Part shown: in pieces, positions 1 through 64,000 of the stretch | Position numbering within the stretch: the first letter of the stretch is position 1 | Layout of the letters: the number at the start of each line of letters is the position of its first letter | Assembly: GCA_035536235.1 (NCBI GenBank) | Contig: DATLOQ010000119.1 | Span: 9-64,008, forward strand | Direction of reading: 5' to 3' | Source of the DNA: Mycobacteriales bacterium | GTDB lineage: Bacteria; Actinomycetota; Actinomycetes; BP-191 | Length of the DNA stretch: 64,000 nucleotides | Made by a program: the position numbers and the translations under genes | The notes under the pieces: generated by a model | The model's input: the letters and a program-made list of their open reading frames with translations, nothing else | Databases searched by the model: none | What the model was told of the DNA's origin: nothing

Positions 1-466
1 CGGCGGGCAGGAGGTACCAGTCGAGCGAGCGCACGAACGGGTAGACACACACGTAGCGCTTGGGATCCTCCCGCCTCACGAACGCCGGGACGTGGCTCTT
101 GTTGAACTCCGCCGGGCGGTGCAGGCCGACCACCGACCACACCGGCTCCATCGATCGACCCAGCCGGGTCTGCCTGAAGCGGGTGTCCGCCGACTGCAGC
201 GCGTCGGGGTCCGGACAGGTCCACCACACGAGCAGGTCGGCGTCCGCGCGGTAGCCGGCGACCGAGTAGGTGCCGCGGGTGTAGACGTCCTTGCGGCTCA
301 GCTCGTCGAAGAGGGCGCTGGCCTCTGCGGCGGCGCTCTCCCGACCGCCGTCGGCCAGCCGAGCGGCATCCGTGCGCGCCCGGAAGACGCAGTAGCTGGT
401 GTAGAGCAGCTCGTCGTTGAGCTCGCGGGCGGTCTTCTCGGTCGGAGTTCTCGCAGCCTCGGTCAT
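1..466 (-). CDS. hemQ: Coproheme decarboxylase / H2O2-dependent heme synthase (ChdC, old name HemQ); first ~155 codons only, gene continues past the left edge
   Basis: Not in the ORF track because there is no stop in the window. My translation of the minus strand from ATG 466..464 gives MTEAARTPTEKTARELNDELLYTSYCVFRA...DADLLVWWTCPDPDAL...KRYVCVYPFVRSLDWYLLPA, the chlorite-dismutase-like HemQ pattern. It sits near hemY/hemH/hemE. Confidence 0.8.
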   Translation of the reverse strand, partial: MTEAARTPTEKTARELNDELLYTSYCVFRARTDAARLADGGRESAAAEASALFDELSRKDVYTRGTYSVAGYRADADLLVWWTCPDPDALQSADTRFRQTRLGRSMEPVWSVVGLHRPAEFNKSHVPAFVRREDPKRYVCVYPFVRSLDWYLLPA

Positions 467-525
467 CGGCCCATTGTCCCGCAGGTCGCGCGTCGGCGTA
501 CTGCCGCTGCGGTCGCCGGGAGCTC

Positions 526-592
526 TTGACCGGGCAGATGTACCCGATCGTGACCCCCAGGGGGTCCACTTGGCCTGTTAACCGGGCAAATG
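526..592 (+). repeat. Copy A of a composite intergenic element: two 15-bp direct repeats (TTGACCGGGCAGATG 526..540 and TTAACCGGGCAAATG 578..592, 52 bp apart) around the palindrome GACCCCCAGGGGGTC (552..566)
   Basis: Read directly. The reverse complement of 521..600 aligns with 51796..51875 at about 62 of 80 positions by hand count. It lies upstream of hemQ and downstream of the peptidase gene. Confidence 0.75.
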
Positions 593-626
593 TCGAGGGC
601 GGCGCGGGGGCAAGGCAGGGGCGGGC

Positions 627-2354
627 CTAGCGGACGATCACAGCGTCGGGGAGCGGGTCGGCGTACAGGCGGACACCGTCGTGCACCGGGATGGTGAACT
701 CCGTGCCGCCCTCTCCGGTGAAGATGTCGATGATCGCCCCGGCCGCGAAGGTCGGCACCTTGTCCGGGTGGGTCGACTGGATCCGCAGCTCGAGGGTGTG
801 ACCCTTGGCCAGCACGTGCGCGACAGCCTGCGAGACCAGCGGGATCGTCATCTTCTGACCCGGTACGACGGGGCTCGGCTTGTCGTTGCCGTTGCGCAGC
901 TCCGGCTGGATGGCCCAGCCGGACATCGAGATCCGGTCGCGCTCGCCGTCGGGCGCCACGTCGTACAGCGTGGCGTTGATGTGGATCCGCTCGCCGAAGA
1001 CAGCCGTGACGAGCTTCATCGTGGGGATGCCGGCGATCAGCATCTGCTTCGGCAGCGCCTTCGTCGTGAAGACCGCTGAGTCAGGGGAGAACTCACCACC
1101 GGCAGGGTTGGCCCGGAATCGCACGCTGCCGGACTCGTCCGCCAGCTCGCCGAGCGTGCCGGAGTTGGCGTGCAGGGTCAGCGCTCGCGAGGGGGTAGCC
1201 GGCCACGAGGTGGGCGTGAAGACCCGCCCGTCGTTGAGGAAGACCTCGACGGGCGGACCGGTGTCGACCTTGCGCTGCAGCAGCTGCTTGTCGAACCACG
1301 CGTGCAGGGCGAAGGTCCAATGGTGCTCGCGGGTGGTGGGGCAGCAGCCGCTGCCGTGGTCCCACTGGCCGATCCACGCCTTGTCACCCGCGCGGCCGCC
1401 CCGAGCGTGGAACCAGTCGAGGGCGGCTATCCGGGCGGCGTTGTCGTTGACGCCATGCACGGCGAACATCGGGATCTTCGACGCAGCCGCACCCTTTCGG
1501 AAGTCGCGCTCCTTGTGCCAAGCAACCTCGGCGCCGCTGAAGTACGCCTCACCGGTGACGGCGGCCGACTGCGTCATCCCACAGCCGAAGTACTGCATGT
1601 CGCGGCCGAAGTTGTCCCCGCCGGGCAGGTGCCGGTCGATCGCGATCTGCTCGTACGCGACCAACGGGCCGGCCCACTGCAGGCTGTACGGCACGCCGTT
1701 CTGGAACTCGTGGTGGTACATCGCGCCCAACCCGGCGCTGGGGACGATGGTGACCAGGCCCTTGGGGTTCTGCGCGGCGGCCATCTGCGGCGTCGAGCCG
1801 ACGTAGGAGTGTCCGGTCATGCCGACCCGGCCGTTGGACCACGGCTGCTTGGCGGCCCACTCGACGATCGCCTTGGCGTCACGCTGGTCCTTCGGGCCCA
1901 TGTGATCCAGACAGCCCTGGGACTTGCCGGTGCCGCGCAGGTCGACCATCACGACGGCATATCCGCGCGGGGCGAAGTAGCCGGTCAAGCCGATCTTGTT
2001 CTCGTCGGCATCCACCGGCTCGGGCAGGATCCGGGTGCCCTCGCGGCTGCCCGCTCCGCCGTGGTACGGCGAGAGCTCGAGGATCACGCCGAACCGACCC
2101 GCGGCCTTGGGCCGGGTCACCTCGACGTAGAGGCTCGGCCCGTCCGGCATCTTCACCATCATCGACTCCTTGACCGTCGCGAAGCGCGCAGTCGAGAGGC
2201 CGCTGATCTTGGGGTAGTCGCGGGGCGGCCCCGTCGTGACAGTGGGCCGGCCGGTGGCGCCGGACCTCGACGGCGCGGCGTCGGACGCAGCGAGGCTGCC
2301 GGCGAAGACGAGCAGGGCGCAGGCGCCGGACAGGACGAGACGGAATCGGTTCAT
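627..2354 (-). CDS. Secreted S15-type Xaa-Pro dipeptidyl-peptidase / CocE-NonD family alpha/beta hydrolase
   Basis: ORF 627..2483. Nucleophile elbow GHSYVG. Family-like stretches LELSPYHGG, AVVMVDLRGTGKSQG, VHGVNDNAA. Signal peptide MNRFRLVLSGACALLVFAGSLAA from ATG 2354 (alternative ATG 2384). Confidence 0.75.
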   Translation of the reverse strand: MNRFRLVLSGACALLVFAGSLAASDAAPSRSGATGRPTVTTGPPRDYPKISGLSTARFATVKESMMVKMPDGPSLYVEVTRPKAAGRFGVILELSPYHGGAGSREGTRILPEPVDADENKIGLTGYFAPRGYAVVMVDLRGTGKSQGCLDHMGPKDQRDAKAIVEWAAKQPWSNGRVGMTGHSYVGSTPQMAAAQNPKGLVTIVPSAGLGAMYHHEFQNGVPYSLQWAGPLVAYEQIAIDRHLPGGDNFGRDMQYFGCGMTQSAAVTGEAYFSGAEVAWHKERDFRKGAAASKIPMFAVHGVNDNAARIAALDWFHARGGRAGDKAWIGQWDHGSGCCPTTREHHWTFALHAWFDKQLLQRKVDTGPPVEVFLNDGRVFTPTSWPATPSRALTLHANSGTLGELADESGSVRFRANPAGGEFSPDSAVFTTKALPKQMLIAGIPTMKLVTAVFGERIHINATLYDVAPDGERDRISMSGWAIQPELRNGNDKPSPVVPGQKMTIPLVSQAVAHVLAKGHTLELRIQSTHPDKVPTFAAGAIIDIFTGEGGTEFTIPVHDGVRLYADPLPDAVIVR

Positions 2355-2409
2355 GAGCGGTGTTTTCGGTGTACGTCGGCCCATTCCTGCCGCGGTTACG
2401 CTGGCGAGC

Positions 2410-3453
2410 ATGACCGAGATGGTGGTGGCCGCGGAGGACACCGGACTGCTCCGCCGATGGCGGGAGGTGCTGCGGACCACCAACCCGCCGGCGCTCGGCC
2501 CGGACCAGCAGATCGACGTCGTGTCGAAGTGGCTGGTGCTGACCCGCGCAGCGGTGCTGCCGATGACGCTGACCGCGGGACTGGTGGCCGGCCTTCTCGC
2601 CGTACGCCAGGAGGGATTCCACTCCGGCTACTTCGCGCTGGCGCTGCTGGGCATCACCTTGGCGCACGTGTCGAACAACTTGATGAACGACCTCTTCGAC
2701 AGCGAGGTAGGCCTCGACACGAACAGCTATCCCCGGGCCCTCTACGCCCCGCACCCCATCCTGTCCGGGATGATCTCCCGGCGTGGGTTGGCCCTCGCGG
2801 CACTTGCGGTCAACGTCGCCGACCTGGCGATCGGGCTTGTGCTCTTCAGCGCCCGCGGCTGGCCGGTGCTCGCCTTCGCCGTCTCCGGCTTCCTGCTGAG
2901 CGCCGCTTACACGGCACCGCCGCTGCGGCTGAAGAAGCGGGGCCTCGGCGAGCCTGACGTGTTTCTCGTGTGGGGGCCGTTGATGGTCGGCGGGACCTAC
3001 TACTCAGCGGTCGGCTCCGTGCCGGAGGCGATCCTCGCCGCGTCCATTCCCTACGGCCTGCTCTGCACGGCCGTGCTGATGGGAAAGCACATCGACAAGA
3101 TCCCGTGGGACTCCCCCGCCGGGGTCCGGACCCTACCCGTGATCCTCGGTGAGGACCGCGCGCGAGTGCTCACTCGGGCGCTGATGATCGGCTTCTACGT
3201 CGCCGTCGTCGGCTGCGTGATCGGCGGTGCGCTGCCGTGGCCGGCCCTCGCAGTGATCGGCGCACTACCGGTGCTGGTCAAGACCCTGCAACCGCTGCGC
3301 GAGCCGCGACCCGACGCGCCACCGGCCGGCTTCCCGGTGTGGCCGCTGTGGTTCGCCGCCATCGCCTTCGTGCACACCCGCCGAGCCGGCGCGCTGCTCG
3401 TCCTCGGCCTCGCGGGCGCCGCGATCGCCGACATCCCCGCCCCGGCGCTCTGA
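2410..3453 (+). CDS. UbiA-family membrane prenyltransferase, substrate unknown
   Basis: ORF 2236..3453, trimmed to ATG 2410 (MTEMVVAAED). Asp-rich motif NNLMNDLFDSEVGLD, many hydrophobic helices, and a second conserved block YTAPPLRLKKRGLGE. Confidence 0.75.
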   Translation: MTEMVVAAEDTGLLRRWREVLRTTNPPALGPDQQIDVVSKWLVLTRAAVLPMTLTAGLVAGLLAVRQEGFHSGYFALALLGITLAHVSNNLMNDLFDSEVGLDTNSYPRALYAPHPILSGMISRRGLALAALAVNVADLAIGLVLFSARGWPVLAFAVSGFLLSAAYTAPPLRLKKRGLGEPDVFLVWGPLMVGGTYYSAVGSVPEAILAASIPYGLLCTAVLMGKHIDKIPWDSPAGVRTLPVILGEDRARVLTRALMIGFYVAVVGCVIGGALPWPALAVIGALPVLVKTLQPLREPRPDAPPAGFPVWPLWFAAIAFVHTRRAGALLVLGLAGAAIADIPAPAL

Positions 3454-3456
3454 TGG

Positions 3457-3500
3457 CCCTGCGCTCTTCCGTGTCATAGAAGACACGGAAGAGCGCAGGG
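3457..3500. terminator. Perfect 19-bp-stem hairpin between the convergent UbiA and hemY genes (bidirectional terminator candidate)
   Basis: CCCTGCGCTCTTCCGTGTC (3457..3475), loop ATAGAA, GACACGGAAGAGCGCAGGG (3482..3500). The arms are exact reverse complements. It starts 3 nt after the UbiA stop and ends at the hemY stop. No U-tract. Confidence 0.7.
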
Positions 3501-4886
3501 TCACCCGGGTCGCGCCCGAAGGTGGGCGAGGACGGTGGCCGCGGCCTTCTCCCCGGATCGGATGCAGGCGGGCACCCCCACGCCGTCGTACGCCGAGCCG
3601 GCCAGGGCCAGTCCGGGCAAAGCGGCGAGCGCGGCGTCGACCCGGGCGATTCGCTCCCGGTGCCCGACGGCGTACTGCGGCAGCGCGTCGGCCCAGCGCG
3701 AGACGCGGACCTCGAGCGGGCGCGCGGTGAGCCCGACCGCGAGCGCCAGCTCGGTGAGCAGTCGCGCCACGATCTCGTCGTCGTCGTCGGGGGCCGGCTC
3801 GCCTGCTCGCCCGACGGAGCACCGCACGATTGTCACGTCGCCCCGGTCGAGGTGCGCCCACTTCGCCGACGAGAAGGTGCACGCCTTCATCAGGCGACCT
3901 TCGGTCGCCGGCACCAGGAAGCCGCTGCCTCCCGGCGCTCCCGCCAGCGCCCCACGAGGCAGCGCCATGGTCACGACCACGACCGACGCAGTCCTGACGC
4001 CGGCGAGCTCGGTCGACACCTCGGGGGCAGCGAATCGCAGCAGGCTGCTCGCGACAGGAGCCGGCGTCGCCGCGACCACGGCATCCACCACGAGAGCGCG
4101 ACCCCCGACCAGGGTGATCCGCCACGCGTTGCCGACCCGCTCGACCAGGGCCGCCCGGGACGACAAGCGCACGGCGTCGCCGAGGGAGCGCGCGATGGCC
4201 TGGGGCAGCTGCCCGAGGCCGCCGTCGAGAGACGAGAAGACCGGCGACGTGTCGACGGGTGCGGCCGCGGTGCGGCTGCGCACCACGCGCATCACGGAAC
4301 GCTGGCCGTGCGCTGCCGCAGCCAGCTGCGGCACTGTCGACTCGAGGCTTAGCTCGTCCGCCCGACCGGCGTAGACCCCGCCGAGCAAGGGGTCAACGAG
4401 GCGGTCGACGACCTGCCGACCGAGGCGGCGCCGGACGAGCTCCCCGACACTGATGTCGCCGACGGGTGCCGACGCGGGCAGCACCAGGTCGGCCGCCGCG
4501 CGGAGCAGTCCGGCCGGCGAGAGCACCCTGCTGGATGCCAGAGATCGCCATGACCCGGGCACGCCGAGGAGAGTGCCCTCAGGAATGGGGCGTAGCCGGT
4601 CCCCGATCCACACGTAGGCCTGCCCGGTGCTTGGCGAGACCAGCAGCTCGCCGAGCCCGACCTCACGGGCCAGCCGCTCCCCCTCGGGCACCCGGGCCAG
4701 GAAGGCGTCCGCTCCCGCGTCGACCTGGAGCCCACCGATCGACGACGTGTGCAGGATGCCGCCGACCCGCGCCGACCCCTCTAGCACGATCACCTCGATG
4801 GCGGGATCAGCGGTGCGATGGAGCGCATGAGCGCAGGCCAGTCCGGAGATTCCGCCGCCGATGACGGCGACCACCCTGCGCCCCAT
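3501..4886 (-). CDS. hemY: Coproporphyrinogen III oxidase / protoporphyrinogen oxidase (CgoX, HemY type, FAD-dependent)
   Basis: 461 aa. N-terminal dinucleotide fold VVAVIGGGISGLACAH. C-terminal LAGSAYDGVGVPACIRSG, typical of HemY. ATG at 4886. Confidence 0.85.
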   Translation of the reverse strand: MGRRVVAVIGGGISGLACAHALHRTADPAIEVIVLEGSARVGGILHTSSIGGLQVDAGADAFLARVPEGERLAREVGLGELLVSPSTGQAYVWIGDRLRPIPEGTLLGVPGSWRSLASSRVLSPAGLLRAAADLVLPASAPVGDISVGELVRRRLGRQVVDRLVDPLLGGVYAGRADELSLESTVPQLAAAAHGQRSVMRVVRSRTAAAPVDTSPVFSSLDGGLGQLPQAIARSLGDAVRLSSRAALVERVGNAWRITLVGGRALVVDAVVAATPAPVASSLLRFAAPEVSTELAGVRTASVVVVTMALPRGALAGAPGGSGFLVPATEGRLMKACTFSSAKWAHLDRGDVTIVRCSVGRAGEPAPDDDDEIVARLLTELALAVGLTARPLEVRVSRWADALPQYAVGHRERIARVDAALAALPGLALAGSAYDGVGVPACIRSGEKAAATVLAHLRARPG

Positions 4887-4894
4887 GTCCTGGC

Positions 4895-5875
4895 TCAGCG
4901 CGGGGGGACCGGTACGGCGTCGGTCGTCGCAGCTCTCGCTGACTCGGGGACCAGCGGCCGCGGCCGCAGGCGCCCTTCAGCGAGGGCCACCGCCACGATG
5001 ACGACCGCCCCGCCGACGAAGAGGTTCCAGCCGAGCGGCTCGTCGAGGACGGCCACCCCTAGCGCCACCGCGACGAGCGGGATCAAGAAAGTGACCATCG
5101 ACGCGCTGGTCGCCCCGATGTCACGGATCAGCCCGTGGTAGAGCACGAAGGCGATGCCCGTGCCGAGCGCCCCGAGCGCGAGCATCGAGAGCACGACTCT
5201 CGGAGTGAGCGTCATCGGCTCCCGGGAAGCCAGCGGGGTGATGACCCCGAGGATGACGGCCGACGCCGTGAGCTGGCAGGCGGCCAGGACCACCGGCGAG
5301 ATGCCCGTGCCGGACAGCTTCTTGCGGGTGAGGTTGAAGCCGACGCCGTACGACACCGCTGCACCGAGTGCGGCCAGCTGACCGGTGATCAAGTTCGCTT
5401 GGTCCGATCCGCGCCACGGCCCCAGCACGACCACCACCCCGAGGAAGCCGAGCAGCAGCCCGTAGACCCGCTCCCGGCTGGGCCGCTCCTCAGGGAGGAA
5501 GAGGATGGCGATCACCAGGGTCATCAGCGGGGTGGTCGCGTTGTAGACCCCGGACACTCCGCTGGAGATGCGCTCGCCGGCCCACCCGAACGCGTAGAAC
5601 GGGATGACGTTCGCCACCAGCGAGAGCACTGCCACCCGCCCCCAGAGGCTGCGGTCGCGCGGCACCGGCAGTCGCCGTACGGCGACGATCAGCCAGACCA
5701 CTACCGCGCCGGCCAGGGTGCGGCCCAGAGCTACCTGCAGGGGCGACAGCCCCTCGAGGGCCACCTTGATGAAGAGGAAGCTGGTGCCCCAGACCGCACC
5801 GAGGAAGCCGAGTCGGAGCAGCGCAGACCGGCTCATTCGCGCAGAGGTCATGGCGGAGTTCGCGGGAGCAGACAC
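4895..5875 (-). CDS. EamA/DMT-family permease, co-oriented and tightly packed between hemH and hemY
   Basis: 326 aa, about 10 hydrophobic helices with duplicated EamA-like halves (GAVWGTSFLFIKVAL..., ...ALGALGTGIAFVLY). 9-nt gap to the hemH stop and 8-nt gap to the hemY start. Start uncertain (GTG 5875, ATG 5851 or ATG 5836). Confidence 0.7.
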   Translation of the reverse strand: MSAPANSAMTSARMSRSALLRLGFLGAVWGTSFLFIKVALEGLSPLQVALGRTLAGAVVVWLIVAVRRLPVPRDRSLWGRVAVLSLVANVIPFYAFGWAGERISSGVSGVYNATTPLMTLVIAILFLPEERPSRERVYGLLLGFLGVVVVLGPWRGSDQANLITGQLAALGAAVSYGVGFNLTRKKLSGTGISPVVLAACQLTASAVILGVITPLASREPMTLTPRVVLSMLALGALGTGIAFVLYHGLIRDIGATSASMVTFLIPLVAVALGVAVLDEPLGWNLFVGGAVVIVAVALAEGRLRPRPLVPESARAATTDAVPVPPR

Positions 5876-5884
5876 CGACCGAGC

Positions 5885-6805
5885 CTACGCGGCGCCGCTG
5901 CGCTCGTCGGCCGCTTGCCGGACCAGCTGCGCCAGTGCCGCCATCACCTCGGGATCGGCGTTGATCGACCGCGTGCGCGCGAAGGGCAGGCCCAGCTGAC
6001 GGGCCAGCCCGGCTGCCTCGATGTCGAGGTCGTAGGCCACCTCCAGGTGATCTGCCGTGAAGCCGCAGGCGCAGATCACCACTCCCGGCGACTGTGCCCC
6101 GGCGCGGTCGGTGAGGATCTGCAGCACATCCGGGCCCAGCCACGGTTCGGCGGTGCGCCCGGCGCTCTGCCAGCCGACCGACCACGTGGGCAGGGCGAGC
6201 CTCTCGGCGACTTCCTGGGCTGTCTCGGCCAGCTGCATCGGGTACGGGTCGCCCATCGTCACGACGCGCTCCGGCACCGAGTGGGCAGTGAAGACGACCT
6301 CACCGCCGGGCACTAATGCCAGCGCGTCGGTGACGGCTCGGGCGAGGAAGTCGACGTACGCCGGCAGCAGGTGCCACGACGGGACGGTCTCGACCGCGAC
6401 GCCATGGGTCTCGCCCGCCGCAGCCGCCTTCGCGGCGTACTGGCCCACCGACACCGTCGACCAGTGCGGTGCCAGGACGAGCCCGACGGCTCGGTCGAGC
6501 CCGTCAGCAGCCAGCGCGGCCACCCCCTCCTCGATCGAGGGCGCGGAGTGCTTGGTGCCCAGCACAACCGTGAAGCGATCGGGCTCGGCAGCGTCGAGGG
6601 CACTCTGGATCCCGTCGAGCTGCGACTCGGTGATCGCGCGCAGCGGGAACGTGCCGCCGAGCGCGTCGTAGCGCGCAGTGAGGTCCGCCAGCTGCTGAGG
6701 CTCCGGAGGACGGCCGCGTCGGATGTCGGTGTAGTACACCTCGATGTCGTCGCGGTCCCGGGGCGTGCCGTACGCCATCACCAGCACTCCGACCCGTTCG
6801 GTCAC
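5885..6805 (-). CDS. hemH: Coproporphyrin ferrochelatase (CpfC / HemH)
   Basis: 306 aa. GVLVMAYGTPRDRDDIEVYYTDIRRGRPP and FTAHSVPERV are classic ferrochelatase blocks. GTG start at 6805. Confidence 0.85.
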   Translation of the reverse strand: MTERVGVLVMAYGTPRDRDDIEVYYTDIRRGRPPEPQQLADLTARYDALGGTFPLRAITESQLDGIQSALDAAEPDRFTVVLGTKHSAPSIEEGVAALAADGLDRAVGLVLAPHWSTVSVGQYAAKAAAAGETHGVAVETVPSWHLLPAYVDFLARAVTDALALVPGGEVVFTAHSVPERVVTMGDPYPMQLAETAQEVAERLALPTWSVGWQSAGRTAEPWLGPDVLQILTDRAGAQSPGVVICACGFTADHLEVAYDLDIEAAGLARQLGLPFARTRSINADPEVMAALAQLVRQAADERSGAA

Positions 6806-6810
6806 CGCTC

Positions 6811-6907
6811 AGCCCTGGTGACAGGCACAGCAAGATCACCACGGAGGGGGCGAGCCCTGGGGCCAGGCACAGCAAGATCACCACCTAACGGGTGATCTTG
6901 CTGTGTG
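6811..6907 (-). promoter_or_regulatory. Three-arm repeat between hemE and hemH: a 32-bp direct repeat x2 plus one inverted arm, allowing alternative hairpins
   Basis: AGCCCTGGTGACAGGCACAGCAAGATCACCAC (6811..6842) is repeated at 6853..6884 (29 of 32 identical, period 42). GGTGATCTTGCTGTG (6891..6905) is the exact reverse complement of CACAGCAAGATCACC, which is present in both copies (6826..6840 and 6868..6882). Confidence 0.6.
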
Positions 6908-6927
6908 TGTCCACAAGCGGTCATGGG

Positions 6928-7995
6928 TCAGTGGGTCGTGGTCTCGTGGACGAGCTCGACGACGCGGCGCAGCACATCGGGGTCGGTCTCGGGGAGCACC
7001 CCGTGGCCGAGGTTGAAGACGTGCCCCTCCAACCCGCGAGCTCGGTGGAGCACCTCCCGGGTGCGCTCCTCGACGACGTCCCACGGGGCCAGCACCACCG
7101 CCGGGTCGAGGTTGCCCTGCACCGCCTTGCCCGGACCGATGCGGCGGGCTCCTTCGTCGATCGGCAGGTGGAAGTCGACGCCGACGACGTCGGCGCCCGC
7201 CGCCGCCATCAGGCCCAGGATCTCGCCGGTGCCCACGCCGAAGTGGATGCGCGGCACCCCGAGGTCCGCCAGACCCGCGAAGATTTTCTGCGACGCAGGC
7301 AGCACGTGGCGCTCGTAGTCGGCAGCCGAGAGGGCACCGGCCCACGAGTCGAAGAGCTGTACGGCGCTGACGCCCGCGGCCACCTGCGCTCGCAGGAACG
7401 TCAGGGTGAGATCGGCCAGCGCGTCGAGCAGCTGGGCCCACCCCGCCGGGTCGGCGTACATGAAGGCCTTCGTGCGGCTGTGGGTCTTCGACGGCCCGCC
7501 CTCGACGAGGTAGCTGGCCAGGGTGAACGGCGCCCCGGCGAAGCCGATGAGCGGCACCTCGAGCTCCTTGACTAGGAGTCGGACAGCCTCGCCGATGTAG
7601 GGCATGTCGCTGTCGGGGTCGAGCGGTCGCAGCCGGTCCAGGTCAGCCGGTCCGCGGAAGGGCTCGTCGACTACCGGCCCCACCCCGGGTTTGATGTCCA
7701 GCCCGACGCCGATCGCCTTGAGCGGCAGCACGATGTCGCTGAAGAGGATGGCGGCGTCGACGCCGTGGCGCCGCACCGGCTGTAGCGTGATCTCGGTGAC
7801 CAGCTCCGGTCGCGTGCAGCTCTCGAGCATCGTCGTGCCGACGCGCAGCGCGCGATACTCGGGCAGCGACCGGCCGGCCTGGCGCATGAACCAGACCGGG
7901 GTGTGCGGCACCGGCTCGCGGCGACACGCGCGCAGGAAGGGCGAGTTCGCCAGCAGGGAGGTCACGGCAAGGATCGTCCCATGCCTGTCCGGCAC
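6928..7995 (-). CDS. hemE: Uroporphyrinogen decarboxylase
   Basis: 355 aa. [31 protein letters not shown] is the signature HemE N-terminus. GTG start at 7995 (alternative GTG 7965). Confidence 0.9.
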
Positions 7996-8028
7996 CAGCA
8001 GAGCGGGCAGCTGGCCGAAGGGGGCTGC

Positions 8029-8823
8029 TCAGCCGATCCGCAGCGCGAAGGACACCAGGCGTTCGGCCGCACCGGCGCCGGTGCTGACGAATACCGCCTC
8101 GTAGCTCGCCGCAGGGGTCTGGCCGGGATAGAAGTACAGGGCCTGGATCGAGGCGAGCCGGCCAGGGGCACCCGCGACCACCACCCCCGTGCCTCCGGAC
8201 ACTCCGCCGGTGGCGCACTGGGAGCCTGGGCGAGCCAAGCAGACGTCGTCCGCCGACACCACTCCCGCGGAGTAGGACTGCGCCGACGCGAGCACGACCA
8301 TCGACCCGAGCGTGACCGTCATCGGAATGCGGCTCACCGCTGTCGGGACTCCCATCGGCAGGGTCTGCCGCACCAGCTCACCGCGGACGTCGGCTCGACC
8401 TCGGGGCAGGAGCGTGACCGACCGCCCGAGACCTTTCGCGGGCACCCGCACCTCGCTGGGCCCGTTGGCCAGCAACGTGACGCGGTAGCGGCCCGCTGGA
8501 AGCCGGACGGCGTCGAACCCGCCGCCGAAGACCATCGGGACCTGATCGCTGTCAACGGAGAAACCAGCCGCGACCACACCCCCGACAGCGACACTGCCGT
8601 CAGCGCGGTGCACGACGAATCCGGCGAAGGTGCCGCCCATGCGTGCGCTCATCGCCCGGGCCGGCCCGAGCCCGCCGACCTCGAACGTCGTGGGCCGCCG
8701 GAGCACCAGGTTCATGCTCCTGCTGGCCACTCCCCGCAGCACCAGCACCTCAGCGGGGCTGGCCCAGGCCGCCGGCAGTCCGGTCAGACCGAGAAGCACC
8801 AGCAGCACTGCCAGTCGGCGCAT
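8029..8823 (-). CDS. Secreted hypothetical protein
   Basis: ORF 8029..9078, trimmed to ATG 8823 (MRRLAVLLVLLGLTGLPAAWASP, a signal peptide). Beta-rich sequence, no family recognised. Confidence 0.5.
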   Translation of the reverse strand: MRRLAVLLVLLGLTGLPAAWASPAEVLVLRGVASRSMNLVLRRPTTFEVGGLGPARAMSARMGGTFAGFVVHRADGSVAVGGVVAAGFSVDSDQVPMVFGGGFDAVRLPAGRYRVTLLANGPSEVRVPAKGLGRSVTLLPRGRADVRGELVRQTLPMGVPTAVSRIPMTVTLGSMVVLASAQSYSAGVVSADDVCLARPGSQCATGGVSGGTGVVVAGAPGRLASIQALYFYPGQTPAASYEAVFVSTGAGAAERLVSFALRIG

Positions 8824-8864
8824 GCCACGGACTTCGACGCCGCTGCGTCGGGCACCTCTCGGGC

Positions 8865-9713
8865 TCACCCGGCGCCGCCGCTGCCGGCGATCAGGACCAC
8901 GCCGGTGAGTGCGGCGACCACCCCCGCGACCTGTGACCGCCGCATCCGCTCGGCGAGCAGCCGACGCGCCAGCAACGCCGTGACGACGGGGTAGAGCGAG
9001 GCCAGCACCGCGACCACAGCCAGGTCGGCAGCCCCGCTGGCAGCCACGGCGTAAAGGCCGACCGCCCCGAGGTCGCACCCGCCGGCCAGTACGAGCGTCG
9101 GCACATCGGCGCGGCGGACGGTGAGGGGAGTACGACGCAGCGCGACCGTCGCAATGGTGAGGACCGCCCCGGTGGCCCGCATGACGGCGAGGACCGCCAG
9201 CGTGCTGCTGCCCTCGCCCGAAGTGGCCCGGTCGACGAGCACCAGCACGGAGCCGAAGCCCAGCGCGGCCAGGAACGCCAACCCGAACGCCGCACGGCTA
9301 GCGCCGCCATGGCGCAGGTCGAGACCGGAGGCCAGAACCACACCGGAAGCAGCGAGCAGGATCCCACCCGTGGCGAGCGCGCCCGGCCGGTCGCCCTGCG
9401 CCCAGGACACCACCACAGGCACGGCGACGCCGGTGGCGGCGATGGGCGCGACCACCCCCATCGTGCCCACCGCCAGCGCCTGGTAGAAGGCGCTGAGCGC
9501 GACGGCAATGGCTGCCCCCGCGCCGGCCGCGAGCAGCAGGTAGGGGCCGAACGGGGCGTCCCGGCGGAGCAGCAGCAGGCTGCCCGCCAGCACCAGTCCG
9601 ACCACCTGGACCACCGCCACGACGAGCAGCGCGGGGCAGCGGCGGCTGAGCACACCGCCGATGTAGTCGGCGGTCCCCCACAGCAGGCTGGAGACGAGGG
9701 CGAGGAGAGCCAC
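8865..9713 (-). CDS. EamA/DMT-family permease
   Basis: C-terminal ~282 aa of ORF 8865..10283 (VALLALVSSLLWGTADYIGGVLSRR...). Polytopic, EamA-like. The first in-frame canonical start after the antisense-looking N-terminus is GTG 9713. Start uncertain. Confidence 0.65.
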   Translation of the reverse strand: MALLALVSSLLWGTADYIGGVLSRRCPALLVVAVVQVVGLVLAGSLLLLRRDAPFGPYLLLAAGAGAAIAVALSAFYQALAVGTMGVVAPIAATGVAVPVVVSWAQGDRPGALATGGILLAASGVVLASGLDLRHGGASRAAFGLAFLAALGFGSVLVLVDRATSGEGSSTLAVLAVMRATGAVLTIATVALRRTPLTVRRADVPTLVLAGGCDLGAVGLYAVAASGAADLAVVAVLASLYPVVTALLARRLLAERMRRSQVAGVVAALTGVVLIAGSGGAG

Positions 9714-9803
9714 GACGATGACCCTACGGGCGACACGCCCGGCGCCAACGGGACGGCCCGGGGTTACCAGTCGCTGCGGCGGGTCCCACCTAGTGTGACG
9801 GCC

Positions 9804-10379
9804 ATGACGGTGGAGCCGGACGAGGCACCCGAGGCGTTCCGGTCGGCGGTGGCCGACCTGCGCGCGACGGAGGTCGACGTGGCCGTCACCATTCGGGAGA
9901 TCCCTGCGCCGGGCCGCCTGGCGCCGTACTCCTTCGCCCTCGCCGCCGAGGTGCTGCACGGAGACGACGAGCTGGCCGGCGGGCGCTTCGTCCTGTTGCA
10001 CGACCCAGCCGGCCAGGACGCCTGGGAGGGCACCTCGCGCATCGTCGCCTTCCTGTCCGCTGAGGTCGAGGAGGACATCGGCAACGACCCGCTGCTCCCC
10101 GAGGTCGGCTGGGCCTGGCTGCTCGACGCGCTGGCCGGGCACGACGCAGGCCACGTCGCCGCGGGCGGCACCGTCACGCGGACCTCGTCGTCGCGGTTCG
10201 GCATGATGGCCGGCGAGGACGACGGCTGCGACGTCGAGCTGCGCTGCTCGTGGACGCCGACCGGACCCTCGCTGGGGGCTCACCTGGCGGCCTTCTGCGA
10301 CGTGCTCTGCTCCATGGCTGGGCTGCCGCCGGCTTCGGCCGGCGTGGCGCGCCTGCCGCTGGGCCGCAGCAGGTCCTAG
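9804..10379 (+). CDS. DUF3000-family protein (Rv2680-like)
   Basis: ORF 9309..10379, trimmed to ATG 9804 (MTVEPDEAPEAFRSAVADLRA...IPAPGRLAPYSFALAAEV...GRFVLLHDPAGQDAWEG). This family usually sits beside RNase D and hemE in Actinomycetota. Confidence 0.7.
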   Translation: MTVEPDEAPEAFRSAVADLRATEVDVAVTIREIPAPGRLAPYSFALAAEVLHGDDELAGGRFVLLHDPAGQDAWEGTSRIVAFLSAEVEEDIGNDPLLPEVGWAWLLDALAGHDAGHVAAGGTVTRTSSSRFGMMAGEDDGCDVELRCSWTPTGPSLGAHLAAFCDVLCSMAGLPPASAGVARLPLGRSRS

Positions 10380-10385
10380 CGCCGG

Positions 10386-11501
10386 TCAGCCACCGGTGAG
10401 GGCCTCTTCCGCACGGGCCTCCTTGGTGACAGCGTCAGTGCCGGAGCTCGGTACGCCGACCGCGGGTCGGCCGCCCGTGGGGACGTGCGGGAGCCTCAGC
10501 TGGAGAACCGTGCCGGCGGCCGGCATCGAGGACACCTCCAGCGTGCCGCCAGCCAGGCGAGCCCGCTCCCGAAGCAGCCCCAGCCCGACATGGCGACCCT
10601 TCTGCGGTCGCACCAGCGCCAGGTCGAAGCCGGGACCGGCATCGAGGACGGTCGCCACGATGCCGGTCTCGTCGACGACGAGCTGGGCCTCCGCCCACTC
10701 CACGTCGGCATGCTTGACGACGTTGAGCAGCGCCTCCTGGAAGAACCGGTAGATCGTCACCGCGGTCGCCAGCGGGAGCGGGTGGGCGACGTCCGGCCAC
10801 GCCAGATCGACGCTGAGCCCGTAGCGCTGCTGCAGCTCGTCACGGAGGTCGGCGACCGCGCCGGCCAGGTCACCTTCGCGCAGGGCCGGGGGTCGCGTGC
10901 GCGCCATGACCGCACGCACCTGCTCCTCCGCGTCGTCGGCGTAGTCCGCTGCGCGCCGCACGCTCTCCGGATCCCCGTCGGAGAGGGAGGAGCGCGTGAG
11001 GGCCAGCGACTGCGCGACGGTGTCGTGCAGCTCGGCGGCCAGCTGACCGCGGGCGCCCTCCTCGGCCGCCACCAGCCCGGAGAGCAGCTCGAACATCCCG
11101 GCCGACGCCGTTTCCGCCGTACGTCGGTGCCGTTCGCCCACCTCGTCCGCCACCCGCGCCCGCAGCGCCAGCGCCTCGAAGGTGCGGGCGAGGTCGTCGA
11201 TCTCGGCACAGAACATCGAGCCGGTCGAGCGCACCCCGCTGTCGGGTTCGGCGCTGCGTTGGACAGCGATCGACCTCAGCGAGCGCAGGCGGGAGACCAG
11301 GCGCCTGGCCAGCACGGCGGCCAGGGCAGCGGCGATGACGGACACCGCGGCCCCTGCCATGAGTCCCCGCGCCAGCGAGCTCCACGGGGCCACTCCGGAG
11401 ATGACGAAGGTCAGCGCCGTCGCGGTGCCGACCGCGAGGCTGCACAGGAGCACCACCGATGCCGCGAGCACACCCAGTGGCAGCCTTGGGCCACGGCTCA
11501 T
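10386..11501 (-). CDS. Sensor histidine kinase, HisKA_3 (NarL-partner) type
   Basis: Two N-terminal TM helices. H-box AAELHDTVAQSL, N-box FQEALLNVVKHA, G-boxes LDAGPGF and GLGLLRERARLAGG. ATG 11501 overlaps the upstream stop as ATGA (11498..11501). Confidence 0.8.
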   Translation of the reverse strand: MSRGPRLPLGVLAASVVLLCSLAVGTATALTFVISGVAPWSSLARGLMAGAAVSVIAAALAAVLARRLVSRLRSLRSIAVQRSAEPDSGVRSTGSMFCAEIDDLARTFEALALRARVADEVGERHRRTAETASAGMFELLSGLVAAEEGARGQLAAELHDTVAQSLALTRSSLSDGDPESVRRAADYADDAEEQVRAVMARTRPPALREGDLAGAVADLRDELQQRYGLSVDLAWPDVAHPLPLATAVTIYRFFQEALLNVVKHADVEWAEAQLVVDETGIVATVLDAGPGFDLALVRPQKGRHVGLGLLRERARLAGGTLEVSSMPAAGTVLQLRLPHVPTGGRPAVGVPSSGTDAVTKEARAEEALTGG

Positions 11502-12952
11502 GCCTGGTCCGCAAGGACACCGGTGGTCGTCCACTCCGTCGCGGCGCGGCCATGAGTCGGAGCGGTCGTGGGCTCCTTGGCTGCGGTCTCGGTCGCCACG
11601 GCTGCGCCGAGGCCGGGCTCAGCGGCGAGCACGATCGCCCCGAGCAGCGACGCCACGGCACGCTCCACGGCGTGCAGCTCGTCGACGATGTTGGTGACGT
11701 CGTGCGGACCGGTGGGAGAGGTGGCCAGCCGCGCCAGCCGGCCCGCCGACTCACGGAGGACGGTGAGGCTCGGCACGGTATGCGCACCGAGGTCCCCGAG
11801 GGCGCGCGCGGCCTCGTCGGCCGCGTCGGCGCGATCCAGGGCTGCGTCGCGAGAAGCGGTGAGGTCCGCGACGGACAGCCACGCCTCGGCCTGGCCGACG
11901 AGCACGTGCGCCAACGTGACCTCACGCCGGCCGAACCCGGCGGCGCCCCTCGGGCGCTGCGCATGCAGAACAGCCAGCGGGCTGTTGCTGTCGCCGAGCA
12001 CGGCGGAGCAGTACGGCCGGCCCTCGCTCATGCCGGTCGACACGCCGCGGTGCTCGACCGCGCGCACGGCCCACGGCTCGTTCAGCGCCGAAGAAGGGAC
12101 GCGGGCCCGCGACTTCACGCCGTACTCGTCTCCGGCGTAGCGCACCGGGCCGTCCGCGCCCATGAGGAGCAGCTCGACGTCCGCGCCGCCGAAGAGACGC
12201 GCCGCTGCCGTCAGCACCACCCGAGCAGAGGTGTCGACGCTCTGCCCGGTCGCCCGCTCCTGGCCTCTCGCCAGCTCGGTGAAGAGCCGGACCTCCGCGG
12301 CCCGCTGCGTCTGCTGGTCGTAGGAGAACCACAGCAGGAACATCGGGGCCAGCAAGCCGGACAGCCCGAGCGGAGCGTGGAGGACGAGCCAGCCGCCGAG
12401 GATGCCGACCGACGTGTTGCCCGCAGTGTGCAGCGCCGACATCGGCGCGGAGTCCCAGAGCAGCTCCGCCACACGACGGTGCGAGCTCGCTGCTATCGCG
12501 GCCGCGACAAGGAGGTGGTTCAGCAGCCAGAAGACGCCCATGCCGGCCGCGGCACCGATGATCCCCTCGCCGTTCCACACTGCCATCGCCACCGCCGCAC
12601 CGGTGGCGCAGGCGAACTGGGCGAGGTTGAAGGCGACTTTCAGCCGGGGCTGCCGGCGGGTCACCTGCGCCACGAGCACCCCGAGGAGGACCGCCAGGAC
12701 GATCCAGGAGCCTGGAGCGAAGACCAAGGACGCGCCGATCGCCCCATCTGTGCACGAGAAGGAGTAACGCTGGCGACCGAAGGTCAGGTGGACGACGGCT
12801 AGCTCACTGCCAGCGATCACCAGGCCCAGAACCGGAACTGCCCACCAGGCTGGCCGACCCCAATCGGTGACGGCCACGGTTAGCGCTGCCCCCACGAAGG
12901 CGAGCCAGCCGAGTGCGGTCACGCCCTGGGGCGGCGACATCCGGGCGATCAT
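11498..12952 (-). CDS. Polytopic membrane protein with a cytoplasmic GAF-like domain and a helical C-terminus; translationally coupled to the kinase
   Basis: 484 aa, 8-10 hydrophobic helices. This is followed by a GAF-like block (VLTAAARLFGGADVELLLMGADGPVRYAGDE...VLGDSNSPLAVLHAQRP) and Ala/Leu-rich helices. Family call from memory only. Confidence 0.55.
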   Translation of the reverse strand: MIARMSPPQGVTALGWLAFVGAALTVAVTDWGRPAWWAVPVLGLVIAGSELAVVHLTFGRQRYSFSCTDGAIGASLVFAPGSWIVLAVLLGVLVAQVTRRQPRLKVAFNLAQFACATGAAVAMAVWNGEGIIGAAAGMGVFWLLNHLLVAAAIAASSHRRVAELLWDSAPMSALHTAGNTSVGILGGWLVLHAPLGLSGLLAPMFLLWFSYDQQTQRAAEVRLFTELARGQERATGQSVDTSARVVLTAAARLFGGADVELLLMGADGPVRYAGDEYGVKSRARVPSSALNEPWAVRAVEHRGVSTGMSEGRPYCSAVLGDSNSPLAVLHAQRPRGAAGFGRREVTLAHVLVGQAEAWLSVADLTASRDAALDRADAADEAARALGDLGAHTVPSLTVLRESAGRLARLATSPTGPHDVTNIVDELHAVERAVASLLGAIVLAAEPGLGAAVATETAAKEPTTAPTHGRAATEWTTTGVLADQA

Positions 12953-13297
12953 CCGACGTCACCGTCGCTGCTCGGCAACACGCTCCACGACCCCGCGCTC
13001 CAGGAGCCGGCCCTGATCGCGGCGGCGTAGTCGGAGGGGCGGCCGTAGTGGTGGGTGTTCACGGGCGACCCTTTCGGCGACATCGATGGCGGCACTGCTA
13101 CTCATCGGCACGCGGTCAAGCCGACTTTCGTGTCTGGCGGAACGACGTTGGGACGAATGTCTGCTGCCCGTTGCGCCGAATGGGTGAGAAGCAATCGCTA
13201 CAGGCGGCCCGGTGTTCCGCCGAAGCCATTTGCACACGCGAGGTTGGCATTGGGTCCGGCGCATTCGTCGTCTCCCCACGCCGAGGAGGAGGCATAC

Positions 13298-13966
13298 GTG
13301 ACGACCGCGACTGAGGCGCTCGGCAAGGTCGTGCAGACCGGCTTCACCGCAATGGTGGTCGACGATCATCCGCTCGTTCGCGAATCCATGGTGACCCGAC
13401 TGCGGGCCATGGGCGCCGTCGACGTCGTGGAGGCCGCCAGCATCGCCGAAGCTCGTGCGCGGGCCGGCACTGGTGTCCGTGATGTCTGCGTACTCGACCT
13501 CGGTCTCCCTGACGGCTCGGGCCTCGAGCTGCTCGCCGACCTGCGGTTGGCCGGCTGGACTCGGCTCATCGTGCTGTCCGCGGCCGACGACCCGTACTCG
13601 GTTCGATCAGCGTTCGTCGCAGGTGCGCAGGGCTACCTGCTCAAGTCTGCGTCGCCGCACGTCGTTGCCGACGGCGTACGCCGAGTGCTGGACGGCGGGG
13701 TCTACGCCGACCCCTCGGTTGCCTCTCTGCTCGCCCAGGGTCTCCGCTCCGGCACCTCCAGTGATGGCGTCGGGGAGCTCTCCGGACGCGAGATCGAAGT
13801 TCTGCAGCTCGTGGCAGACGGCCGGTCCAACAAGCAGGTCGGCGAGCTGCTCGGCCTCTCCGCACTGACGGTGAAGAGCCACTTGGCCCGCATCGCGCGC
13901 AAGCTCGGCACCGGCGACCGTGCCGAGATGGTCGCACTTGCCATGCGAGCAGGCGTCATCCGCTAG
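13298..13966 (+). CDS. NarL/LuxR-family response regulator
   Basis: GTG 13298 is preceded by GAGGAGGAGG. Receiver domain MVVDDHPLVRE...VCVLDLGLPDGSG. LuxR HTH LSGREIEVLQLVADGRSNKQVGELLGLSALTVKSHLARI. Confidence 0.85.
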   Translation: MTTATEALGKVVQTGFTAMVVDDHPLVRESMVTRLRAMGAVDVVEAASIAEARARAGTGVRDVCVLDLGLPDGSGLELLADLRLAGWTRLIVLSAADDPYSVRSAFVAGAQGYLLKSASPHVVADGVRRVLDGGVYADPSVASLLAQGLRSGTSSDGVGELSGREIEVLQLVADGRSNKQVGELLGLSALTVKSHLARIARKLGTGDRAEMVALAMRAGVIR

Positions 13967-14014
13967 GGCAACAATCCGCCCGGAGACGCCTCCGCCGTAC
14001 TACGGTCAGCAGAA

Positions 14015-15280
14015 ATGACCGCTATCGAGGGCCGGACGCAACCGGTCGACGAAGCTCCGGAGCAGTCGCCTGACCCGCCGCCGCAGGTGTACCCGCTGCT
14101 CGAGCTCGCCGACGGGATCCCACCCGTCGTCTCCTCGGAACGCGGCCTGAAGCAGGCGGTCGCCATCCTCGCCGCTGGCACCGGGCCGGTGGCGATCGAC
14201 GCCGAGCGGGCGTCGGGCTACCGCTACGGACAGCGCTGCTATCTCGTCCAGCTGCGCCGGTACGGCTCCGGGTCAGTGCTCATCGACCCGATCGGCTGTC
14301 CGGACCTGTCCTCCCTCGATGCCGTCCTGGCTGACGTCGAGTGGGTGCTGCACGCGGCCAGTCAGGACCTGCCCTGCCTGGCCGAGATCGGGCTGCGCCC
14401 GCAGCTGCTCTTCGACACCGAGCTGGCCGCTCGGCTAGCGGGCCATGAGCGGGTGGGCCTCGCCACGATGGTCGAGAAGGTGCTCGGCAGGCGTCTCGAC
14501 AAGGGCAGCTCATCTGCGGACTGGTCGCAGCGCCCGCTCACCCCGGCCATGCTGCGCTACGCGGCACTCGATGTAGAGCCACTGGTGGAGCTTCGCGACC
14601 ACCTTGAGGAGGAGCTCGAGCAGCAGGGCAAGCTGTCGTGGGCGCTGGAGGAGTTCGCTGCGGTGGCCGCAGCACCGACAGCCCCCCCTCGGGTCGAGCC
14701 GTGGCGGCGTACGTCGGGGCTGCACCGGATCCGACAGGCCCGCCAGCTCGCCGGCGTGCGCGCGATGTGGGAGCTGCGCGACGACATCGCCCGGCGACGC
14801 GACATCGCGCCGGGCCGCATCCTCTCCGACGCGGCCATCGTCGACGCGGTCCTCAAAGCTCCCGCTTCGCCCGAAGAGCTGGCCACCGTTCCGCCGTTCA
14901 ACGGCAAGTCTCTCCGCCGGCAGGTGGGCATGTGGCACCGGGCGCTTGCTGAAGCAGCGGCACTGCCCGTCGATGCGCTTCCGCAAGCCCACGGCACGTC
15001 CGACGGTGGCCCACCCCCCGCACATCGCTGGCTGGAACGCGACCCCGTGGCTGCCGCCCGGTTGGCGCGGGTGCGGGGAGCCGTGGCCGCCATCGCGGCG
15101 CAGCACACCCTCCCGGTCGAGAACCTCGTCGAGCCGGCCGTCATCCGCCGGGTCGCCTGGAGTCCACCCGCGCCGCTCACGGTCGACGTCGTAGCGGCCA
15201 CCATGCACGAGCTCGGGGCGCGGACCTGGCAGATCGCCTTGACGGCCAAGGTCGTCGTCGAGGCACTTGCGGAGCCGTGA
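14015..15280 (+). CDS. rnd: Ribonuclease D (3'-5' exonuclease plus HRDC domain)
   Basis: 421 aa. DEDD exonuclease blocks VAIDAERASGYRY, LHAASQDLPCL, YAALDVEPLVEL. HRDC-like region VRAMWELRDDIARRRDIAPGRILSD. Confidence 0.8.
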   Translation: MTAIEGRTQPVDEAPEQSPDPPPQVYPLLELADGIPPVVSSERGLKQAVAILAAGTGPVAIDAERASGYRYGQRCYLVQLRRYGSGSVLIDPIGCPDLSSLDAVLADVEWVLHAASQDLPCLAEIGLRPQLLFDTELAARLAGHERVGLATMVEKVLGRRLDKGSSSADWSQRPLTPAMLRYAALDVEPLVELRDHLEEELEQQGKLSWALEEFAAVAAAPTAPPRVEPWRRTSGLHRIRQARQLAGVRAMWELRDDIARRRDIAPGRILSDAAIVDAVLKAPASPEELATVPPFNGKSLRRQVGMWHRALAEAAALPVDALPQAHGTSDGGPPPAHRWLERDPVAAARLARVRGAVAAIAAQHTLPVENLVEPAVIRRVAWSPPAPLTVDVVAATMHELGARTWQIALTAKVVVEALAEP

Positions 15281-15813
15281 CATCCGGCGGCCCCACTGCG
15301 AGCCCGGCCGACGACGTCATCATCGAGACCGCCCGGCTGCGCCTCGTCCCGATCGACTACGCGTTGGCCGCCCGAATTCTGGTCGGGGATCTCAGTGGCC
15401 TGGTCTGTGCCCCAGGGTGGCCGACGCCGGACACGCCTGACGCGCTCGGGGCATTCGTCGAGCACGGCGACTCCGCCGCCTTTGGCGGGTGGCTGATCTG
15501 CCGAGGCGACGACCAGACGATCATCGGTGACTGCGGTTGGCGCGGCGGTCCGGACCGTTCCGGCGACGTGGAGATCGGCTACGGCTTGGCCGCCTCCGCT
15601 CGCGGGCTGGGTCTCGGGACCGAGGCGATCGGCGGACTCGTGTCGTGGATCCGCACACAGCCCGGGGTACGCCGAGTTATCGCCGAGACGCTGGCGGACA
15701 ACGTGGCCTCGCGACGCCTCCTCGAGCGCCTCGGCTTCTCGTGGACATCCGACGTCCTCCCGCACGTCTGGTATGCCCTCCCCGTCACGGCTTTGGAAGT
15801 TACCCGTCAGTAG
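15277..15813 (+). CDS. GNAT-family N-acetyltransferase
   Basis: 178 aa. Acetyl-CoA-binding-like block ARGLGLGTEAIGGLVSW...AETLADNVASRRLLERLGF. GTG 15277 overlaps the rnd stop as GTGA. Confidence 0.7.
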   Translation: MTSGGPTASPADDVIIETARLRLVPIDYALAARILVGDLSGLVCAPGWPTPDTPDALGAFVEHGDSAAFGGWLICRGDDQTIIGDCGWRGGPDRSGDVEIGYGLAASARGLGLGTEAIGGLVSWIRTQPGVRRVIAETLADNVASRRLLERLGFSWTSDVLPHVWYALPVTALEVTRQ

Positions 15814-15856
15814 GTAGGCTGCAGCCCCTTCAGCCCGACTGCAGCAAGGAGCTTCC

Positions 15857-17086
15857 GTGGGTGGCGGCAGCAGCGCCCGGCAAGTGCGGAACGTCGTCTT
15901 CGTCGACGGGCTGCGCACGCCGTTCGGCATCGGCAAGGCGACGGGGATGTACGCCGGCACACGAGCCGACGACCTAGTGGTGCGGGTCATCCGGGAGCTG
16001 CTGCGCCGCAACCCGAACCTGCCACCCGAACGGGTGGATGACGTGGCGATCGCGGCGACCACCCAGATCGGCGACCAGGGCCTGACGATCGGCCGGATGG
16101 CCGCTCTGCTCGCCGGGCTCCCCCAGTCCGTCCCTGGCTACGCCATCGACCGGATGTGCGCCGGCGCCATGACGGCGGTGACGACCTCGGCCAGCGGGAT
16201 CGGCATCGGCATGCAGGACGTCGTCATCGCTGGCGGAGTCGAGCACATGGGCCGCCATCCCATGGGCGAGGGCGTCGACCCCAACCCGCGCATCGTGAGC
16301 GAGCGCCTCGTCGACACCTCCGCCCTGGTCATGGGGGCGACCGCTGAGAACCTGCACGACCGGCTGCCCGACGTGACGCGTGAGCGGTGTGACGCGTTCG
16401 CCCTCGCGTCTCAGCACAAGGCCGCCGCCGCCATCGAAGCCGGCGTGATCGCTGAAGACCTGGCGCCGATGGCCACGTGGAGCGCGGCCGGCTGGGGTCT
16501 TGCGACAGCCGACGAGCCGCCACGCCCGGATACGACGCTGGCGGGACTCGCTGCCCTGCGCACGCCGTTCCGCGCCCATGGCCGGGTGACGGCGGGCAAC
16601 GCCGCCGGGATCAACGACGGTGCCACCGGCTGCATCCTCGCGGCCGAGGAGGTGGCCGCGGAGCTGGGCCTCACGGCGAAGATGCGGCTGGTCGGCTTCG
16701 GCTTCGCCGGGGTGGAGCCGGAGGTCATGGGAGTCGGGCCGATCCCCTCGACGGAGAAGGCCCTGGCCCGCTGCGGCCTGCAGATCTCCGACATCGGCGC
16801 GTTCGAGCTCAACGAGGCGTTCGCCGTGCAGGTGCTGGCCTTCTTCGACCACTTCGGGATTCCGGACGACGACAGGCGGGTCAACCCCTACGGCGGTGCC
16901 ATCGCCTTCGGCCACCCGCTCGCGTCCTCCGGCGTGCGGCTCATGACACAGCTCGCTCGCACCTTCGCTGCAGACCCGACCGTGCGCTACGGCATCACCG
17001 CGATGTGCGTCGGCATCGGCATGGGCGGCACGGTCATCTGGGAGAACACCCTGTGGAACGGGTCTGAGGGAGAGGCGACGTCGTGA
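15857..17086 (+). CDS. fadA: Acetyl-CoA C-acyltransferase (thiolase)
   Basis: 409 aa. IDRMCAGAMTAV (active-site Cys region), NEAFAVQ, GGAIAFGHPLASSG, AMCVGIGMG. AAGGAG lies 7 nt before GTG 15857. Confidence 0.85.
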   Translation: MGGGSSARQVRNVVFVDGLRTPFGIGKATGMYAGTRADDLVVRVIRELLRRNPNLPPERVDDVAIAATTQIGDQGLTIGRMAALLAGLPQSVPGYAIDRMCAGAMTAVTTSASGIGIGMQDVVIAGGVEHMGRHPMGEGVDPNPRIVSERLVDTSALVMGATAENLHDRLPDVTRERCDAFALASQHKAAAAIEAGVIAEDLAPMATWSAAGWGLATADEPPRPDTTLAGLAALRTPFRAHGRVTAGNAAGINDGATGCILAAEEVAAELGLTAKMRLVGFGFAGVEPEVMGVGPIPSTEKALARCGLQISDIGAFELNEAFAVQVLAFFDHFGIPDDDRRVNPYGGAIAFGHPLASSGVRLMTQLARTFAADPTVRYGITAMCVGIGMGGTVIWENTLWNGSEGEATS

Positions 17087-19185
17087 CCGCGGAGACCACA
17101 GGAGTGCAGGAGAGCGAGGTCGTCACGTCCGCCTTCGTCCGGTACGTCGACCTGCCCCGGCGCGCCGGGCGTGCTGCGCTGGTCACGCTGGACAACGGCT
17201 TCGATCACACCAAGCCCACCACGTTCGGGCCGGGTGGACTCCGCTCGATCGACGTCGCACTCGACGAGGTGCTGGGCCGCGAAGACCTCGTCGCCATCGC
17301 CGTGACCGGCAAGAAGTTCATCTTCGCGGTCGGCGCGGACCTCTCGGGAGTGCCCCAGATCACCTCGCGCGATCAGGCACGGGAGGTCGGCCGGCTGGGC
17401 CATCGGGTGTTCGCGCGACTGGCCGACTCCGCGGTGCCGACGTTTGCCCTGATCAACGGCGCGGCGATAGGCGGCGGCCTCGAGATCGCTCTCGCCTGTC
17501 ACTACCGCACCGTTTCGAGTGGCGCAGCGCCGATCGCGCTGCCGGAGTGCTTCCTCGGTCTGGTCCCCGGCTGGGGTGGTACGCAGCTCCTGCCGAACCT
17601 CATCGGCCCGGACAGCGCACTGCGGGTGATCGTGGACAACGCACTGAACTCGAACAAGACGCTGCGCGCCCCGCAAGCCCTCGATCTCGGCATCGCCGAC
17701 GTGATGTTCTCCCCCGCCGACTTCCTCGAGCGATCGCTCGAGTGGGTGGCCGACGTCGTGCACGGCGACGTCACCGTGAGCCGGCCGGCGATCGATCGGG
17801 GACCCGGGTGGGAGGAAGCCGTGGCCCGCGCCCGGGCCAGCGTCGACGCCCGCCTGCACGGTTCGGCACCCGCGCCACTGCGCGCGCTGGATCTCGTCGC
17901 ACTGGCCCGGACGGCGAGCCGCGAGGAAGGCTTCGCCGCCGAGGACGAGGCGCTGGCCGACCTGGTCATGGGCGACGAGCTCCGGGCCGGCCTCTACTCC
18001 TTCGACCTGACCCAGAAGCGGGCGCGACGTCCTGTCGGCGCCCCCCGCGAGGGCGCCCGGGCGATCACCAAGGTAGGCGTGGTCGGCGCCGGTCTGATGG
18101 CCGGCCAGCTGGCCCTGCTCTTCGCGCAGCGCCTCGAAGTGCCGGTGGTCCTCACGGACATCGACCAAGAGCGCCTCGACCGCGGCGTCGGCCACGTCCG
18201 TGACGAGATCGCCACGCTGCACACGAAAGGCCGCATCTCTGCCGACCGAGCGCGCCGGCTCCACGGCCTGGTAACGGGCTCACTGAGCTTCGACGCCTTC
18301 GCCGATGCGGACTTCGTGATCGAGGCGGTCTTCGAGGAGATGAAGGTGAAGCAGCAGGTCTTCGCCCAGGTCGAAGCAGCTGTCTCCGACTCCTGCATCC
18401 TGGCCACCAACACCTCCTCTCTGTCGATCACCGAGATGGCCTCACAGCTCTCGCACCCCGAGCGCGTTGTCGGCTTCCACTTCTTCAACCCGGTGGCCGT
18501 GCTCCCCCTGCTCGAGGTCGTCCGCGCCGAGAGAACGGACGACGCGACGCTGGCGACGGCGTTCGCCGTCGCGAAGTCACTGAAGAAGTCCGCCGTGCTG
18601 GTCAAGGACGCGCCCGCCTTCGTGGTCAACCGCCTGCTCACCCGCTTTCTGGGAGAGGTCACCCGAGCCGTCGACGAGGGCGCCCCCTTCGACGTCGCCG
18701 ACCATGCGCTCGACCCGCTCGGCCTGCCCATGTCGCCGTTCCTGCTGCTGGCCCTCGTCGGTCCAGCAGTGGGACTGCACGTCGCGAAGACCCTGCACGA
18801 GGCCTACCCCGACCGCTATTACGTCAGCGCCAACCTGGAGCGGCTCGTCGCCGCCGGCAAGCCGGGCATCTACACCTGGGGCGCCGACGGGCAGCAGGTC
18901 GACCCGGACGTGGCGGCGATGTTCGCGCCGCGGCCCGGGGCCCAGCCGCCGACGGGGGCCGAGGTACGTGACCGAGCTCTGGCGGCGCTGGCGCAGGAGA
19001 TCCGGCTCATGCTGGACGAGGGCGTCGTCGCCGAGGCACAGGACATCGACCTCTGCCTGCTGCTGGGTGCCGGCTGGCCTTTCCACAATGGCGGCATCAC
19101 CCCGTACCTCGATCGGACCGGGGTGTCCGAGAGGGTCAACGGCAGCCGATTCCTCCCGAGAGGCGTGGCCTCGCTCCCCGCCTGA
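17083..19185 (+). CDS. fadB: Bifunctional enoyl-CoA hydratase / 3-hydroxyacyl-CoA dehydrogenase
   Basis: 700 aa. N-terminal crotonase fold (FIFAVGADL...NGAAIGGGLEIALAC). Rossmann motif VGVVGAGLMAGQLA. HFFNPVAVLPLLEV. The start overlaps the fadA stop as GTGA. Confidence 0.85.
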   Translation: MTAETTGVQESEVVTSAFVRYVDLPRRAGRAALVTLDNGFDHTKPTTFGPGGLRSIDVALDEVLGREDLVAIAVTGKKFIFAVGADLSGVPQITSRDQAREVGRLGHRVFARLADSAVPTFALINGAAIGGGLEIALACHYRTVSSGAAPIALPECFLGLVPGWGGTQLLPNLIGPDSALRVIVDNALNSNKTLRAPQALDLGIADVMFSPADFLERSLEWVADVVHGDVTVSRPAIDRGPGWEEAVARARASVDARLHGSAPAPLRALDLVALARTASREEGFAAEDEALADLVMGDELRAGLYSFDLTQKRARRPVGAPREGARAITKVGVVGAGLMAGQLALLFAQRLEVPVVLTDIDQERLDRGVGHVRDEIATLHTKGRISADRARRLHGLVTGSLSFDAFADADFVIEAVFEEMKVKQQVFAQVEAAVSDSCILATNTSSLSITEMASQLSHPERVVGFHFFNPVAVLPLLEVVRAERTDDATLATAFAVAKSLKKSAVLVKDAPAFVVNRLLTRFLGEVTRAVDEGAPFDVADHALDPLGLPMSPFLLLALVGPAVGLHVAKTLHEAYPDRYYVSANLERLVAAGKPGIYTWGADGQQVDPDVAAMFAPRPGAQPPTGAEVRDRALAALAQEIRLMLDEGVVAEAQDIDLCLLLGAGWPFHNGGITPYLDRTGVSERVNGSRFLPRGVASLPA

Positions 19186-19210
19186 TCCGCCCGCCGGCGG
19201 GGAAGCCAGC

Positions 19211-20440
19211 TCAGCCGACCTGCCAGCTCGCCGTCTCGACGAGCAGCTCCGCGCGGGGATGGGTCGGCAGGACCCACGGCGTCGTGTCGGCGACCTGCAC
19301 CTCGACGGTGAACGCGCCCCGTGGTCCCGCCTCCGTGCGGAGATCGAGCTCGGTCACGTCCCGGGCGACAACGCGACCGTCGATCGACCACGTGATGCGC
19401 AGCGTGCCGACTCGTGGCGTGGTGATACGCAAGGTCGCGCCGCGCCGCGCGGCGGCAGCCGGGGAAGCAGTCAGCAAGGGTCGGGCGAGCTCGTAGAAGC
19501 CGAGGACCATCTCCTCCCGACCGACGACGTTGAACTCGCGGCCGAGCGACCGCATGATCGAATTGGCACTGGGCCGGTAGTAGACAACCGGGTTGTAGCG
19601 GCCGCCGAGGTGGCTGCCGATCGTCCCTCCGTCCGGCGTGGACTGGCCGAACCAGCGCCACCACTTCAGCTGCTGCGGCACCATGACCTGCTCCGGGTAG
19701 ACCGTGGCGTTGGCCTCCGGTGCATCGCCGACGTGTGGAATGAGGTAAGGGCTGTCGTACTCGTCGGCGAGCTTGCCGATGGAATGTCCTAGCTCGTGGA
19801 TGGCGACCTGCCCGGCCTTGGCGTGGCCGCCGGATGCGGTAGCGACCTTGCCGCCGGCCCCGCCGTACTTGGCGCTGTTGCCGAGGGCCAGGACGTGGTC
19901 GACGTCAGGCACGAGCTCTTCCGCGGCGGCCAGTGCCTTGCTCTGGTTGACACAGAGCAGACGCTCAGTGCCATTGCACCAGAACTGCATGTCCAGCACG
20001 GTGTCGCGCGAGGTGCCGGGCAACGGGTCGTTGTCGACCCCGGACTCGGCCGAGACCACCTCGACCAGCCAGACGTTGAACACACCGCGGTAGCTGCGGA
20101 ACGGCTCGATCGAGAACAGCTCGTCCACTTTCGACGATGCATGCCTGTGGAACACGGGCTGCTCCGCCGCGGTGTAGCCGTCACCGACGACCACCAGGTC
20201 GAACGTCGTCTCGGCCGGCCCGGAGACCTGCAGCGGGACGACGCCGGTCGCCGCGGCCGCGGCCCGGCTTCGCTCTGCGGCGGACGTCTCGAGAGCCACC
20301 GGCACCCGCACACGCTCGATGCGGCCATCGGGACTGAAGACCTCGCGGACCTCATACGCCGGGGCCGCTGGCGGCTGCTCGGCGGCCGCCAGAGAGGACA
20401 CGGCGATGAGCGGCAGCGCGAAGACAGCGGCCAGCCTCAT
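19211..20440 (-). CDS. Secreted M64-family (IgA-peptidase-like) zinc metallopeptidase
   Basis: 409 aa, with a signal peptide. LVVVGDGYTAAEQ, LGNSAKYGGAGG and the zinc motif HELGHSIGKLADEY. Confidence 0.75.
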   Translation of the reverse strand: MRLAAVFALPLIAVSSLAAAEQPPAAPAYEVREVFSPDGRIERVRVPVALETSAAERSRAAAAATGVVPLQVSGPAETTFDLVVVGDGYTAAEQPVFHRHASSKVDELFSIEPFRSYRGVFNVWLVEVVSAESGVDNDPLPGTSRDTVLDMQFWCNGTERLLCVNQSKALAAAEELVPDVDHVLALGNSAKYGGAGGKVATASGGHAKAGQVAIHELGHSIGKLADEYDSPYLIPHVGDAPEANATVYPEQVMVPQQLKWWRWFGQSTPDGGTIGSHLGGRYNPVVYYRPSANSIMRSLGREFNVVGREEMVLGFYELARPLLTASPAAAARRGATLRITTPRVGTLRITWSIDGRVVARDVTELDLRTEAGPRGAFTVEVQVADTTPWVLPTHPRAELLVETASWQVG

Positions 20441-20481
20441 CCAGGCGGCTTCGGCACGCGCCCGGCGATTCCTTGTCGGGT

Positions 20482-20505
20482 CTGCTGTCGGGTTGCCGAC
20501 AGCAG
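20482..20505 (-). terminator. Hairpin immediately after the HEPN stop codon
   Basis: CTGCTGTCGG (20482..20491), loop GTTG, CCGACAGCAG (20496..20505). 10-bp perfect stem ending 2 nt from the stop at 20508. It separates the HEPN gene from the M64 gene. Confidence 0.55.
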
Positions 20506-20507
20506 GC

Positions 20508-20954
20508 TCAGGCGCCTGGGCGCAGGAGCGGCAGGGCCTCCTGATGGGTGACCCGCAGGACCGACTCGGCGACGTGCAGGAACGTCTCGGCGTCGCGCAG
20601 CAGGTCGTCGGCCTCTCGAGCGCTCACCTGCCCGACCAGCCCGGCCTCCGCGGCGGCTCTCTTGCGGGCTCCGGCCGCGAAGAAGCTGGCCCATTCGGCC
20701 AGCTCAGGAGCCACCCGGCTGAGCAGCACCCACACGCTGATGGGGCGACGTCGGGAGCCCGCGCGCTGGTCAGGCTGCGCCTTGGCCGCCACCACCGCAG
20801 CCGCCGCGCGCAGCGCGGCGAGGTGGGCGGCGGCGTAGCGCTGCGCGGCGTTGGGTGCCATCGCAGCCTCGGCGACCCCGCGCCGGGACAGCCCGAGCAG
20901 GCCGGCACTGTCTGGGCCGGTCCCGGCGCGAGCAGTGATCGACGCGACGGTCAC
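20508..20954 (-). CDS. SAV_6107-family HEPN-domain protein (148 aa), monocistronic
   Basis: ORF 20508..20975, trimmed to GTG 20954, which lies 4 nt after GGAGGTG. Ala-rich helical protein with AQRYAAAHLAALRAAAAVVAAKA and a HEPN-type Rx4-6H motif (RDAETFLH). Family recognised from memory. Confidence 0.7.
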   Translation of the reverse strand: MTVASITARAGTGPDSAGLLGLSRRGVAEAAMAPNAAQRYAAAHLAALRAAAAVVAAKAQPDQRAGSRRRPISVWVLLSRVAPELAEWASFFAAGARKRAAAEAGLVGQVSAREADDLLRDAETFLHVAESVLRVTHQEALPLLRPGA

Positions 20955-21148
20955 GAAGCACCTCCAGGAACGCACCAGCGGAGCAGCGGGCTCGAGCGGC
21001 CGCCGGCCCGGGTGACGCGCTTCCCCACGCGCCCCCGAGCCGGCAGGTCCCGGCCGGCGGCCGCCCAGGGTCGAGACTGGGCAGCCGACCGGCCAAGAAA
21101 CCTCCGCTCACCGGCGGACGCGCCCCGCGAGAGCCCGCCGTCGGTTGA

Positions 21149-21164
21149 TCGAACAGACGTTCGA
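21149..21164. promoter_or_regulatory. LexA SOS box, perfect match to the mycobacterial/actinobacterial consensus TCGAAC-N4-GTTCGA
   Basis: TCGAACAGACGTTCGA, read directly. It lies in the divergent region between the HEPN gene and the crtA-like gene. No second full copy was seen elsewhere in the window by eye. Confidence 0.7.
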
Positions 21165-21173
21165 CCATGCTGG

Positions 21174-21204
21174 AGAGTAAAGCCTGGGTGGGACAAACCG
21201 TCAA
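21174..21204 (-). promoter_or_regulatory. Candidate sigma-A-type promoter reading toward the HEPN gene
   Basis: Minus strand: TTGACG (21204..21199), 19-nt spacer, TACTCT (21179..21174). The SOS box begins 9 nt downstream of the -10 hexamer, over the predicted start site. The spacer is longer than optimal. Confidence 0.4.
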
Positions 21205-21215
21205 CCCCGCTCCCC

Positions 21216-21221
21216 TACGCT
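21216..21221 (+). promoter_or_regulatory. -10-like hexamer TACGCT, 6 nt before the crtA-like ATG (leaderless-transcript candidate)
   Basis: TANNNT pattern followed by GGGTCG and then ATG 21228. No Shine-Dalgarno sequence. Confidence 0.35.
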
Positions 21222-21227
21222 GGGTCG

Positions 21228-21959
21228 ATGCCAGATTTCGCCGGGCAGCCGGCTGTCGAGAGCGCCCCGCTGGTGGTGCTCCAGGTCTGGACCGTGGCAC
21301 TGTCCTCGGTGCCCCATGCCATCGCGCGGATGGCCCTGGACCGCCGACCCTTGCGTAGGACTCCCGGGCTGAGCTTCAGCAAGCTGCTGGGCACCGGCGA
21401 CGGGCAGAGCTTCACCGTGCGCGACGCCGACGTCCGCCGGTGGGGGCTGCTGTCTGTCTGGGCCTCCGACGCGGCGTACGACGACTTCCGCAGGTTCTCG
21501 GCCGTCCCCCGACGATGGACGCGGATCGCCGTCGAGGAGTGGGCGGTGAGCCTGCGGCCCCTGTCCAGTCGCGGCGAGTGGTCCGGCCGGGCACCGTTCG
21601 GCGAGCCGATCCCACGGCGCTACGACGGTCCGGTCGCCGCGATCACCCGCGCCCGGATCCGACCCACGAAGGCAATGACCTTCTGGAAGTCTGTGCCGGC
21701 GGTATCCGCCGACCTGCGCACAGGCGCGGGACTGCGCTGGGCCCTCGGCATCGGCGAGGCCCCCATCGGTCTGCAGGGCACGTTCTCCCTCTGGGACGAC
21801 GCCGCGGCGCTGCGGGACTTCGCCTACGGGCGCGCTGCGCACACCACAGCGATCACCCGCACGGCGGAAGTCGGCTGGTACGCAGAGGAGCTCTTCGCCC
21901 GGTTCGCTGTCGAGGCGAGCTGCGGCACGGTGGACGGGCGAGATCCGGCGCGCGTCTGA
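21228..21959 (+). CDS. Spheroidene-monooxygenase-like (CrtA-family) carotenoid oxygenase
   Basis: C-terminal 243 aa of ORF 20319..21959, from ATG 21228 (MPDFAGQPAVES...). RRPLRRTPGLSFSKLLGTG and GTFSLWDDAAALRDFAY resemble Rhodobacter CrtA as I recall it. Confidence 0.65.
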   Translation: MPDFAGQPAVESAPLVVLQVWTVALSSVPHAIARMALDRRPLRRTPGLSFSKLLGTGDGQSFTVRDADVRRWGLLSVWASDAAYDDFRRFSAVPRRWTRIAVEEWAVSLRPLSSRGEWSGRAPFGEPIPRRYDGPVAAITRARIRPTKAMTFWKSVPAVSADLRTGAGLRWALGIGEAPIGLQGTFSLWDDAAALRDFAYGRAAHTTAITRTAEVGWYAEELFARFAVEASCGTVDGRDPARV

Positions 21960-22113
21960 GGGAATCGCTCGGTCTCGACAGGAGCGACTACGGGCCCGGG
22001 CAGCGCAGCGCCGCTGCCACCGCCGCCTGGCCGAGGCTGATCCCTCCGTCGTTGGGTGGGTGGATGCCCCTGCCGTCTCAGAAGCGGAGAGTAACGAACC
22101 CTGACGGAGTCCA

Positions 22114-22119
22114 TAGACT
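22114..22119 (+). promoter_or_regulatory. -10-like hexamer TAGACT, 8 nt before ATG 22128
   Basis: TANNNT pattern. No Shine-Dalgarno sequence between it and the start codon. Confidence 0.3.
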
Positions 22120-22127
22120 CGTCCGAC

Positions 22128-23720
22128 ATGCGCGACGTCGTGGTGGTCGGAGCGGGGCACAACGCCCTGGTGGCGGCGTGCTACCTCGCGCGTGAGGGGC
22201 TCGACGTCGAGGTAGTCGAGCGCAGCGATGTCGTCGGCGGGGCGGTCTCCACCGTCGAGCGCTTCCCGGGTTACCTGATGGATCGCGGCTCGAGCGCGCA
22301 CATCATGATCCGGCACACCGGCATTCTCGAAGAGCTGCGACTCGCCGAGGCGGGGTTGACGTACCAGGACCTCGACCCGTGGGGCTTCGCGCCGTACGGC
22401 GAGGAGAGCATCTACTTCTCCGTCGACCTCGACCGCACGTGCGCGTCCATCGAGAAGGTGTGCGGGAGTCAGGACGCCGACGCCTACCGCGCCTTCGTCG
22501 ACGACTGGGCCGACCGCAACGAGCGAGTGTTCAGCGCCTTCCAGGCACCGCCGACAGGCGCCAACCTCGGCCGGCACCTGTGGGGCATCGGCAAGAGCAC
22601 CGGGCTCTCCGGCATGGAGCTGTCCCGGCAGTTCCTGACCACCGCGGACCAGCTGCTCGACACCCACTTCGACGACGAGCGCCTCAAGACCGCCCTCGCC
22701 TGGATGGGCGCGCAGTCCGGCCCGCCGACCCATGAAGTGGCGACCGCTGACCTCGTCGGCTGGAACACCCTCATGCATCGTCGCCCCCCGGGGCATCCGG
22801 TCGGCGGCAGCGGCCAGCTCTCCGTCGCCCTGGCCCGCCGCCTGGCGACGTACGGCGGGGTGCTGCGACTGGGCGACGGCGCGGCGCAGATCCGCACGCA
22901 GGACGGGCGGGCGACCGGCGTACGCACCATGAGCGGAGACACGATCGAGGCCGGCATCGTGGTAGCCGGATGCCACGTGCTGACCACCGTTGGCCTGGTG
23001 GGAGACGACGCCTCGGCCGGTCCGCGATGGCAGGAGCTGGCGCAGCGCGCGCGCCGTACGGTGCGCACCGGCAACGGCATCGGCATGGTCGTGCGGCTCG
23101 GGACAACCGACCTGCCCCGATACACCGCGGCGGATCCGGCACAGGACGGCGCGGAGCACCGGGCCATGCAGCTCATCGCACCGGACCGGGTGGCGTTGCG
23201 ACGAGCCCACGGCGAGTTCAGTGCGGGCCTCCCGCCGACCCGCCCGGCGGCGTTGGCGATGACCTTCTCCGCATTCGACGACACCATCGCGCCGCCCGGA
23301 AAACATAACGTGACCGTCTGGGGGCAGTGGCATCCCTACGAGCTCTCCAACGGTGAGAGCTGGGACGGCATCCGCGAGCGGGAGGGGCAGAAGCTCGTCG
23401 ACGCCGTCGACGCCGTCGCGCCTGGCTTCGCCAGCTCGGTGGAGCACATGCACGTCCAGACCCCGCTCGACCTGGAGCGCGAGCTCGGGCTGGTGCGTGG
23501 GCAGGTGATGCACGTCGAGATGGCGCTGGACCAGATGTTCGGGTGGCGCCCGCTCCCGGAGCTCGCCGGCTACCGCACCCCGCTCGGCGGGCTCTACCTC
23601 ACCGGTGCGTCCACTCACCCCGGCGGCGGGGTCTTCGGCGCCAGCGGTCGCTCCGCGGCCCGCATCGTCCTCGCCGACCGCTCCCCCAGCCTCCTCACCC
23701 GCTTGCGCCCCCGCCGCTGA
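22128..23720 (+). CDS. CrtI-superfamily FAD oxidoreductase, CrtO-like size (possible carotenoid ketolase)
   Basis: 530 aa. VVVVGAGHNALVAACYLAREG...GGAVST dinucleotide fold. C-terminal LYLTGASTHPGGGVFG. The specific function is inferred from length and context only. Confidence 0.7.
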   Translation: MRDVVVVGAGHNALVAACYLAREGLDVEVVERSDVVGGAVSTVERFPGYLMDRGSSAHIMIRHTGILEELRLAEAGLTYQDLDPWGFAPYGEESIYFSVDLDRTCASIEKVCGSQDADAYRAFVDDWADRNERVFSAFQAPPTGANLGRHLWGIGKSTGLSGMELSRQFLTTADQLLDTHFDDERLKTALAWMGAQSGPPTHEVATADLVGWNTLMHRRPPGHPVGGSGQLSVALARRLATYGGVLRLGDGAAQIRTQDGRATGVRTMSGDTIEAGIVVAGCHVLTTVGLVGDDASAGPRWQELAQRARRTVRTGNGIGMVVRLGTTDLPRYTAADPAQDGAEHRAMQLIAPDRVALRRAHGEFSAGLPPTRPAALAMTFSAFDDTIAPPGKHNVTVWGQWHPYELSNGESWDGIREREGQKLVDAVDAVAPGFASSVEHMHVQTPLDLERELGLVRGQVMHVEMALDQMFGWRPLPELAGYRTPLGGLYLTGASTHPGGGVFGASGRSAARIVLADRSPSLLTRLRPRR

Positions 23721-23861
23721 TCGAGCCGCAGCAGCGACCAGCCAGACACGCAACCGGCGGCTCGGAGTCCTGCGTGGTGCTGAGGTGGCGGGTCGGTGGC
23801 GGGTGCCGGCTCCGGTTGTGTGGGGCTGTGGTCGCTCCCGTCTCGGGAGAGGCGCCTTGCG

Positions 23862-23867
23862 TATCGT
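23862..23867 (+). promoter_or_regulatory. -10-like hexamer TATCGT, 7 nt before ATG 23875
   Basis: TANNNT pattern followed by GCCTGCC and then ATG. No Shine-Dalgarno sequence. Confidence 0.35.
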
Positions 23868-23874
23868 GCCTGCC

Positions 23875-24645
23875 ATGTCTCGAACGACCGGGTTGCGTGG
23901 TACCTGGCTGCTCGCCGGACTCACCGTGCTGGCTCAGATCGGCTATCCGCTGACCTCCGGTACGGCGCGCGACCGGCTCACCGTCGCGACGGTGGCCTTG
24001 TTCTTCGCCACCTCGGTGACCCACGCGCTGATCACTCGGGGGGCCCGCTTCACGGCGGCCCTCGTCGGGGTGACGACGGGCGGCGGCCTGCTCGTCGAGG
24101 CGATCGGAGTGCGCACGGGCATCCCGTTCGGCGACTACGCCTACGCCGACTCCCTCGGCGCGAAGGTCCTCGGCGTGCCGGTCGTCATCCCGCTGGCGTG
24201 GACGATGATGGCCTACCCGGCGCTGCTGGTGGCTCATCGCGTGACGACCCGGCCGCTGCTCGAGGCCGTGCTTGCCGGGGCCGCCCTGGCCAGCTGGGAT
24301 CTCTTCCTCGACCCGCAGATGGTTGCCGCCGGGCACTGGATCTGGTCCGCGAGCGGCCCGTCGATCACCGGGATCCCCGTCAGCAACTACCTCGGCTGGC
24401 TGGTGGTCGCCACCGTCATGATGGGCTTGCTCCAGCAGCTCGTCAGGGACCGTGACGGCGGCGACGTCGCAGTCCCTTATGCGCTGTACCTCTGGACGTA
24501 CGCCTCGAGCGTGCTGGCCAACCTGGCCTTCTTCGGCCGGCCGCTGGTCGCCCTCGTCGGCGGGTTGGGCATGGGAGCTGTAGTGGCAATCTTCCTGCGG
24601 TCGACGCTGCACGCACCAGCTCGAGCTCGACTCGCCACTCCATGA
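23875..24645 (+). CDS. Carotenoid biosynthesis membrane protein (DUF422 / CruF-like hydratase family)
   Basis: ORF 23605..24645, trimmed to ATG 23875 (MSRTTGLRGTWLLAGLTVLAQIGYPL). FGDYAYADSLG, IPLAWTMMAYPA, SWDLFLDPQMV. Polytopic. Confidence 0.7.
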   Translation: MSRTTGLRGTWLLAGLTVLAQIGYPLTSGTARDRLTVATVALFFATSVTHALITRGARFTAALVGVTTGGGLLVEAIGVRTGIPFGDYAYADSLGAKVLGVPVVIPLAWTMMAYPALLVAHRVTTRPLLEAVLAGAALASWDLFLDPQMVAAGHWIWSASGPSITGIPVSNYLGWLVVATVMMGLLQQLVRDRDGGDVAVPYALYLWTYASSVLANLAFFGRPLVALVGGLGMGAVVAIFLRSTLHAPARARLATP

Positions 24646-25787
24646 GTCTTGCCGTGCGCGCCGCCTCCATTGGCGCCGCCGCCTTCGCCGTGCACGCCGC
24701 GGTCAACAGCCGCGCACTTCGCCGGCCACCGACGCCTTCCGACTCGGTAGGAGAGCGAGTCAGCGTGCTGCTGCCGGCGCGTGACGAGGCGACCCGCATC
24801 GGTCCGACGCTGCGGGCGCTGCTCGCCCAGACCGGTGTCCCTCGGCTGGAGATCCTCGTGCTCGACGACGGCTCCACCGACGCGACCGCGGACGTGGTGC
24901 GCGCCACGGCCGGCGACGACCCCCGGGTGCGCCTCATCGAAGGCGGCACCGAAGTCCCGGCCGGCTGGCTGGGCAAGCCGTGGGCTTGCGCGCGGCTGGC
25001 TGACGCGGCAGGTCCTGCCGCGACGGTGCTGGTGTTCCTCGACGCCGACGTCACCGTCGCGCCCGACGGACTGGCCCGCACCGTGGCCCTGCTCCGTGAC
25101 GCGCGGCTGCAGCTCGTCTCGCCCTATCCGCGCCAGCTCGCCGACGGGATCGGCCCGCGGCTGGTGCAGCCCCTGCTGCAGTGGTCCTGGCTGAGCTTCC
25201 TCCCGCTGCGCGCGGCCGAGCACTCGGCACGCGAGTCGCTCGCCGTAGCCAACGGACAGCTGCTCGCGGTCGACGCCGACGCGTACCGCACCTGGGGCGG
25301 GCACGCCGCCGTACGGTCCGACGTCATCGAAGACGTCGCGCTCGCCCGGGCGGCGAAGCGTCACGGCTACCGCGCCACCGTTGCTGACGGCACCGACATC
25401 GCCACCTGTCGGATGTACGACGACTGGCCCGCTTTGTGCGAGGGCTACACGAAGAGCCTGTGGGCTGCCTTCGGCTCCCCCGCCGGCGCGACCGCGGTGA
25501 TGTCGTCCCTCCTGGCCCTCTACGTGCTTCCCCCCGCCGCAGCAGTCAGCTCGCTGCTGCGCGGTCGGCCGCGCGCCGCCGTCGTACCGCTGCTCGGCTA
25601 CGCCGCCGGCGTGGCCGGGCGGCTGGTCAGCGCCCGCCGTACCGGGGGGCGTTCGCGCGATGCTCTCGCTCATCCGGCCTCGATCGCCGTGCTCGCCGGG
25701 CTGACCGCGCGGAGCTGGCACGCGCGACGCACCGGCACCTTGACCTGGCGCGGCCGATCCCTCGACGCCGCCAGCACTGCTCGCTGA
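24642..25787 (+). CDS. Family-2 glycosyltransferase (CrtQ/CruC-like carotenoid glycosyltransferase candidate)
   Basis: 381 aa. VSVLLPARDEA...EILVLDDGSTDAT, VFLDADV, VIEDVALAR. The start overlaps the upstream stop as ATGA (24642..24645). Confidence 0.75.
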   Translation: MSLAVRAASIGAAAFAVHAAVNSRALRRPPTPSDSVGERVSVLLPARDEATRIGPTLRALLAQTGVPRLEILVLDDGSTDATADVVRATAGDDPRVRLIEGGTEVPAGWLGKPWACARLADAAGPAATVLVFLDADVTVAPDGLARTVALLRDARLQLVSPYPRQLADGIGPRLVQPLLQWSWLSFLPLRAAEHSARESLAVANGQLLAVDADAYRTWGGHAAVRSDVIEDVALARAAKRHGYRATVADGTDIATCRMYDDWPALCEGYTKSLWAAFGSPAGATAVMSSLLALYVLPPAAAVSSLLRGRPRAAVVPLLGYAAGVAGRLVSARRTGGRSRDALAHPASIAVLAGLTARSWHARRTGTLTWRGRSLDAASTAR

Positions 25788-27283
25788 TGGCGCGCATCGT
25801 CGTGATCGGTGCCGGTGTCGGCGGGCTCTCCGCCGCCGCCCGCCTCGCGGCGCTCGGACACCAGGTCACCGTGTGCGAGCAGGCCCCCGAGGTCGGCGGC
25901 AAGCTCGGTCTGCATGAGCGCGACGGATTCCGCTTCGACACCGGACCGTCGCTGCTGACGATGCCGCACCTGCTGCGCGAGCTCTTCGACGACACCGGGA
26001 GCACCCTCGACGAGGCCGTCACGCTGCGTCCGGTGGTGCCCATCGCGCACTACCGCTTCGCCGACGGCGCCGAGCTCGACTCAACCGGCGACCTCGACGC
26101 GTTCGCGGCCACCCTCGACGACGTGCTGGCTCCCGGCAGCGGCGCGGACTGGCGCCGGATTATGGCCCGCGCCGAGCAGATCTGGGCGGCCACCCACGAG
26201 GACTTCCTCGAGAGCGCGCTGGAGGGTTCACGCACTCTGCTGCGCCAAGCGACGCGAGTAGGGGACCTGCGGACGGTCGCGCCGTGGACCACGCTGCGCG
26301 GGCTCGGTCGCCGCTACCTGCGTGACCCCCGGCTGCGGATGCTCCTCGACCGCTACGCGACCTACACCGGCTCGGACCCGCGCCGCGCGCCGGCCGCGCT
26401 GGCCGTCGTGCCGTGGGTCGAGCAGACCTTCGGCGGGTGGTACGTCGAAGGCGGGCTCTCCCGCATCGGCGAGGCGATCCGCGACCGGGTGCTCGAGCGC
26501 GGCGCCGTCGTCCGGACCGGCGCAGACGTCGTCGAGGTGCGCATCGAGGGCGGCCGGGTGCGTGGGGTGCGCCTCGCCGACGGAGAGCTGCTGCCGGCCG
26601 ACCTGGTGGTCGCCAACGCCGACGCGACGCACCTCTATCGCGACCTCGTCTCCGACCCGCGCACGGCCGCCGTACGGCGACGCCTCGCCCGGGCCACGCC
26701 GAGCCTGTCCGGGTTCGTGCTGCTGCTCGGCCTGCGTGGGCGCACCCCCGACCTCGCCCACCACACCGTGCTGTTCCCGCGGAACTACGACGCGGAGTTC
26801 GACTCGCTCTTCGGCGCGACGCCGCGGCCGGTGCTGGACCCGACGATCTACCTGTCCGTGCCGACTGACGCGGCCATCGCGCCGCCTGGACACGAGGCGT
26901 GGTTCGTCCTGGTCAACGCGCCTCGACAAGGCCAGGCCGGTCGCGACGGGCCAGTCGTCGACTGGGGCGCTCCCGGCGTCGCCGACGCGTATGCCGAGCA
27001 CCTGCTCGACCTGCTGCGCGACCGCGGCCACGACGTGCGCGAGCGGATCGTGAGCCGCACCCTCATCAGCCCGGTCGACCTCGAGCGCCGTACCCGAGCG
27101 GTCGGCGGTGCCATCTACGGCACCAGCTCGAACGGCGTGCGCGCTGCCTTCCTGCGCCCGGCCAACCGCTCACCGGTGCCCGGGATGTACCTCGTCGGCG
27201 GCTCGGCTCACCCCGGCGGCGGGCTCCCGTTGGTGCTGCTCTCCGCCCGCATCGTGGCCGGACTCGTCGGCCCGGCCGGCTGA
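25787..27283 (+). CDS. CrtI-family desaturase (CrtD-like carotenoid 3,4-desaturase candidate)
   Basis: ORF 25436..27283, trimmed to ATG 25787 (MARIVVIGAGVGGLSAAARLAALGH), which overlaps the GT2 stop (TGATG). C-terminal MYLVGGSAHPGGGLPLV. Confidence 0.75.
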   Translation: MARIVVIGAGVGGLSAAARLAALGHQVTVCEQAPEVGGKLGLHERDGFRFDTGPSLLTMPHLLRELFDDTGSTLDEAVTLRPVVPIAHYRFADGAELDSTGDLDAFAATLDDVLAPGSGADWRRIMARAEQIWAATHEDFLESALEGSRTLLRQATRVGDLRTVAPWTTLRGLGRRYLRDPRLRMLLDRYATYTGSDPRRAPAALAVVPWVEQTFGGWYVEGGLSRIGEAIRDRVLERGAVVRTGADVVEVRIEGGRVRGVRLADGELLPADLVVANADATHLYRDLVSDPRTAAVRRRLARATPSLSGFVLLLGLRGRTPDLAHHTVLFPRNYDAEFDSLFGATPRPVLDPTIYLSVPTDAAIAPPGHEAWFVLVNAPRQGQAGRDGPVVDWGAPGVADAYAEHLLDLLRDRGHDVRERIVSRTLISPVDLERRTRAVGGAIYGTSSNGVRAAFLRPANRSPVPGMYLVGGSAHPGGGLPLVLLSARIVAGLVGPAG

Positions 27284-28020
27284 CCGAGCAGGGCCCGGCG
27301 AACGGCGATCGCCAGCTGGACGACCGAGAACGCGCACAGCCCCCCGACTGCGGCCAGCCCGAGGGTCGGGAGCACCGGTGCCGCGGCGGGAAAGATGCCG
27401 GTGAAGTGGATGGTCGGGGAGCACAGCGCCACCCGGGTCGGCCGCTCCCCCGGCGTCACGACGCCGATGTCGCCCGCTCCAGCGTTGCCGGCGCGTGCCC
27501 GTAGGTACTCCAGCAGGAACAACGCCAGCCCGGTCAGGACGGCCAGCTCCAGCGGCCCGCCGAGCGCGACGATCGCGGCCAGGTAGAGAACGTCGCAGAT
27601 CCGGTCGGTGAGGCTGTCGAGGACGTAACCCCACTGCGATGTGCGCCGGGTGAGCACCGCGACGCAGCCATCCAGCGCGTCAAGCAGGCCACTGCCCACC
27701 ACCAGCCAACCGGCCAGGATCGGCCACCGACCGCCGGCCTCCGCGCCGACGTAGACGGCGAAGGCCAGCCACACCCCCCAGATGGTGAGCAGGTCAGGAA
27801 GCACGCCGCGACGAGCCAGCGGGCGGGCGATCGTGTAGGCGATTGTCAGCCAGCCGTGGGTGAAGGCATTGCCACGCGGGTCGTAGCCCTCGTGCAGCGT
27901 GCTCCACCGGGTGAAGTAGCCGTCCAGGTCCGGCACCGCCTCGTCCGGCGGGCGCGCGGTGGCCAGGCTCAGCACGACCAGCAGGGCGGCGAGGCCGAGC
28001 AGCACTAGGGGCTGGGTCAC
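27208..28020 (-). CDS. CDP-alcohol phosphatidyltransferase family protein
   Basis: 270 aa. DALDGCVAVLTRRTSQWGYVLDSLTDRICD fits the D-x2-DG-...-G-x3-D-x3-D motif. Polytopic. GTG start at 28020. The 3' end overlaps the convergent crtD-like gene by 76 nt. Confidence 0.75.
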   Translation of the reverse strand: MTQPLVLLGLAALLVVLSLATARPPDEAVPDLDGYFTRWSTLHEGYDPRGNAFTHGWLTIAYTIARPLARRGVLPDLLTIWGVWLAFAVYVGAEAGGRWPILAGWLVVGSGLLDALDGCVAVLTRRTSQWGYVLDSLTDRICDVLYLAAIVALGGPLELAVLTGLALFLLEYLRARAGNAGAGDIGVVTPGERPTRVALCSPTIHFTGIFPAAAPVLPTLGLAAVGGLCAFSVVQLAIAVRRALLGQPAGPTSPATMRAESSTNGSPPPG

Positions 28021-28212
28021 CAGCGCACCCTACGGTCATCACCAGCAGCGGCGTACGGCGCGGCGGCGCCCTGCGAGAACGGTCTTGCCGCACGGCCGTT
28101 CGACGTAGGACGGTGCCCTCATGAGATCACGCGTGCATCACGTCCCCGCCGGCTTTGCGGGCCCCGATGCCCTCGGCACCTGGTGGGCGCACCGCCGGCA
28201 AGGCTGCCGGCC

Positions 28213-28716
28213 ATGAACCGGCCGATGCCTCCGGTGTGCACGGCCGGCGAGCGACCGATGCTCGAGGCGATGCTCGACTGGTACCGCGCGGGGGTGCTGA
28301 GCAAGGTCGCCGGGATGAGCCAGGCCGACGCGACCTCGACGCCGCTGCCGTCGCCGACCACCGCGGCGGGGCTCGTGAAGCACCTGGCGCTGGTGGAGGA
28401 CTTCTGGTTCACGGTCGGCATCGGCAAGGCGGCCATCCCCGAGCCCTGGGCCGGCGTGGACTTCACGGTCGACCCGGACTGGGAGTTCCGCACGGCCACC
28501 GAGGCACCGCTCGCGGAGTCCGTGGCGCTCTACGTGCAGGCGTGCGAGCGGTCGCGGGCCGTCAACGCCAATCACTCGCTCGACGACATCGGCACCGACC
28601 GCCGTGGCGATTTCACGCTGCGCTGGGTGCTGGTGCACATGCTCGAGGAGACGGCCCGACATCTCGGCCACCTCGACATCCTCCGCGAGCTCGCCGACGG
28701 CACTACCGGCGAATAG
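28213..28716 (+). CDS. DinB/DUF664-family protein
   Basis: ORF 28183..28716. ERPMLEAMLDWYRAGVLSKVAGMSQADA...LVKHLALVEDFWF...RWVLVHMLEETARHLGHLDILRE. Start uncertain (ATG 28213 or the ORF-track start 28183). Confidence 0.65.
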   Translation: MNRPMPPVCTAGERPMLEAMLDWYRAGVLSKVAGMSQADATSTPLPSPTTAAGLVKHLALVEDFWFTVGIGKAAIPEPWAGVDFTVDPDWEFRTATEAPLAESVALYVQACERSRAVNANHSLDDIGTDRRGDFTLRWVLVHMLEETARHLGHLDILRELADGTTGE

Positions 28717-28729
28717 CGCTAGAGGATCG

Positions 28730-30745
28730 CTAGGCGGCCGAGCGGGCCAGCCGACGGCGGACTAGCAAGGCGGCCGGAAGCAGCATCGCGGCCAGGCCGA
28801 GCAGCGCGAAGTCGGCACCCGTTGCCGGCAGCGGCGCGGGGCGCGGAGCCGGACGGGGGGCCGGCCGCGGTGCCGGGCGTGGCGCAGGAGCCGAGCCGGG
28901 CGCACCGGCCGCCTCGATCTTGTTGGTGGGACCGGTCCACGTGAAGACGTCCATCCCACGGGCTACGTCGTTGGACACGAAGGAGTAGGTCCGGGTCCCG
29001 TCGGCGTTGTCGACGATCTTGAAGGGCTCGCCCGTCCAGATGTCGTTGGGCAGCAGGGTGTAGCTGGCTGTCTCGGTGAAGGAGAAGCGACCCTCTGCGT
29101 CGATCTCGTAGTCGATGACCTTGATCCCCTGGCTGTACCACGCGGCGAAGATCCGCTGCTCGTCCGGGACGTGCTCGATGACGTGGATTGTGCAGAACGT
29201 GGGGCTGACGAGCGTGCTGGGCGAGATGTACACCGCCTTCTCGCCGTCGGTGTTCAGCGCGTAGGTGAATCGGCCCTTCGCGTCCCGCTTCTTCGTGTCG
29301 AACACGTGCATGCCGCCGTTGCCGTACGGGTTGTCGAGCGACGGTGCGCAGGTCGCGCCGGGCGGGATGATGCCGCCGCCGCGCTCGTCGGTGACGAAGA
29401 GGTAGCGCCCGTCGGGCGATGGGTCCGACTCGTGGCCGATCGCCACGCCCTCAGAGGACCGCGTGGTCAGGTTGGTGTTGCAGTTGTAGGTGCCGTCGCG
29501 GCGGCAGTCACGGCCGACGTTGTTGAAGTGTCCGGCGTACTTCCAGCCGGTCGCTGCGGGCCGCTTGAGGTCGTTGTAAGCGTTGACCGCTCGCACTGCC
29601 CTCGACGTCTGGTCCGCCGGGTTGGCGAGTGGGGTCTCGAAGACGCAGTCGGTGACCTTCGCGCCGCTCACGGCACCGACCGCGGGCGCTGCGTCGCCGA
29701 GCTTGCAGGGCAGGGGCGTGCCCTTGATGTCCCCGCGCGGGTCGTTCGGTGCAGGGATCGCTGGACCCTGCGCGGAAGTCAGGCCGGACACGTCGAGGAC
29801 AATGGTCGCGGTCGGTGCAGCGCAGTAGATCTTGCCGGGCCGGGCCGTGATGTCGTGACAGCCGGACGGCTGCTTCCTCGAGCCGTCGGCGCCCTCCTGC
29901 ACTGCCCACTCGTACTCGAAGGGGATGCGGAAGACCTTCGGTGCACACTGCGCGCGCTGGGTCTCCAAAGCCTTGCCGGCGTTGTTCAGGCAGGTGCGGA
30001 TGTCCAGCACGTCGATCCACGCCATGCCGACACCGAGCGGGTTCACATCGTCGCCCGCAGCGGGGTCGACGCCGAACTCGGAGTTGCTGTTGTAGATGAT
30101 CCAGGGTCGGGTGGCGTCGGCCGTCACCGTGTGCGAGGTGCCGTTGTGCCGCGTCAGGTGCACCTCACGGGGCTCGAAGCCCTCCGTGCCGAGCCCACTG
30201 ATGTCCACCAGCTCCAAGCCGCCATTGGTCTTGTCGTGGCAGCGGCCGACGGCGTCGACGGCGTCGAGGAGCAGCGTGCCCTGCGGCTTCTTACCAGGCT
30301 TGAAGAACTCGCCGTGCGGCGCCTTCGGCACGATCACCTGGTCGTGCTGGATGCCTGTGGTGGCGCTGACGTTGGTGATGTCACCGCAGTACGACGAGCC
30401 GTGGTCTGCCACGAACTCCGGGTTGACCGTGCCGTCCGGGTCAGTGAGCTTGATGAGGCGCTGGCCCACGATCGATGGCTCGGCCTGGCCGAGCTGGCCG
30501 CCGGCAGCGTAGATCTGGCCGTTGCGGTGGAAGAACTTCACGTCCGTGCCGGTAGTGCCGCCGAAATTCTTGATGTGCTCCCACGTGCCTTCGCCGGCGC
30601 TGCGTGACTCCGCCCCTCCGAGGTCCACAATCGGCGCCAGCGGGCGGTTGGGGTCAGTGTGGTCCGCTGCTGCCGGTGAGGCGGCCAAGGCCGCGAGCAC
30701 GGCGATGGCTGCGGCGGCATGGGTACGGCGGAGGGCGAAGCGCAT
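28730..30745 (-). CDS. LPXTG-anchored surface protein, beta-propeller-like (possibly LVIVD-repeat type), with a (PAPR)n stalk
   Basis: ORF trimmed to ATG 30745 (MRFALRRTHAAAAIAVLAALAASPAAA), with GGAGG 7 nt upstream. The C-terminus reads APAPRPAPRPAPRPAPRPAPLPATG, then a hydrophobic stretch, then RRRLARSAA. Domain family uncertain. Confidence 0.6.
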   Translation of the reverse strand: MRFALRRTHAAAAIAVLAALAASPAAADHTDPNRPLAPIVDLGGAESRSAGEGTWEHIKNFGGTTGTDVKFFHRNGQIYAAGGQLGQAEPSIVGQRLIKLTDPDGTVNPEFVADHGSSYCGDITNVSATTGIQHDQVIVPKAPHGEFFKPGKKPQGTLLLDAVDAVGRCHDKTNGGLELVDISGLGTEGFEPREVHLTRHNGTSHTVTADATRPWIIYNSNSEFGVDPAAGDDVNPLGVGMAWIDVLDIRTCLNNAGKALETQRAQCAPKVFRIPFEYEWAVQEGADGSRKQPSGCHDITARPGKIYCAAPTATIVLDVSGLTSAQGPAIPAPNDPRGDIKGTPLPCKLGDAAPAVGAVSGAKVTDCVFETPLANPADQTSRAVRAVNAYNDLKRPAATGWKYAGHFNNVGRDCRRDGTYNCNTNLTTRSSEGVAIGHESDPSPDGRYLFVTDERGGGIIPPGATCAPSLDNPYGNGGMHVFDTKKRDAKGRFTYALNTDGEKAVYISPSTLVSPTFCTIHVIEHVPDEQRIFAAWYSQGIKVIDYEIDAEGRFSFTETASYTLLPNDIWTGEPFKIVDNADGTRTYSFVSNDVARGMDVFTWTGPTNKIEAAGAPGSAPAPRPAPRPAPRPAPRPAPLPATGADFALLGLAAMLLPAALLVRRRLARSAA
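28832..28888 (-). repeat. 12-nt coding tandem repeat encoding (PAPR)x4-5, just upstream of the LPATG motif
   Basis: Derived from the protein C-terminus PAPRPAPRPAPRPAPRPAP. Coordinates back-calculated from the stop codon. Confidence 0.6.
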
Positions 30746-30833
30746 CGTGGTGCCTCCAGGCGGGGTCATCACAGCATTGGGGTACGACCTGGCGATTTCG
30801 CCACGTCTCGGGACATTCCTGCTCAGCCAGCCG

Positions 30834-31718
30834 TCACGGATGGGCAACGACCCCCAGCGCGGCGTAGATCTCCCTCGTGGCCGTCGACCGGTTGAGCGTG
30901 TAGAAGTGCAGCCCGGGCGCCCCCCCGTCGAGCAGGTCGCGGCACATCCGGGTGGCCACCTCGACGCCGACCCGCCGTACCGCGATCGGGTCGTCGGCCA
31001 CCCCTCGCAGCCGCTCCGCCAGCTCCGGCGGGAACGCCGCCCCCGACATCAGGGCCATCCGCTCGATCTGGGCGACGTTGGTGACCGGCATGATCCCCGG
31101 GATGATCGGCACATCGCAGCCGCGGGCGCGGACCCGGTCGACGAGGGCGAAGTAGTCCGCCGGGTCGAAGAAGAACTGGGTGATGGCGAAGTCGGCGCCC
31201 GCCGCGCACTTCTGGGCCAGATACTTCGCGTCGGTGTCGCGGTCGGCCGACTCACGGTGCGCCTCGGGGAACGCCGCGACCCCGACGCAGAAGTCACCGA
31301 GCTCACGCAGCAGCCGGACCAGGTCCTCGGCGTATGTCAGCCCCTCAGGATGCGGCTCCCACTCCTGGTCCACTCCCCCGGGCGGGTCGCCCCGGAGAGC
31401 CAGCACATTGCGGATGCCGGCGTCGGCGATCGCCCCGATCACGTTGCGCAGCTCGTAGCGTGAGGCGCCGACACAGGTCAGGTGCGCCACCGCGGTCAGC
31501 GTCGTTTCGGTGGCGATGCGCTCGACGATGCGCAGGGTCCGATCGCGGGTCGAGCCGCCCGCGCCGTAGGTCACCGACACGAAGGTGGGGGCCAGCGGCT
31601 CGAGCTGGCGGATCGCCTGCCAGAGCTCCACCTCGCCAGCGTCGGTCTTGGGCGGGAAGAACTCGAACGAGAAGGACCGCCCCCCGGCGGCGAGCAGGTC
31701 CCGCACTGTGATGCTCAC
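30834..31718 (-). CDS. metF: Methylenetetrahydrofolate reductase
   Basis: ORF 30834..31982, trimmed to GTG 31718 ([29 protein letters not shown]). TYGAGGSTR and ITQFFFD blocks. Confidence 0.85.
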
Positions 31719-31806
31719 TCCGCAGAGGTTAGAGGACGGGAGACCTCTCGACCGGGCCGACACGGGCGCGCGGCGCCGTCGGCGGCACTGCTGGCAGAAT
31801 CGCGAC

Positions 31807-32895
31807 GTGGCCGCCAGCCGGAGATCCGTGCCCAGCCCGCTCGACGTCGCCGACCTCCGCGAGCGCGTGCACAAGGCGCTGAGTGCCTTCCTCGCTGAGC
31901 AGGTCGGCGTGCTCGACCGGATCGCGGAGGAGCTCGGCCCCATCGGCACGGCGGTGTCGGACTTCCTGCTCGACGGGGGCAAGCGGCTGAGACCGGCGTT
32001 CTGCTACTGGGGTTGGCGCGGAGCCGGCGGGCCGGACAGCGACGAGATCGTGGCAGCGGCGGCGTCCCTGGAGCTGCTGCAGGCCTGTGCGCTGATACAC
32101 GACGACGTGATGGACGGCTCCGACACCCGGCGCGGGCGGCCTGCGGTGCACCGGGGGTTCGCCGCACTTCACCGCGGCGAGGGGTGGCTGGGCGACCCGG
32201 AGACCTTCGGCACGTCCGCGGCCATCCTGCTCGGCGACCTGTGCCTGATCTGGGCCGACCAGCTGCTGAACACCTGCGGGCTGCCCGACGTGATGCTGCG
32301 CCGTGGCGCGCCGACGTACGACGAGATGCGGGTCGAGCTGATGGCCGGGCAGTACCTCGACCTGCTCGAGCAGGCACTCGGCGGCCGGGACATCGATCGG
32401 GCGCTGCGGGTGGCGCGCTACAAGAGCGCCAAGTACACGATCGAGCGCCCGCTGCACCTGGGCGGCGTGCTGGCGGGAGCGCCGACCGAGCTGCTGGCGA
32501 CCTACACCGGCTACGGGCTGCCGCTGGGCGAGGCGTTCCAGCTCCGCGACGACGTGCTGGGCGTCTTCGGCGACCCGTCGGAGACCGGCAAGCCGGCGGG
32601 CGACGACCTGCGCGAGGGCAAGCGCACCGCGCTGGTCGCAATCGCGCTGGACCGCGCCACTCCTGACCAGGCTGCCGTCGTGCGCCGGCACCTCGGCGAC
32701 CCCCACCTCGACGAGAGGGGGGTGGCCCTGCTGCGCGACGTGATCGACGGCACGGGCGCGCTGGCGGAGGTGGAGGCGCTGATCGCCCGCCGCACGGACG
32801 AGGCGCACAGTGCCCTGGGCGCTGGGGTGCTGGAGCCGGCGGCGCGAGAGGTGCTCGGCAACCTCGTCAGCGCAGCGACGTCCCGCCGCGTCTAG
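31807..32895 (+). CDS. idsA: Polyprenyl (geranylgeranyl) diphosphate synthase
   Basis: ORF 31585..32895. First Asp-rich motif [15 protein letters not shown] and second [13 protein letters not shown]. Start probably GTG 31807 (alternative ATG 31711). Confidence 0.8.
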
Positions 32896-35624
32896 ACGTG
32901 CCGGGCTCGGCGGCGGAGCGCCGCCCCGGCCAGGACGACGAGGAGCCCGAGGTGCGGCGCGACCGCGCCAGTCGCCGGCATTGGCCGCGGCGTGCGCACC
33001 GGGGGCACGGGAGCCGCGCGGACCGGCGCGGCGAGCGCTATCACGTGCACCCAACCGCCTCGGTCCTCGTACGGCATCGTCAAGCACGGCCCGATGACGC
33101 CGTCGGTGAGCGAGCAGACCTCGGACCGGGGGTGAGGGCGCCGAGCGTCGGTGAGATCGGGCCCAGAAATCTCCCGCACTGATGCGATCGCCGAGCGCAG
33201 CGCCGCCGCCACCACGGCCTGCGGAGCCCGGCCGCCGGTGTAGTCCCGCGAGGGGACCAGGCCGGAGAAGCCCGGCCGGAGGATTCGCGTCGCGAGGTTG
33301 TCCAGCGGTGGCGCGTCATAGACGTGGCTGCCCACGCCGGTCTGCCGATCGAGGATGGCATCGGATCCGTCATCCGGCAGCAGACCGGCGAAGAGCTCCC
33401 GGCGTACCGCGAGGACGAAGGCGTCGTAGAGCGTTGGCGCCGGGCCGTCGGTGGCCGGCTCACCCATCGTGTCAGCACCGGGTCCGTAGTGGCTGCCGTC
33501 CCAGGCCAGGAGCAGGTCGATCGCGGTGCGCTCGTCGGACGTCAGGTCGTCGCGACGGGCGAGCTCGGCCAGCAGGGGTCGATAGAGCGTCAGCCTGACG
33601 TCACGGCTGCCCGCCAGTCGGTCCACGGCCATCAACGCCTTGAGGTCCAAGTCCTTGCGGCCGCGCAGCAGGTCGTGCAGGAGCGTCACTCTCTGGACGG
33701 GGCCGGCAGGGCGAGAGAACGGTGCTCGCCCTTCGCCGTCCAACCAGCCGCGCGCGGGCTTGTTGTTCCAGTTGACGAGATAGCCCTCGGGCGGGTCGAC
33801 GGAGTGCGGCATCTCCTCGAAGGTCAGCAGCCCGTCCGGATCGTGCTCGCCAGTGCCAGGAGCGGGCAGCCGCATATCCACCGAGCGCTTGCGGCGCAGC
33901 TCCAGCCCCGGGTGCCAGTAGGCGATGCGCCCGTCTGCATCGGCATAGAGCACGTTCTCGTTCCAGGTGACCGCGCGGACACCGGCCTCGAACTCGGCGA
34001 AGGTGTCGGCGCTGTTCCACGCCAACGTGCCCTTGATGGTCTCGAGCTCTCGTCCCCACATGGCGTACTGCACGGACCGGGACTTAGTGCCGTCCGCGGT
34101 TGTCGCGACGATCGGCCCATGGACGGTACGGCAGGCGCGGACGTCCTGGCTGAGCAGGGCAGGGCCGACCGGCACGCCCTCGGGCGCGGCGCGGTAGCGC
34201 ACTGTCTCGGTCCGGCAGTCCGCGTCCTTCCACTTGCCGTCGTGCAGGTACTGCGGTGGATCGCCGGCGCTGGCACCCGGTCTGGTCGTCTCGATGTAGG
34301 AGTCGATGGACTTGCTATAGCCCGACGTCAGCGCCCACGCGACCCGCTTGCCGTACCCGATGCCGATCGTCGGCAGCCCTGGCACGGCCGCGCCGCGAGC
34401 GTCGTACCCGCCGCCGTGCACCTCGAGCTCCCAGAGCATGCTCGGGTAGCTGTAGCCGAGCTGCGGACCGCTGAGCAGCAGAGCCTTGCCGTCCCTAGTG
34501 TTCTTCGGCGCGACCGCTGCTGCGATGGACCCGCCGCGCAGGTTCGTCAGGTACTCGTGTACGGCGGTGACAGCGCGCGCCACGGCCGCCTGCGGGACGC
34601 CGAGCGGGTTGGCGGCCGGCGCGGCCACGGGGGCCCGTGGTGGCAGCGTCGGCTCCGGGCTGCCGCCAGTGCCGGGACCCGTGGCGAGCTCCAGCGGGAT
34701 GGTTGCGGCGAAGTCCGCCATGGACGTGAAGGTGCGAGCGCGATCAGCTGCGCTGCCCGGGATGTTGCTGAAGGAGCGACCCTGCACGGTGGTCACCGCC
34801 TTGGGGTCCTCTTGCCAGACCAGGTCCTCGAAGACTCCGCGGCCGGCGGTCTTGCCGAGCTTCGACTCCAGGGTCCGCAGCGCCGCGACGTTCTCCATCT
34901 CGTTGCCGCCCTCGGCGGCGACGAAGCGGGTGATCAGCACGCCTGCGGCGAGGACATCCCGTCGCTCCCACCGCCTCGGCGTAGTCGTCAGAAGGACGTA
35001 CTCCGCCGGCAGCAGTCGGGGATTCGCAGCCACCTCGTCGAGACGCGCGTTGACCCCGTCGACGTACCCGTCGACGGCGTCCTTGCCGGCCTGCGGCAGC
35101 GCGACGAAGAACTGCTCGTACTCCTCCGCGGAGTAGGTCAGGACGCGGGTCTTGATGTCGGCCGGGACGGACCCGCTGCCGGCCAGCTCGGCCAGCGTGC
35201 CGAGCCCCGTGCGCCGCAGGCCGTCCATGAAGAACAGCCGGTCCACCGCGGCAGAGTAGCCCGCCCCGAACCACACGTCTCGCCCGGTGTCGGCGTACAC
35301 CGCAGGCACGCCGAAGCCATCACGGTAGATGCGCACTCCCGGCTTGGGCTCCACCGGTTCGCCTTGAGCGTGGAATTTGCCGGGCTTGTATCCGAAGCCC
35401 CAGTAGAGCTCGCGTTGGTCGTCGATGTGCTCGCCGAACTCCGACGGCTTCCCTGATGCTTCTCCACGCAGCTGGCCCTCGACGGAGAAGAAGCCGCTGT
35501 TGCCGGGCGGCAGCACTGTGAACGCGGTGAGCTCCTGCCTGGGTGGGCTCTCCTGCGCCAGGGCCGGCGCGACCGGGAGGAAGCCAAGCAGGGCAACGAG
35601 GAGCGCTGCGGGGGCGATGCGCAT
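32892..35624 (-). CDS. Penicillin-acylase-family (Ntn hydrolase, S45) secreted protein with a C-terminal MPATG sorting-signal-like tail
   Basis: 910 aa. Signal peptide MRIAPAALLVALLGFLPVAPALA. LLLSGPQLGYSYPSMLWELEVHGGGYDARG is like the penicillin acylase beta-chain start. The C-terminus reads PMPATG (32967..32981), then a hydrophobic stretch, then RRRARHV. Confidence 0.8.
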   Translation of the reverse strand: MRIAPAALLVALLGFLPVAPALAQESPPRQELTAFTVLPPGNSGFFSVEGQLRGEASGKPSEFGEHIDDQRELYWGFGYKPGKFHAQGEPVEPKPGVRIYRDGFGVPAVYADTGRDVWFGAGYSAAVDRLFFMDGLRRTGLGTLAELAGSGSVPADIKTRVLTYSAEEYEQFFVALPQAGKDAVDGYVDGVNARLDEVAANPRLLPAEYVLLTTTPRRWERRDVLAAGVLITRFVAAEGGNEMENVAALRTLESKLGKTAGRGVFEDLVWQEDPKAVTTVQGRSFSNIPGSAADRARTFTSMADFAATIPLELATGPGTGGSPEPTLPPRAPVAAPAANPLGVPQAAVARAVTAVHEYLTNLRGGSIAAAVAPKNTRDGKALLLSGPQLGYSYPSMLWELEVHGGGYDARGAAVPGLPTIGIGYGKRVAWALTSGYSKSIDSYIETTRPGASAGDPPQYLHDGKWKDADCRTETVRYRAAPEGVPVGPALLSQDVRACRTVHGPIVATTADGTKSRSVQYAMWGRELETIKGTLAWNSADTFAEFEAGVRAVTWNENVLYADADGRIAYWHPGLELRRKRSVDMRLPAPGTGEHDPDGLLTFEEMPHSVDPPEGYLVNWNNKPARGWLDGEGRAPFSRPAGPVQRVTLLHDLLRGRKDLDLKALMAVDRLAGSRDVRLTLYRPLLAELARRDDLTSDERTAIDLLLAWDGSHYGPGADTMGEPATDGPAPTLYDAFVLAVRRELFAGLLPDDGSDAILDRQTGVGSHVYDAPPLDNLATRILRPGFSGLVPSRDYTGGRAPQAVVAAALRSAIASVREISGPDLTDARRPHPRSEVCSLTDGVIGPCLTMPYEDRGGWVHVIALAAPVRAAPVPPVRTPRPMPATGAVAPHLGLLVVLAGAALRRRARHV

Positions 35625-35634
35625 CCTCCGGTTA

Positions 35635-35640
35635 TACCGT
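35635..35640 (+). promoter_or_regulatory. -10-like hexamer TACCGT, 7 nt before the crtI ATG (leaderless candidate), inside a 23-bp divergent intergenic region
   Basis: GGTTATACCGTCCTGGACATG. TANNNT pattern. No Shine-Dalgarno sequence for crtI. Confidence 0.35.
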
Positions 35641-35647
35641 CCTGGAC

Positions 35648-37138
35648 ATGCGCACCGTCAGTGGTCCCAGCGATCGGGTCGTCATCGTCGGCGCCGGGCT
35701 GGCCGGGCTGTCCGCGGCGCTGCGCCTCGCCGGAGCTGGTCGCGAGGTCACTGTGCTGGAGCGCGAGTCCGTCCCCGGCGGTCGAGCAGGGCGACTCTCC
35801 GACAGCGGCTTCGAGTTCGACACCGGACCGACCGTGCTGACTATGCCGGACCTGATCCGCGACGCATTCGCGTGCGTCGGGGAGGAGATGGACGACTGGC
35901 TGACCCTGCGGCCGCTGTCCCCGCTCTACCGCGCCTACTACCCGGACGGCTCCACCCTGGACGTGCACAGCGACACCGACGCGATGGCCGAGGAGGTCGC
36001 GCGCGTCTGTGGTCCCGCCGAGGCGGCGGGCTACCGGCGCTACGTCGACTTCGTGTCGGAGCTCTACCGGCTGGAGATGGCCGACTTCATCGACCGCAAC
36101 ATCGACTCGCCCTTCTCGCTGCTGCGGCCGTCGCTGGCCCGGCTGGCGGCGATCGGCGGCTTCCGGCGGCTGGCACCCAAGGTGGGTGAGTACCTCAAGG
36201 ACCCGCGGACGCAGCGGGTGCTCTCCTTCCAGTCGATGTACGCCGGGCTGTCGCCGTACGACGCGCTCGCGATCTACGCGGTCATCGCCTACATGGACTC
36301 CGTCGCCGGCGTCTACTTCCCCGAGGGCGGCATGCACGCGGTGCCGGTCGCGCTCGCCGGCGCGGCGGTCAAGCACGGCGTCGACATCCGCTACTCCACG
36401 ACGGTGACGCAGGTCGAGGTCGTCAACGGTCGGGCCGTCGGCGTGCTCACGGCTGCCGGCGAGCGAATCCCGGCCGATGTGGTGGTGCTCAACCCGGACC
36501 TCCCGGTGGCCTATCGCGAGCTGCTGCCGCCGACCGCGGTGCCGGCGCGGGTGAAGTCGCTCACCTACTCGCCGTCGTGCTTCCTGCTGCTGGCCGGGTC
36601 GACGGCGTCGTACTCCCAGATCGCGCACCACAACATCCACTTCGGCAAGTCGTGGCGCGGCGTCTTCGACGAGCTCATCGACCAGCAGTCGCTGATGAGC
36701 GACCCCTCGGTGCTGGTGACCGCGCCCACGCACACCGACCCGTCGCTGGCACCGGAGGGCCGTCACATCTACTACGTGCTCTTTCCGACGCCCAACCTCG
36801 ACGCTGCTCTCGACTGGTCGGTCATCGGCCCGCGCTACCGCAATGAAGTCATCGGGCACCTGGAGCGCCTCGGCTACGTCGGATTCGGCGACGCGATCGA
36901 GGTCGAGCACGTGACGACGCCGGCCGACTGGAGGGCCCGCGGGATGGAGCGAGGCGCGCCGTTCGCGGCGGCGCACACCTTCTTCCAGACGGGTCCGTTT
37001 CGGCCCGCCAACCTCGCGCCCAAGGTGGACGGCGTGGTCTTCTGCGGCTCGGGCACCCAGCCGGGCGTCGGCGTACCGATGGTGCTCATCAGCGGCCGCC
37101 TCGCCGCTGAGCGCATCCTCGGCCCCAGCACGTCCTAA
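35648..37138 (+). CDS. crtI: Phytoene desaturase
   Basis: ORF 35543..37138, trimmed to ATG 35648. VVIVGAGLAGLSAALRLAGAGREVTVLE...GGRAG, SMYAGLSPYDALAIY, VVFCGSGTQPGVGVPMV. Confidence 0.85.
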   Translation: MRTVSGPSDRVVIVGAGLAGLSAALRLAGAGREVTVLERESVPGGRAGRLSDSGFEFDTGPTVLTMPDLIRDAFACVGEEMDDWLTLRPLSPLYRAYYPDGSTLDVHSDTDAMAEEVARVCGPAEAAGYRRYVDFVSELYRLEMADFIDRNIDSPFSLLRPSLARLAAIGGFRRLAPKVGEYLKDPRTQRVLSFQSMYAGLSPYDALAIYAVIAYMDSVAGVYFPEGGMHAVPVALAGAAVKHGVDIRYSTTVTQVEVVNGRAVGVLTAAGERIPADVVVLNPDLPVAYRELLPPTAVPARVKSLTYSPSCFLLLAGSTASYSQIAHHNIHFGKSWRGVFDELIDQQSLMSDPSVLVTAPTHTDPSLAPEGRHIYYVLFPTPNLDAALDWSVIGPRYRNEVIGHLERLGYVGFGDAIEVEHVTTPADWRARGMERGAPFAAAHTFFQTGPFRPANLAPKVDGVVFCGSGTQPGVGVPMVLISGRLAAERILGPSTS

Positions 37139-37192
37139 ACCCTCCTCGCCTCCCGGTCCAGGCGCCGTGGCCCGCGACCGAATTCCCCATCT

Positions 37193-37276
37193 CCGCACAC
37201 AAAGTGATCGCCATGCCGCCGGACTGAGCACGAGTCTGCAGCGAGCCGTGTGGATAGAGGACCACTTTGTGTGCGG
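37193..37276 (+). repeat. Element L: 84 bp with perfect 14-bp terminal inverted repeats (CCGCACACAAAGTG / CACTTTGTGTGCGG), 4 nt beyond the stop of the AbiEi/DUF559 gene
   Basis: Read directly. The whole element aligns to the reverse complement of element R (38268..38350) at roughly 70% by hand (17 of 19 and 12 of 13 at the two ends, plus shared internal GAGCACG and TGTGGA). Confidence 0.7.
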
Positions 37277-37280
37277 TCAG

Positions 37281-38183
37281 TCAGGGCCGGAGCATCTCCG
37301 CCAGGGTCGCAAGCACGTAGTCGGGCTCGTGGACGACGTGCTGCCAGCAGAAGCGGAGCAGCTGCAGCCCGAGGATCTCGAGCTCGTTGGCGCGCCACTC
37401 GTCAACTGCAAGCCGCTCCAGGCCGTGGAACAGGTCACCCTCGGTCTCCACAACGAGCCGGGGTGGGTACCAGAAGTCGACCCGACCGAGGCGGCGTCCG
37501 TTGGCGCGCCGAAGGAGTCGCTGAGTCTGGCCCGGCGGCATACCGGCCAAGACGACCAGGACGCGGAAGAGCGACTCCAACACCGATCCAGCCCGGGGGT
37601 TGACGAGTCCCAGCACGGTCGATACCCGCGACGCATCTCGTCCCCACAGCGCACGGCGCTCACCGATGACCGCCAGCATCCGCAACAGCCCCAATCGCAT
37701 GAGCGAGTCGATGGCCGCGACCGCGGTGCTCTGCGGCTCGGCACGAGCGAGGTCGACAGCCAGCCGGGCAGGTGCGGTCACTTTGAGCACGATCACGTCG
37801 TCGCCAACCCGCAGGCGCAGCGGTCCGACGTCCGCCGGGCCGAGATCGGATCGATGCACCTCGTACGGCGAGCTCACTCGCGACCGGTTGCGCTCTACAG
37901 TGAGGTGAGTAGCGCCGTCCCAGCCGAGTATTGGCACGCCTTGCAGCACGGCCGCGGCGGCATGGCTGACCGCAGCGCGCCGCCCAGCCGCCTCCTCGGC
38001 CACCTCGTGCACCCAGTCCGGGGAGGAGGGGATGAGCCAGGTCTTCGCGCGTACTAGCAGTACGTCGCCCCTACGCCGACGCTGGGCCAATTCGGCCGCC
38101 TCGACCCCGTGCCCGCGGGCGAACGGCGTGGAGACCAGCCGACCCGTCGCACCAGCGGCTGCCGCCAGGCTCTCGAATGACAT
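37281..38183 (-). CDS. AbiEi_4-like wHTH N-terminus plus DUF559 (Vsr-like endonuclease fold) C-terminus protein
   Basis: ORF 37281..38294, trimmed to ATG 38183 (MSFESLAAAAGATGRLVSTPFARGHGVEAAELAQRRRRGDVLLVRAKTWL). C-terminal RVDFWYPPRLVVETEGDLFH...ANELEILGLQLLRF matches the DUF559 pattern. Opposite strand to the flanking crtI and crtB. Confidence 0.65.
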   Translation of the reverse strand: MSFESLAAAAGATGRLVSTPFARGHGVEAAELAQRRRRGDVLLVRAKTWLIPSSPDWVHEVAEEAAGRRAAVSHAAAAVLQGVPILGWDGATHLTVERNRSRVSSPYEVHRSDLGPADVGPLRLRVGDDVIVLKVTAPARLAVDLARAEPQSTAVAAIDSLMRLGLLRMLAVIGERRALWGRDASRVSTVLGLVNPRAGSVLESLFRVLVVLAGMPPGQTQRLLRRANGRRLGRVDFWYPPRLVVETEGDLFHGLERLAVDEWRANELEILGLQLLRFCWQHVVHEPDYVLATLAEMLRP

Positions 38184-38267
38184 CCACCCAGCGTGCGCAC
38201 TCGCACCGTCGTACCGGGGTCGTGACGTGAATCTGTGAATAAGCCGGATCGGCGGCCGCACCCGATC

Positions 38268-38350
38268 CCGCACACAAAGGGGGCCGTCGTCCACAGGCCG
38301 AGCGGCGTCGCGTGCTCGCGGCGACGAGGGCGCGATCGCTTTGTGTGCGA
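38268..38350 (-). repeat. Element R: 83 bp, an inverted copy of element L, lying between the AbiEi/DUF559 start and the crtB start
   Basis: CCGCACACAAAG (38268..38279) and CTTTGTGTGCGA (38339..38350) pair at 11 of 12 positions. See element L for the alignment. Confidence 0.7.
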
Positions 38351-38399
38351 GCAGCTCTGATCTGGGGCCTCGCGAACCAACAGTGGGAGACTCAGGCGC

Positions 38400-39338
38400 A
38401 TGGGGTTGGTGCAGGAAGCGCTGTCACGGGGTGAGCTGCGCCGGGTCGCCGACCCGACCCTGCGGGCGTCGTACCTCGCCTGCAAGGACCTCAACGCTCG
38501 CCATGGCCGCACCTACTTCCTCGCGACGCTGCTGCTGCCGGCGTGGAAGCGCCCGTACGTGCACGCCCTCTACGGCTTTGCGCGGTACGCCGACGAGATC
38601 GTCGACGACCTCGGCTCGACCGCCAGCGACGCCGAGAAGGCGGCCCACCTCACCACCTGGGGCGAGCAGTTCCTCGCCGACGTACGCCGGGGCGAGAGCA
38701 CGGACCCGGTCTGCCGCGCGGTCGTCGACACCGTGCGCCGGTGGGACATCCCCATCGCGCACTTCGAGGCGTTCCTGCAGTCGATGCAGATGGACCTGAC
38801 CGTCACCGACTACAAGACCTACGAAGACCTGATGGTCTACGTCTACGGGTCCGCCGCAGTGATCGGGCTGCAGATGGTGCCGATCCTCGAGCCGCTGGAC
38901 GACTCGGCGTCTGCCTACGCGGCGGACCTCGGCATCGCCTTCCAGCTGGCCAACTTCATCCGCGACGTCGGCGAGGACCTGCAGCGCGGCCGCATCTACC
39001 TCCCGTTGGAGGACCTGCAAGCGTTCGGCGTCGACCGCGAGCACCTCGCGCGCGGTGTCGTAGACGGCCCGATACGACGGCTGCTGGCCTTCGAGATATC
39101 CCGCACCCGCGAGATCTTCCGGGCCGCCCGCCCCGGCGTCCGCCTGCTGCACTCGACCAGCCGCGACTGCATCGAGACGGCGCTCACCCTCTACGGCGGC
39201 ATCCTGGACGAGGTGGAGGCCGCCGACTACCAGGTGCTCGACCGGCGGGTCTCCGTCGGCCTGCCCCGGCGGGCGGCCGTCGCCGGCCGGGGAATCGTCC
39301 GGGCCCGGCGGGCGCGCCGCCGTGGCCCCTGGGCGTAG
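38400..39338 (+). CDS. crtB: Phytoene synthase
   Basis: 312 aa. YVHALYGFARYADEIVDD and LANFIRDVGEDLQRGRIYLP. GGGAGA lies 9 nt before the ATG. Confidence 0.9.
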   Translation: MGLVQEALSRGELRRVADPTLRASYLACKDLNARHGRTYFLATLLLPAWKRPYVHALYGFARYADEIVDDLGSTASDAEKAAHLTTWGEQFLADVRRGESTDPVCRAVVDTVRRWDIPIAHFEAFLQSMQMDLTVTDYKTYEDLMVYVYGSAAVIGLQMVPILEPLDDSASAYAADLGIAFQLANFIRDVGEDLQRGRIYLPLEDLQAFGVDREHLARGVVDGPIRRLLAFEISRTREIFRAARPGVRLLHSTSRDCIETALTLYGGILDEVEAADYQVLDRRVSVGLPRRAAVAGRGIVRARRARRRGPWA

Positions 39339-39416
39339 CCTCTCAGGAGGCAGGCCTCGGCCGCCGTACGGCGAAGTTCAGCGAAGCTGCACTACTTCCG
39401 GCCCTCAGGAGCTCCC

Positions 39417-41048
39417 ATGCGCACGCGCCCCAGTCGGCTCTCTCGGACCCTGGCGCTCGGCGGCCTTGCGGCGGTCGCGATCGGCGGGGCGACCCTGTCC
39501 TCGCCCGCCACGGCCGCCACCCCCTGCACGCCTCCGCCGCGAGCGATGACCTTCGACGAGCCGGGCTATGTCGACACGACTCGAGCCGGCGGTGAGCCCA
39601 TCATCTTCACCCACCCCGACGGCACGCTGCTCTACGGCTCGCACGCCGGCACGACGCACTTCTTCGCCCCCGAATCCGCGGACGAGCAGATCGCCGCTTT
39701 CGCCGGCAACTACCGCGGCCAGACCTACTACTACCACTCCAAGGACAACGGGAAGAGCTGGACCTACGTCGACCGCACCTTCCCACCCGACTCGACGCTG
39801 GCCTCCGGCTTCTCCGACCCGGAGTTCGCCTACGACAAGGCGGGCAACGTCTACGTCTCGGAGATCAACCTGGCCAACATCTCGATGTCGAAGTCGACCG
39901 ACTCGGGCCAGTCCTACAAGGAGCAGAACTTCTTCGCCCAGACGGTCACCGACCGGCAGTGGACCGAGGGGGACGAAGAGGACGTCGTCTACATCATCGC
40001 CAACTCCTTCGGCGGCGGTACCTTCCCCAGCCGACCCGTCGGCAACAGCGGGCACTACCTCTACAAGAGCGTCGACGGCGGCAAGACCTTCACGCCAGGC
40101 ATCCCCGACGATGCCGGCCTCGGCGACATCCGGGTGGACAAGAGTGACGGCACGCTCTACGAGGCGCAGTACGCCGGCGCTGGTGGCGATCTGATCATGC
40201 GAGCCTTCCGCGGTGCGCGCGCGGACGACATGACCCCCGAGGACAACGTCGTCGCCGAGGGTGTCAGCATGCTGGCGCACTGGCCGACCTTCGACCTCGA
40301 CCCCGCTGGCAACCTCTACATCACCTGGGACGAGTCTGGCCAGGGCGATCGCCCGGCCGGCATCTACTACGCCTACTCCACCGACCGCGGCAAGAAGTGG
40401 TCCGCGCCGGTCCGCCTCGACAAGGACGAGAAGACTGACATCTGGCCCTGGCTCGCCGTCGGTGACGAGGGCCGGGTCGGAGTCGCCTGGTTCCAGGCCG
40501 ACGTGCAGCTGCCGGAGGAGGACGCCCAGACTCCCGGTGACCATGGCTGGACGGTGCAGGCCGCGCAGAGCCTCAACGGGCTCGGCTGCCTCTCCTCCCC
40601 GGTCCCCGCCTTCCGCAACGCCACGGCCGTCGCCGACCCCGTCCACGCCGGGACGATCTGCCAGGGCGGCACCGTGTGCCAGGCGCAGGCCATCGACCGC
40701 CGTCTCGGCGACTACTTCAGCGTCGAGATCGCCGGGGACGGTAAGTTCGTGCTCGCGTACTCCGACACTCGGATGGGCGGCCCGGTGGCGCTGCCCGGCT
40801 TCACCCGGCAGACCGACGGGCCGTCGTTCTTCGGCAAGCCGGAGCCGCGGTTCGGCAGCAAGGGTGCGGTCCGGCCGGCACCCGCGCGACCGCAGCCACA
40901 GCCCCAGCCGGCGCCCCGACCCGCTCCCAAGCCGGCGCCGCTGCCGGCCACCGGTGGGTCGCTGGCCGGCATAGGTCTGGCGCTGCTCGCCGGCGCGGCC
41001 GGTGTCGCCGCCGTACGCCGGCACCGGCAGCGTGCTGTCACCGGGTGA
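39417..41048 (+). CDS. LPXTG-anchored BNR/Asp-box (sialidase-fold) surface protein
   Basis: 543 aa with a signal peptide. Asp-boxes SKDNGKSWT, STDSGQSY, SVDGGKTF, STDRGKKWS. Pro-rich stalk, then LPATG (40941..40955), a hydrophobic helix and RRHRQR. Confidence 0.65.
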   Translation: MRTRPSRLSRTLALGGLAAVAIGGATLSSPATAATPCTPPPRAMTFDEPGYVDTTRAGGEPIIFTHPDGTLLYGSHAGTTHFFAPESADEQIAAFAGNYRGQTYYYHSKDNGKSWTYVDRTFPPDSTLASGFSDPEFAYDKAGNVYVSEINLANISMSKSTDSGQSYKEQNFFAQTVTDRQWTEGDEEDVVYIIANSFGGGTFPSRPVGNSGHYLYKSVDGGKTFTPGIPDDAGLGDIRVDKSDGTLYEAQYAGAGGDLIMRAFRGARADDMTPEDNVVAEGVSMLAHWPTFDLDPAGNLYITWDESGQGDRPAGIYYAYSTDRGKKWSAPVRLDKDEKTDIWPWLAVGDEGRVGVAWFQADVQLPEEDAQTPGDHGWTVQAAQSLNGLGCLSSPVPAFRNATAVADPVHAGTICQGGTVCQAQAIDRRLGDYFSVEIAGDGKFVLAYSDTRMGGPVALPGFTRQTDGPSFFGKPEPRFGSKGAVRPAPARPQPQPQPAPRPAPKPAPLPATGGSLAGIGLALLAGAAGVAAVRRHRQRAVTG

Positions 41049-41060
41049 CCTCCAGCACCG

Positions 41061-41870
41061 GTGCCACGCAGCGCTAGCACCTGGGTCCGTCGTGCGCTCG
41101 GCGTCCTGGTCACGGTCTCCCTCGGCCTGGGCACGTTCGTCCTCTACGGCGCTCGAGTGGCCCACCCGGTCAGCGCCGCGGAGGCGCTCCGCGGCTTCAC
41201 CGAGCGGCCGTCGTACGCCGGACGTCCCGGTCTCGACGCGGCCTTAGACGGAGTCCGACCGGCGGCCGGCGTCTACCGGTACGCGACCACCGGGTCGGCG
41301 CGGGTGGACCTGCTGGGCATCGAGCGGCACTACCCCTCGACAACGGCACGGGTGGTCCGGCTCGGTCCCGGCTGCCAGTGGGAGGAACAGGTGCCGCTCT
41401 TCGACGAGCATGTCGAGACCTACTCCGCCTGTGCGGCAGCTGGCGACCAGATCGAGACCGGCTACGCCACCCGGCTGACTTACTTCTTCGTGCCCGATAT
41501 CAGTGACGCGGGATGCGCCCCGGGCGGGAGCCGGACAGGACACCGCCTGGCGCCAGGCAGCACGCAGAGGTTTCGCTGCCTCGACCGAGCCCGTCAGGTC
41601 CGCACGGACGGCAGCATCACGTTCCTTGGCGCGTCGACCGTCCACGTGGACGGGCGGGAGCAGCCATGTCGGCAGGTGCGGATGCTCACGGTGCTCCGTG
41701 GTCGCACCAGCGGCGCCGCGCTGCGCGAGCTGTGCACCGAGGCGAGCACGGGCCTGGTGCTGCGGGAGACCCGCACCGTCGGGCTCACCGTGGAGAGCGC
41801 GTTCGTCGGAGTCGTCCGCTACGTCGAGTCCGCCGAGTTCACGCTGAAGTCGATGACGCCACGGCGCTAG
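41061..41870 (+). CDS. Hypothetical N-terminally membrane-anchored protein
   Basis: 269 aa. GTG start, single TM helix ALGVLVTVSLGLGTFVLYGA. No family recognised. Its stop overlaps the convergent GT2 stop (CTAG). Confidence 0.45.
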   Translation: MPRSASTWVRRALGVLVTVSLGLGTFVLYGARVAHPVSAAEALRGFTERPSYAGRPGLDAALDGVRPAAGVYRYATTGSARVDLLGIERHYPSTTARVVRLGPGCQWEEQVPLFDEHVETYSACAAAGDQIETGYATRLTYFFVPDISDAGCAPGGSRTGHRLAPGSTQRFRCLDRARQVRTDGSITFLGASTVHVDGREQPCRQVRMLTVLRGRTSGAALRELCTEASTGLVLRETRTVGLTVESAFVGVVRYVESAEFTLKSMTPRR

Positions 41871-42976
41871 CCAACCGGCACCGGGCGCCCACGCCAGCCG
41901 ACCGGCCGGCCGCGGTGACGCAGCCACCTGGCCTGCGCGTGGTGCACAGCCAGCAGCAGATCGGTGAGGGGGGAGAGTGCGGCTGGCCAGACCGGCTGCC
42001 GGGCGCGCGCTCGGGCCGCGCCGTCGGTCACCACCTGCGCCGCGACCGCGACAGCGGCGAGCCGGCGGGTCGACGTCGAGCGGGACTGCAGGAGCGCGAC
42101 CGGCGCGAACCCCAGGGCTGCCGCGGCCGCGCCCGCTGGCCACGGGCCGGACCGGACCGCGGAAGTGTTCTTCAGCAGCCCCACCCAGCAAGCGCGGGCG
42201 TCGTCATACATCTGCGCGGAGTAGCCGTCGAGAGTTGTCGCGAGCACCACCTGCCCACCGTGTGCTTTCACCAGCCGGGCGAGCGCGACGTCCTCGACGA
42301 CCTGGTCAGCGACGGCGAGGTGCCCGCCGACGGCGTTGTAGACGCTACGGCGGATCAGCAGGCAGGGGCCCGCGGCGAAAGCTGCCGACGACGTCGGGTC
42401 GGCGATGAGATCCGGGTCGTGCCGCCGCGCGACGGCCAGGCCGACGGCCGGCAGCAGCCACCCGCTGAGGGGGTCCACGGTGACCAGCCGACCGACGGCG
42501 CTGACCAGGTCGGCGTCGCGCTCGTCGGCGGCGCGCAGCAGTCGGTTCAGCAGGTCCGGCGCCACCCGTACATCAGCATCGACGAACCACAGCCACTCCC
42601 CCCGCGCCGTCGCAGCACCCGCCGCGCAGGCCACCGGCTTGCCGAGCTGTCCCACCTGCGGGCCGGGGGAAGGCAGGACCCGGACTGAGGGGCCGGCTCG
42701 GCTCGCCGCCAGCGCGGTGCCGTCGCGCGAGGCGTCGTCCACCACCACGACCTCGGTGAGGTCGGGTCCGGAGAGGCACAGAGCCTCCAGGCACTCGGCG
42801 ATGTGGCGAGCCTCGTCTCGGGCCGGCACGACGGCGCTCACCGTGGTGATCCGGGGGCGGTCGGGGGGCGCCACCAGTCGATGCCGGGCTGCGCCGAACC
42901 GAGCCAGCCGACGAACGCGGTACGCCGTGAACCCGATCGAGGCGGCGGTCACCACGGCTCGCGGGTCGGCGAGCAT
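41867..42976 (-). CDS. Family-2 glycosyltransferase, paralog of 24642..25787
   Basis: ORF trimmed to ATG 42976, which overlaps the crtYd stop (ATGA). VSAVVPARDEA...VVVVDDASRDGT, WFVDADV, VVEDVALAR. Confidence 0.75.
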   Translation of the reverse strand: MLADPRAVVTAASIGFTAYRVRRLARFGAARHRLVAPPDRPRITTVSAVVPARDEARHIAECLEALCLSGPDLTEVVVVDDASRDGTALAASRAGPSVRVLPSPGPQVGQLGKPVACAAGAATARGEWLWFVDADVRVAPDLLNRLLRAADERDADLVSAVGRLVTVDPLSGWLLPAVGLAVARRHDPDLIADPTSSAAFAAGPCLLIRRSVYNAVGGHLAVADQVVEDVALARLVKAHGGQVVLATTLDGYSAQMYDDARACWVGLLKNTSAVRSGPWPAGAAAAALGFAPVALLQSRSTSTRRLAAVAVAAQVVTDGAARARARQPVWPAALSPLTDLLLAVHHAQARWLRHRGRPVGWRGRPVPVG

Positions 42977-43296
42977 CACCCCCGCGGGCGTCCGGCACGT
43001 GCCGCTTCGCGGCGGCCCAGCCACACCCACCACAGCAGCGTCTGCACGACCAGCGCGAAGCCGAAGAGCAGGTCCTCGACGGGTGCGTAGACGATGCGCA
43101 CTCCGAGGATGGCGTCATCGTCGTAGGTCACGATGTCGCGGCCGGTGAGGACTCCGTTGGTGATCAGCTGGAAGAAGATGACGATGGCGTAGGACACCCA
43201 GAAGATGCGCCGGCGGAGCAGACCGGTGCGCAGCACCAAGACCTCGAGCAGCAGCGTCAGGACGACGCCGAGCGAAGCGGCGGCGGTGTAGGTCAC
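42976..43296 (-). CDS. crtYd: Lycopene cyclase domain protein, second subunit of a heterodimeric cyclase
   Basis: About 106 aa from GTG 43296, which overlaps the crtYc stop (GTGA). Three TM helices, PVEDLLFGFAL motif. Which subunit is Yc and which is Yd is a guess. Confidence 0.7.
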   Translation of the reverse strand: MTYTAAASLGVVLTLLLEVLVLRTGLLRRRIFWVSYAIVIFFQLITNGVLTGRDIVTYDDDAILGVRIVYAPVEDLLFGFALVVQTLLWWVWLGRREAARAGRPRG

Positions 43297-43637
43297 CCGC
43301 TCGCCCCTTCGTCGCCGCCGCGCCAACCGGTGGCCGCGCGCACCGCTTCGAAGGTGAGGATGGCGCAGGTAGGGATCACCAGGAAGAAGAGCAGCTCCTC
43401 GAGCGGCAGGTTGCCGGGCAGGGTGATCCCGCTGGTCTGCTCCGGGTCATAGCTCCAGTGGCCGCGGGCAATCGCCCAGACGTCCCAGAGGACGAAGACG
43501 GTGACGACGGGGAGGAGGGCGAGCAGCCAACGCCGAGGTCGGCGGTAGACCCGCGTGTGGTAGTAGAACTCCAGCGGCAACGTGCCCAAGGCGCACGCCG
43601 CGAGCACCAGGAGGTAGGCCGCCTTCACGGCCAACAT
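43293..43637 (-). CDS. crtYc: Lycopene cyclase domain protein, first subunit
   Basis: 114 aa. DVWAIARGHWSY and PLEELLFFLVIP motifs, three TM helices. Confidence 0.75.
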   Translation of the reverse strand: MLAVKAAYLLVLAACALGTLPLEFYYHTRVYRRPRRWLLALLPVVTVFVLWDVWAIARGHWSYDPEQTSGITLPGNLPLEELLFFLVIPTCAILTFEAVRAATGWRGGDEGASG

Positions 43638-43688
43638 CCTCGCCTACGACGGCGCTCCCTGCGGAACCGACGTACCGGTGCGCCTCGT

Positions 43689-43694
43689 TAGACT
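43689..43694 (+). promoter_or_regulatory. -10-like hexamer TAGACT upstream of the Tat lipoprotein gene
   Basis: GTTAGACTGAAGACCTACTGCTTCAGACCTCAGGAGATCCGTG. The hexamer is followed by a small CTGAAG/CTTCAG hairpin and an AGGAG ribosome-binding site. Confidence 0.35.
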
Positions 43695-43726
43695 GAAGAC
43701 CTACTGCTTCAGACCTCAGGAGATCC

Positions 43727-44617
43727 GTGGACCGTCGGCAGTTCCTCCTGCTCAGCGCCATCGGGGCTGGCGCCCCCATCCTGGCGGGCTGCTCGAGCGA
43801 CGACGATCCCGCTGAGCCCGCGAAGGAGAGCAAAGGGGGCGCCAGCCTCCAGGACATCGCCCCCGACGCGGCCAAGGGTCTCCAGCTGCTCGACGCACAG
43901 CCCGAGCTGGTCGTCGGCACATCCCGCTACTCGTTCGGCCTGCTGGACCCCGACGGCAAGCCGCTGACCGACGCTGACGTCACCCTCTACGCGGGCCCGG
44001 ACCCGGCTGGGCGGGCGCAGGCGACGGTGCCGGCCACCTGGCTGCAGGGCGGCGTCGCGGACAAGGCCATCTACGTCGCGCAAGTGCCCTTCACCAAGGC
44101 GGGCCCGTACTTCCTCGCGGCCGTCGCGAAGACCAAGGAAGGCGCGCGCATCAAGGGCGGTGTGCAGGTGCAAGTCGCCGCGACGTCGGCGTCACCGCTG
44201 CCCGGGCAGCCCGCCATCTCGGTGCCGACGCCGGTCGCCAGCCGCCTCGACGGCGCCGACCCGCTGTGCAGCCGTAAGCCGGTGTGCACGATGCACGAGG
44301 TTTCCCTCGATGCCGCCCTGGCCGGGGGGAAGCCGGTGGTCGTCACGTTCTCCGCGCCGGCCTTCTGCGCCACCGAGACCTGCGGTCCCGTGGTCGACAT
44401 CGTCGAGGCGCAGAAGCAGCGCGGCGACACGTCGGTGACCTACGTGCATGTGGAGGCCTACCGCAAGAAGGGCGCGGAGCTCGCACCGGCGCTGAAGGCC
44501 TGGAAGTTCGCCACCGAGCCGTGGACCTACATCGTCGACGCCAAGGGCGTGGTGGTCGATCGGCTGGCCGGCGCCATTGGCGCCGAGGAGCTCACCGCAG
44601 CCGTCGCCAAGCTCTGA
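43727..44617 (+). CDS. Tat-signal lipoprotein with a C-terminal thioredoxin-like (redoxin) domain
   Basis: 296 aa. MDRRQFLLLSAIGAGAPILAGCSS (twin-Arg motif plus lipobox). C-terminal VVVTFSAPAFCATETCGPVVD. Confidence 0.6.
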   Translation: MDRRQFLLLSAIGAGAPILAGCSSDDDPAEPAKESKGGASLQDIAPDAAKGLQLLDAQPELVVGTSRYSFGLLDPDGKPLTDADVTLYAGPDPAGRAQATVPATWLQGGVADKAIYVAQVPFTKAGPYFLAAVAKTKEGARIKGGVQVQVAATSASPLPGQPAISVPTPVASRLDGADPLCSRKPVCTMHEVSLDAALAGGKPVVVTFSAPAFCATETCGPVVDIVEAQKQRGDTSVTYVHVEAYRKKGAELAPALKAWKFATEPWTYIVDAKGVVVDRLAGAIGAEELTAAVAKL

Positions 44618-44619
44618 CG

Positions 44620-45312
44620 TCAGGGTCGGTCGCGAAGCCGGGCGGCTAGGTCCCGGGTGGCTGCCGCAGGGTCAGCCGCTTCGGTGATCGCGCGTACGAC
44701 GACGACCCGTCGTGCGCCGTGCGCCAGCACTTCATCGATCGTGGTGAGGTCGATGCCGCCGATGGCGAACCACGGCCGGGTCGCCGGATCGTCCGGCGGC
44801 CAGCGTCGTACCGCATGGTCGAGCAGCGCGAGCCCAGCCGCAGGTCGGCCCGGCTTGGTCGGGGTCGCCCACGTGGGCCCCACGCAGAAGTAGTCGACAC
44901 CCGACGCGACGGCAGCCGCATCGACCTCTGCCGGCGAGTGGCTGGACAAGCCGAGGAGCACGTCCGCACCAAGCACGTCCCGGGCGAGCGACACCGGCAG
45001 GTCGCCCTGTCCCAGGTGCAGGATGTCGGGCCGCGCGCCGAGCGCCACGTCAGCTCGGTCGTTGACGCTCCACAGCCGCCCGTGCCGCTCAGCGGCTGCC
45101 GCGACGACCCGACACAGCTCGAGCTCCTGCCCCGCCTCCATCCCCTTCTCCCGCAGCTGTACGACGTCGACACCGGCCGCGAGCACGCTGTCGAGGAACG
45201 CGGCCAGGTCCCCCTGCTCCCGGCGGGCTCCGGTGCACAGGTAGAGCCGGGCGTCAGCCAGCAGGGCGAGCCGCTCCGACCTCGAGTGCGACGGCAGCTC
45301 AGCCACCGGCAA
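44620..45312 (-). CDS. thiE: Thiamine-phosphate synthase
   Basis: 230 aa. [17 protein letters not shown] and FAIGGI blocks. No ATG is available. Start is TTG 45312 or GTG 45306, overlapping the thiS end. Confidence 0.85.
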
Positions 45313-45499
45313 CCGCTCGGATGACCTCGATCACGTCGCCGTCCGCGAGACGCACCGTGTCGATCTCACTGCGCAGGAGCGCCTCGCCGTTGCGCTCGAC
45401 GACGACCCAGCCGGCGCCCAGGCCCATGGCCCGGACCAGATCTCCGGCCGACGACCCAGGAGCGAGCTCTCTCGGCTCGCCATTGACCACGGCAGTCAT
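45299..45499 (-). CDS. thiS: Sulfur-carrier protein ThiS
   Basis: 66 aa from ATG 45499, ending ...[11 protein letters not shown] (C-terminal Gly-Gly). Confidence 0.85.
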
Positions 45500-45507
45500 C
45501 ACGAGAG

Positions 45508-45879
45508 TCAGAACCCGAGAGCCTGAGCGCGGCGCTTGACCTCGGTGCCGCGGTTCTCGACCAGCGCCTGCACCGGGGAGCCGGGCAGCGAGTCATCTTC
45601 CGTGTAGAGCCACCGCAGCATCTCCAGCTCGGTGTAGCGCGCGTCGCGCAGCAGGTTGAGGACGCTGGGCAGGCTCTTGAGCACCTGCCCGCCGCCGACG
45701 AAGTCGGCAGGGATCGACAGCGGCTCGCCCTCGCCACGACGTATCGCGATCAGCGATCCGTCGCGCACGAGCTGACGTACCCGGGTGACCTCGAGGTTCA
45801 TGGCTTCGGCGACGTCCGGCAGGGTCACCCAGCTGCCGACCAGCTCCCACAGCTCATCGACTGTCGGCTCGCCTGTCAC
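45508..45879 (-). CDS. Rv2175c-like DNA-binding protein (wHTH)
   Basis: 123 aa. GTG 45879 lies 6 nt after GAGGAGG. WVTLPDVAEAMNLEVTRVRQLVRDGSLIAIRRGE and a C-terminal WLYTEDDSLPGSPVQAL, like the M. tuberculosis Rv2175c family as I recall it. Confidence 0.7.
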   Translation of the reverse strand: MTGEPTVDELWELVGSWVTLPDVAEAMNLEVTRVRQLVRDGSLIAIRRGEGEPLSIPADFVGGGQVLKSLPSVLNLLRDARYTELEMLRWLYTEDDSLPGSPVQALVENRGTEVKRRAQALGF

Positions 45880-45907
45880 GTCGGTCCTCCTCGTTGCTGC
45901 TCAGCTG

Positions 45908-47050
45908 TCAGGGAAGCGCGGGCTCGGCGCGCAGCGGGAACGCGTCCTTCCACACCGGCTCGTAGCCCGCGGCGACGAGCATCGCAGCGACCTGCGCGGG
46001 GGTGCGGTCGTCGGCGATGCTGAACTGCTCCTGGCTCTCTCCCGGGTGCGCGTAGCCGCCCGGCTCGGTGGAGCTGCCGGCGCTCATCGAGGTGACTGCG
46101 ATGCGCACCAGGCCATCCCTCAGCGCCGCCGGCTCACGGGTGGAGAGCACGATGCCCGCGTCCGGCGCGGCGAGGCGAAGTGCGGCCATCGCCTGCACGT
46201 ATTCGGCGTCGGAGACGGCCACTACCGGCTGGAACCCGGAGGCGCTCGGCTTGATCCGGGGCAGCGCCACCGTCACCTCGGTCCGCCAGTAGCGCTGAGA
46301 CAGCCAGGCGGCGTGGCTCGCGACAGAGATGACGTCGGCGCGCCAGTCCGGCGCGAGCCCGAGGAGCGCACCCACCCCCAGACGGCGTACGCCGGACGCG
46401 GCCGCCCGCTCCACCGCGACGAGCCGGCGGTAGAAGTCGCGCTTCCACCCGGCGAGGTGCACCTCGGCGTAGCGACTCCGGTCGTAGGTCTCCTGGTAGT
46501 GCACCACGCCTTCTACGCCGGCATCGACGAGTCTCGCGTAGGTGTCGTCGCTCCACGTCTGGGTCTCGATCGACACCGACGCGACCCCCGAGTCGAGCGC
46601 CCGGACAACCTCAACCAGGTAGTCGGCGCTGACCTCGACCCGGTGCTCGCCGCTGACCAGCAGCAGGTGCCGGAAACCGCGCCCCACCAGCAGAGTGGAC
46701 TCGGCTGCGACCTCGGCCGGGGTGAGTGTCCGGCGTAGGACGTCGAGGTCCTTGGCGAAGCCGCAGTAGGTGCAGGTCGACAGGCAGGCGTTGGAGACGT
46801 ACAGCGGCGCGAAGAGGCGCACCGCCCGACCGAAGCGCTGCAACGTCAGCGCGCCAGCGGCCTGCGCCAGCTCCTCCAGACGCAGGCCGGCGGCCGGTGA
46901 GAGGAGCACTGCCAGCTCAGCTGGTCCGCGCTGCTCCACCGCGAGAGCCCTGTCCACGTCAGCATCGGTGGCGCTGCGGGAGCTGGCCGCGAGCCCAGTG
47001 GCGTCGAGCGTGGCGAGCTCCCGCGCAAAACCCCCGGCGGTCTCGCTCAC
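45908..47050 (-). CDS. thiH: 2-iminoacetate synthase (tyrosine lyase, radical SAM)
   Basis: 380 aa. Radical-SAM cluster motif [10 protein letters not shown]. ThiH-like C-terminus [11 protein letters not shown]...[13 protein letters not shown]. The start overlaps the thiG stop as GTGA. Confidence 0.8.
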
Positions 47051-47844
47051 TGGAGGAAGCCGGTCAGCGGCGACGAGGCCTCGGCGTCACGACGCGGCGC
47101 TGCCCGCCCGGCGAGATAGCCGAGGCGTCCCGCCCGTGTGGCCAGGGCGAAGCCGCGCGCCATGGCGATCGGATCACGGGCGACAGCGATCGCGGTGTTG
47201 ACGAGTACGGCGGCGGCGCCGATCTCCATCGCCTCGGCCGCGTCGCTCGGCACGCCGAGGCCGGCGTCGACAATCACCGGCACCCCCGCCTGCTCGACGA
47301 TGATCTCGACGGCGTCGCGGGTGCGCAGCCCCCGGTTGGAGCCGATCCACGAGCCGAGCGGCATGACCGTCGCGCAGCCCGCCTCCTCCAGCCGCCGGCA
47401 CAGGATCGGGTCGGCGCTGCAGTAGGGCAGCACGGTGAAGCCGTCGGCGACGAGGATCTCGGCGGCCCGGAGCGTCTCGATCGGATCGGGCGTGAGCCAC
47501 CGCGGGTCCGGGGTGACCTCGAGCTTGACCAGCTCACCCAAGTTACCGGCGCGGGCCAGCCGGGCGAGGCGCACCGCCTCCTCCGCGGTCACCGCCCCGG
47601 ACGTGTTGGGCAGCAGGGTGCAGCGGGTGAGATCGAGGAAGTCGAGGATGTCGCCCTCGCCGCTGCGGGAGGGGTCCACCCGGCGTAGCGCGACGGTGAC
47701 GAGCTCCGAGCCGGACGCGTCGAGCGCATCGCGCATGACGGCGTGGGAGGCGAACTTGCCGGTGCCGGTGAGCAGCCGGGAGGTGAAGCGGTGCCCACCG
47801 ATCACCAGCGGGTCAACGTCGTCAAGCACCGGGTCGTCGTCCAT
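47047..47844 (-). CDS. thiG: Thiazole synthase
   Basis: ORF 47047..47862, trimmed to ATG 47844 (MDDDPVLDD). [43 protein letters not shown]. Confidence 0.9.
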
Positions 47845-47855
47845 GCGGTCAGCGC

Positions 47856-47946
47856 TCCCCACGCGGGCATTACCCCGATCGGGTGGCGGGTCGCCGGCGG
47901 GTCCAGCCGGCCTCTCAGCCCGATTCCTCGAGCTCCCCGGTGTACG
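47856..47946 (-). ncRNA. TPP (THI-box) riboswitch in the thiG leader
   Basis: Minus strand: ...CACCGGGGAGCUCGAGGAAUCGGGCUGAGAGGCCGGCUGGACCCGCCGGCGACCCGCCACCCGAUCGGGGUAAUGCCCGCGUGGGGAG... It contains the GGGGNGC, GCUGAGA, ACCC and ACCYGAUC-GGNUAAUNCC-GCG-GGGA blocks of the TPP aptamer. A TAGACT -10 hexamer lies at 47958..47953. Confidence 0.8.
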
Positions 47947-48046
47947 CCGACAAGTCTAACCGGAAGATATTGACGCGGCCTGGGCGGAGGACTAGAACGC
48001 GGTCGATGCGGCAGGGCCGCTGCCGCCTGCCCCTGAGGAGGGTCCC

Positions 48047-48844
48047 ATGGCCGACAGCCCCGACGTGACCTTGATCCGAAAGGTTTTCCAGGCGGCCGCG
48101 GCTGGCGATGTGCGAGTGCTGCGGGAGGTGATCGCCCCCGACTGCGCCCAGCACATCCCGGGCAACTCGCCGATCGGCGGGGAGACCAAGGGCCGCGACG
48201 CAGTCCTGGAGACCCTCAACCGGCGGGCCGAGCTGACCGACGGGACGTTCCAGGCGGCGCCCGAGCTGATCCTCGAGAACGGCCGCGGACTGGTCACGGC
48301 AGTGTCACGCATCACCGCGAAGCGGGATCGCAAAAAGCTCGATGCCCGCAGCGCCCAGGTGTTCCAGATCGTCGACGGGAAGATCGAGGACATCCGTCTC
48401 CTCAGCAACGACCTGGACACCGTGAACGCCTTCTTCGGCGGCACGAAGGTCGCAGCCAGCAAGGACGTCGCAACCGTCCGCAAGGGCTACGCCGCATTCG
48501 GCAAGGGCGACCTGGGCACGCTCCGCAAGCTGTTCGCTCCCGATGTCGTCCACCGGGTTGGCGGCAACTCGACGCTCACCGGTGACTACGAGGGGCCGGA
48601 CGCCGTCCTCGAGCTGTACGGCCGGATCGCGGAGGAGTCCCACAGCACGTTCACCGCTGACCTCGAGGAGGTCTTCGAGGACCGCAACGGTCACGTGCTC
48701 AGCCTGCACCGGGAGCGCGCGGAACGAAACGGTCGGCAGCACGACCAGCGGCACATCCTGCTCTTCACTTTCCTCGGCGGGCTGATTCTCTCGCTGGAGG
48801 AGTGCGCTGAGGACCTGAAGGCCGAGGACGCGTTCTGGGCGTAG
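48047..48844 (+). CDS. Tandem SnoaL-like / NTF2-fold protein
   Basis: 265 aa with two similar halves (IRKVFQAAAAGDVRVLREVIAPDCAQHIPGNSPIGGE... and VRKGYAAFGKGDLGTLRKLFAPDVVHRVGGNSTLTGD...). GAGGAGG ribosome-binding site. Confidence 0.65.
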   Translation: MADSPDVTLIRKVFQAAAAGDVRVLREVIAPDCAQHIPGNSPIGGETKGRDAVLETLNRRAELTDGTFQAAPELILENGRGLVTAVSRITAKRDRKKLDARSAQVFQIVDGKIEDIRLLSNDLDTVNAFFGGTKVAASKDVATVRKGYAAFGKGDLGTLRKLFAPDVVHRVGGNSTLTGDYEGPDAVLELYGRIAEESHSTFTADLEEVFEDRNGHVLSLHRERAERNGRQHDQRHILLFTFLGGLILSLEECAEDLKAEDAFWA

Positions 48845-48856
48845 CCGACCTGCTGA

Positions 48857-48904
48857 CCCGGCCGCGGCCCGCGCCCGTGGGCTACGGGACCCGCCGCGGC
48901 CGGG
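48857..48904. terminator. Nested GC-rich hairpin between the convergent SnoaL-like and BNR genes
   Basis: CCCGGCCGCGG (48857..48867) pairs with CCGCGGCCGGG (48894..48904). There is an inner CCCGT/ACGGG stem. The right arm lies inside the 3' end of the minus-strand gene. Confidence 0.45.
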
Positions 48905-50342
48905 CCACCAGCGCCGGTCCGCCGCGCTGGACGGAGACGAAGGTGCCCGGCTCGGCGCGGTCACCCGGGTTCGCCTCGGCGGACCAGACGACCAGCAGCC
49001 GGCCGGAGCGGTCCAGCGCCACCCCGTAGTTGTCCACCGCCCGGCCGCAGGTCAGCCCCCCTTGCAGCCCCGAGGTCGGGCCACTGCCGCACTGGCCCAT
49101 CAGGGACTGCGCGGTGCCGCCGTACGCCGGCGCCGCTCCGACGGCCCGCCGGGTGACGACCGGCTTCGCCGACAGGGCACTGGTGACGACAGCGGCATGG
49201 AGGCGCCACAGGGGCGCCGCACCCCGGGCCGCCGTGCCGTGCAGCCAGGCGAAGGCGAGCCGGCCGGGGTCGCCCGCGATGACGTGGGGAAGGATGTTGC
49301 CCGCGTCCGCGAGCGGGGCCACCGTGACGGGCGCCGACCACCGCGTGAGGTCAGCGGGGGCATGGACGTACTTCAGCGCAGCAGTGAAGTCCGACGCGCT
49401 GCGTGACTCCGGGAAGGCGACGTAGGCGTTGCCCGCCGAGTCCAGGGTCAGGGGCGCGAACTGCATGCCCACGATCTGGCCAGTGCTCACCCGGTCCACC
49501 GCGAGCGACTGCCGCCAGGAGCCCACCGCGTTCGTCGCGGCGGTCGCCACCCACACCCGCGTCGGAGTGATGATGTTGATCTGCAGAGGGCCTGGTGCGA
49601 CGGACGCTCCGCAACCTCCGGTCGGCCCGACGGCTGCACCGCGAGTCACGAACGCGACGTAGAGCTGGCCCGTCCTCGGGTGAACGCTGAGGCTCGACGG
49701 GTAGCCGTCACCGCACTGCAGGTCGGCGAAAGCCTGCTCGCCGGGCACCGTCACCGGCACCGGCGGCCCGAAGCTCATCCCGCCGTCCGTCGAGGTCTGC
49801 ACGAAGATCCCGTGGGCGCCGAGCCCGCTTAAGAGGTTGTGCCACACCAGGTGCACTGTGGGCTTCTTGGTCATCTTGTCGACCGGGCCGACCGCGATCC
49901 ACTGGCGGTCGGTGTCAGCCAGCGTCGACAAGCCGGTCGACGGCGTCCAGCTCTCTCCGCCGTCATCGCTCCAGCTGGTGCGGAAGTTGATGCCCACCAG
50001 GTCGAGCTCGGTGGCCACCAGGCGGCCACCGGGCAGCGCCACGATGTCGACATCGATCGTCGCGGAGTCCTGGCCGGCAATCGGGCCCAGGTTGGCCCAC
50101 CTGCGACCGCCGTCGCGCGAGCCGAAGACCGTGGCGTCGCCGCCGTCCGCGTTGGTGATGGCGTACGCCGTGCCGTCTGCCGCCACGGTGATGCGCGGCT
50201 CGGTGCCGCCGGCCGCGCCGTCGAGCCGAACTGTGGAGAAGCTCAGCGCGGCAGGCACACCCGGTGCGGCGAGGGTAGGCAGCACGGCTAAGGCAGCGAC
50301 CACCGGGGCGAGCGAGGCAGCGAGCCGGGTACGCCGGGTCAT
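48882..50342 (-). CDS. Secreted BNR/Asp-box protein, paralog of 39417..41048 without an anchor
   Basis: 486 aa with a signal peptide. SRDGGRRW, SDDGGESW, STDGGMSF. Shares the TDRQW block with the LPXTG paralog. Confidence 0.6.
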   Translation of the reverse strand: MTRRTRLAASLAPVVAALAVLPTLAAPGVPAALSFSTVRLDGAAGGTEPRITVAADGTAYAITNADGGDATVFGSRDGGRRWANLGPIAGQDSATIDVDIVALPGGRLVATELDLVGINFRTSWSDDGGESWTPSTGLSTLADTDRQWIAVGPVDKMTKKPTVHLVWHNLLSGLGAHGIFVQTSTDGGMSFGPPVPVTVPGEQAFADLQCGDGYPSSLSVHPRTGQLYVAFVTRGAAVGPTGGCGASVAPGPLQINIITPTRVWVATAATNAVGSWRQSLAVDRVSTGQIVGMQFAPLTLDSAGNAYVAFPESRSASDFTAALKYVHAPADLTRWSAPVTVAPLADAGNILPHVIAGDPGRLAFAWLHGTAARGAAPLWRLHAAVVTSALSAKPVVTRRAVGAAPAYGGTAQSLMGQCGSGPTSGLQGGLTCGRAVDNYGVALDRSGRLLVVWSAEANPGDRAEPGTFVSVQRGGPALVARPRRVP

Positions 50343-50389
50343 GAGCGGGACTTCGACGCGGCCTCGGGGATTCCTGTGGCTCGGACCGG

Positions 50390-50725
50390 CTAGATGCCCG
50401 GGTCGGCCAGGCGCAGCGAGTTGAGGCGGGTCTCGACGGCGTCGATCTGAGCCACCACGCTCGCCACGGACGCGGGTACGTCGACGTCGACCGCGTCGTA
50501 CAGGAAGAGGTTGAGCACCTCGTTGGAGCCCACCGCCATGCCCACCGAGAGGGCGTACTCCCCCAAGGCGAACTCCCAGGTGAAGATCCCACCGGTCTCG
50601 TCGTCGGCCACATGACAGTAGTAGGTCAGGAACCTGTTGCCCTGCAGCGAGTAGTGGCGGACGCCGCCGCGCCCCACCGACTGGAAGACGAAGCCGACCG
50701 ACTCGAGGTCGTCGGTGAAGGACAC
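50390..50725 (-). CDS. Small hypothetical cytoplasmic protein (111 aa)
   Basis: GTG 50725 lies 8 nt after GGAG. Same strand as, and closely spaced between, the dehydrogenase and BNR genes. No family recognised. Confidence 0.45.
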   Translation of the reverse strand: MSFTDDLESVGFVFQSVGRGGVRHYSLQGNRFLTYYCHVADDETGGIFTWEFALGEYALSVGMAVGSNEVLNLFLYDAVDVDVPASVASVVAQIDAVETRLNSLRLADPGI

Positions 50726-50753
50726 GCCGGTGCTCCGTCCGTGGCTCTCGGGG

Positions 50754-51779
50754 TCAGGCCGGGCCCCGTCGTCGTACCAGGGGCTCGATGTCGTTTACCA
50801 CATCCTGCACCGGCTCGCCGTGGACCGCGCGGCGGAGGTTGGCGGTGACCTGGCTCAGGATCCGAAGTCGGCTCTGCACGGTCCCCCCGGCGATGTGCGG
50901 CGAGAGGAAGACCTTCTCGTGCGAGCGGATCGGGTCGTCGACAGCAGGCGGCTCGACGTCGTACACGTCGAGAGCCGCGGCGGCGAGGTGCCCGTCGTCG
51001 AGCAGGCGGAGCAGCGCTGCCTCGTCCACGAGGCCACCCCGGGCCGCGTTGACCAGGACGGCTCCCCGAGGGAGCAGCGCGAGGCGCTCGGCGCCGAGGA
51101 GGCCGACCGTCTCCGGGGCACGGGCGACCACCACGACGAGGACGTCACTGGACCGCACCAGGTCGTCGAGGTCACGGTAGGTCGCTCCCGCCGTCTCGCC
51201 ATCGGGGCGACGGCGCCGCGACCAGTAGCTCACCGGGCAGTCCATCGCCGCGAAGCGCTTCGCGCAGGCCAGCCCGATCGCCCCGAAGCCGATGATGCCG
51301 ACCCGCTTGCCGGCCAGGTCGACACACCCGCGCTCGACCATCTCGAGCTGGGGCCAGCCGCCGGCGCGCACCTGCCCATCAGCCCAGACCGCGCTGCGCA
51401 GCGCACCGAGCGCGCCCAGCAGGCACCACTCCGCCACGGCGACGGCGTTGGCGCCGGCGACGTTCGCCACCGGGATGCCGGCGGCGGCGCACGCCTCCAG
51501 ATCGATGTGCTCGACGCCGACCGAGCTCTGCTGGATGAAGGCGATCCGCTGACCAGCCGCTAGCACGGACGCGTCGATGCGCATCGTCCCGGTGAAGTCG
51601 CCGAGCACCAGGTCGGCATCAGCGACTGCGGCCCGTACGCCGTCGGGCGTCCGCGGCTCGGCCACGACGATCTCCACGGGCAGGTCGGGCACGAACCCGC
51701 GCACCGCCGCCTCGGGCAGCGGTGTCAGCGACGCCATCCGCCACGGTCGATCCCCCGGCCCGTACGTCGCCTCCGCCAT
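50754..51779 (-). CDS. D-isomer-specific 2-hydroxyacid dehydrogenase family, NAD-binding
   Basis: GKRVGIIGFGAIGLACAKRF Rossmann motif. LVNAARGGLVDE and SPHIAGGT blocks. Start taken at ATG 51779 (MAEATYGPG). The ORF-track start 51806 is a TTG inside repeat copy B. Confidence 0.8.
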   Translation of the reverse strand: MAEATYGPGDRPWRMASLTPLPEAAVRGFVPDLPVEIVVAEPRTPDGVRAAVADADLVLGDFTGTMRIDASVLAAGQRIAFIQQSSVGVEHIDLEACAAAGIPVANVAGANAVAVAEWCLLGALGALRSAVWADGQVRAGGWPQLEMVERGCVDLAGKRVGIIGFGAIGLACAKRFAAMDCPVSYWSRRRRPDGETAGATYRDLDDLVRSSDVLVVVVARAPETVGLLGAERLALLPRGAVLVNAARGGLVDEAALLRLLDDGHLAAAALDVYDVEPPAVDDPIRSHEKVFLSPHIAGGTVQSRLRILSQVTANLRRAVHGEPVQDVVNDIEPLVRRRGPA

Positions 51780-51803
51780 CCCCTGATGCTCCCACCCCCG
51801 CGA

Positions 51804-51870
51804 CAATTGCCCGGTTAACCGGCCGAGTGGACCCCCTGACAGCGCCGATCAGGTCCAATTGCCCGGTCAA
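51804..51870 (-). repeat. Copy B of the composite intergenic element, inverted relative to copy A
   Basis: CAATTGCCCGGTTAA (51804..51818) and CAATTGCCCGGTCAA (51856..51870), again 52 bp apart, around the hairpin GGACCCCCTGA...TCAGGTCC. See copy A for the alignment. Confidence 0.75.
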
Positions 51871-51957
51871 GGTCGGCGCGGGGAAGCTGAGCAGCCGTCC
51901 ACCCGGCGAGCGGAAGCGCACCGTGAACACAGTCTCAGGGTTCACTAGAGGCTGATC

Positions 51958-51986
51958 TTGTCACTCGAGCAACACCGTTCTACCGT
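51958..51986 (+). promoter_or_regulatory. Candidate sigma-A promoter of the LysM-transglycosylase gene
   Basis: TTGTCA (51958..51963), exactly 17 nt of spacer, then TACCGT (51981..51986). About 85 nt upstream of ATG 52071. Confidence 0.45.
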
Positions 51987-52070
51987 GCCCGGACGCGGTT
52001 GGGGAAGGCCGCACGCCCTGCCCGCGCACGGCCCGCCGTACGGCGATCGTGCCCTGCATGTGAGGCCTTG

Positions 52071-52979
52071 ATGACCCGCTTCGCCTTCCCCACCCAGCTG
52101 CCGCGCTCCCTCGCGTTGCTCTCGGCGACGGTCGCGCTCGGCGTCGTGGCCACTGCGGCGGCACCGGGCGTCATCCGCATCCAGCGGGGGGACACGCTCT
52201 CCGCGCTCGCCCGCAAGCACGGCACCTCGGTGGCGGCCCTGCGCGAGCTGAACAAGCTCGGCGGCAACAACCTCATCATCGCGGGACGGACCCTGCGCAT
52301 CGCCAGGGTGCCTGTCGTCCGCGCGACGAAGCCAGCGGCGACCCGAGCGCGCTGGGTCGAGGTCGTCCACACCGTCGTCCGCGGTGACACGCTGAGCGGC
52401 GTCGCTCAGCGCTACGGCCAGACCCCGGCCGGGATCGCGCGGCGCAACAGCCTGCCGCGAAGCAAGGTCATCCGGCTCGGCCAGCGGCTCGTGGTCGGCT
52501 CCCGCCGCGTCGCGCCGCCCGCGAGGGCCATCAACGCTCGCAAAGCGTCCGCCGTACGGCGAGGGGTGCCGCCCGCGATCCCGAGGGATCGGGTCCGCTC
52601 CCTCGTCCTCGCACAGGCGCGCAAGCACAAGGTCGACCCCCACCTTGCCCTCGCGCTGGCCTGGCAGGAATCCGGGCTGCAGCAAGACGTCGTGTCCAGT
52701 GTCGGCGCGCTCGGGGTGATGCAGGTGATGCCGACGACCGGCGAGTGGGTGAGCCGCTATTTGGCGAAGCGCCCGCTGGACCTCTACGACGTCGAGGACA
52801 ACGTCGAGGCGGGCGTCCGCTACCTCGCTCAGCTCCTGAAGGTCGCCAAGACGAAGGACCTGGCTCTCGCCGGCTACTACCAGGGGCTGCACTCGGTGGC
52901 CAAGCGCGGCATGTACGACGACACGAAGCGCTACGTCACGAACATCACCGCCATCCGGCGCCGCCTCGCCAAGAGGTAG
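52071..52979 (+). CDS. Secreted 2x LysM plus lytic transglycosylase (SLT) domain protein
   Basis: ORF trimmed to ATG 52071 (signal peptide). LysM repeats IQRGDTLSALARKHGTSVAALRELN and VVRGDTLSGVAQRYGQTPAGIARRN. SLT block AWQESGLQQDVVSSVGALGVMQVMP. Confidence 0.8.
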   Translation: MTRFAFPTQLPRSLALLSATVALGVVATAAAPGVIRIQRGDTLSALARKHGTSVAALRELNKLGGNNLIIAGRTLRIARVPVVRATKPAATRARWVEVVHTVVRGDTLSGVAQRYGQTPAGIARRNSLPRSKVIRLGQRLVVGSRRVAPPARAINARKASAVRRGVPPAIPRDRVRSLVLAQARKHKVDPHLALALAWQESGLQQDVVSSVGALGVMQVMPTTGEWVSRYLAKRPLDLYDVEDNVEAGVRYLAQLLKVAKTKDLALAGYYQGLHSVAKRGMYDDTKRYVTNITAIRRRLAKR

Positions 52980-53004
52980 CGGATCCAGACGTAGACTGGC
53001 CTCC

Positions 53005-54876
53005 GTGGATACGACGACTGCTGACCCGCTCGTAGGGCAGCTGATCGACGGCCGATACCGCGTCGACGCCCGGGTGGCTCGGGGCGGGATGGCCACGGTC
53101 TACCGGGCGTTCGACACCCGACTGGACCGCATCGTGGCCCTCAAGGTGATGCACGACTCGCTGGCGCAGGACGACGCCTTCGTCGAGCGGTTCAAGCGGG
53201 AAGCCAAGAGCGCCGCCCGACTCCAGCACCCCAATGTCGTCGCGATCTTCGACCAGGGCGAGGACGCCGGTCGGGTCTACCTCGTCATGGAGCTGGTGAG
53301 CGGCCGCACCCTGCGCTCGGTGCTGCGGGAGCAGGGGCGCCTCGACGTCGGCCAGGCGCTCGGCGTCGCGGAGGGCCTGCTCACTGCTTTGGCGGCCGCC
53401 CACGACGCCGGCATCGTCCATCGCGACGTCAAGCCCGAGAACGTCCTCGTCACCGAGTCCGGCCAGGTCAAGGTGGCCGACTTCGGGCTGGCCCGGGCCA
53501 TCGAGTCCACCCACCACACCGTCGCGGACGGCACCCTCATCGGCACGGTGGCCTACCTCGCGCCGGAGCAGGTGCTCACCGGCGCTGCTGACGCGCGCAC
53601 CGACATCTACTCGGCCGGGATCGTCCTCTACGAGATGCTGACCGGCGCTGTGCCCTTCACGGGCGACATCCCGATCAACGTCGCCTACCAGCACGTCAAC
53701 GACGACGTGCCCCCGCCCTCGGCGACCGAGCGCACCCTGCCGGCAATGATCGACGCACTCGTCGTCGACGCGACCCGCCGACCCCCCGAGCAGCGCTACC
53801 CGGACGTGCAGACGATGCTGGCCGCCGTACGGCGGGCCAACGCGATGGCGGGCGCCGACACCAGCCACTACACGTCGGTGGTCTCGCTGGCCGACGCGCC
53901 GACGACGGTGCTGTCGCTGGGTCGCGCGCCCGCCGGGGCCCCGCCCCGCGACGCTGGCTCCCCGGCTCCGAAGGTGCGCCGGCGTCGACGTGCTCCCCTG
54001 GTGCTCGCGATCCTCGCCGGTCTCATCCTGGGCACCGCAGGCGCGGTGGGGTGGTGGTTCGGCTCCGGCCGCTACGAGGACGCGCCGACGTTCGAGCGGC
54101 TGACCCAGGAGGCCGCGCAGGCCCGGGCGGCCGAGCTCGACGTGGACATCGAGATCAAAGAGCCGTCGCCCTTCGACGAGGTGGTGCCCCGCGGCACGGT
54201 CATCGACCAGGACCCGGAGCCGGGTGCGCGCTTCCGGCGCGGCACTGCGATCACCCTGACGATCTCGCGCGGGCCCGACCGCGTCGCGATCCCTGACGTC
54301 CGGGGCAAGACCGAAGCGCAGGCGCGCGCCCTCCTCGTCGCGCAGCGCCTCGACGTCGTTCTCGCACCGCTGGAGTTCCACCGCGAGGTCCCGGCGGGCA
54401 CCGTCATCGACCAGAACCCGGGTCCTAGGGCAATCAAGGACGTCAAGCCCAGCACTGCCGTCACCCTCATCGTGAGCAAGGGACCCGAGCCGGCCACCGT
54501 CCCGGCGGTGGAAGGCCGCACGCGCGCTGACGCGGAGAAGCTGCTGTCCGAGGCCGGTCTGGTGGCCAAGGTGGTCGAGACGTTCGACGACAAGGTCCCG
54601 GCCGGCATCGTGATCCGCCAGGACCGTGCAGGCGGCTCGACCGCCGCTCGGGGGGACACGGTGACCCTCACCGTGTCCAAGGGGCCCGAGCTGGTGACTG
54701 TGCCCGACGTCGAGGGCCGTCGGCGCGAGGAGGCGCAGACGCTGCTGCAGGCCGCGGGCTTCCGCGTGCGGTTCGTCGAGTTCCCCGGTCGGCGCGGCAA
54801 GACCGTGATCGATCAGAACCCCGCCGGTGGCGAGCGGCGCCGGCGCGGCACCGTCGTGACCTGCTTCCTGTTCTGA
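53005..54876 (+). CDS. Ser/Thr protein kinase with a TM helix and four PASTA-like extracellular repeats
   Basis: 623 aa. HRDVKPENVLV, DFGLAR, YLAPEQ. TM helix PLVLAILAGLILGTAGAVGWWF. Four repeats of the type VPDV.G......A...L...G. TAGACT lies 7 nt before GTG 53005. Confidence 0.85.
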   Translation: MDTTTADPLVGQLIDGRYRVDARVARGGMATVYRAFDTRLDRIVALKVMHDSLAQDDAFVERFKREAKSAARLQHPNVVAIFDQGEDAGRVYLVMELVSGRTLRSVLREQGRLDVGQALGVAEGLLTALAAAHDAGIVHRDVKPENVLVTESGQVKVADFGLARAIESTHHTVADGTLIGTVAYLAPEQVLTGAADARTDIYSAGIVLYEMLTGAVPFTGDIPINVAYQHVNDDVPPPSATERTLPAMIDALVVDATRRPPEQRYPDVQTMLAAVRRANAMAGADTSHYTSVVSLADAPTTVLSLGRAPAGAPPRDAGSPAPKVRRRRRAPLVLAILAGLILGTAGAVGWWFGSGRYEDAPTFERLTQEAAQARAAELDVDIEIKEPSPFDEVVPRGTVIDQDPEPGARFRRGTAITLTISRGPDRVAIPDVRGKTEAQARALLVAQRLDVVLAPLEFHREVPAGTVIDQNPGPRAIKDVKPSTAVTLIVSKGPEPATVPAVEGRTRADAEKLLSEAGLVAKVVETFDDKVPAGIVIRQDRAGGSTAARGDTVTLTVSKGPELVTVPDVEGRRREEAQTLLQAAGFRVRFVEFPGRRGKTVIDQNPAGGERRRRGTVVTCFLF

Positions 54877-54904
54877 CCAGTCGACGACTCTGCCACCCCG
54901 CCTG

Positions 54905-55780
54905 ATGGCTCCTCGCAAGACCTCGCTGATCGGCGTGCACGTCCCGGTGGCCGGCGGCCTGGCCCGCAGCGGTCTGAGCTACGCCCGCGAGGTAGGCGCC
55001 GAAGCGGTGCAGGTCTTCGTCTCCAACCCCCGGGGGTGGGCGCAGTCCGGTGGTGACGCAGCTCAGGATGCAGCGTTCGTCGCCGGCTGTCGGTCCGCCG
55101 CACTGCCGGTCTTCGTCCACGCGCCGTACCTCGTCAACCTCGGCTCGCCGACGCCGGCCACGGTGGTGAAGTCGGTCGACGCGCTGCGGCATTCGGTCCG
55201 CCGTGGTCGCGTGCTGGGCGCCCGGGGGGTCGTGGTGCACGCCGGTTCCGAAGTTCTGGGCCACTCTTACGACGCGGCGATCCGGCAGGTCCGCGAGCAC
55301 CTGCTCCCCCTGCTCGACGAGCTCGACGACGACGACCCCGATGTGCTGATCGAGATGACCGCCGGTGCCGCGGGTTCGCTCGCCGCAAGCCCGGAGCGCC
55401 TCGGCGCCTACCTCGACGCGCTGGACCGGCACCCTCGGGTCGGCGTCTGCGTCGACACCTGCCACGCCATGGCCGCGGGCCACGACCTCGCTGCGCCTGG
55501 TGGCCTCCGGCGGTTCCTCGCCGCGATACACCGGATCGTCGGCCGCGGGCGGATCCGGCTGGTGCACGCCAACGACTCCAAGGACCCGGTCGGCTCCGCC
55601 CGCGACCGCCACGAGCGGATCGGGGCGGGCTCGATCGGCAGCGAGGCGTTCCGGGAGCTCTTCGTCCACCCGGCCACGCGTGGCGTGGCGCTGGTGATGG
55701 AGACCCCGGGCAGCGTCGACGAGCACCGCACCGACGTCGATTTGCTCAAGCGGTTTCGACACGAGGCGCTCGCCCGATGA
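54905..55780 (+). CDS. nfo: Deoxyribonuclease IV (endonuclease IV, AP endonuclease family 2)
   Basis: 291 aa. VHAPYLVNLGSP, VVVHAGS, CVDTCHAMAAGHD, LVHANDSKDPVGSARDRHE. Confidence 0.85.
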   Translation: MAPRKTSLIGVHVPVAGGLARSGLSYAREVGAEAVQVFVSNPRGWAQSGGDAAQDAAFVAGCRSAALPVFVHAPYLVNLGSPTPATVVKSVDALRHSVRRGRVLGARGVVVHAGSEVLGHSYDAAIRQVREHLLPLLDELDDDDPDVLIEMTAGAAGSLAASPERLGAYLDALDRHPRVGVCVDTCHAMAAGHDLAAPGGLRRFLAAIHRIVGRGRIRLVHANDSKDPVGSARDRHERIGAGSIGSEAFRELFVHPATRGVALVMETPGSVDEHRTDVDLLKRFRHEALAR

Positions 55781-56676
55781 GCAAGGTCCAACGACGCAGC
55801 CCGTCCACCGGCGCGGTGATTGCTGCCCTTGTCGCGGTCACCGCCATCTGGGGTTCGACGTTCGTAGTCGTGAAGGACGCGATCGGGCGCATGCCGGTCA
55901 TGGACTTCCTGGCCTGGCGATTCGCGCTGGCCACCCTGGCCATGCTCATCCTTCGCCCGCGCTCACTCTCGCGGCTGTCCCCCACCGGGCGTCGGCACGG
56001 AGTGCTGCTCGGCCTGGCACTGGGCACCGGCTACATCTTCCAGACCATCGGCCTGCGTACGGCGGACGCCGCGGTGTCCGGCTTCATCACCGGGATGTTC
56101 GTGGTCTTCACGCCACTCGTCGCTGCCGTGCTGCTACGCCGCTGGCCCAGCAGGGACGCCTGGGCCGCAGTGCTGTTGGCCACCGTCGGCCTGGCGCTGC
56201 TCTCGCTCCAGGGCTTCCACATCGGCACCGGTGAGGCGTTGACCTTGATCTGCGCCGTAGCCTTCGCGCTGCACATCGTCGGGCTCGGCGAGTGGTCGTC
56301 GTCGTACGACGCCTACGCCTTGGCGGTGGTGCAGCTCGGAGTCGTCGCCATCGGCTGCGCGATCGGTGCGCTGGCGGGTGGGCTGGTGGCGCCGCCCGAT
56401 GCGGAGGTCTGGGGTGCGCTCGCTCTCACCGCACTGCTCGCCACCGCAGTGGCCTTCGTCGTGCAGACCTGGGCCCAAGCGCACCTCGCCCCCACCCGGG
56501 CCGCGGTCATCATGACGATGGAGCCGGTCTTCGCCGGGGTGTTTGCCGCCGCTGCCGGCGAAGCCTTCGGCGTGCGAAAGCTGGTCGGCTCCGCGCTCAT
56601 CCTGCTCGCCATGCTCGCCGTCGAGCTGGGCCCGCGCCGCGGCGCCGAAGGCGATGTCGCCCGCCTCGAGACCTGA
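55777..56676 (+). CDS. EamA/DMT-family permease
   Basis: 299 aa. TAIWGSTFVVVKDA, about 10 TM helices. The start overlaps the nfo stop as ATGA. Confidence 0.7.
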   Translation: MSKVQRRSPSTGAVIAALVAVTAIWGSTFVVVKDAIGRMPVMDFLAWRFALATLAMLILRPRSLSRLSPTGRRHGVLLGLALGTGYIFQTIGLRTADAAVSGFITGMFVVFTPLVAAVLLRRWPSRDAWAAVLLATVGLALLSLQGFHIGTGEALTLICAVAFALHIVGLGEWSSSYDAYALAVVQLGVVAIGCAIGALAGGLVAPPDAEVWGALALTALLATAVAFVVQTWAQAHLAPTRAAVIMTMEPVFAGVFAAAAGEAFGVRKLVGSALILLAMLAVELGPRRGAEGDVARLET

Positions 56677-56701
56677 GCGCGCTGCTACTCCAGAGCTCTG
56701 C

Positions 56702-57316
56702 CTACTCAGGGCCTTCCCCGGGAAGCTCCTGATAGGAGTAACGGTGCTCCAGCCAGGGATCGGCGACGTTGTGGTAGCCGCGCTCCTCCCAGAAGCCGCG
56801 TCGGTCGCGGGTCAGGTACTCCACGCCGCGCACCCACTTGGGCCCCTTCCAGGCGTAGAGGTGCGGCACGATCAACCGGAGCGGGTAGCCGTGCTCCACG
56901 CTGAGCGGCTCGCCGTTGCGGTGCGTCGCGAAGAGCGCCTGGGCGTCGGCGAAGTCGGCGAGCCTCATGTTGGCGCCGTACCCGTACTCCGCCCACACCA
57001 TGACGTGGGTCGCCCCCGGCGCCGGCGGCGCGAGGCGCAGCACTTCCGAGGTCGCGACCCCGGTCCAGTCGTTGTCGAGCACAGAGAACTTCGTCACGCA
57101 GTGGAAGTCGGCGTGCACATCAGTGCGGGGCAGTGCCCCGAAGTCTTCCCAGCCGAGCGACTTCTCCGCTGCCGTCGCGCCGAAGATCCTGAAGTCCCAC
57201 TTCTCCGGGTCGAACTTCGGCACCGGCCCGTAGTGCAGCACCGGCCACCCGCGCGGGATGTACTGGCCCGGCGGCAACCGCGTGTCTGCCACTGATCCCC
57301 GTCGTTCCGGTGTCAT
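56702..57316 (-). CDS. Sulfite-oxidase-like molybdopterin oxidoreductase (small soluble type)
   Basis: About 204 aa from ATG 57316. LPPGQYIPRGWPVLHYGPVP, DFHCVTKFSVLDNDWTGV, GYPLRLIVPHLYAWKGPKWV. Confidence 0.7.
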   Translation of the reverse strand: MTPERRGSVADTRLPPGQYIPRGWPVLHYGPVPKFDPEKWDFRIFGATAAEKSLGWEDFGALPRTDVHADFHCVTKFSVLDNDWTGVATSEVLRLAPPAPGATHVMVWAEYGYGANMRLADFADAQALFATHRNGEPLSVEHGYPLRLIVPHLYAWKGPKWVRGVEYLTRDRRGFWEERGYHNVADPWLEHRYSYQELPGEGPE

Positions 57317-57339
57317 CACTCGCGTCGCTCCGGTGTCAT
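57316..57339 (-). other. 7-codon upstream ORF (MTPERRE) created by a 17-bp duplication of the start region of the downstream gene
   Basis: Minus strand: ATGACACCGGAGCGACGCGAGTGATGACACCGGAACGACGG. The uORF stop TGA overlaps the main ATG. CGCTCCGGTGTCATCAA (57326..57342) versus CGTTCCGGTGTCATCAC (57303..57319). Confidence 0.35.
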
Positions 57340-57397
57340 CAACCGCCTGCTCGAGTAGCCCTGCGCTCTGATCCTCGCACTAGTGGAGAATCGGCCC

Positions 57398-58456
57398 ATG
57401 GTTGTCGTCATGAGCACCGATGCGTCGAGCGCTGACATCGACGCCGTCGTCGCGGTGGTTCAGGCCGCGGGCGGTGACGCCTTCGTATCCCGAGGGGTGT
57501 CCCGCACGATCGTCGGCCTCGTCGGCGACATCGAGCACTTCTCGAGCCTCAACCTCGCCGCTCTGCCCAACGTCGTCGACGTCCTGCGCATCTCCCGGCC
57601 CTACAAGCTCGTCTCGCGGGAGAGCCACGCCGAACCGTCCACGGTCGTCGTCGGAGGCGTGCCGATCGGTCCGCAGCACTTCACCCTGATCGCCGGTCCC
57701 TGCGCAGTGGAGACAGCTGAGCAGACACTCGAAGCAGCGCAGATGGCGAAGCGGGCGGGGGCGCAGCTGCTGCGCGGTGGGGCCTTCAAGCCGCGCACAT
57801 CGCCGTACGCTTTCCAGGGCCTCGGGGAGGCCGGCCTGAAGATCCTCGCGGACGTGCGAGCCGAGACCGGGATGCCGGTGGTCACCGAGGTCGTCGACGC
57901 CGCCGACGTGCCGCTCGTCGCGTCCTACGCCGACATGCTCCAGGTCGGCACTCGCAACATGGCTAACTTCTCCCTCCTGCAAGCCGTCGGCGAGTGCGGC
58001 AAGCCAGTGCTGCTCAAACGCGGGCTCCAGGCGACACTGGAGGAGTGGTTGATGGCCGGCGAGTACATCGCCCAGCGCGGAAACCTCTCGATCGTCTTCT
58101 GTGAGCGCGGGATCCGGACGTTCGAGACCGCCACCCGCAATACCCTGGACATCTCGGCGGTGCCGATGCTGCACATGCTGAGCCACCTGCCGGTCATCGT
58201 CGACCCGTCTCACGCCGCTGGTCGGCGCGACCTGGTCGTGCCGCTCGCCCGGGCGGCCATGGCAGCCGGCGCGGACGGGGTGATCGTCGACTGCCACCCG
58301 CACCCCGAGGCGGCACTGTGCGACGGACCGCAGGCCCTGGTGGCCAGCGACCTCGCCGAGCTCGCCGAGGCAGCCCGCACCATTCCACCGCTCGTCGGTC
58401 GCACGTCAGCGAGCGGTGGGCGATTCGAGGGTGGCGACACCGAGCTCCGGTCGTAG
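57398..58456 (+). CDS. 3-deoxy-7-phosphoheptulonate (DAHP) synthase, type I-beta, with an N-terminal regulatory (ferredoxin/ACT-like) domain
   Basis: ATG 57398 lies 8 nt after GGAGA. IAGPCAVET, LLRGGAFKPRTSPYAFQGLG, LQVGTRNMANF, CERGIRTFE, IVDPSHAAGRRD. Confidence 0.8.
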   Translation: MVVVMSTDASSADIDAVVAVVQAAGGDAFVSRGVSRTIVGLVGDIEHFSSLNLAALPNVVDVLRISRPYKLVSRESHAEPSTVVVGGVPIGPQHFTLIAGPCAVETAEQTLEAAQMAKRAGAQLLRGGAFKPRTSPYAFQGLGEAGLKILADVRAETGMPVVTEVVDAADVPLVASYADMLQVGTRNMANFSLLQAVGECGKPVLLKRGLQATLEEWLMAGEYIAQRGNLSIVFCERGIRTFETATRNTLDISAVPMLHMLSHLPVIVDPSHAAGRRDLVVPLARAAMAAGADGVIVDCHPHPEAALCDGPQALVASDLAELAEAARTIPPLVGRTSASGGRFEGGDTELRS

Positions 58457-58460
58457 GACG

Positions 58461-59741
58461 ATGCGGCTGGACGCGTCAGGAGGACCACCCGTGCGCAGCT
58501 CTGGTCGGCCGCTCATCAGCGCCGAGTCGTTCGAGGCCGTGGTCAGCGGCTATGCCGACCGGGTGCACGACGACGTACGCCGACTCGGAGCAACGCAGGC
58601 CGAGGCCGCCCAGATCGTCGAGATGAGCGCCCTCGACGTCCTCGACTCCGTCCATCGTGGCGAGTGCGCGGAAGTGAGCGCTGTCGTCGGGCAGTGGTTC
58701 AACCAGGCTCGCACGCTCGCCTGCCGCCTCGTCGAGGCCGACGACCAGCAGCGGCCACCTGACCCGGATGCGTCCTCGGAGGCCCCGGAGGGCCTGATCC
58801 GCGACACCGATCTGGACCTGGCCCTGCGACGCGGGCTGGCCGCCATGTCGTCACGGGACCGGGCCGCACTGCTGCTGCGAGACGCCTACGAGCTGCCCGA
58901 AGCCGCCACCGCCACGGCACTCGAGCTCGACATCGCCGCCACCCGCGCCCTCGTCACCCAGGCGCGTCGACACTTCGCTGAGGTCGTCGAGATGCGTACG
59001 CCGGCGGAGGTGCCGCTGCACCTGCGTGGGCTCGCCATCCTCGCGCTCCCGGACGGCGAACGCGACCTCATCCTCGACCGGGTGGCGGCCGCCGCGCAGT
59101 CTCGGCTGCCCTCCGACGGCGACCTGGCCACCCTCGCAGAAGTCGAGGACGACCCGGTATACGGCCCGTCGTGGGTCCTGGTGACCGTGAGCATCATCTG
59201 CGCCCTGCTCTTCGGCGCCTTGACCGGCATCGTGACCGCACCTGCCGGCCCGGGCTCGTTGAGCTCCGGCGGCAGCTTGCCGGAGCCGGTGACCCGATTC
59301 GACGTACGCGCCATCGACCCGGCCTTCCAGACCCCGACCAGCACCCCGGCCGCCACGCCGTCGCCATCCCTTTCGCCGTCAGCGCGCCCGACCCCGAGCC
59401 CGACCCCGAGCCCGACCCCGTCAGTCGCGGAGCCCAGTGCGAGCGCTAGCACTCCGCCGGCGGGTGCGGCGACGATCGCGCTGAGCCCGCAGCGCGGGCC
59501 CGACTGCACCATCGTGCGGGTGGTCGGCCGCAACTTCCCGCCGGGAGCTGCGGCCACCGTGACCTACCTGGACCTCACCGGACGGCCGACGGCCTCTGGC
59601 GGAGAGGGCGCGGTCGGGCCTGATGGCCGCTTCGAGGTGGAGTTCGCCGCCTGCGACCCCAGCCGGCTGCCCGGACCTCACCAGGTCATCGGAGCTGCGG
59701 GTGACCGAGAGGATCGCGCCACCTTCACCGCGACGGCGTGA
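58461..59741 (+). CDS. Sigma-70-like N-terminal region fused to a TM helix, a Pro/Thr/Ser linker and an extracytoplasmic beta-rich domain
   Basis: ORF 58416..59741, start taken at ATG 58461. Region-4-like HTH SSRDRAALLLRDAYELPEAATATALELDIAATRALVTQARRHF. TM helix WVLVTVSIICALLFGALTGIV. Linker PTSTPAATPSPSLSPSARPTPSPTPSPTPS. Domain calls are from pattern only. Confidence 0.5.
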   Translation: MRLDASGGPPVRSSGRPLISAESFEAVVSGYADRVHDDVRRLGATQAEAAQIVEMSALDVLDSVHRGECAEVSAVVGQWFNQARTLACRLVEADDQQRPPDPDASSEAPEGLIRDTDLDLALRRGLAAMSSRDRAALLLRDAYELPEAATATALELDIAATRALVTQARRHFAEVVEMRTPAEVPLHLRGLAILALPDGERDLILDRVAAAAQSRLPSDGDLATLAEVEDDPVYGPSWVLVTVSIICALLFGALTGIVTAPAGPGSLSSGGSLPEPVTRFDVRAIDPAFQTPTSTPAATPSPSLSPSARPTPSPTPSPTPSVAEPSASASTPPAGAATIALSPQRGPDCTIVRVVGRNFPPGAAATVTYLDLTGRPTASGGEGAVGPDGRFEVEFAACDPSRLPGPHQVIGAAGDREDRATFTATA

Positions 59742-59840
59742 CCGCCGCAATGCGTCACCGCGACGGCGTGACCGCCGCACTACGTCACTGCGACGGCGTG
59801 ACCGCCGCACTACGTCACTGCGACGGCGTGACCGCCGCAC
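59731..59840. repeat. 30-bp tandem repeat, about 3.7 copies, between convergent genes
   Basis: CGACGGCGTGACCGCCGCAATGCGTCACCG (59731..59760), then CGACGGCGTGACCGCCGCACTACGTCACTG twice (59761..59820), then the partial copy CGACGGCGTGACCGCCGCAC (59821..59840). Each unit carries GTGAC...GTCAC inverted repeats. Confidence 0.85.
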
Positions 59841-61206
59841 GGCGCTGCTGCAGCATCTCGGCCACGAGGAACGCCAGCTCGAGGCTCTGGCTCGTGTTCA
59901 GCCGCGGGTCGCAGGCCGTCTCGTAGCGGCTGGCCAGCTGGTGCGGCGCCACTTCTTCTGCCCCGCCCAGGCACTCGGTGACGTCTTCTCCGGTGAGCTC
60001 GACATGGATGCCGCCAGGCCAGGTGCCCAGCGCTGCGTGCACCTCGAAGAACCCGCGGCACTCATCGAGGATCGCGTCGAAGTGCCGCGTCTTGAAGGTG
60101 CCGGAGGAATACGTGTTGCCGTGCATCGGGTCACAGGCCCACACCACCGGATGCCCGGCGTCGCGGACCGCAGTGACCAGCGGCGGCAGCAGATCCCGCA
60201 CCCGCTCGGCGCCCATCCGGGAGATGAGCGTCAGCCGACCCGGGATGCGGCTCGGGTTCAGCGCGTCGGCCAGCGCGACAGCCTCCGCGCCGGTCGCCTC
60301 CGGACCGAGCTTGACCCCCAGCGGGTTGATGACGCCGCGCAGCAGGCCGACGTGGGCGCCGTCGATCCGCCGGGTCCGCTCCCCCAACCACAGCATGTGA
60401 CCCGAGCAGTCCACCCAGTCGCCGCTGGCGTCCTCCCGCCGGACCAGCGGCGCTTCGTAGTCGAGCAGCAGCGCCTCGTGCGAGGCGTACAGCTCCACCT
60501 CGTGCGCCATCTCAAAACGATCGAGGTCGATGCCGCAGGCCCGCATGAAGTCGAGTGCCTGCTCGATCGACGATGCCAGTGCCTCATAGCGCTGGCCGGC
60601 CGGACTGCGGCGGACGAAGTCCTGGTTCCACTCGTGCACCTTGCGCAGGTCCGCGAAGCCGCCGGTGGCGAAAGCCCGGACCAGGTTGAGCGTCGCTGCT
60701 GACTGGTGGTAGCTCTGCAGCAGCCGTCTGGGATCAGGCCGGCGCGCGTCTGGAGTGGCGGCGATGTCGTTGACTGCGTCGCCGCGGTAGGAGGGCAGCG
60801 GGACGCCATCGACCGCCTCGACGTCGGAGCTGCGTGGCTTGGCGAACTGCCCAGCGATCCGCCCCACCTTCACGACCGGCACCGCGGCGCCGTACGTCAG
60901 CACGATGGCCATCTGCAGCAGCGTCTTGAGCTTGTCCCTGATGCCATCAGCGGACAGCGCAGCGAACGTCTCGGCGCAGTCGCCGCCCTGCAGCAGGAAC
61001 GCCTCACCCCGGGCCACCGCCGCGAGCCGGCTCTGCAGGGTGCGGCACTCCCCGGCGAAGACGAGGGGCGGCATCCGGCGCAGCTCCGCTGTGGCGGTGC
61101 CGAGCGCGTCGGCGTCAGGCCACTGCGGCTGCTGCGCGGCGGGCAGCGCGCGCCAGGAGTCGTCGTACGTCGCAGTCACGACACTCAGCCTATGGCGGGC
61201 CGTCAC
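59815..61206 (-). CDS. aroG: Class II DAHP synthase
   Basis: 463 aa. LPAAQQPQWPD, GRIAGQFAKPRSS, VVWACDPMHGNT, ELAFLVAEML. The last ~10 codons and the stop lie inside the 30-bp repeat. Confidence 0.85.
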   Translation of the reverse strand: MTARHRLSVVTATYDDSWRALPAAQQPQWPDADALGTATAELRRMPPLVFAGECRTLQSRLAAVARGEAFLLQGGDCAETFAALSADGIRDKLKTLLQMAIVLTYGAAVPVVKVGRIAGQFAKPRSSDVEAVDGVPLPSYRGDAVNDIAATPDARRPDPRRLLQSYHQSAATLNLVRAFATGGFADLRKVHEWNQDFVRRSPAGQRYEALASSIEQALDFMRACGIDLDRFEMAHEVELYASHEALLLDYEAPLVRREDASGDWVDCSGHMLWLGERTRRIDGAHVGLLRGVINPLGVKLGPEATGAEAVALADALNPSRIPGRLTLISRMGAERVRDLLPPLVTAVRDAGHPVVWACDPMHGNTYSSGTFKTRHFDAILDECRGFFEVHAALGTWPGGIHVELTGEDVTECLGGAEEVAPHQLASRYETACDPRLNTSQSLELAFLVAEMLQQRRAAVTPSQ

Positions 61207-61244
61207 CTGTCAGGTGGGGAGCGGCGTGCCCCAACGTGCCGAGC

Positions 61245-62273
61245 TCAGCCGAAGAAGACCTGCGCCTCGGCGTAGAGCTCCGGCGGCACGGTCTTGAGCG
61301 TGCCCACCGCGTCCGCCAGGGGGACCAGCTCGATGGCCGTGCCGCGCAGCGCGGTCATCGTTCCCCACGCCTGCTGCTGCACGGCGTCGATGGCACGCAG
61401 CCCGAACCTCGTGGCCAGCACCCGGTCGTACGCCGTCGGCGTACCGCCGCGCTGGATGTGCCCCAGCACCGTCGCGCGAGCGTCCTTGCCGGTGCGTCCG
61501 CGGATCTCCTCCTCCAGCCGCTGACCGATGCCGGCGAGGCGGACGTGACCGAAGGCGTCCGTCTCGCCCTCCTTCACCGCCATGGTGCCCTCCCGGGGCA
61601 GCGCCCCCTCTGCCACGACGACTATCGGGGCGTAGCGGGTCTGGAAGCGGTGCTCGATGTGCCGGCACACCTCCTCGATGTCGAAGGGCCGTTCTGGGAT
61701 GAGGATCACGTTGGCCCCGCCGGCCAGCCCGCTGTGCAGCGCGATCCACCCCGCGTGGCGGCCCATGACCTCGACGATCAGCACCCGGTGGTGGCTCTCA
61801 GCGGTCGTGTGCAGCCGGTCGATCGCGTCGGTCGCGATCTGCACCGCGGTGTCGAAGCCGAAGGTGTAGTCCGTGGCGTTGAGGTCGTTGTCGATCGTCT
61901 TCGGCACGCCGACGACGTGCACCCCCTCAGCATGCAGCTTGTCGGCCACGCCGAGGGTGTCCTCACCGCCGATCGCGATGAGCGCGTCGATGCCAATCTC
62001 ACTGAGCGTCGTCTTGATGCGCTCGACGCCGCCCTCGACCTTGAACGGGTTGGTTCGCGAGGAGCCGAGGATGGTCCCACCGCGCGGCAGGATGCCGCGT
62101 ACGTCGGGCACGCTGAGCTCGGTGTAGTCAGACTCCAGCGGCCCGCGCCAGCCATCGCGAAAACCGATGAAGTCGTGACCGAAGTCCTGCACGCCCTTGC
62201 GCACGACGGCGCGGATCACCGCGTTGAGGCCAGGGCAATCACCCCCGCCGGTCAAGACACCGATGCGGCTCAT
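61245..62273 (-). CDS. pfkA: 6-phosphofructokinase (ATP versus PPi dependence not decidable here)
   Basis: 342 aa. IGVLTGGGDCPGLNAVIR, IGGEDTLG, VPKTIDNDL, GHIQRGG. GGAGGAAGAGG ribosome-binding site. Confidence 0.85.
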   Translation of the reverse strand: MSRIGVLTGGGDCPGLNAVIRAVVRKGVQDFGHDFIGFRDGWRGPLESDYTELSVPDVRGILPRGGTILGSSRTNPFKVEGGVERIKTTLSEIGIDALIAIGGEDTLGVADKLHAEGVHVVGVPKTIDNDLNATDYTFGFDTAVQIATDAIDRLHTTAESHHRVLIVEVMGRHAGWIALHSGLAGGANVILIPERPFDIEEVCRHIEHRFQTRYAPIVVVAEGALPREGTMAVKEGETDAFGHVRLAGIGQRLEEEIRGRTGKDARATVLGHIQRGGTPTAYDRVLATRFGLRAIDAVQQQAWGTMTALRGTAIELVPLADAVGTLKTVPPELYAEAQVFFG

Positions 62274-62295
62274 GACACCTCTTCCTCCGACGGCT

Positions 62296-62313
62296 CCGTC
62301 GTCTAGACGACGG
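62296..62313. promoter_or_regulatory. Perfect 18-bp palindrome CCGTCGTCTAGACGACGG between the cupredoxin stop and the pfk ribosome-binding site
   Basis: Read directly. 9 plus 9 nt, exact. It lies 7 nt upstream (gene sense) of the pfk Shine-Dalgarno sequence. It could be a terminator or an operator. Confidence 0.4.
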
Positions 62314-62322
62314 CACCGTACG

Positions 62323-62751
62323 TCAGGAGACGGTCAGCGTGCCCTTCATCGTCGACGGGTGGATGGTGCAGACGTAGGTGAAGTCGCCGGCCTTGTCCGG
62401 AGTGAACGAGAACGACTTCGATTCGCCGTCCTTGAGCACCATCGTGTCCTCCGGCTTCACGCCGAAGTCCTGAAACTCGATGTTGTGCGGCACCGATCCG
62501 ACCTGGGTCAGCGTGCCCTCGACCTTCTCGCCGACCTTCGCGGACAGCGAGGCGGGCTCGAAGACGAGTGCCTCGGTGGCTTTGATCGCGAAGGTCGAAC
62601 TCCCCGCCGGCGCGCCGGCGCCCATGTCGTCTGGCTGGCTCGCGGAGCCCGAGCCGGTGCCTTCGGACCCAGCGTCATCCGAGCTGCCGCCACAGGCGAC
62701 AAGAGCAACGAGGGAAAGACTGACGGCGCCGAGGCGCACAAAGCGGGTCAC
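62323..62751 (-). CDS. Cupredoxin (plastocyanin/amicyanin-like) copper lipoprotein
   Basis: 142 aa. Lipobox LVALVACGG. Copper ligands in HNIEF and YVCTIHPSTMKG. AGGAG lies upstream of GTG 62751. Confidence 0.7.
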   Translation of the reverse strand: MTRFVRLGAVSLSLVALVACGGSSDDAGSEGTGSGSASQPDDMGAGAPAGSSTFAIKATEALVFEPASLSAKVGEKVEGTLTQVGSVPHNIEFQDFGVKPEDTMVLKDGESKSFSFTPDKAGDFTYVCTIHPSTMKGTLTVS

Positions 62752-62885
62752 GGGAGAGATCTCCTAAGAGGTGTGTTGTCCGGAGGCGCAAGATGCGTCC
62801 CTCAAGGTTCGATACTGCGCCTACTGCCGGATGTGCCCCGATCGGGCCCACTCAAGCCTGCACCCGAATCCGTCGACGGGACAAG

Positions 62886-64000
62886 GTGACGTCTGTTCGC
62901 CGCCCACTGTGCTCCCTCACGGCTGCCACGGCGGTCCTGGTGCTGACCGCTGGGCTGGCTCCATCGTCCGCTGCTACCGCGGGCCCCACCAACATGGGAC
63001 GCCCGCACTCTCGGCGTACGGCGGCCGGGCTCTCGCGCGCGGCCCCCGGCGCTTCGGCCACCGCTGAGCTGACCCGGCTGCGAGCTGAGCTCGCCGCAGC
63101 AGCGGCCGAGGCCGAGCAGCTGGCAGAGGACGTCTTCGTCGCCGCTGCCCGCTCGGCGCACCTGCGCCGGGCGATGGATGACCTCGCTGAGTCTCAGGAG
63201 GCCGCGCGCGACCATCTCGACGACCGCATCCGGTCTCTCTACATGCGGGGGCGCGCGGACCCGATCGCTGCGTTCATCGGTCGCCTCAACAACCCGGACT
63301 CGAGCTACCTGGCGCGGCGCAGTGGGCTCTCCGCCCTGCGTACCGATGCTGAGCTCGTCGCCGGGGTGACGGCGGAGTCGGCAGCGGCCGCGCACCTGCG
63401 TCGGCAAGCGGAGACGGTGCGGCAGGATCTGCTGGCCCGCGCCCAACCGGTGCTCGCGGCCCAGGACAGAGCCCGGACCCTCCTCGCCGCTGCCGAGGCC
63501 GCTGCCGAGGCCGCTGCGGCTTCTGCTGCTGCCGCTGATGCAGCGGCCGCGGCGGCAGCGAAGGCAGAGCTCGCCGCTCAGCGGACCAGCTTGGACGCGG
63601 TGTCTCGCTCGCTCTCAATGGCAGTGGCGCCAGCGGTCACCGCCCGCGGCCGCCGAGCTGCGGCCGCTGAGCGCCCGGTGGTCGCGCTGATCGAGAAGCA
63701 CTGCTGCGCCGCGCCACCGCCGGGCTTCCGCAGCACCGGCCGCACCATCACCGGCATCGCGTCGTGGTACGGACCGGGCTTCGTCGGCAACCCCACGGCC
63801 ACCGGTGCGCCGTACGACCCAGAGCGGCTGACCGCCGCCATGCTCGCGGTGCCGTTAGGCACCGTCGTGCGGGTCACCACCGACGACGGCCTCGCGGTCG
63901 TCGTCCTGGTCAACGACAGAGGCCCGTACGTCGACGGCCGGGTCATAGATCTCTCCCGCGCGGGGTCGCGCCTGCTCGGCTTCACCGGCGTCAAGAAGGT
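62886..64000 (+). CDS. Secreted coiled-coil protein with a C-terminal RlpA-like double-psi beta-barrel (DPBB) domain; runs off the right edge
   Basis: Not in the ORF track because there is no stop in the window. My translation from GTG 62886: VTSVRRPLCSLTAATAVLVLTAG..., a long Ala/Glu/Arg-rich helical region, then GIASWYGPGFVGNPTATGAPYDPERLTAAM...VVVLVNDRGPYVDGRVIDLS. Confidence 0.7.
   Translation, partial: MTSVRRPLCSLTAATAVLVLTAGLAPSSAATAGPTNMGRPHSRRTAAGLSRAAPGASATAELTRLRAELAAAAAEAEQLAEDVFVAAARSAHLRRAMDDLAESQEAARDHLDDRIRSLYMRGRADPIAAFIGRLNNPDSSYLARRSGLSALRTDAELVAGVTAESAAAAHLRRQAETVRQDLLARAQPVLAAQDRARTLLAAAEAAAEAAAASAAAADAAAAAAAKAELAAQRTSLDAVSRSLSMAVAPAVTARGRRAAAAERPVVALIEKHCCAAPPPGFRSTGRTITGIASWYGPGFVGNPTATGAPYDPERLTAAMLAVPLGTVVRVTTDDGLAVVVLVNDRGPYVDGRVIDLSRAGSRLLGFTGVKK

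Follow-up and report, generated by a model that had tools for sequence, protein, structure and literature searches.

A perfect LexA box and a conserved structured leader precede a SAV_6107-family HEPN gene that looks like a DNA-damage-tolerance accessory

A small HEPN gene preceded by a perfect actinobacterial SOS box raises two questions, namely whether the box governs this gene or its divergent neighbour, and whether the encoded protein is a toxin or serves another function. The arrangement was noticed by a sequence-only reading of a 64,000-nucleotide DNA stretch from an uncultured Mycobacteriales bacterium (hereafter the 64-kb window, meaning the whole stretch analysed), and all the sequence features named in that reading are present where it placed them. 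The gene (20508-20954 including the stop codon, minus strand) encodes 148 amino acids from a GTG start, with a Shine-Dalgarno sequence, GGAGGTG, read directly at 20959-20965 on the same strand. Its product matches the Pfam family PF18726 (HEPN_SAV_6107) with E = 1.8e-34, is identical to an NCBI protein of a Mycobacteriales MAG, and has the four-helix up-and-down HEPN fold. Taking promoter, leader, gene context and protein together, we consider it reasonably probable that this unit is DNA-damage-inducible and represents a reduced form of an operon composed of a promoter, a LexA box, a structured leader, and genes for DUF6504, a SAV_6107 HEPN protein and a DnaE2-like polymerase.

A scan of the 64-kb window for TCGAAC-N4-GTTCGA yielded TCGAACAGACGTTCGA, at 21149-21164, as its single perfect match, in which all 12 specified positions fit the LexA consensus. 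The rarity claimed for this site was borne out, as none of 100 dinucleotide-preserving shuffles contained a perfect box and the chance expectation was 0. When up to two mismatches were allowed, four matches were found versus 1.97 expected, and thus only the perfect box is meaningful. This putative LexA operator (TCGAAC-AGAC-GTTCGA, with no strand assigned), identified by the perfect match and by footprinting, lies over the predicted transcription start. Reading along the minus strand, a -35-like hexamer TTGACG (21204-21199, read directly) is followed by a 19-nt spacer, a -10 hexamer TACTCT of the TAnnnT type (21179-21174), 9 nt, and the box, as originally described. With its 19-nt spacer and weak -10, this promoter-like pair escaped a strict sigma-70 scan; the layout is nevertheless kept among relatives, with TTGAC or TTGCG at the -35 place in most related loci and 8-9 nt between the -10 and the box that follows it in almost every one.

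The same promoter-box arrangement precedes the SAV_6107 HEPN family at some 50 loci spread over several actinobacterial orders, with invariant SOS-box half-sites and a variable 4-nt spacer. In a homology-led sample, the box upstream of the HEPN gene is perfect or carries one mismatch in every non-Streptomyces locus except L061 (L numbers designate related loci). Its offset from the -10 is the same in close and distant relatives, metagenome loci included. Further, a motif-led metagenome scan (pattern Box-N55-85-CTCGACCC) gave 80 matches, 57 of which were chance matches in coding DNA; these can be told apart, as they have no loop-centred hairpin and no promoter, and no DUF6504 or HEPN either. 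The 23 matches that have a hairpin centred on the loop and sufficient DNA downstream all encode DUF6504 and/or HEPN. LexA control of the HEPN gene is strongly supported by this comparative evidence, and the gene very likely constitutes a LexA-gated unit, in agreement with what had been proposed from the window and with the retention of the box at a fixed offset before its homologues.

A second damage-responsive element may have belonged to this promoter. The PafBC/RecA-NDp motif has been described as tTGTCRgtg-8nt-TannnT (PMC5656591), and some genes are already known to carry an SOS box together with a RecA-NDp. TGTCR-N11-TAnnnT occurs immediately upstream of the SOS box in approximately 31 of 52 related loci, and close relatives carry the '-26' element as TGTCGCAC (L083), TGTCACAC (L105) and TGTCGGAC (L081), all three retaining the N8-TAnnnT spacing; Streptomyces homologues all read ATTGTCAGTG-N8-CACGAT. 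The corresponding sequence in the window, TTGTCCCAC-N8-TACTCT, departs from the motif, having C in place of R and CAC instead of gtg. By comparison with the published motif and the close relatives, TGTCCCAC (21188-21195, minus strand) appears to be a degenerate remnant of the element. PafBC control in the window is doubtful, since the core R position is C.

Between promoter and gene lies a 5' leader of 194 nt (20955-21148, minus strand), in which the sequence-only reading saw no convincing open reading frame. This observation stands: GC3 analysis of the 194 nt gave no consistent coding frame, and close relatives differ by indels whose lengths are not divisible by three. Folding and a search for covariation revealed a conserved fold, in keeping with the idea that the long leader itself matters. 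Its minimum free energy is -145.5 kcal/mol (z = -5.4), and a consensus fold obtained by RNAalifold from the window and four close relatives (L083, L105, L082 and L081) contains a hairpin, P1 (21110-21145, minus strand), with a conserved GCUCUCGCGG, followed by two long hairpins. The first of these, hp1 (21048-21098, minus strand), exposes the loop UCUCGACC at 21069-21076 (family motif YUCGACCC), which is 98% identical across 22 loci versus 41% for the arms. On plain MAFFT alignments RNAalifold gave nothing for hp1 owing to register shifts, and a gapless subset, a covariance model and arm-swap energies were used instead: own arms fold at -36.9 kcal/mol versus -22.9 for swapped arms, double-sided changes occur at 15 of 16 pairs, and covariation reaches 0.587 versus 0.197 in shuffles, a value attained by none of 500. 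The second, hp2 (21000-21046, minus strand; loop GGGGAA at 21021-21026), is present in 13 genome loci and in metagenome loci, shows compensatory pairs, and folds at -42.3 kcal/mol with its own arms versus -32.1 with swapped ones. In the consensus fold both hairpins are enclosed by helix P2 (20994-21109, minus strand; GAGCGG 21104-21109 with CCGCUC 20994-20999), which is weakly supported, since one pair changes from GC to AU in two of five sequences and the remaining pairs are invariant. The leader is thus a conserved structured RNA with two long covarying hairpins and invariant loops (YUCGACCC, GGGGAAG), closed by a helix; Rfam covariance models gave nothing above noise for the leader of the window or of 15 related loci.

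Three other candidate features within this region were discarded. Frames opening at TTG 21196 (81 aa, with a TGA overlapping GTG 20954) and at ATG 21168 showed no GC3 signal, no family match and no conserved start codon, and close relatives carry non-triplet indels. The lone terminator-like call, an intrinsic attenuator at 21103-21118 plus GGTTTCTTGG, has a T run that is not conserved in relatives.

The context of the gene in relatives suggests what the unit may have been reduced from. Among 52 loci, 33 are DUF6504-first, 16 HEPN-first and 3 truncated; the order DUF6504-HEPN-DnaE2-like polymerase occurs in 21, and roughly two thirds of the related loci have DUF6504-HEPN driven by the promoter-box-leader cassette. 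L070 shows how tightly the genes are packed: the HEPN gene overlaps or directly adjoins the end of DUF6504 at 3992, and 24 nt separate the HEPN stop from the start of the polymerase gene; Pfam assigns DUF6504 and a PolIII-alpha architecture to this operon. The polymerase falls short of the NCBIfam cut-offs for replicative and error-prone models alike. Cultured carriers of the operon include Modestobacter (e.g., M. excelsi), Embleya, Pilimelia (e.g., P. columellifera) and Acidothermaceae strain B102. The window and 15 other loci have the HEPN-only reduced version, and HEPN-first loci arise by loss, as L120, L150 and L152 retain a 24-aa DUF6504 stump. No DUF6504 or DnaE match was found in the 64-kb window, where the HEPN gene is flanked by a peptidase M64 gene and a CrtA-like gene. 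The gene is therefore stand-alone in the window, lacking a partner as the sequence-only reading stated; in the family, DUF6504 and the DnaE2-like polymerase are its usual partners within one SOS-box operon. The putative link of the window protein to DnaE2 comes through orthology only, its identity to operon-encoded copies being 57-68%. Downstream, the 10-bp GC-rich hairpin that had been reported 2 nt after the HEPN stop (20482-20505, minus strand) was confirmed with a perfect stem (CTGCTGTCGG/CCGACAGCAG); it has no U tract, the sequence following it, ACCCGACAAGG, lacks a T run, and it does not qualify as an intrinsic terminator. Transcription may read through into the peptidase M64 gene, since this same-strand gene begins only 42 nt beyond (ATG 20440).

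These data bear on what the box controls. It had been suggested that it might chiefly act on the divergent carotenoid-tailoring genes (CrtA-like from 21228, CrtO-like from 22128), coupling pigment modification to UV and DNA damage; the HEPN and CrtA-like genes indeed share an intergenic region of 273 nt, with 64 nt between the box and ATG 21228, and this divergent gene is also present in L083, the closest relative. We consider this improbable, because the box and leader stay beside the HEPN gene in loci with another upstream neighbour, namely a co-directional CDP-alcohol phosphatidyltransferase gene (L081) or an unrelated divergent gene (L082), and the box likewise accompanies HEPN in all DUF6504-first loci. 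Moreover, it is fixed 8-9 nt from the minus-strand -10, whereas the sole nearby TAnnnT facing the carotenoid genes (TACGCT, 21217-21222) would place it at about -50 to -65, an atypical position for a repressor. The box and leader could also be inert relics of a lost DUF6504-HEPN-dnaE2 operon, with HEPN constitutive or silent, as the absence of DUF6504 and dnaE2 and the degenerate PafBC-type element in the window would allow. This we regard as very improbable: both half-sites persist in five relatives that share 72-85% protein identity (L082 having one mismatch), with a different spacer in each, and their hairpins are maintained through compensatory changes, which indicates purifying selection, while the HEPN frame is intact and has strong GC3 periodicity.

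The nature of the protein was the other matter in dispute, since the sequence-only reading took it for an Rx4-6H RNase toxin or defence effector. Under such a proposal LexA would replace the antitoxin, and RNA would be cleaved after DNA damage or prophage induction. It is consistent with the HEPN fold, with RDAETFLH (residues 120-127), which places R120-x6-H127 in the canonical last helix of the window protein, with the retention of R120 in 57 of 65 representatives, with the existence of SOS-induced toxins elsewhere (e.g., SymE), and with a weak full-length similarity to the HEPN component of a candidate MNT+HEPN defence pair (PADLOC PDC-M05B; 27 bits, E = 1e-6), a match that denotes distant relatedness only. 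However, the histidine is not conserved: Ala is commonest at this position (22 of the 65 representatives, followed by Ser and Gly with 8 each), and Gln replaces His127 in the 85%-identical L083 protein. SAV_6107 was listed among the families without an Rx4-6H motif by Anantharaman et al. (2013), and the motif expected of catalytic HEPN RNases does not hold at family level, though the window protein has R120-x6-H127. From the alignment, His127 would be lineage-specific and the catalytic His lost by the family; nuclease activity of the window protein may still exist, given R120-x6-H127 and R39-x4-H44 on helix 2, which is near-invariant across the family. No minimal nucleotidyltransferase or antitoxin gene was found in the window or in approximately 130 related loci, the recurrent partners being DUF6504 and the DnaE2-like polymerase, and in four relatives the gene is chromosomal and syntenic, beside fadB, thiolase and RNase D genes and not in a defence island. 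A toxin thus seems unlikely, and judged from sequence and context the gene looks like a DNA-damage-tolerance accessory instead.

Under the preferred reading of a reduced, damage-inducible operon, LexA would occupy the perfect palindrome at about +1 to +19, a placement suggested by phylogenetic footprinting, and block RNA polymerase; DNA damage would trigger RecA-stimulated LexA cleavage and release transcription. In many relatives a PafBC/RecA-NDp activator could contribute from its element just upstream of the box, a contribution that is doubtful in the window, where the element is degenerate. The predicted transcript would open with the ~195-nt leader, comprising a 5' box hairpin, P1 and the helix-closed pair of long hairpins. 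As the conserved bases lie in terminal loops and not in a junction, recognition of YUCGACCC and GGGGAAG by a protein or another RNA is suggested, which might exert post-transcriptional control over a potentially mutagenic operon; the leader does not look like a small-molecule riboswitch. Gene context suggests that the HEPN protein derives from an MNT-associated HEPN clade whose catalytic His was lost by this family, and that its most likely role is that of a non-nucleolytic accessory or adaptor in DnaE2-linked damage tolerance, not that of a toxin. More speculatively, and with little confidence, HEPN might be an unrecognised third subunit of an actinobacterial mutasome devoid of ImuA and ImuB (the ImuB-C-like DUF6504, HEPN and DnaE2), its conserved C-terminal tail, (H)QxxL(P)(L), tethering the complex to the beta clamp or a partner and its body binding the invariant YUCGACCC loop of its own leader, with feedback on an operon switched by SOS and PafBC; in lineages such as that of the window, HEPN and its riboregulatory leader would then persist on their own, as a damage-induced regulator.

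Several known systems offer points of comparison. The MNT-HEPN toxin-antitoxin and PADLOC PDC-M05 pairs (e.g., the AF0298-type UPF0332 HEPN, 2hsb) differ from this unit, which has no nucleotidyltransferase partner, has lost the His at family level, and is chromosomal, syntenic and SOS-regulated. No paper in the searchable literature ties the SAV_6107 HEPN family to SOS control or dnaE2, consistent with the sequence-only reading, which knew of no such control, nor do papers on the DnaE2 cassettes found there mention the DUF6504 and HEPN operon proteins; the supplements of the Streptomyces venezuelae LexA study do not name the family either. In that species dnaE2 is bound by LexA (motif tCGAAC-N4-GNNCGa) and induced 30-fold on DNA damage by LexA release. 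LexA-regulated dnaE2 and imuA-imuB-dnaE2 cassettes (mycobacteria; dnaE2-dinP in Streptomyces) have the same actinobacterial SOS box over the promoter, and 21 of our related loci end in a DnaE2-like PolIII-alpha homologue; unlike these cassettes, the operon lacks ImuA, ImuB and a Y-family polymerase and has DUF6504 and HEPN, the window retaining HEPN only. The mycobacterial LexA-independent DNA-damage response, with its PafBC/RecA-NDp promoters, resembles about 31 of the 52 related loci and differs from the window in the core R, which is C. A further parallel is the actinobacterial DnaE2-[ImuB-C] module without ImuA or ImuB (PMC12926913, Nucleic Acids Res 2026), described in a survey that reports DnaE2 groups 'linked only to ImuB-C'; the DnaE2B-[ImuB-C] form is restricted to Actinobacteria and places a small all-beta protein beside DnaE2 in genomes without imuA/imuB (for standalone ImuB-C, see PMC3765255, Aravind et al., 2013). 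ImuB-C is described much as DUF6504 is here, namely all-beta, without a PDB neighbour, and conserving a C-terminal Trp as well as Arg residues, a likeness drawn from descriptions; we found no sequence or PDB link between the two, and DUF6504 is possibly a standalone ImuB-C. The published module lacks a HEPN component, and no leader RNA has been described for it. Three findings emerged from this locus, namely a HEPN-fold protein whose gene regularly lies between those of the small beta protein and the polymerase, a LexA operator combined with a PafBC-type promoter in front of the whole unit, and a conserved structured leader RNA absent from Rfam. For this family, which counts several thousand proteins, the default annotation of HEPN as an RNase toxin is hereby corrected. 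In actinobacteria, mutagenesis by the error-prone polymerase DnaE2 drives the evolution of drug resistance, and the findings touch the question of its subunit composition beyond the ImuA'-ImuB-DnaE2 paradigm.

The 148-aa ORF read from GTG 20954 to 20508 on the minus strand encodes a Pfam HEPN_SAV_6107 protein (E = 1.8e-34), whose identical sequence is annotated in one Mycobacteriales MAG; GC3 periodicity backs this frame, and the leader has no such frame. All elements described in the sequence-only reading were found in the window: on the minus strand, TTGACG (21204-21199) is followed after 19 nt by TACTCT (21179-21174) and, 9 nt further on, by the SOS box TCGAACAGACGTTCGA (21149-21164), a perfect TCGAAC-N4-GTTCGA; a 194-nt leader then separates the box from GGAGGTG and the GTG start, and a hairpin with a perfect 10-bp stem and no U tract (20482-20505) begins 2 nt past the HEPN stop. 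The perfect motif occurs only there in the 64 kb and in 0 of 100 dinucleotide-preserving shuffles, and two-mismatch matches were not more frequent in the window than expected by chance. Separated from the HEPN gene by the U-less hairpin only, a gene for a secreted M64 peptidase (19211-20440, minus strand) starts 67 nt past the HEPN stop and could receive read-through from the SOS promoter. It is missing at the matching position in the close relatives L083, L081 and L082, where fadB comes directly, and therefore looks like a recent insertion.

Among 80 genome loci with HEPN relatives and four contigs of close relatives, an SOS box, perfect or with one mismatch, lies upstream of the HEPN gene in all non-Streptomyces loci but one (L061), and the promoter around it is also kept (TTGAC/TTGCG, a TAnnnT -10 and the box 8-9 nt on). 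Half-sites are retained in the five closest relatives (protein identity 72-85%), with one mismatch in L082, and the spacers of the closest sequences are all different (AGAC, ACGT, ATCT, ACTC, GCAC); fixed arms around a variable spacer are the pattern of a protein operator, not of an RNA stem. Experiments in S. venezuelae yielded the LexA motif tCGAAC-N4-GNNCGa and placed dnaE2 under LexA control. The proposal of a LexA-gated unit is strengthened by this conservation, and, judging from sequence, LexA very likely represses the HEPN unit through the box. Should transcription begin 1-3 nt ahead of the box, the mRNA would carry the palindrome as an 8-bp hairpin at its very 5' end (21147-21166, minus strand), where it may act as a stabilising stem-loop besides serving as operator.

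In about 31 of 52 related loci, TGTCR-N11-TAnnnT is found directly 5' of the box, in agreement with the RecA-NDp/PafBC motif tTGTCRgtg-8nt-TannnT (PMC5656591), and mycobacterial genes bearing both an SOS box and a RecA-NDp signal are known. In those loci the two elements would imply dual activator/repressor control. Examples of TGTCRGTG-N8-TAnnnT lie at L001 3334, L022 3446, L070 3435 and L081 5747, the window site being 21188-21195. The window element, TGTCCCAC, is degenerate and departs from those of its relatives (TGTCGCAC in L083, TGTCACAC in L105, TGTCGGAC in L081), which makes PafBC input at this locus doubtful. Streptomyces homologues all display an invariant ATTGTCAGTG-N8-CACGAT promoter (loci L009-L080, about 3760-3960), with a weaker LexA-like box, CCGAAC-N4-GATCGA, about 35 nt upstream; their SAV_6107 genes also have a short covarying leader hairpin (ACGGC...GCCGU) and, upstream of the promoter, the conserved inverted repeat TTTTGAACTGACTGGTCAGTGCAAAA, possibly an operator for the divergent gene. 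Across Actinomycetota, the SAV_6107 HEPN family looks like a DNA-damage regulon member.

The leader, taken from a position slightly 5' of the box through the start codon (219 nt, 21168-20950), folds at -145.5 kcal/mol (z = -5.4). Hairpin hp1 (21048-21098, minus strand) has the loop YUCGACCC, and its identity over 22 loci is 98% in the loop and 41% in the arms; it folds at -36.9 kcal/mol with its own arms versus -22.9 +/- 5.4 with arms swapped between loci. In a covariance-model alignment, 81.5% of hp1 cells are paired and double-sided changes affect 15 of 16 pairs; covariation is 0.587, compared with 0.197 in shuffles (0/500 reach it) and no more than 0.221 when the register is slid. Hairpin hp2 (21000-21046, minus strand), whose conserved apex GYG-GGGGAA-GCGC contains the loop GGGGAA, is present in about half of the loci, and its outer stems covary. 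For the five closest sequences, RNAalifold also folds the box into a hairpin at the 5' side, places conserved GCUCUCGCGG in a hairpin named P1, and encloses hp1 and hp2 by a helix, P2. These covarying stems and the invariant loops YUCGACCC and GGGGAAG bear out the earlier suggestion that the leader matters. Many hp2 loci also carry, downstream, CUUCCCCC, which is missing from the window; its complementarity to the GGGGAAG loop makes a pseudoknot or an SD-sequestering switch possible. Since leader conservation lies mostly in terminal loops, recognition by protein or RNA is suggested over a metabolite pocket. The structured leader (20994-21145 in the window, minus strand) also occurs in L001-L004, L017, L070, L081-L083, L105 and others, and Rfam gave no family match to it in the window or 15 related loci. 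Elsewhere in L081 (2320-2430, minus strand), a c-di-GMP-II-GAG riboswitch match (42.2 bits, gathering score 40), with no counterpart in the window, precedes a 265-aa uncharacterised gene adjoining a polyprenyl synthase gene.

In the complete Acidothermaceae genome of L070, box and leader are followed by a DUF6504 gene. The HEPN gene overlaps this gene or directly adjoins it, and 24 nt past the HEPN stop begins a PolIII-alpha homologue (1254 aa; PHP, pol3-alpha, finger, HhH and OB domains). We name this polymerase DnaE2-like, as it scores nearly equally on replicative and error-prone NCBIfam models, under both cut-offs. The gene order recurs in related loci (tblastn). To avoid circularity, metagenomes were scanned by DNA pattern alone (box-N55-85-CTCGACCC); most of the 80 matches returned were chance occurrences in coding DNA, without hairpin or promoter, and every one of the 23 that had a hairpin centred on the loop and extended far enough downstream encodes DUF6504 and/or HEPN. 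Among 52 loci, 33 are DUF6504-first, 16 HEPN-first as in the window and 3 truncated, and 21 carry DUF6504-HEPN-polymerase. In the window, tblastn found no DUF6504 or DnaE-like sequence. Three loci (L120, L150, L152) keep a 24-aa DUF6504 N-terminal stump before the HEPN gene, and HEPN-first loci are therefore regarded as reduced operons; the 24-codon ORF, MAVTYDAGRPVRDAAG..., lying between leader and HEPN gene (L120 about 2170-2250) and similar to M.RRYDEPVEV, looks like a decaying remnant documenting DUF6504 loss.

It is unlikely that the divergent carotenoid operon is the main target of the box, since the box register is tied to the minus-strand -10 and the box accompanies the HEPN gene in loci where another gene lies upstream, and would lie at about -50 to -65 relative to the plus-strand gene; some incidental influence on the divergent promoter is conceivable. 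The divergent genes (21228-23720, plus strand) encode a CrtA-like spheroidene-monooxygenase homologue (184 bits, cut-off 300) and a CrtO-like ketolase (259 bits, cut-off 1000), suggesting carotenoid tailoring in this Mycobacteriales MAG, with uncertain substrates because both scores are well under the equivalog cut-offs.

The role of RNase toxin earlier proposed for the HEPN protein is unsupported. RDAETFLH does sit in the canonical last helix, R120 is retained in 57 of 65 representatives, and the sole defence-database signal is weak (27 bits) and points to PDC-M05B, the HEPN member of a candidate MNT+HEPN pair. However, the His is lineage-specific (Ala in 22, Ser in 8 and Gly in 8 of those representatives), Anantharaman et al. 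enter 'No' under Rx4-6H for the SAV_6107 family, an MNT gene is absent in the window and relatives, PADLOC does not include DUF6504, and in four relatives the HEPN gene has a syntenic place beside genes for fadB, thiolase and RNase D, which is not a defence-island setting. Strong constraint on the protein is indicated by R49, W75, W88, R99 and a near-invariant R39-x4-H44 in helix 2, and catalysis may be possible. Furthermore, 168 of 237 homologues (among P0001-P0268) carry a conserved C-terminal tail motif (H)Q-x-x-L-(P) after the HEPN domain, HQEALPL in the window (residues 139-146, about 20517-20540); 55 of the 237 fit Qxx[LFM]x[LFMIV], and a likeness to beta-clamp-binding peptides such as QLSLPL is speculative.

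The window locus is thus seen as a reduced variant of a widespread SOS-controlled, often also PafBC-controlled, cassette, whose full form (structured leader, DUF6504, HEPN, DnaE2-like polymerase) is apparently undescribed so far. Among searchable papers, DUF6504 appears in none and SAV_6107 is named by the 2013 HEPN survey only; no HEPN gene is mentioned in a 2026 survey linking actinobacterial DnaE2B groups only with standalone ImuB-C (PMC12926913) or by Aravind et al. (2013), who described standalone ImuB-C adjoining DnaE2. DUF6504 is a candidate ImuB-C by its description: like the published ImuB-C, it is all-beta, with a conserved C-terminal Trp, conserved Arg residues and no PDB neighbour. 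The cassette resembles known SOS mutagenesis operons and LexA regulon members, with two new parts, HEPN protein and leader RNA.

What the first reader, a model, noticed from the sequence alone, without database searches (positions are those of the whole stretch)
37193..38350. AbiEi/DUF559 gene bracketed by two mutually inverted ~84-bp elements, inserted exactly between crtI and crtB
Seen in the sequence:
- crtI (ends 37138) and crtB (starts 38400) are on the plus strand. They are separated by a single minus-strand gene for an AbiEi-like wHTH plus DUF559 endonuclease-fold protein.
- Element L (37193..37276) lies 4 nt past the stop of that gene. Element R (38268..38350) lies between its start and crtB.
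- Each element has its own terminal inverted repeats: CCGCACACAAAGTG / CACTTTGTGTGCGG (perfect, 14 bp) in L, and an 11-of-12 version in R, about 56-59 nt apart.
- L aligns to the reverse complement of R over its whole length. By hand this is roughly 70% identity, nearly perfect at both ends, with shared internal GATCGC, GAGCACG and TGTGGA.
- Removing 37193..38350 would leave about 100 bp between crtI and crtB, a normal operon junction.

Possible explanations:
(a) A 1.16-kb mobile or formerly mobile cassette in which a DUF559 nuclease gene is carried between long terminal inverted repeats.
(b) Two copies of a small hairpin element (MITE/REP-like) that landed on either side of the gene.
(c) Operators bound by the wHTH domain. 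AbiEi-type proteins are known to autoregulate through inverted repeats.

DUF559/AbiEi genes are multi-copy and functionally obscure in Actinomycetota, so a defined boundary structure would be informative. I found no clear target-site duplication.
Basis: partly seen in the sequence, partly recalled or inferred. Interest (0 to 1): 0.6.

Follow-up and report, generated by a model that had tools for sequence, protein, structure and literature searches.

The report
Nuclease gene bracketed by cognate palindromes
A gene for a DNA-binding nuclease sits between two carotenoid genes, bracketed by two copies of its own palindromic DNA element, and this gene-plus-palindromes layout recurs across a very large, uncharacterised actinobacterial protein family.

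Summary
L (37193-37276) and R (38268-38350) each have CGCACACAAAG/CTTTGTGTGCG ends. Their 60-nt interiors are homologous only in inverted orientation (z 4.5).

The 300-aa gene between them encodes an AbiEi-like wHTH module fused to a Vsr/EDxHD-type nuclease (AF2 pLDDT 88; folds 6y8q and 3r3p).

Relatives show the unit is gained or lost whole:
- Two close relatives have an empty 40-nt crtI-crtB spacer.
- The closest relative (crtI 94%) carries a different cassette (protein 37% identical) with different arms.
- A distant relative (crtI 78%) carries the window's type (67%), with all four half-sites changed together from AAAG to ATTG.

The architecture is family-wide. In 25 of 52 metagenomic homologues with both flanks, the two flanks share an exact 13-mer or longer, against 3% of controls. 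The arms are lineage-specific.

In the isolate Tsukamurella tyrosinosolvens an annotated DUF559 gene has the same bracket. Orphan copies of its element lie elsewhere in that genome.

Best reading: a REP/RAYT-like unit built on a non-HUH nuclease. The wHTH probably binds the arms, and the unit is at least occasionally mobile. Binding, cleavage and mobility are inferred, not shown. No description was found in the literature searched.

The parts
37193..37276 (.). Element L, the downstream (D) element: 84 bp, self-palindromic ends, 4 nt past the stop codon of the nuclease gene and 54 nt past the crtI stop.
   Evidence: (I3).
37193..37206 (+). Outer half-site of L, CCGCACACAAAGTG, followed by GATCGC.
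37263..37276 (-). Inner half-site of L, CACTTTGTGTGCGG (reverse complement of the outer half-site).
37224..37232 (+). Central CTGAGCACG motif of L. It corresponds to the central CRYGCTCAG / GCTCAGC motif seen in related elements.
   Evidence: (I1).
37281..38183 (-). 300-aa gene. Residues about 1-195 are an AbiEi-like wHTH plus C-terminal domain module. Residues about 200-300 are a Vsr/DUF559 (EDxHD-like) nuclease domain.
   Evidence: dN/dS 0.27 against L004. GC3 0.81 against 0.90-0.94 in crtI and crtB.
38268..38350 (.). Element R, the upstream (U) element: 83 bp, 85 nt upstream of the gene's ATG and 49 nt upstream of the crtB ATG. Homologous to L in inverted orientation.
   Evidence: (I1, I2, I10).
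38268..38279 (+). Inner half-site of R, CCGCACACAAAG.
38339..38350 (-). Outer half-site of R, CTTTGTGTGCGA, preceded by GCGATCG.
38311..38319 (+). Central CGTGCTCGC motif of R, the counterpart of the L centre on the other strand.
   Evidence: (I1).
35543..37138 (+). crtI (phytoene desaturase), the left host flank. Not part of the unit.
38400..39338 (+). crtB (phytoene synthase), the right host flank. In every occupied relative the U element lies close upstream of crtB.

Best explanation
Window 37193-38350 is one coherent 1.16-kb genetic unit. It consists of a gene for an AbiEi-type wHTH DNA-binding module fused to a Vsr/EDxHD-type nuclease, bracketed by two mutually inverted copies of a cognate palindromic element of about 84 bp. 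It belongs to a very large, mainly actinobacterial class of such units, and works most like a REP/REPIN-RAYT pair built on a different enzyme.

Proposed mechanism:
1. The variable wHTH recognises the lineage-specific outer half-sites (here about ACC-N5-6-GCACACA-AAG). There are two per element and four per unit.
2. Binding at the upstream element autoregulates the gene, as AbiEi proteins do.
3. Binding places the conserved nuclease domains over the element's centre (GCTCAG-like motif), where they nick or cut.
4. Repair or recombination at such breaks copies or moves the elements, producing orphans. Occasionally the whole element-gene-element unit moves into new sites or into other genomes.
5. 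This would explain why the crtB-upstream spacer is empty, or occupied by different cassette lineages, in sister genomes.

Shown:
- the anatomy;
- the fold assignment;
- purifying selection on the gene;
- presence or absence of the unit as a whole;
- conflict between the cassette tree and the host tree;
- the family-wide bracket with lineage-specific arms;
- orphan elements in two cultured genomes.

Inferred: DNA binding, cleavage, the cleavage position, and any mobility mechanism.
For: Unit and its ends:
- establish the elements and their inverted homology.

Protein:
- The AF2 model has pLDDT 88.4.
- Foldseek: residues 1-195 match AbiEi 6y8q (E 3.4e-5). The C-terminal domain matches the homing endonuclease I-Bth0305I catalytic domain 3r3p (probability 0.99, TMt 0.69) and 3hrl.
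- The PDB profile search gives 3hrl E 3.4e-7 and 3r3p E 0.011.
- PADLOC AbiEi E 7.8e-10. MTES_1575 hits 10 of 10 and DUF559 9 of 10 aligned members.
- dN/dS is 0.27 against the 67%-identical orthologue.

Gain and loss as a unit:
- L007/L008 have an empty 40-nt spacer.
- L094/L095, L096 and L009 are also empty.

Conflict with host genes:
- Identity to the window in L006 / L007-8 / L004 is 87/84/71 for crtE, 94/93/78 for crtI, 91/88/~66 for crtB and 90/88/~78 for the BNR gene.
- The nuclease protein is 37 / absent / 67.
- There is no co-conversion of the crtI or crtB ends.

Concerted arms:
- The CACAC core is invariant in 14 of 14 elements. The next four positions vary between genomes but stay paired in 10-13 of 14.
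- All four half-sites read AAAG in the window, ATTG in L004 and AAC in L006. Both half-sites of the single element seen in L005 read ATCC.

Family-wide bracket:
- 25 of 52 loci share an exact 13-mer or longer between the 5' and 3' flanks, against 10 of 306 cross-locus controls.
- Arms differ between lineages.
- L097 has yet another arm type upstream of crtB.

Cultured isolate:
- In T. tyrosinosolvens an annotated DUF559 gene lies between two 42-nt palindromes that are 93% complementary to each other.
- Orphan copies (88% identical) lie in two other contigs with no DUF559 gene nearby.
- Orphans with CGCACACAAAG ends occur in A. vinaceus.

Variable recognition, conserved catalysis:
- The 10-sequence alignment has no invariant column before residue 73 and many in residues 200-300.
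- GCTCAG/CTGAGC is enriched at element centres: 10 of 53 against 1% background.

Precedents:
- AbiEi and Rv2827c bind inverted repeats in their own promoters (PMC7319586).
- I-Bth0305I is a homodimeric Vsr-fold homing endonuclease with a footprint of about 60 bp (PMC3239194).
Against: - No binding, cleavage or transposition has been shown for any family member.
- No target-site duplication and no precise boundary could be defined.
- The 64-kb window holds no further copy of the element. The dispersed population, if any, is far sparser than classical REPs.
- Orphans were seen only in two other genomes, at a handful of copies.
- Several arm classes sit at conserved chromosomal sites with 72-98% identical flanks. 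The family is nearly absent from plasmids. Both fit long-term stationary genes better than active transposons.
- In the window and L004 proteins the family's E-x-D-G...H-S-D motif reads E-T-E-G...H-G-L-E / H-G-P-D, so this branch may have weakened catalysis.
- About half of the family loci showed no shared flank sequence at the threshold used. L090 had none.
- The central-motif enrichment rests on partly orthologous, non-independent elements.
Confidence: 0.5

Rival explanations
1. Stationary, autoregulated gene. The upstream element is simply an operator or promoter bound by the AbiEi-like wHTH. The downstream element is a factor-independent terminator or a second operator, possibly forming a repression loop. 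The gene itself would be a defence or toxin-antitoxin-like nuclease. Nothing is mobile, and presence or absence reflects ordinary gain and deletion.
For: - AbiEi and Rv2827c autoregulate through inverted repeats (PMC7319586).
- R lies 85 nt upstream of the ATG, and L abuts the stop codon.
- In most distant relatives the stop codon lies inside the downstream element.
- Conserved chromosomal sites exist for several classes.
- The family is nearly absent from plasmids.
Against: - It does not explain why the downstream element is homologous to the upstream one through its interior and in inverted orientation (L038, L042, L059 and L091).
- It does not explain orphan copies far from any such gene.
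- It does not explain unrelated cassette lineages in the same 40-100-nt spacer of sister genomes.
- No AbiEii (DUF1814) partner gene is present.
- The spacing between half-sites is about 60 bp, against 3-13 bp in the characterised AbiEi operators.
- No T-run terminators or sigma-70-like promoters were detected.
Confidence: 0.2
2. Free-standing homing endonuclease cassette aimed at the region just upstream of crtB. The nuclease cuts empty crtB-upstream alleles, and the cassette is copied in by repair. The hairpins would be accessory features such as insulators, terminators or outward promoters, not the recognition sites.
For: - The nuclease fold matches the EDxHD homing endonuclease I-Bth0305I.
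- Seven loci carry cassettes immediately upstream of crtB whatever the upstream gene is (crtI, an mptA-like gene, or a 524-aa gene). These are the window, L004, L005, L006, L012, L017 and L097. Five loci are empty.
- The cassette tree conflicts with the host tree.
Against: - The same bracket occurs in family members at many unrelated loci, with arms that co-vary with the protein. This points to the elements themselves as the recognised sequences.
- No co-conversion of flanking crt sequence is seen.
- Insertion points differ (4, about 34 and 54 nt after the crtI stop).
- Orphan elements are unexplained.
Confidence: 0.15
3. RNA-level feature. The two elements are 5'- and 3'-UTR stem-loops of the nuclease mRNA, or structures in a crtI-crtB read-through transcript. 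They would control stability, termination or translation. Being mutually inverted, they could pair with each other.
For: - Both elements fold significantly better than shuffles as RNA on either strand (z -2.9 to -4.6).
- The arms keep their complementarity through changes on both sides.
Against: - No Rfam family matches.
- Hairpin structure alone does not require all four half-sites of a unit to be identical.
- Half-sites in L006 and L017 are more alike between elements than complementary within an element.
- Loops are not conserved.
- Orphans sit between convergent or divergent unrelated genes.
Confidence: 0.1
4. Coincidence: two copies of an unrelated MITE/REP element happened to insert on either side of an ordinary gene.
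For: Each element alone looks like a MITE (84 bp with 12-14-bp terminal inverted repeats), and orphans exist in other genomes.
Against: - The bracket recurs in 48% of family loci against 3% of controls, with lineage-specific arms.
- It recurs in every occupied crt locus, and in L097 and T. tyrosinosolvens.
- There is no other copy in the 64-kb window.
Confidence: 0.03

Closest known systems
REP/REPIN elements with their RAYT (TnpA-REP, HUH Y1) genes
   Same: - A single chromosomal gene is flanked by two copies of a short palindromic element, usually in inverted orientation.
- The element sequence is lineage-specific and co-varies with the protein.
- Orphan copies occur in intergenic regions.
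- The gene persists at fixed sites over long periods.
- Each 84-bp element, with two inverted half-sites around a spacer, resembles a REPIN doublet.
   Different: - The protein is not an HUH/Y1 transposase. It is an AbiEi-like wHTH fused to a Vsr-fold PD-(D/E)XK-type nuclease, so the chemistry and probably the substrate (duplex rather than single-stranded hairpin) differ.
- Copy number of the elements appears very low: none extra in 64 kb here, and a handful in T. tyrosinosolvens.
- Hosts are Actinomycetota rather than mostly Proteobacteria (the latter from my own knowledge).
AbiEi / Rv2827c antitoxin-repressors of type IV AbiE toxin-antitoxin systems
   Same: - The N-terminal 195 residues have the AbiEi two-domain fold (6y8q; PADLOC AbiEi).
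- Inverted repeats lie upstream of the gene, as in the abiE and rv2827c promoters, where each repeat binds one monomer (PMC7319586).
   Different: - There is no AbiEii (DUF1814) toxin gene.
- A nuclease domain is fused instead.
- Half-sites are about 60 bp apart rather than 3-13 bp.
- A second pair sits at the 3' end of the gene.
- Orphan sites exist.
I-Bth0305I and the EDxHD family of Vsr-fold homing endonucleases
   Same: - The catalytic domain fold matches (3r3p).
- The architecture is multidomain, with a separate DNA-binding region.
- The known enzyme is a homodimer with a footprint of about 60 bp on a pseudopalindromic site (PMC3239194), similar in size to the elements here.
- The gene is present or absent at a defined site.
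   Different: - The gene is not in an intron or intein.
- The DNA-binding part is AbiEi-like.
- The gene carries palindromic elements at both ends.
- Cleavage is untested, and the acidic motif is altered in the window protein.
MITEs such as Correia/NEMIS elements, and IS elements with terminal inverted repeats
   Same: - L and R are each short elements with terminal inverted repeats.
- The whole unit has about 84-bp imperfect terminal inverted repeats.
- Insertion polymorphism is seen between relatives.
   Different: - No DDE, HUH or serine/tyrosine transposase is present.
- No target-site duplication was found.
- No multicopy population was seen.
- Each terminal repeat is itself a hairpin.
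IS200/IS605 (subterminal hairpins recognised by TnpA)
   Same: Hairpin-forming ends flank a small nuclease-type gene.
   Different: - The enzyme family is different.
- IS200/IS605 ends are asymmetric hairpins on one strand. Here the ends are near-perfect palindromes related to each other in inverted orientation.

Membership tests
AbiE type IV toxin-antitoxin system (AbiEi antitoxin) | AbiEi fold: N-terminal wHTH plus C-terminal domain | tested here: met
   Foldseek 6y8q_A E 3.4e-5, probability 1.0, over about 195 residues. PADLOC AbiEi E 7.8e-10 over residues 4-167. AbiEi_4 hits 5 of 10 family members.
AbiE type IV toxin-antitoxin system (AbiEi antitoxin) | Bicistronic operon with an AbiEii (DUF1814) nucleotidyltransferase toxin | tested here: not met
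   The only neighbours are crtI and crtB. The relatives show no DUF1814 gene either.
AbiE type IV toxin-antitoxin system (AbiEi antitoxin) | Negative autoregulation through closely spaced (3-13 bp) 23-bp inverted repeats in the promoter | tested here: inconclusive
   Inverted half-sites lie 85-167 nt upstream of the ATG but are 59 nt apart. Binding is not testable here. Reference geometry from PMC7319586.
Vsr / DUF559 / EDxHD nuclease superfamily | Vsr-type restriction-endonuclease-like fold | tested here: met
   3r3p_B probability 0.99, TMt 0.69, rmsd 3.6. Profile against PDB: 3hrl E 3.4e-7, 3r3p E 0.011. Pfam DUF559 21.6 bits against a cut-off of 20.6. MTES_1575 hits 10 of 10 members.
Vsr / DUF559 / EDxHD nuclease superfamily | Conserved acidic and histidine catalytic residues (D...E-x-D...H-x-D) | tested here: inconclusive
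   D236, E246, H253 and D261 are invariant in the family. The window and L004 proteins read ETEG...HGLE / HGPD where relatives read E[TA]DG...HSD. The AF2 model has pLDDT below 50 at residues 251-254.
Homing endonuclease gene (free-standing) | Occupied and empty alleles of one defined site among related genomes | tested here: met
   Occupied: window, L004, L005, L006, L012, L017, L097. Empty: L007/8, L009, L094/95, L096.
Homing endonuclease gene (free-standing) | The enzyme cleaves the empty allele, and flanking markers are co-converted | tested here: not met
   No co-conversion: the window's crtI 3' end and crtB 5' end resemble L006 and L007, not L004. Cleavage itself is not testable here.
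REP/REPIN-RAYT system | Gene flanked by copies of its cognate palindromic element, typically inverted | tested here: met
   Window. Family-wide, 25 of 52 loci against 3% of controls. T. tyrosinosolvens, 93% complementary.
REP/REPIN-RAYT system | The associated protein is an HUH Y1 transposase (TnpA-REP) | tested here: not met
   The fold is AbiEi plus Vsr. No HUH family was hit.
REP/REPIN-RAYT system | Dispersed population of the same element (tens to hundreds of copies) in the genome | tested here: inconclusive
   No extra copy in the 64-kb window. About 2-3 orphans in the T. tyrosinosolvens contigs held. Two orphans in A. vinaceus. The source genome as a whole was not available.
Insertion sequence / transposon with terminal inverted repeats | Terminal inverted repeats | tested here: met
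   L against the reverse complement of R: z 4.46 for the interior plus identical 11-12-nt ends.
Insertion sequence / transposon with terminal inverted repeats | Target-site duplication and a recognised transposase | tested here: not met
   No duplication is recognisable. No transposase family was hit.
Intrinsic terminator / known RNA family | GC-rich stem followed by a T-run, or a match to an Rfam model | tested here: not met
   0 terminator-like sites in 37000-38500. No relevant Rfam hit at E up to 10.

The most novel reading that the evidence does not exclude
The wHTH-DUF559/MTES_1575 proteins are the dedicated partners of lineage-specific palindromic elements. The family has more than 6,000 clusters at 50% identity with E up to 1e-30 and is multi-copy and uncharacterised in Actinomycetota. 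On this reading it is a second, HUH-independent invention of the REP/RAYT lifestyle. A programmable wHTH would read the element's arms, and a Vsr-type nuclease would cut its centre. This would drive spread or maintenance of the elements and occasional site-specific invasion by the whole element-gene-element unit, here repeatedly upstream of crtB.
Probability: 0.35. Interest if true: 0.85.

Novelty: new variant of a known kind. Interest (0 to 1): 0.72.

Why it matters
- DUF559/AbiEi-like genes are among the commonest unexplained multi-copy genes in Actinomycetota. The profile search gives 30,837 cluster representatives at E up to 1e-10.
- A defined, testable anatomy converts 'domain of unknown function' into concrete experiments. 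The anatomy is a gene plus two cognate palindromes, with arms that co-vary with the protein and a possibly conserved centre.
- If the REP/RAYT analogy holds, it shows convergent evolution of nuclease-palindrome partnerships on an unrelated enzyme scaffold.
- It would also supply natural pairs of wHTH specificity and DNA half-site, for example AAAG against ATTG in the window and L004.
- It may explain operon-splitting insertions such as the one separating crtI from crtB.
- It warns annotators that these genes are not AbiE antitoxins.

Tried and rejected
- Rfam at E up to 10 over 36500-39000 gave only two chance-level hits outside the elements.
- The sigma-70 promoter and intrinsic terminator scan of 37000-38500 found nothing. 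The idea that R carries a crtB promoter could not be assessed.
- The exact-pattern scan of 185,579 species genomes for CGCACACAAAG-N45-75-CTTTGTGTGCG did not find the source genome. It found two orphans in Actinoallomurus vinaceus and one perfect hairpin in a Fibrobacteraceae MAG that I regard as chance.
- The exact look-up of the window protein was not on record.
- Target-site duplication and exact boundaries: left and right junctions of the window, L004 and L006 were aligned to the empty L007 spacer. Only about 30 nt upstream of the crtB ATG and the crtI 3' end align. The rest is too diverged. A tentative GCGACCGA/GCGAACCA duplication was dropped as unsupported.
- Co-conversion of flanking crt sequence by L004-like DNA was not seen.
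- A shared target motif next to the outer ends of the upstream elements, judged by eye across the loci, gave only weak GCAGC-like similarity. It was dropped.
- Plasmid and phage reservoirs: tblastn of two family proteins against PLSDB found only the T. tyrosinosolvens contig and distant Bacillaceae DUF559 domains. The phage collection was not searched.
- L090 (P0128, 43% identical, between an acetyltransferase gene and a rarA/mgsA-like AAA ATPase gene) showed no matching flank hairpins. It has only two small direct hairpins downstream, and its ORF looks truncated at the N terminus.
- tblastx of flanks at a low score threshold was swamped by high-GC noise and had to be re-filtered at 110 bits or more.
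- dS for crtI is about 0.5 in all comparisons (GC3 saturation), so it was not used for dating.
Full report
**1.

- L has a perfect 14-bp terminal inverted repeat, CCGCACACAAAGTG/CACTTTGTGTGCGG. R has a perfect 11-bp one.
- The 11-mer CGCACACAAAG, allowing one mismatch, occurs only at these four positions in the 64-kb window. Shuffles give a mean of 0.69.
- After removing the 12-nt arms, the 60-nt interior of L aligns to the reverse complement of R with z = 4.46 (0 of 2000 shuffles). In direct orientation z = 0.15.
- L and R are therefore homologous copies in inverted orientation, not just two sequences that share ends.
- Both fold better than shuffles on either strand.
- No Rfam family, sigma-70-like promoter or T-run terminator matches them.

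**2. The gene**

The ORF is 37281-38183 on the minus strand, 300 aa. The ATG at 38183 is supported by the aligned N termini of homologues.
- Its stop is 4 nt from L. R lies 85 nt upstream of the ATG and 49 nt upstream of the crtB ATG.
- Pfam DUF559 is only just above threshold, but the domain assignment is otherwise firm.
- PADLOC AbiEi models hit residues 4-167 (E 7.8e-10).
- A 10-sequence profile hits the DUF559 structure 3hrl (E 3.4e-7) and the homing endonuclease I-Bth0305I, 3r3p (E 0.011).
- An AlphaFold2 model (pLDDT 88.4, pTM 0.86) matches AbiEi (6y8q, E 3.4e-5) over its first ~195 residues. Its C-terminal domain matches 3r3p (probability 0.99, TMt 0.69).
- No AbiEii toxin gene is present, so this is not an AbiE toxin-antitoxin system.
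- The gene is under purifying selection (dN/dS 0.27 against its 67%-identical orthologue).
- Its GC3 is lower (0.81) than that of crtI and crtB (0.90-0.94).
- In the window/L004 branch the family's E-x-D-G...H-S-D motif reads ETEG...HGLE / HGPD, so full catalytic competence of this branch is uncertain.

**3. What relatives show at the crt locus**

The window comes from a Mycobacteriales MAG.

| Locus | Host identity to window | State of the crtB-upstream site |
|---|---|---|
| L006 | crtI 94%, crtB 91% | Occupied by a different cassette. Protein 37% identical; arms CCACACAAC |
| L007/L008 | crtI 93% | Empty. 40 nt between crtI and crtB, no hairpin |
| L004 | crtI 78% | Occupied by the window's cassette type. 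Protein 67% identical; both elements present |
| L017 | crtB 64% | crtI-cassette-crtB, with both elements |
| L005, L012, L097 | crtI 80% (L005); crtB 71% (L012) and 75% (L097) | Cassette immediately upstream of crtB, with other genes on the far side. L097 has yet another arm type, GCGACACGCCG |
| L009, L094/L095, L096 | crtB 74-76% | Empty |

- In L004 all four half-sites read CCGCACACATTG instead of CCGCACACAAAG.
- Five host genes agree that the window is closest to L006, then L007/8, and farthest from L004. The cassette protein says the opposite.
- The crtI 3' end and the crtB 5' end of the window resemble L006 and L007, not L004.
- The cassette has therefore been gained, replaced or lost precisely within the spacer, as a unit that includes both elements.
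- No target-site duplication could be defined.

**4. The arms behave like recognition sites**

Across 14 elements of this 'CACAC' class:
- the core is invariant;
- the next four positions differ between genomes but stay complementary in 10-13 of 14 elements;
- a second conserved block (ACC) lies 5-6 nt outside the core.

Within a genome all half-sites carry the same variant, although the loops of the two elements have diverged almost to background. Hairpin structure alone would not require the two elements to match. A common trans-acting reader, most simply the encoded wHTH, would. This is consistent with two further observations:
- the protein alignment has no invariant column before residue 73 but many in the nuclease domain;
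- element centres are enriched for GCTCAG/CTGAGC, 10 of 53 against 1% background, in three different arm classes. That sample is partly non-independent.

**5. The architecture is family-wide**

A metagenome scan with a family alignment returned 80 loci.
- Of 52 loci with both flanks, 25 (48%) share an exact 13-mer or longer between the 5' flank and the 3' flank. Cross-locus controls give 10 of 306 (3%).
- The shared sequences are the arms of 40-100-nt hairpin elements, and they differ from lineage to lineage.
- Where loops are conserved, the two elements are usually inverted (L038 46 of 48; L042 and L059). They are sometimes direct (L039).
- In most distant members the stop codon lies inside the downstream element.
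- Several arm classes sit at conserved chromosomal sites.
- The family is very large: 6,130 representatives at E up to 1e-30. It is almost absent from plasmids.

**6. A cultured example, and orphans**

- In Tsukamurella tyrosinosolvens NCTC13231 an annotated DUF559 gene lies between two 42-nt palindromes (TGCGGTGGAT...ATCCACCGCA). They are 93% complementary to each other and fill the gap between two host genes.
- Copies 88% identical occur in two other contigs of the strain, between unrelated genes and with no DUF559 gene within 2.5 kb.
- Actinoallomurus vinaceus has two orphans with the window's exact 11-nt ends.
- The elements can therefore exist alone, at low copy number.

**7. Interpretation**

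The best-supported reading is a gene-plus-cognate-palindrome unit that works like a REP/REPIN-RAYT pair but uses an AbiEi-type wHTH fused to a Vsr-type nuclease.
- Binding of the arms by the wHTH, giving autoregulation and targeting, is inferred.
- Cutting near the element centre is inferred.
- Break-induced copying of elements, and occasionally of the whole unit, is inferred.

Rivals considered:
- Pure autoregulation without mobility does not explain the inverted homology, the orphans or the cassette turnover.
- A classical homing cassette aimed at crtB does not explain the family-wide co-varying bracket.
- RNA-level stem-loops do not explain why all four half-sites are identical.
- Chance MITE insertions are refuted.

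**8. Novelty**

Full-text searches for DUF559, MTES_1575, AbiEi_4, combinations of RAYT, REPIN and Actinobacteria, and Vsr-like homing endonucleases found no description of this arrangement.
- The domain families and their folds are known (PMC3424549, PMC3710099, PMC3239194).
- AbiEi operators are known (PMC7319586).
- I rate it a new variant of a known kind (nuclease or transposase genes partnered with palindromic repeats), with a sizeable chance of being more than that.
- All mechanistic steps need experiments.

Noticed in passing
window 37224-37232 and 38311-38319; L004, L005, L012, L020, L060, L091, L092 element centres: A GCTCAG/CTGAGC (often GCTCAGC) motif sits at the centre of elements from three unrelated arm classes: 10 of 53 central windows against 1% background. 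It could mark a conserved cleavage or binding site for the conserved nuclease domain. The sample is partly orthologous.
   Followed up: partly
L020, L021, L024-L026, L028, L029, L032, L033, L035, L037-L039, L042, L058, L059, L061, L088 (downstream elements): In most distant family members the stop codon of the nuclease gene lies inside the downstream palindromic element, so the last residues are encoded by its arm. In the window the stop is 4 nt outside.
   Followed up: partly
all occupied crt loci: window 38268-38400; L004, L005, L006, L012, L017, L097: The upstream element always lies within about 25-110 nt of the crtB start, whatever gene is on the other side. In empty relatives crtB is tightly coupled to the upstream gene (overlap to 40 nt). 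The insertion must break operon coupling, so crtB may depend on read-through or on an outward promoter in the element.
   Followed up: no
L004 4888-5804 and 3375-4705: crtB and the downstream BNR-repeat gene of L004 are each split over three reading frames. Two neighbouring genes are affected in a 'contig_NNNN' assembly, so sequencing indels are more likely than pseudogenes.
   Followed up: partly
L006 3925-3970: A three-copy 14-bp tandem repeat (GGGGGTACGACGNC) lies between the upstream element and crtB in the closest relative. It is absent from the window.
   Followed up: no
window 32892-35624 (minus strand): A 910-aa penicillin-amidase-family gene lies between the polyprenyl synthase (crtE-like, 31570-32895) and crtI. 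L006 has crtE directly followed by crtI. L007 has a 434-aa gene and L004 a 265-aa gene there, both without a Pfam match. The crtE-crtI junction is a second variable spot in this cluster.
   Followed up: no
window 25793-27277 and 22137-22964: Two further crtI-like amine-oxidase paralogues (32% and 28% identical to crtI) lie upstream in the window.
   Followed up: no
L001 266-335, with tRNA-Gly at 443-516 and an integrase-like ORF at 608-1399: One Actinoallomurus orphan element lies about 110 nt from a tRNA-Gly gene, which is followed by a tyrosine-recombinase-like ORF. This is a typical genomic-island border.
   Followed up: no
L042 150 and 1801; L059 2960: Extra copies of the locus-specific arm 15-mer (AACGTGCAATAGTCC) lie beyond the two flanking elements. 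This suggests small clusters of elements around some family members.
   Followed up: no
window 37205-37210 and 38333-38338; also L004, L014, L015: GATC lies directly inside the outer half-site in several CACAC-class elements (GTGATCGC / GCGATCGC). Its significance is unknown.
   Followed up: no
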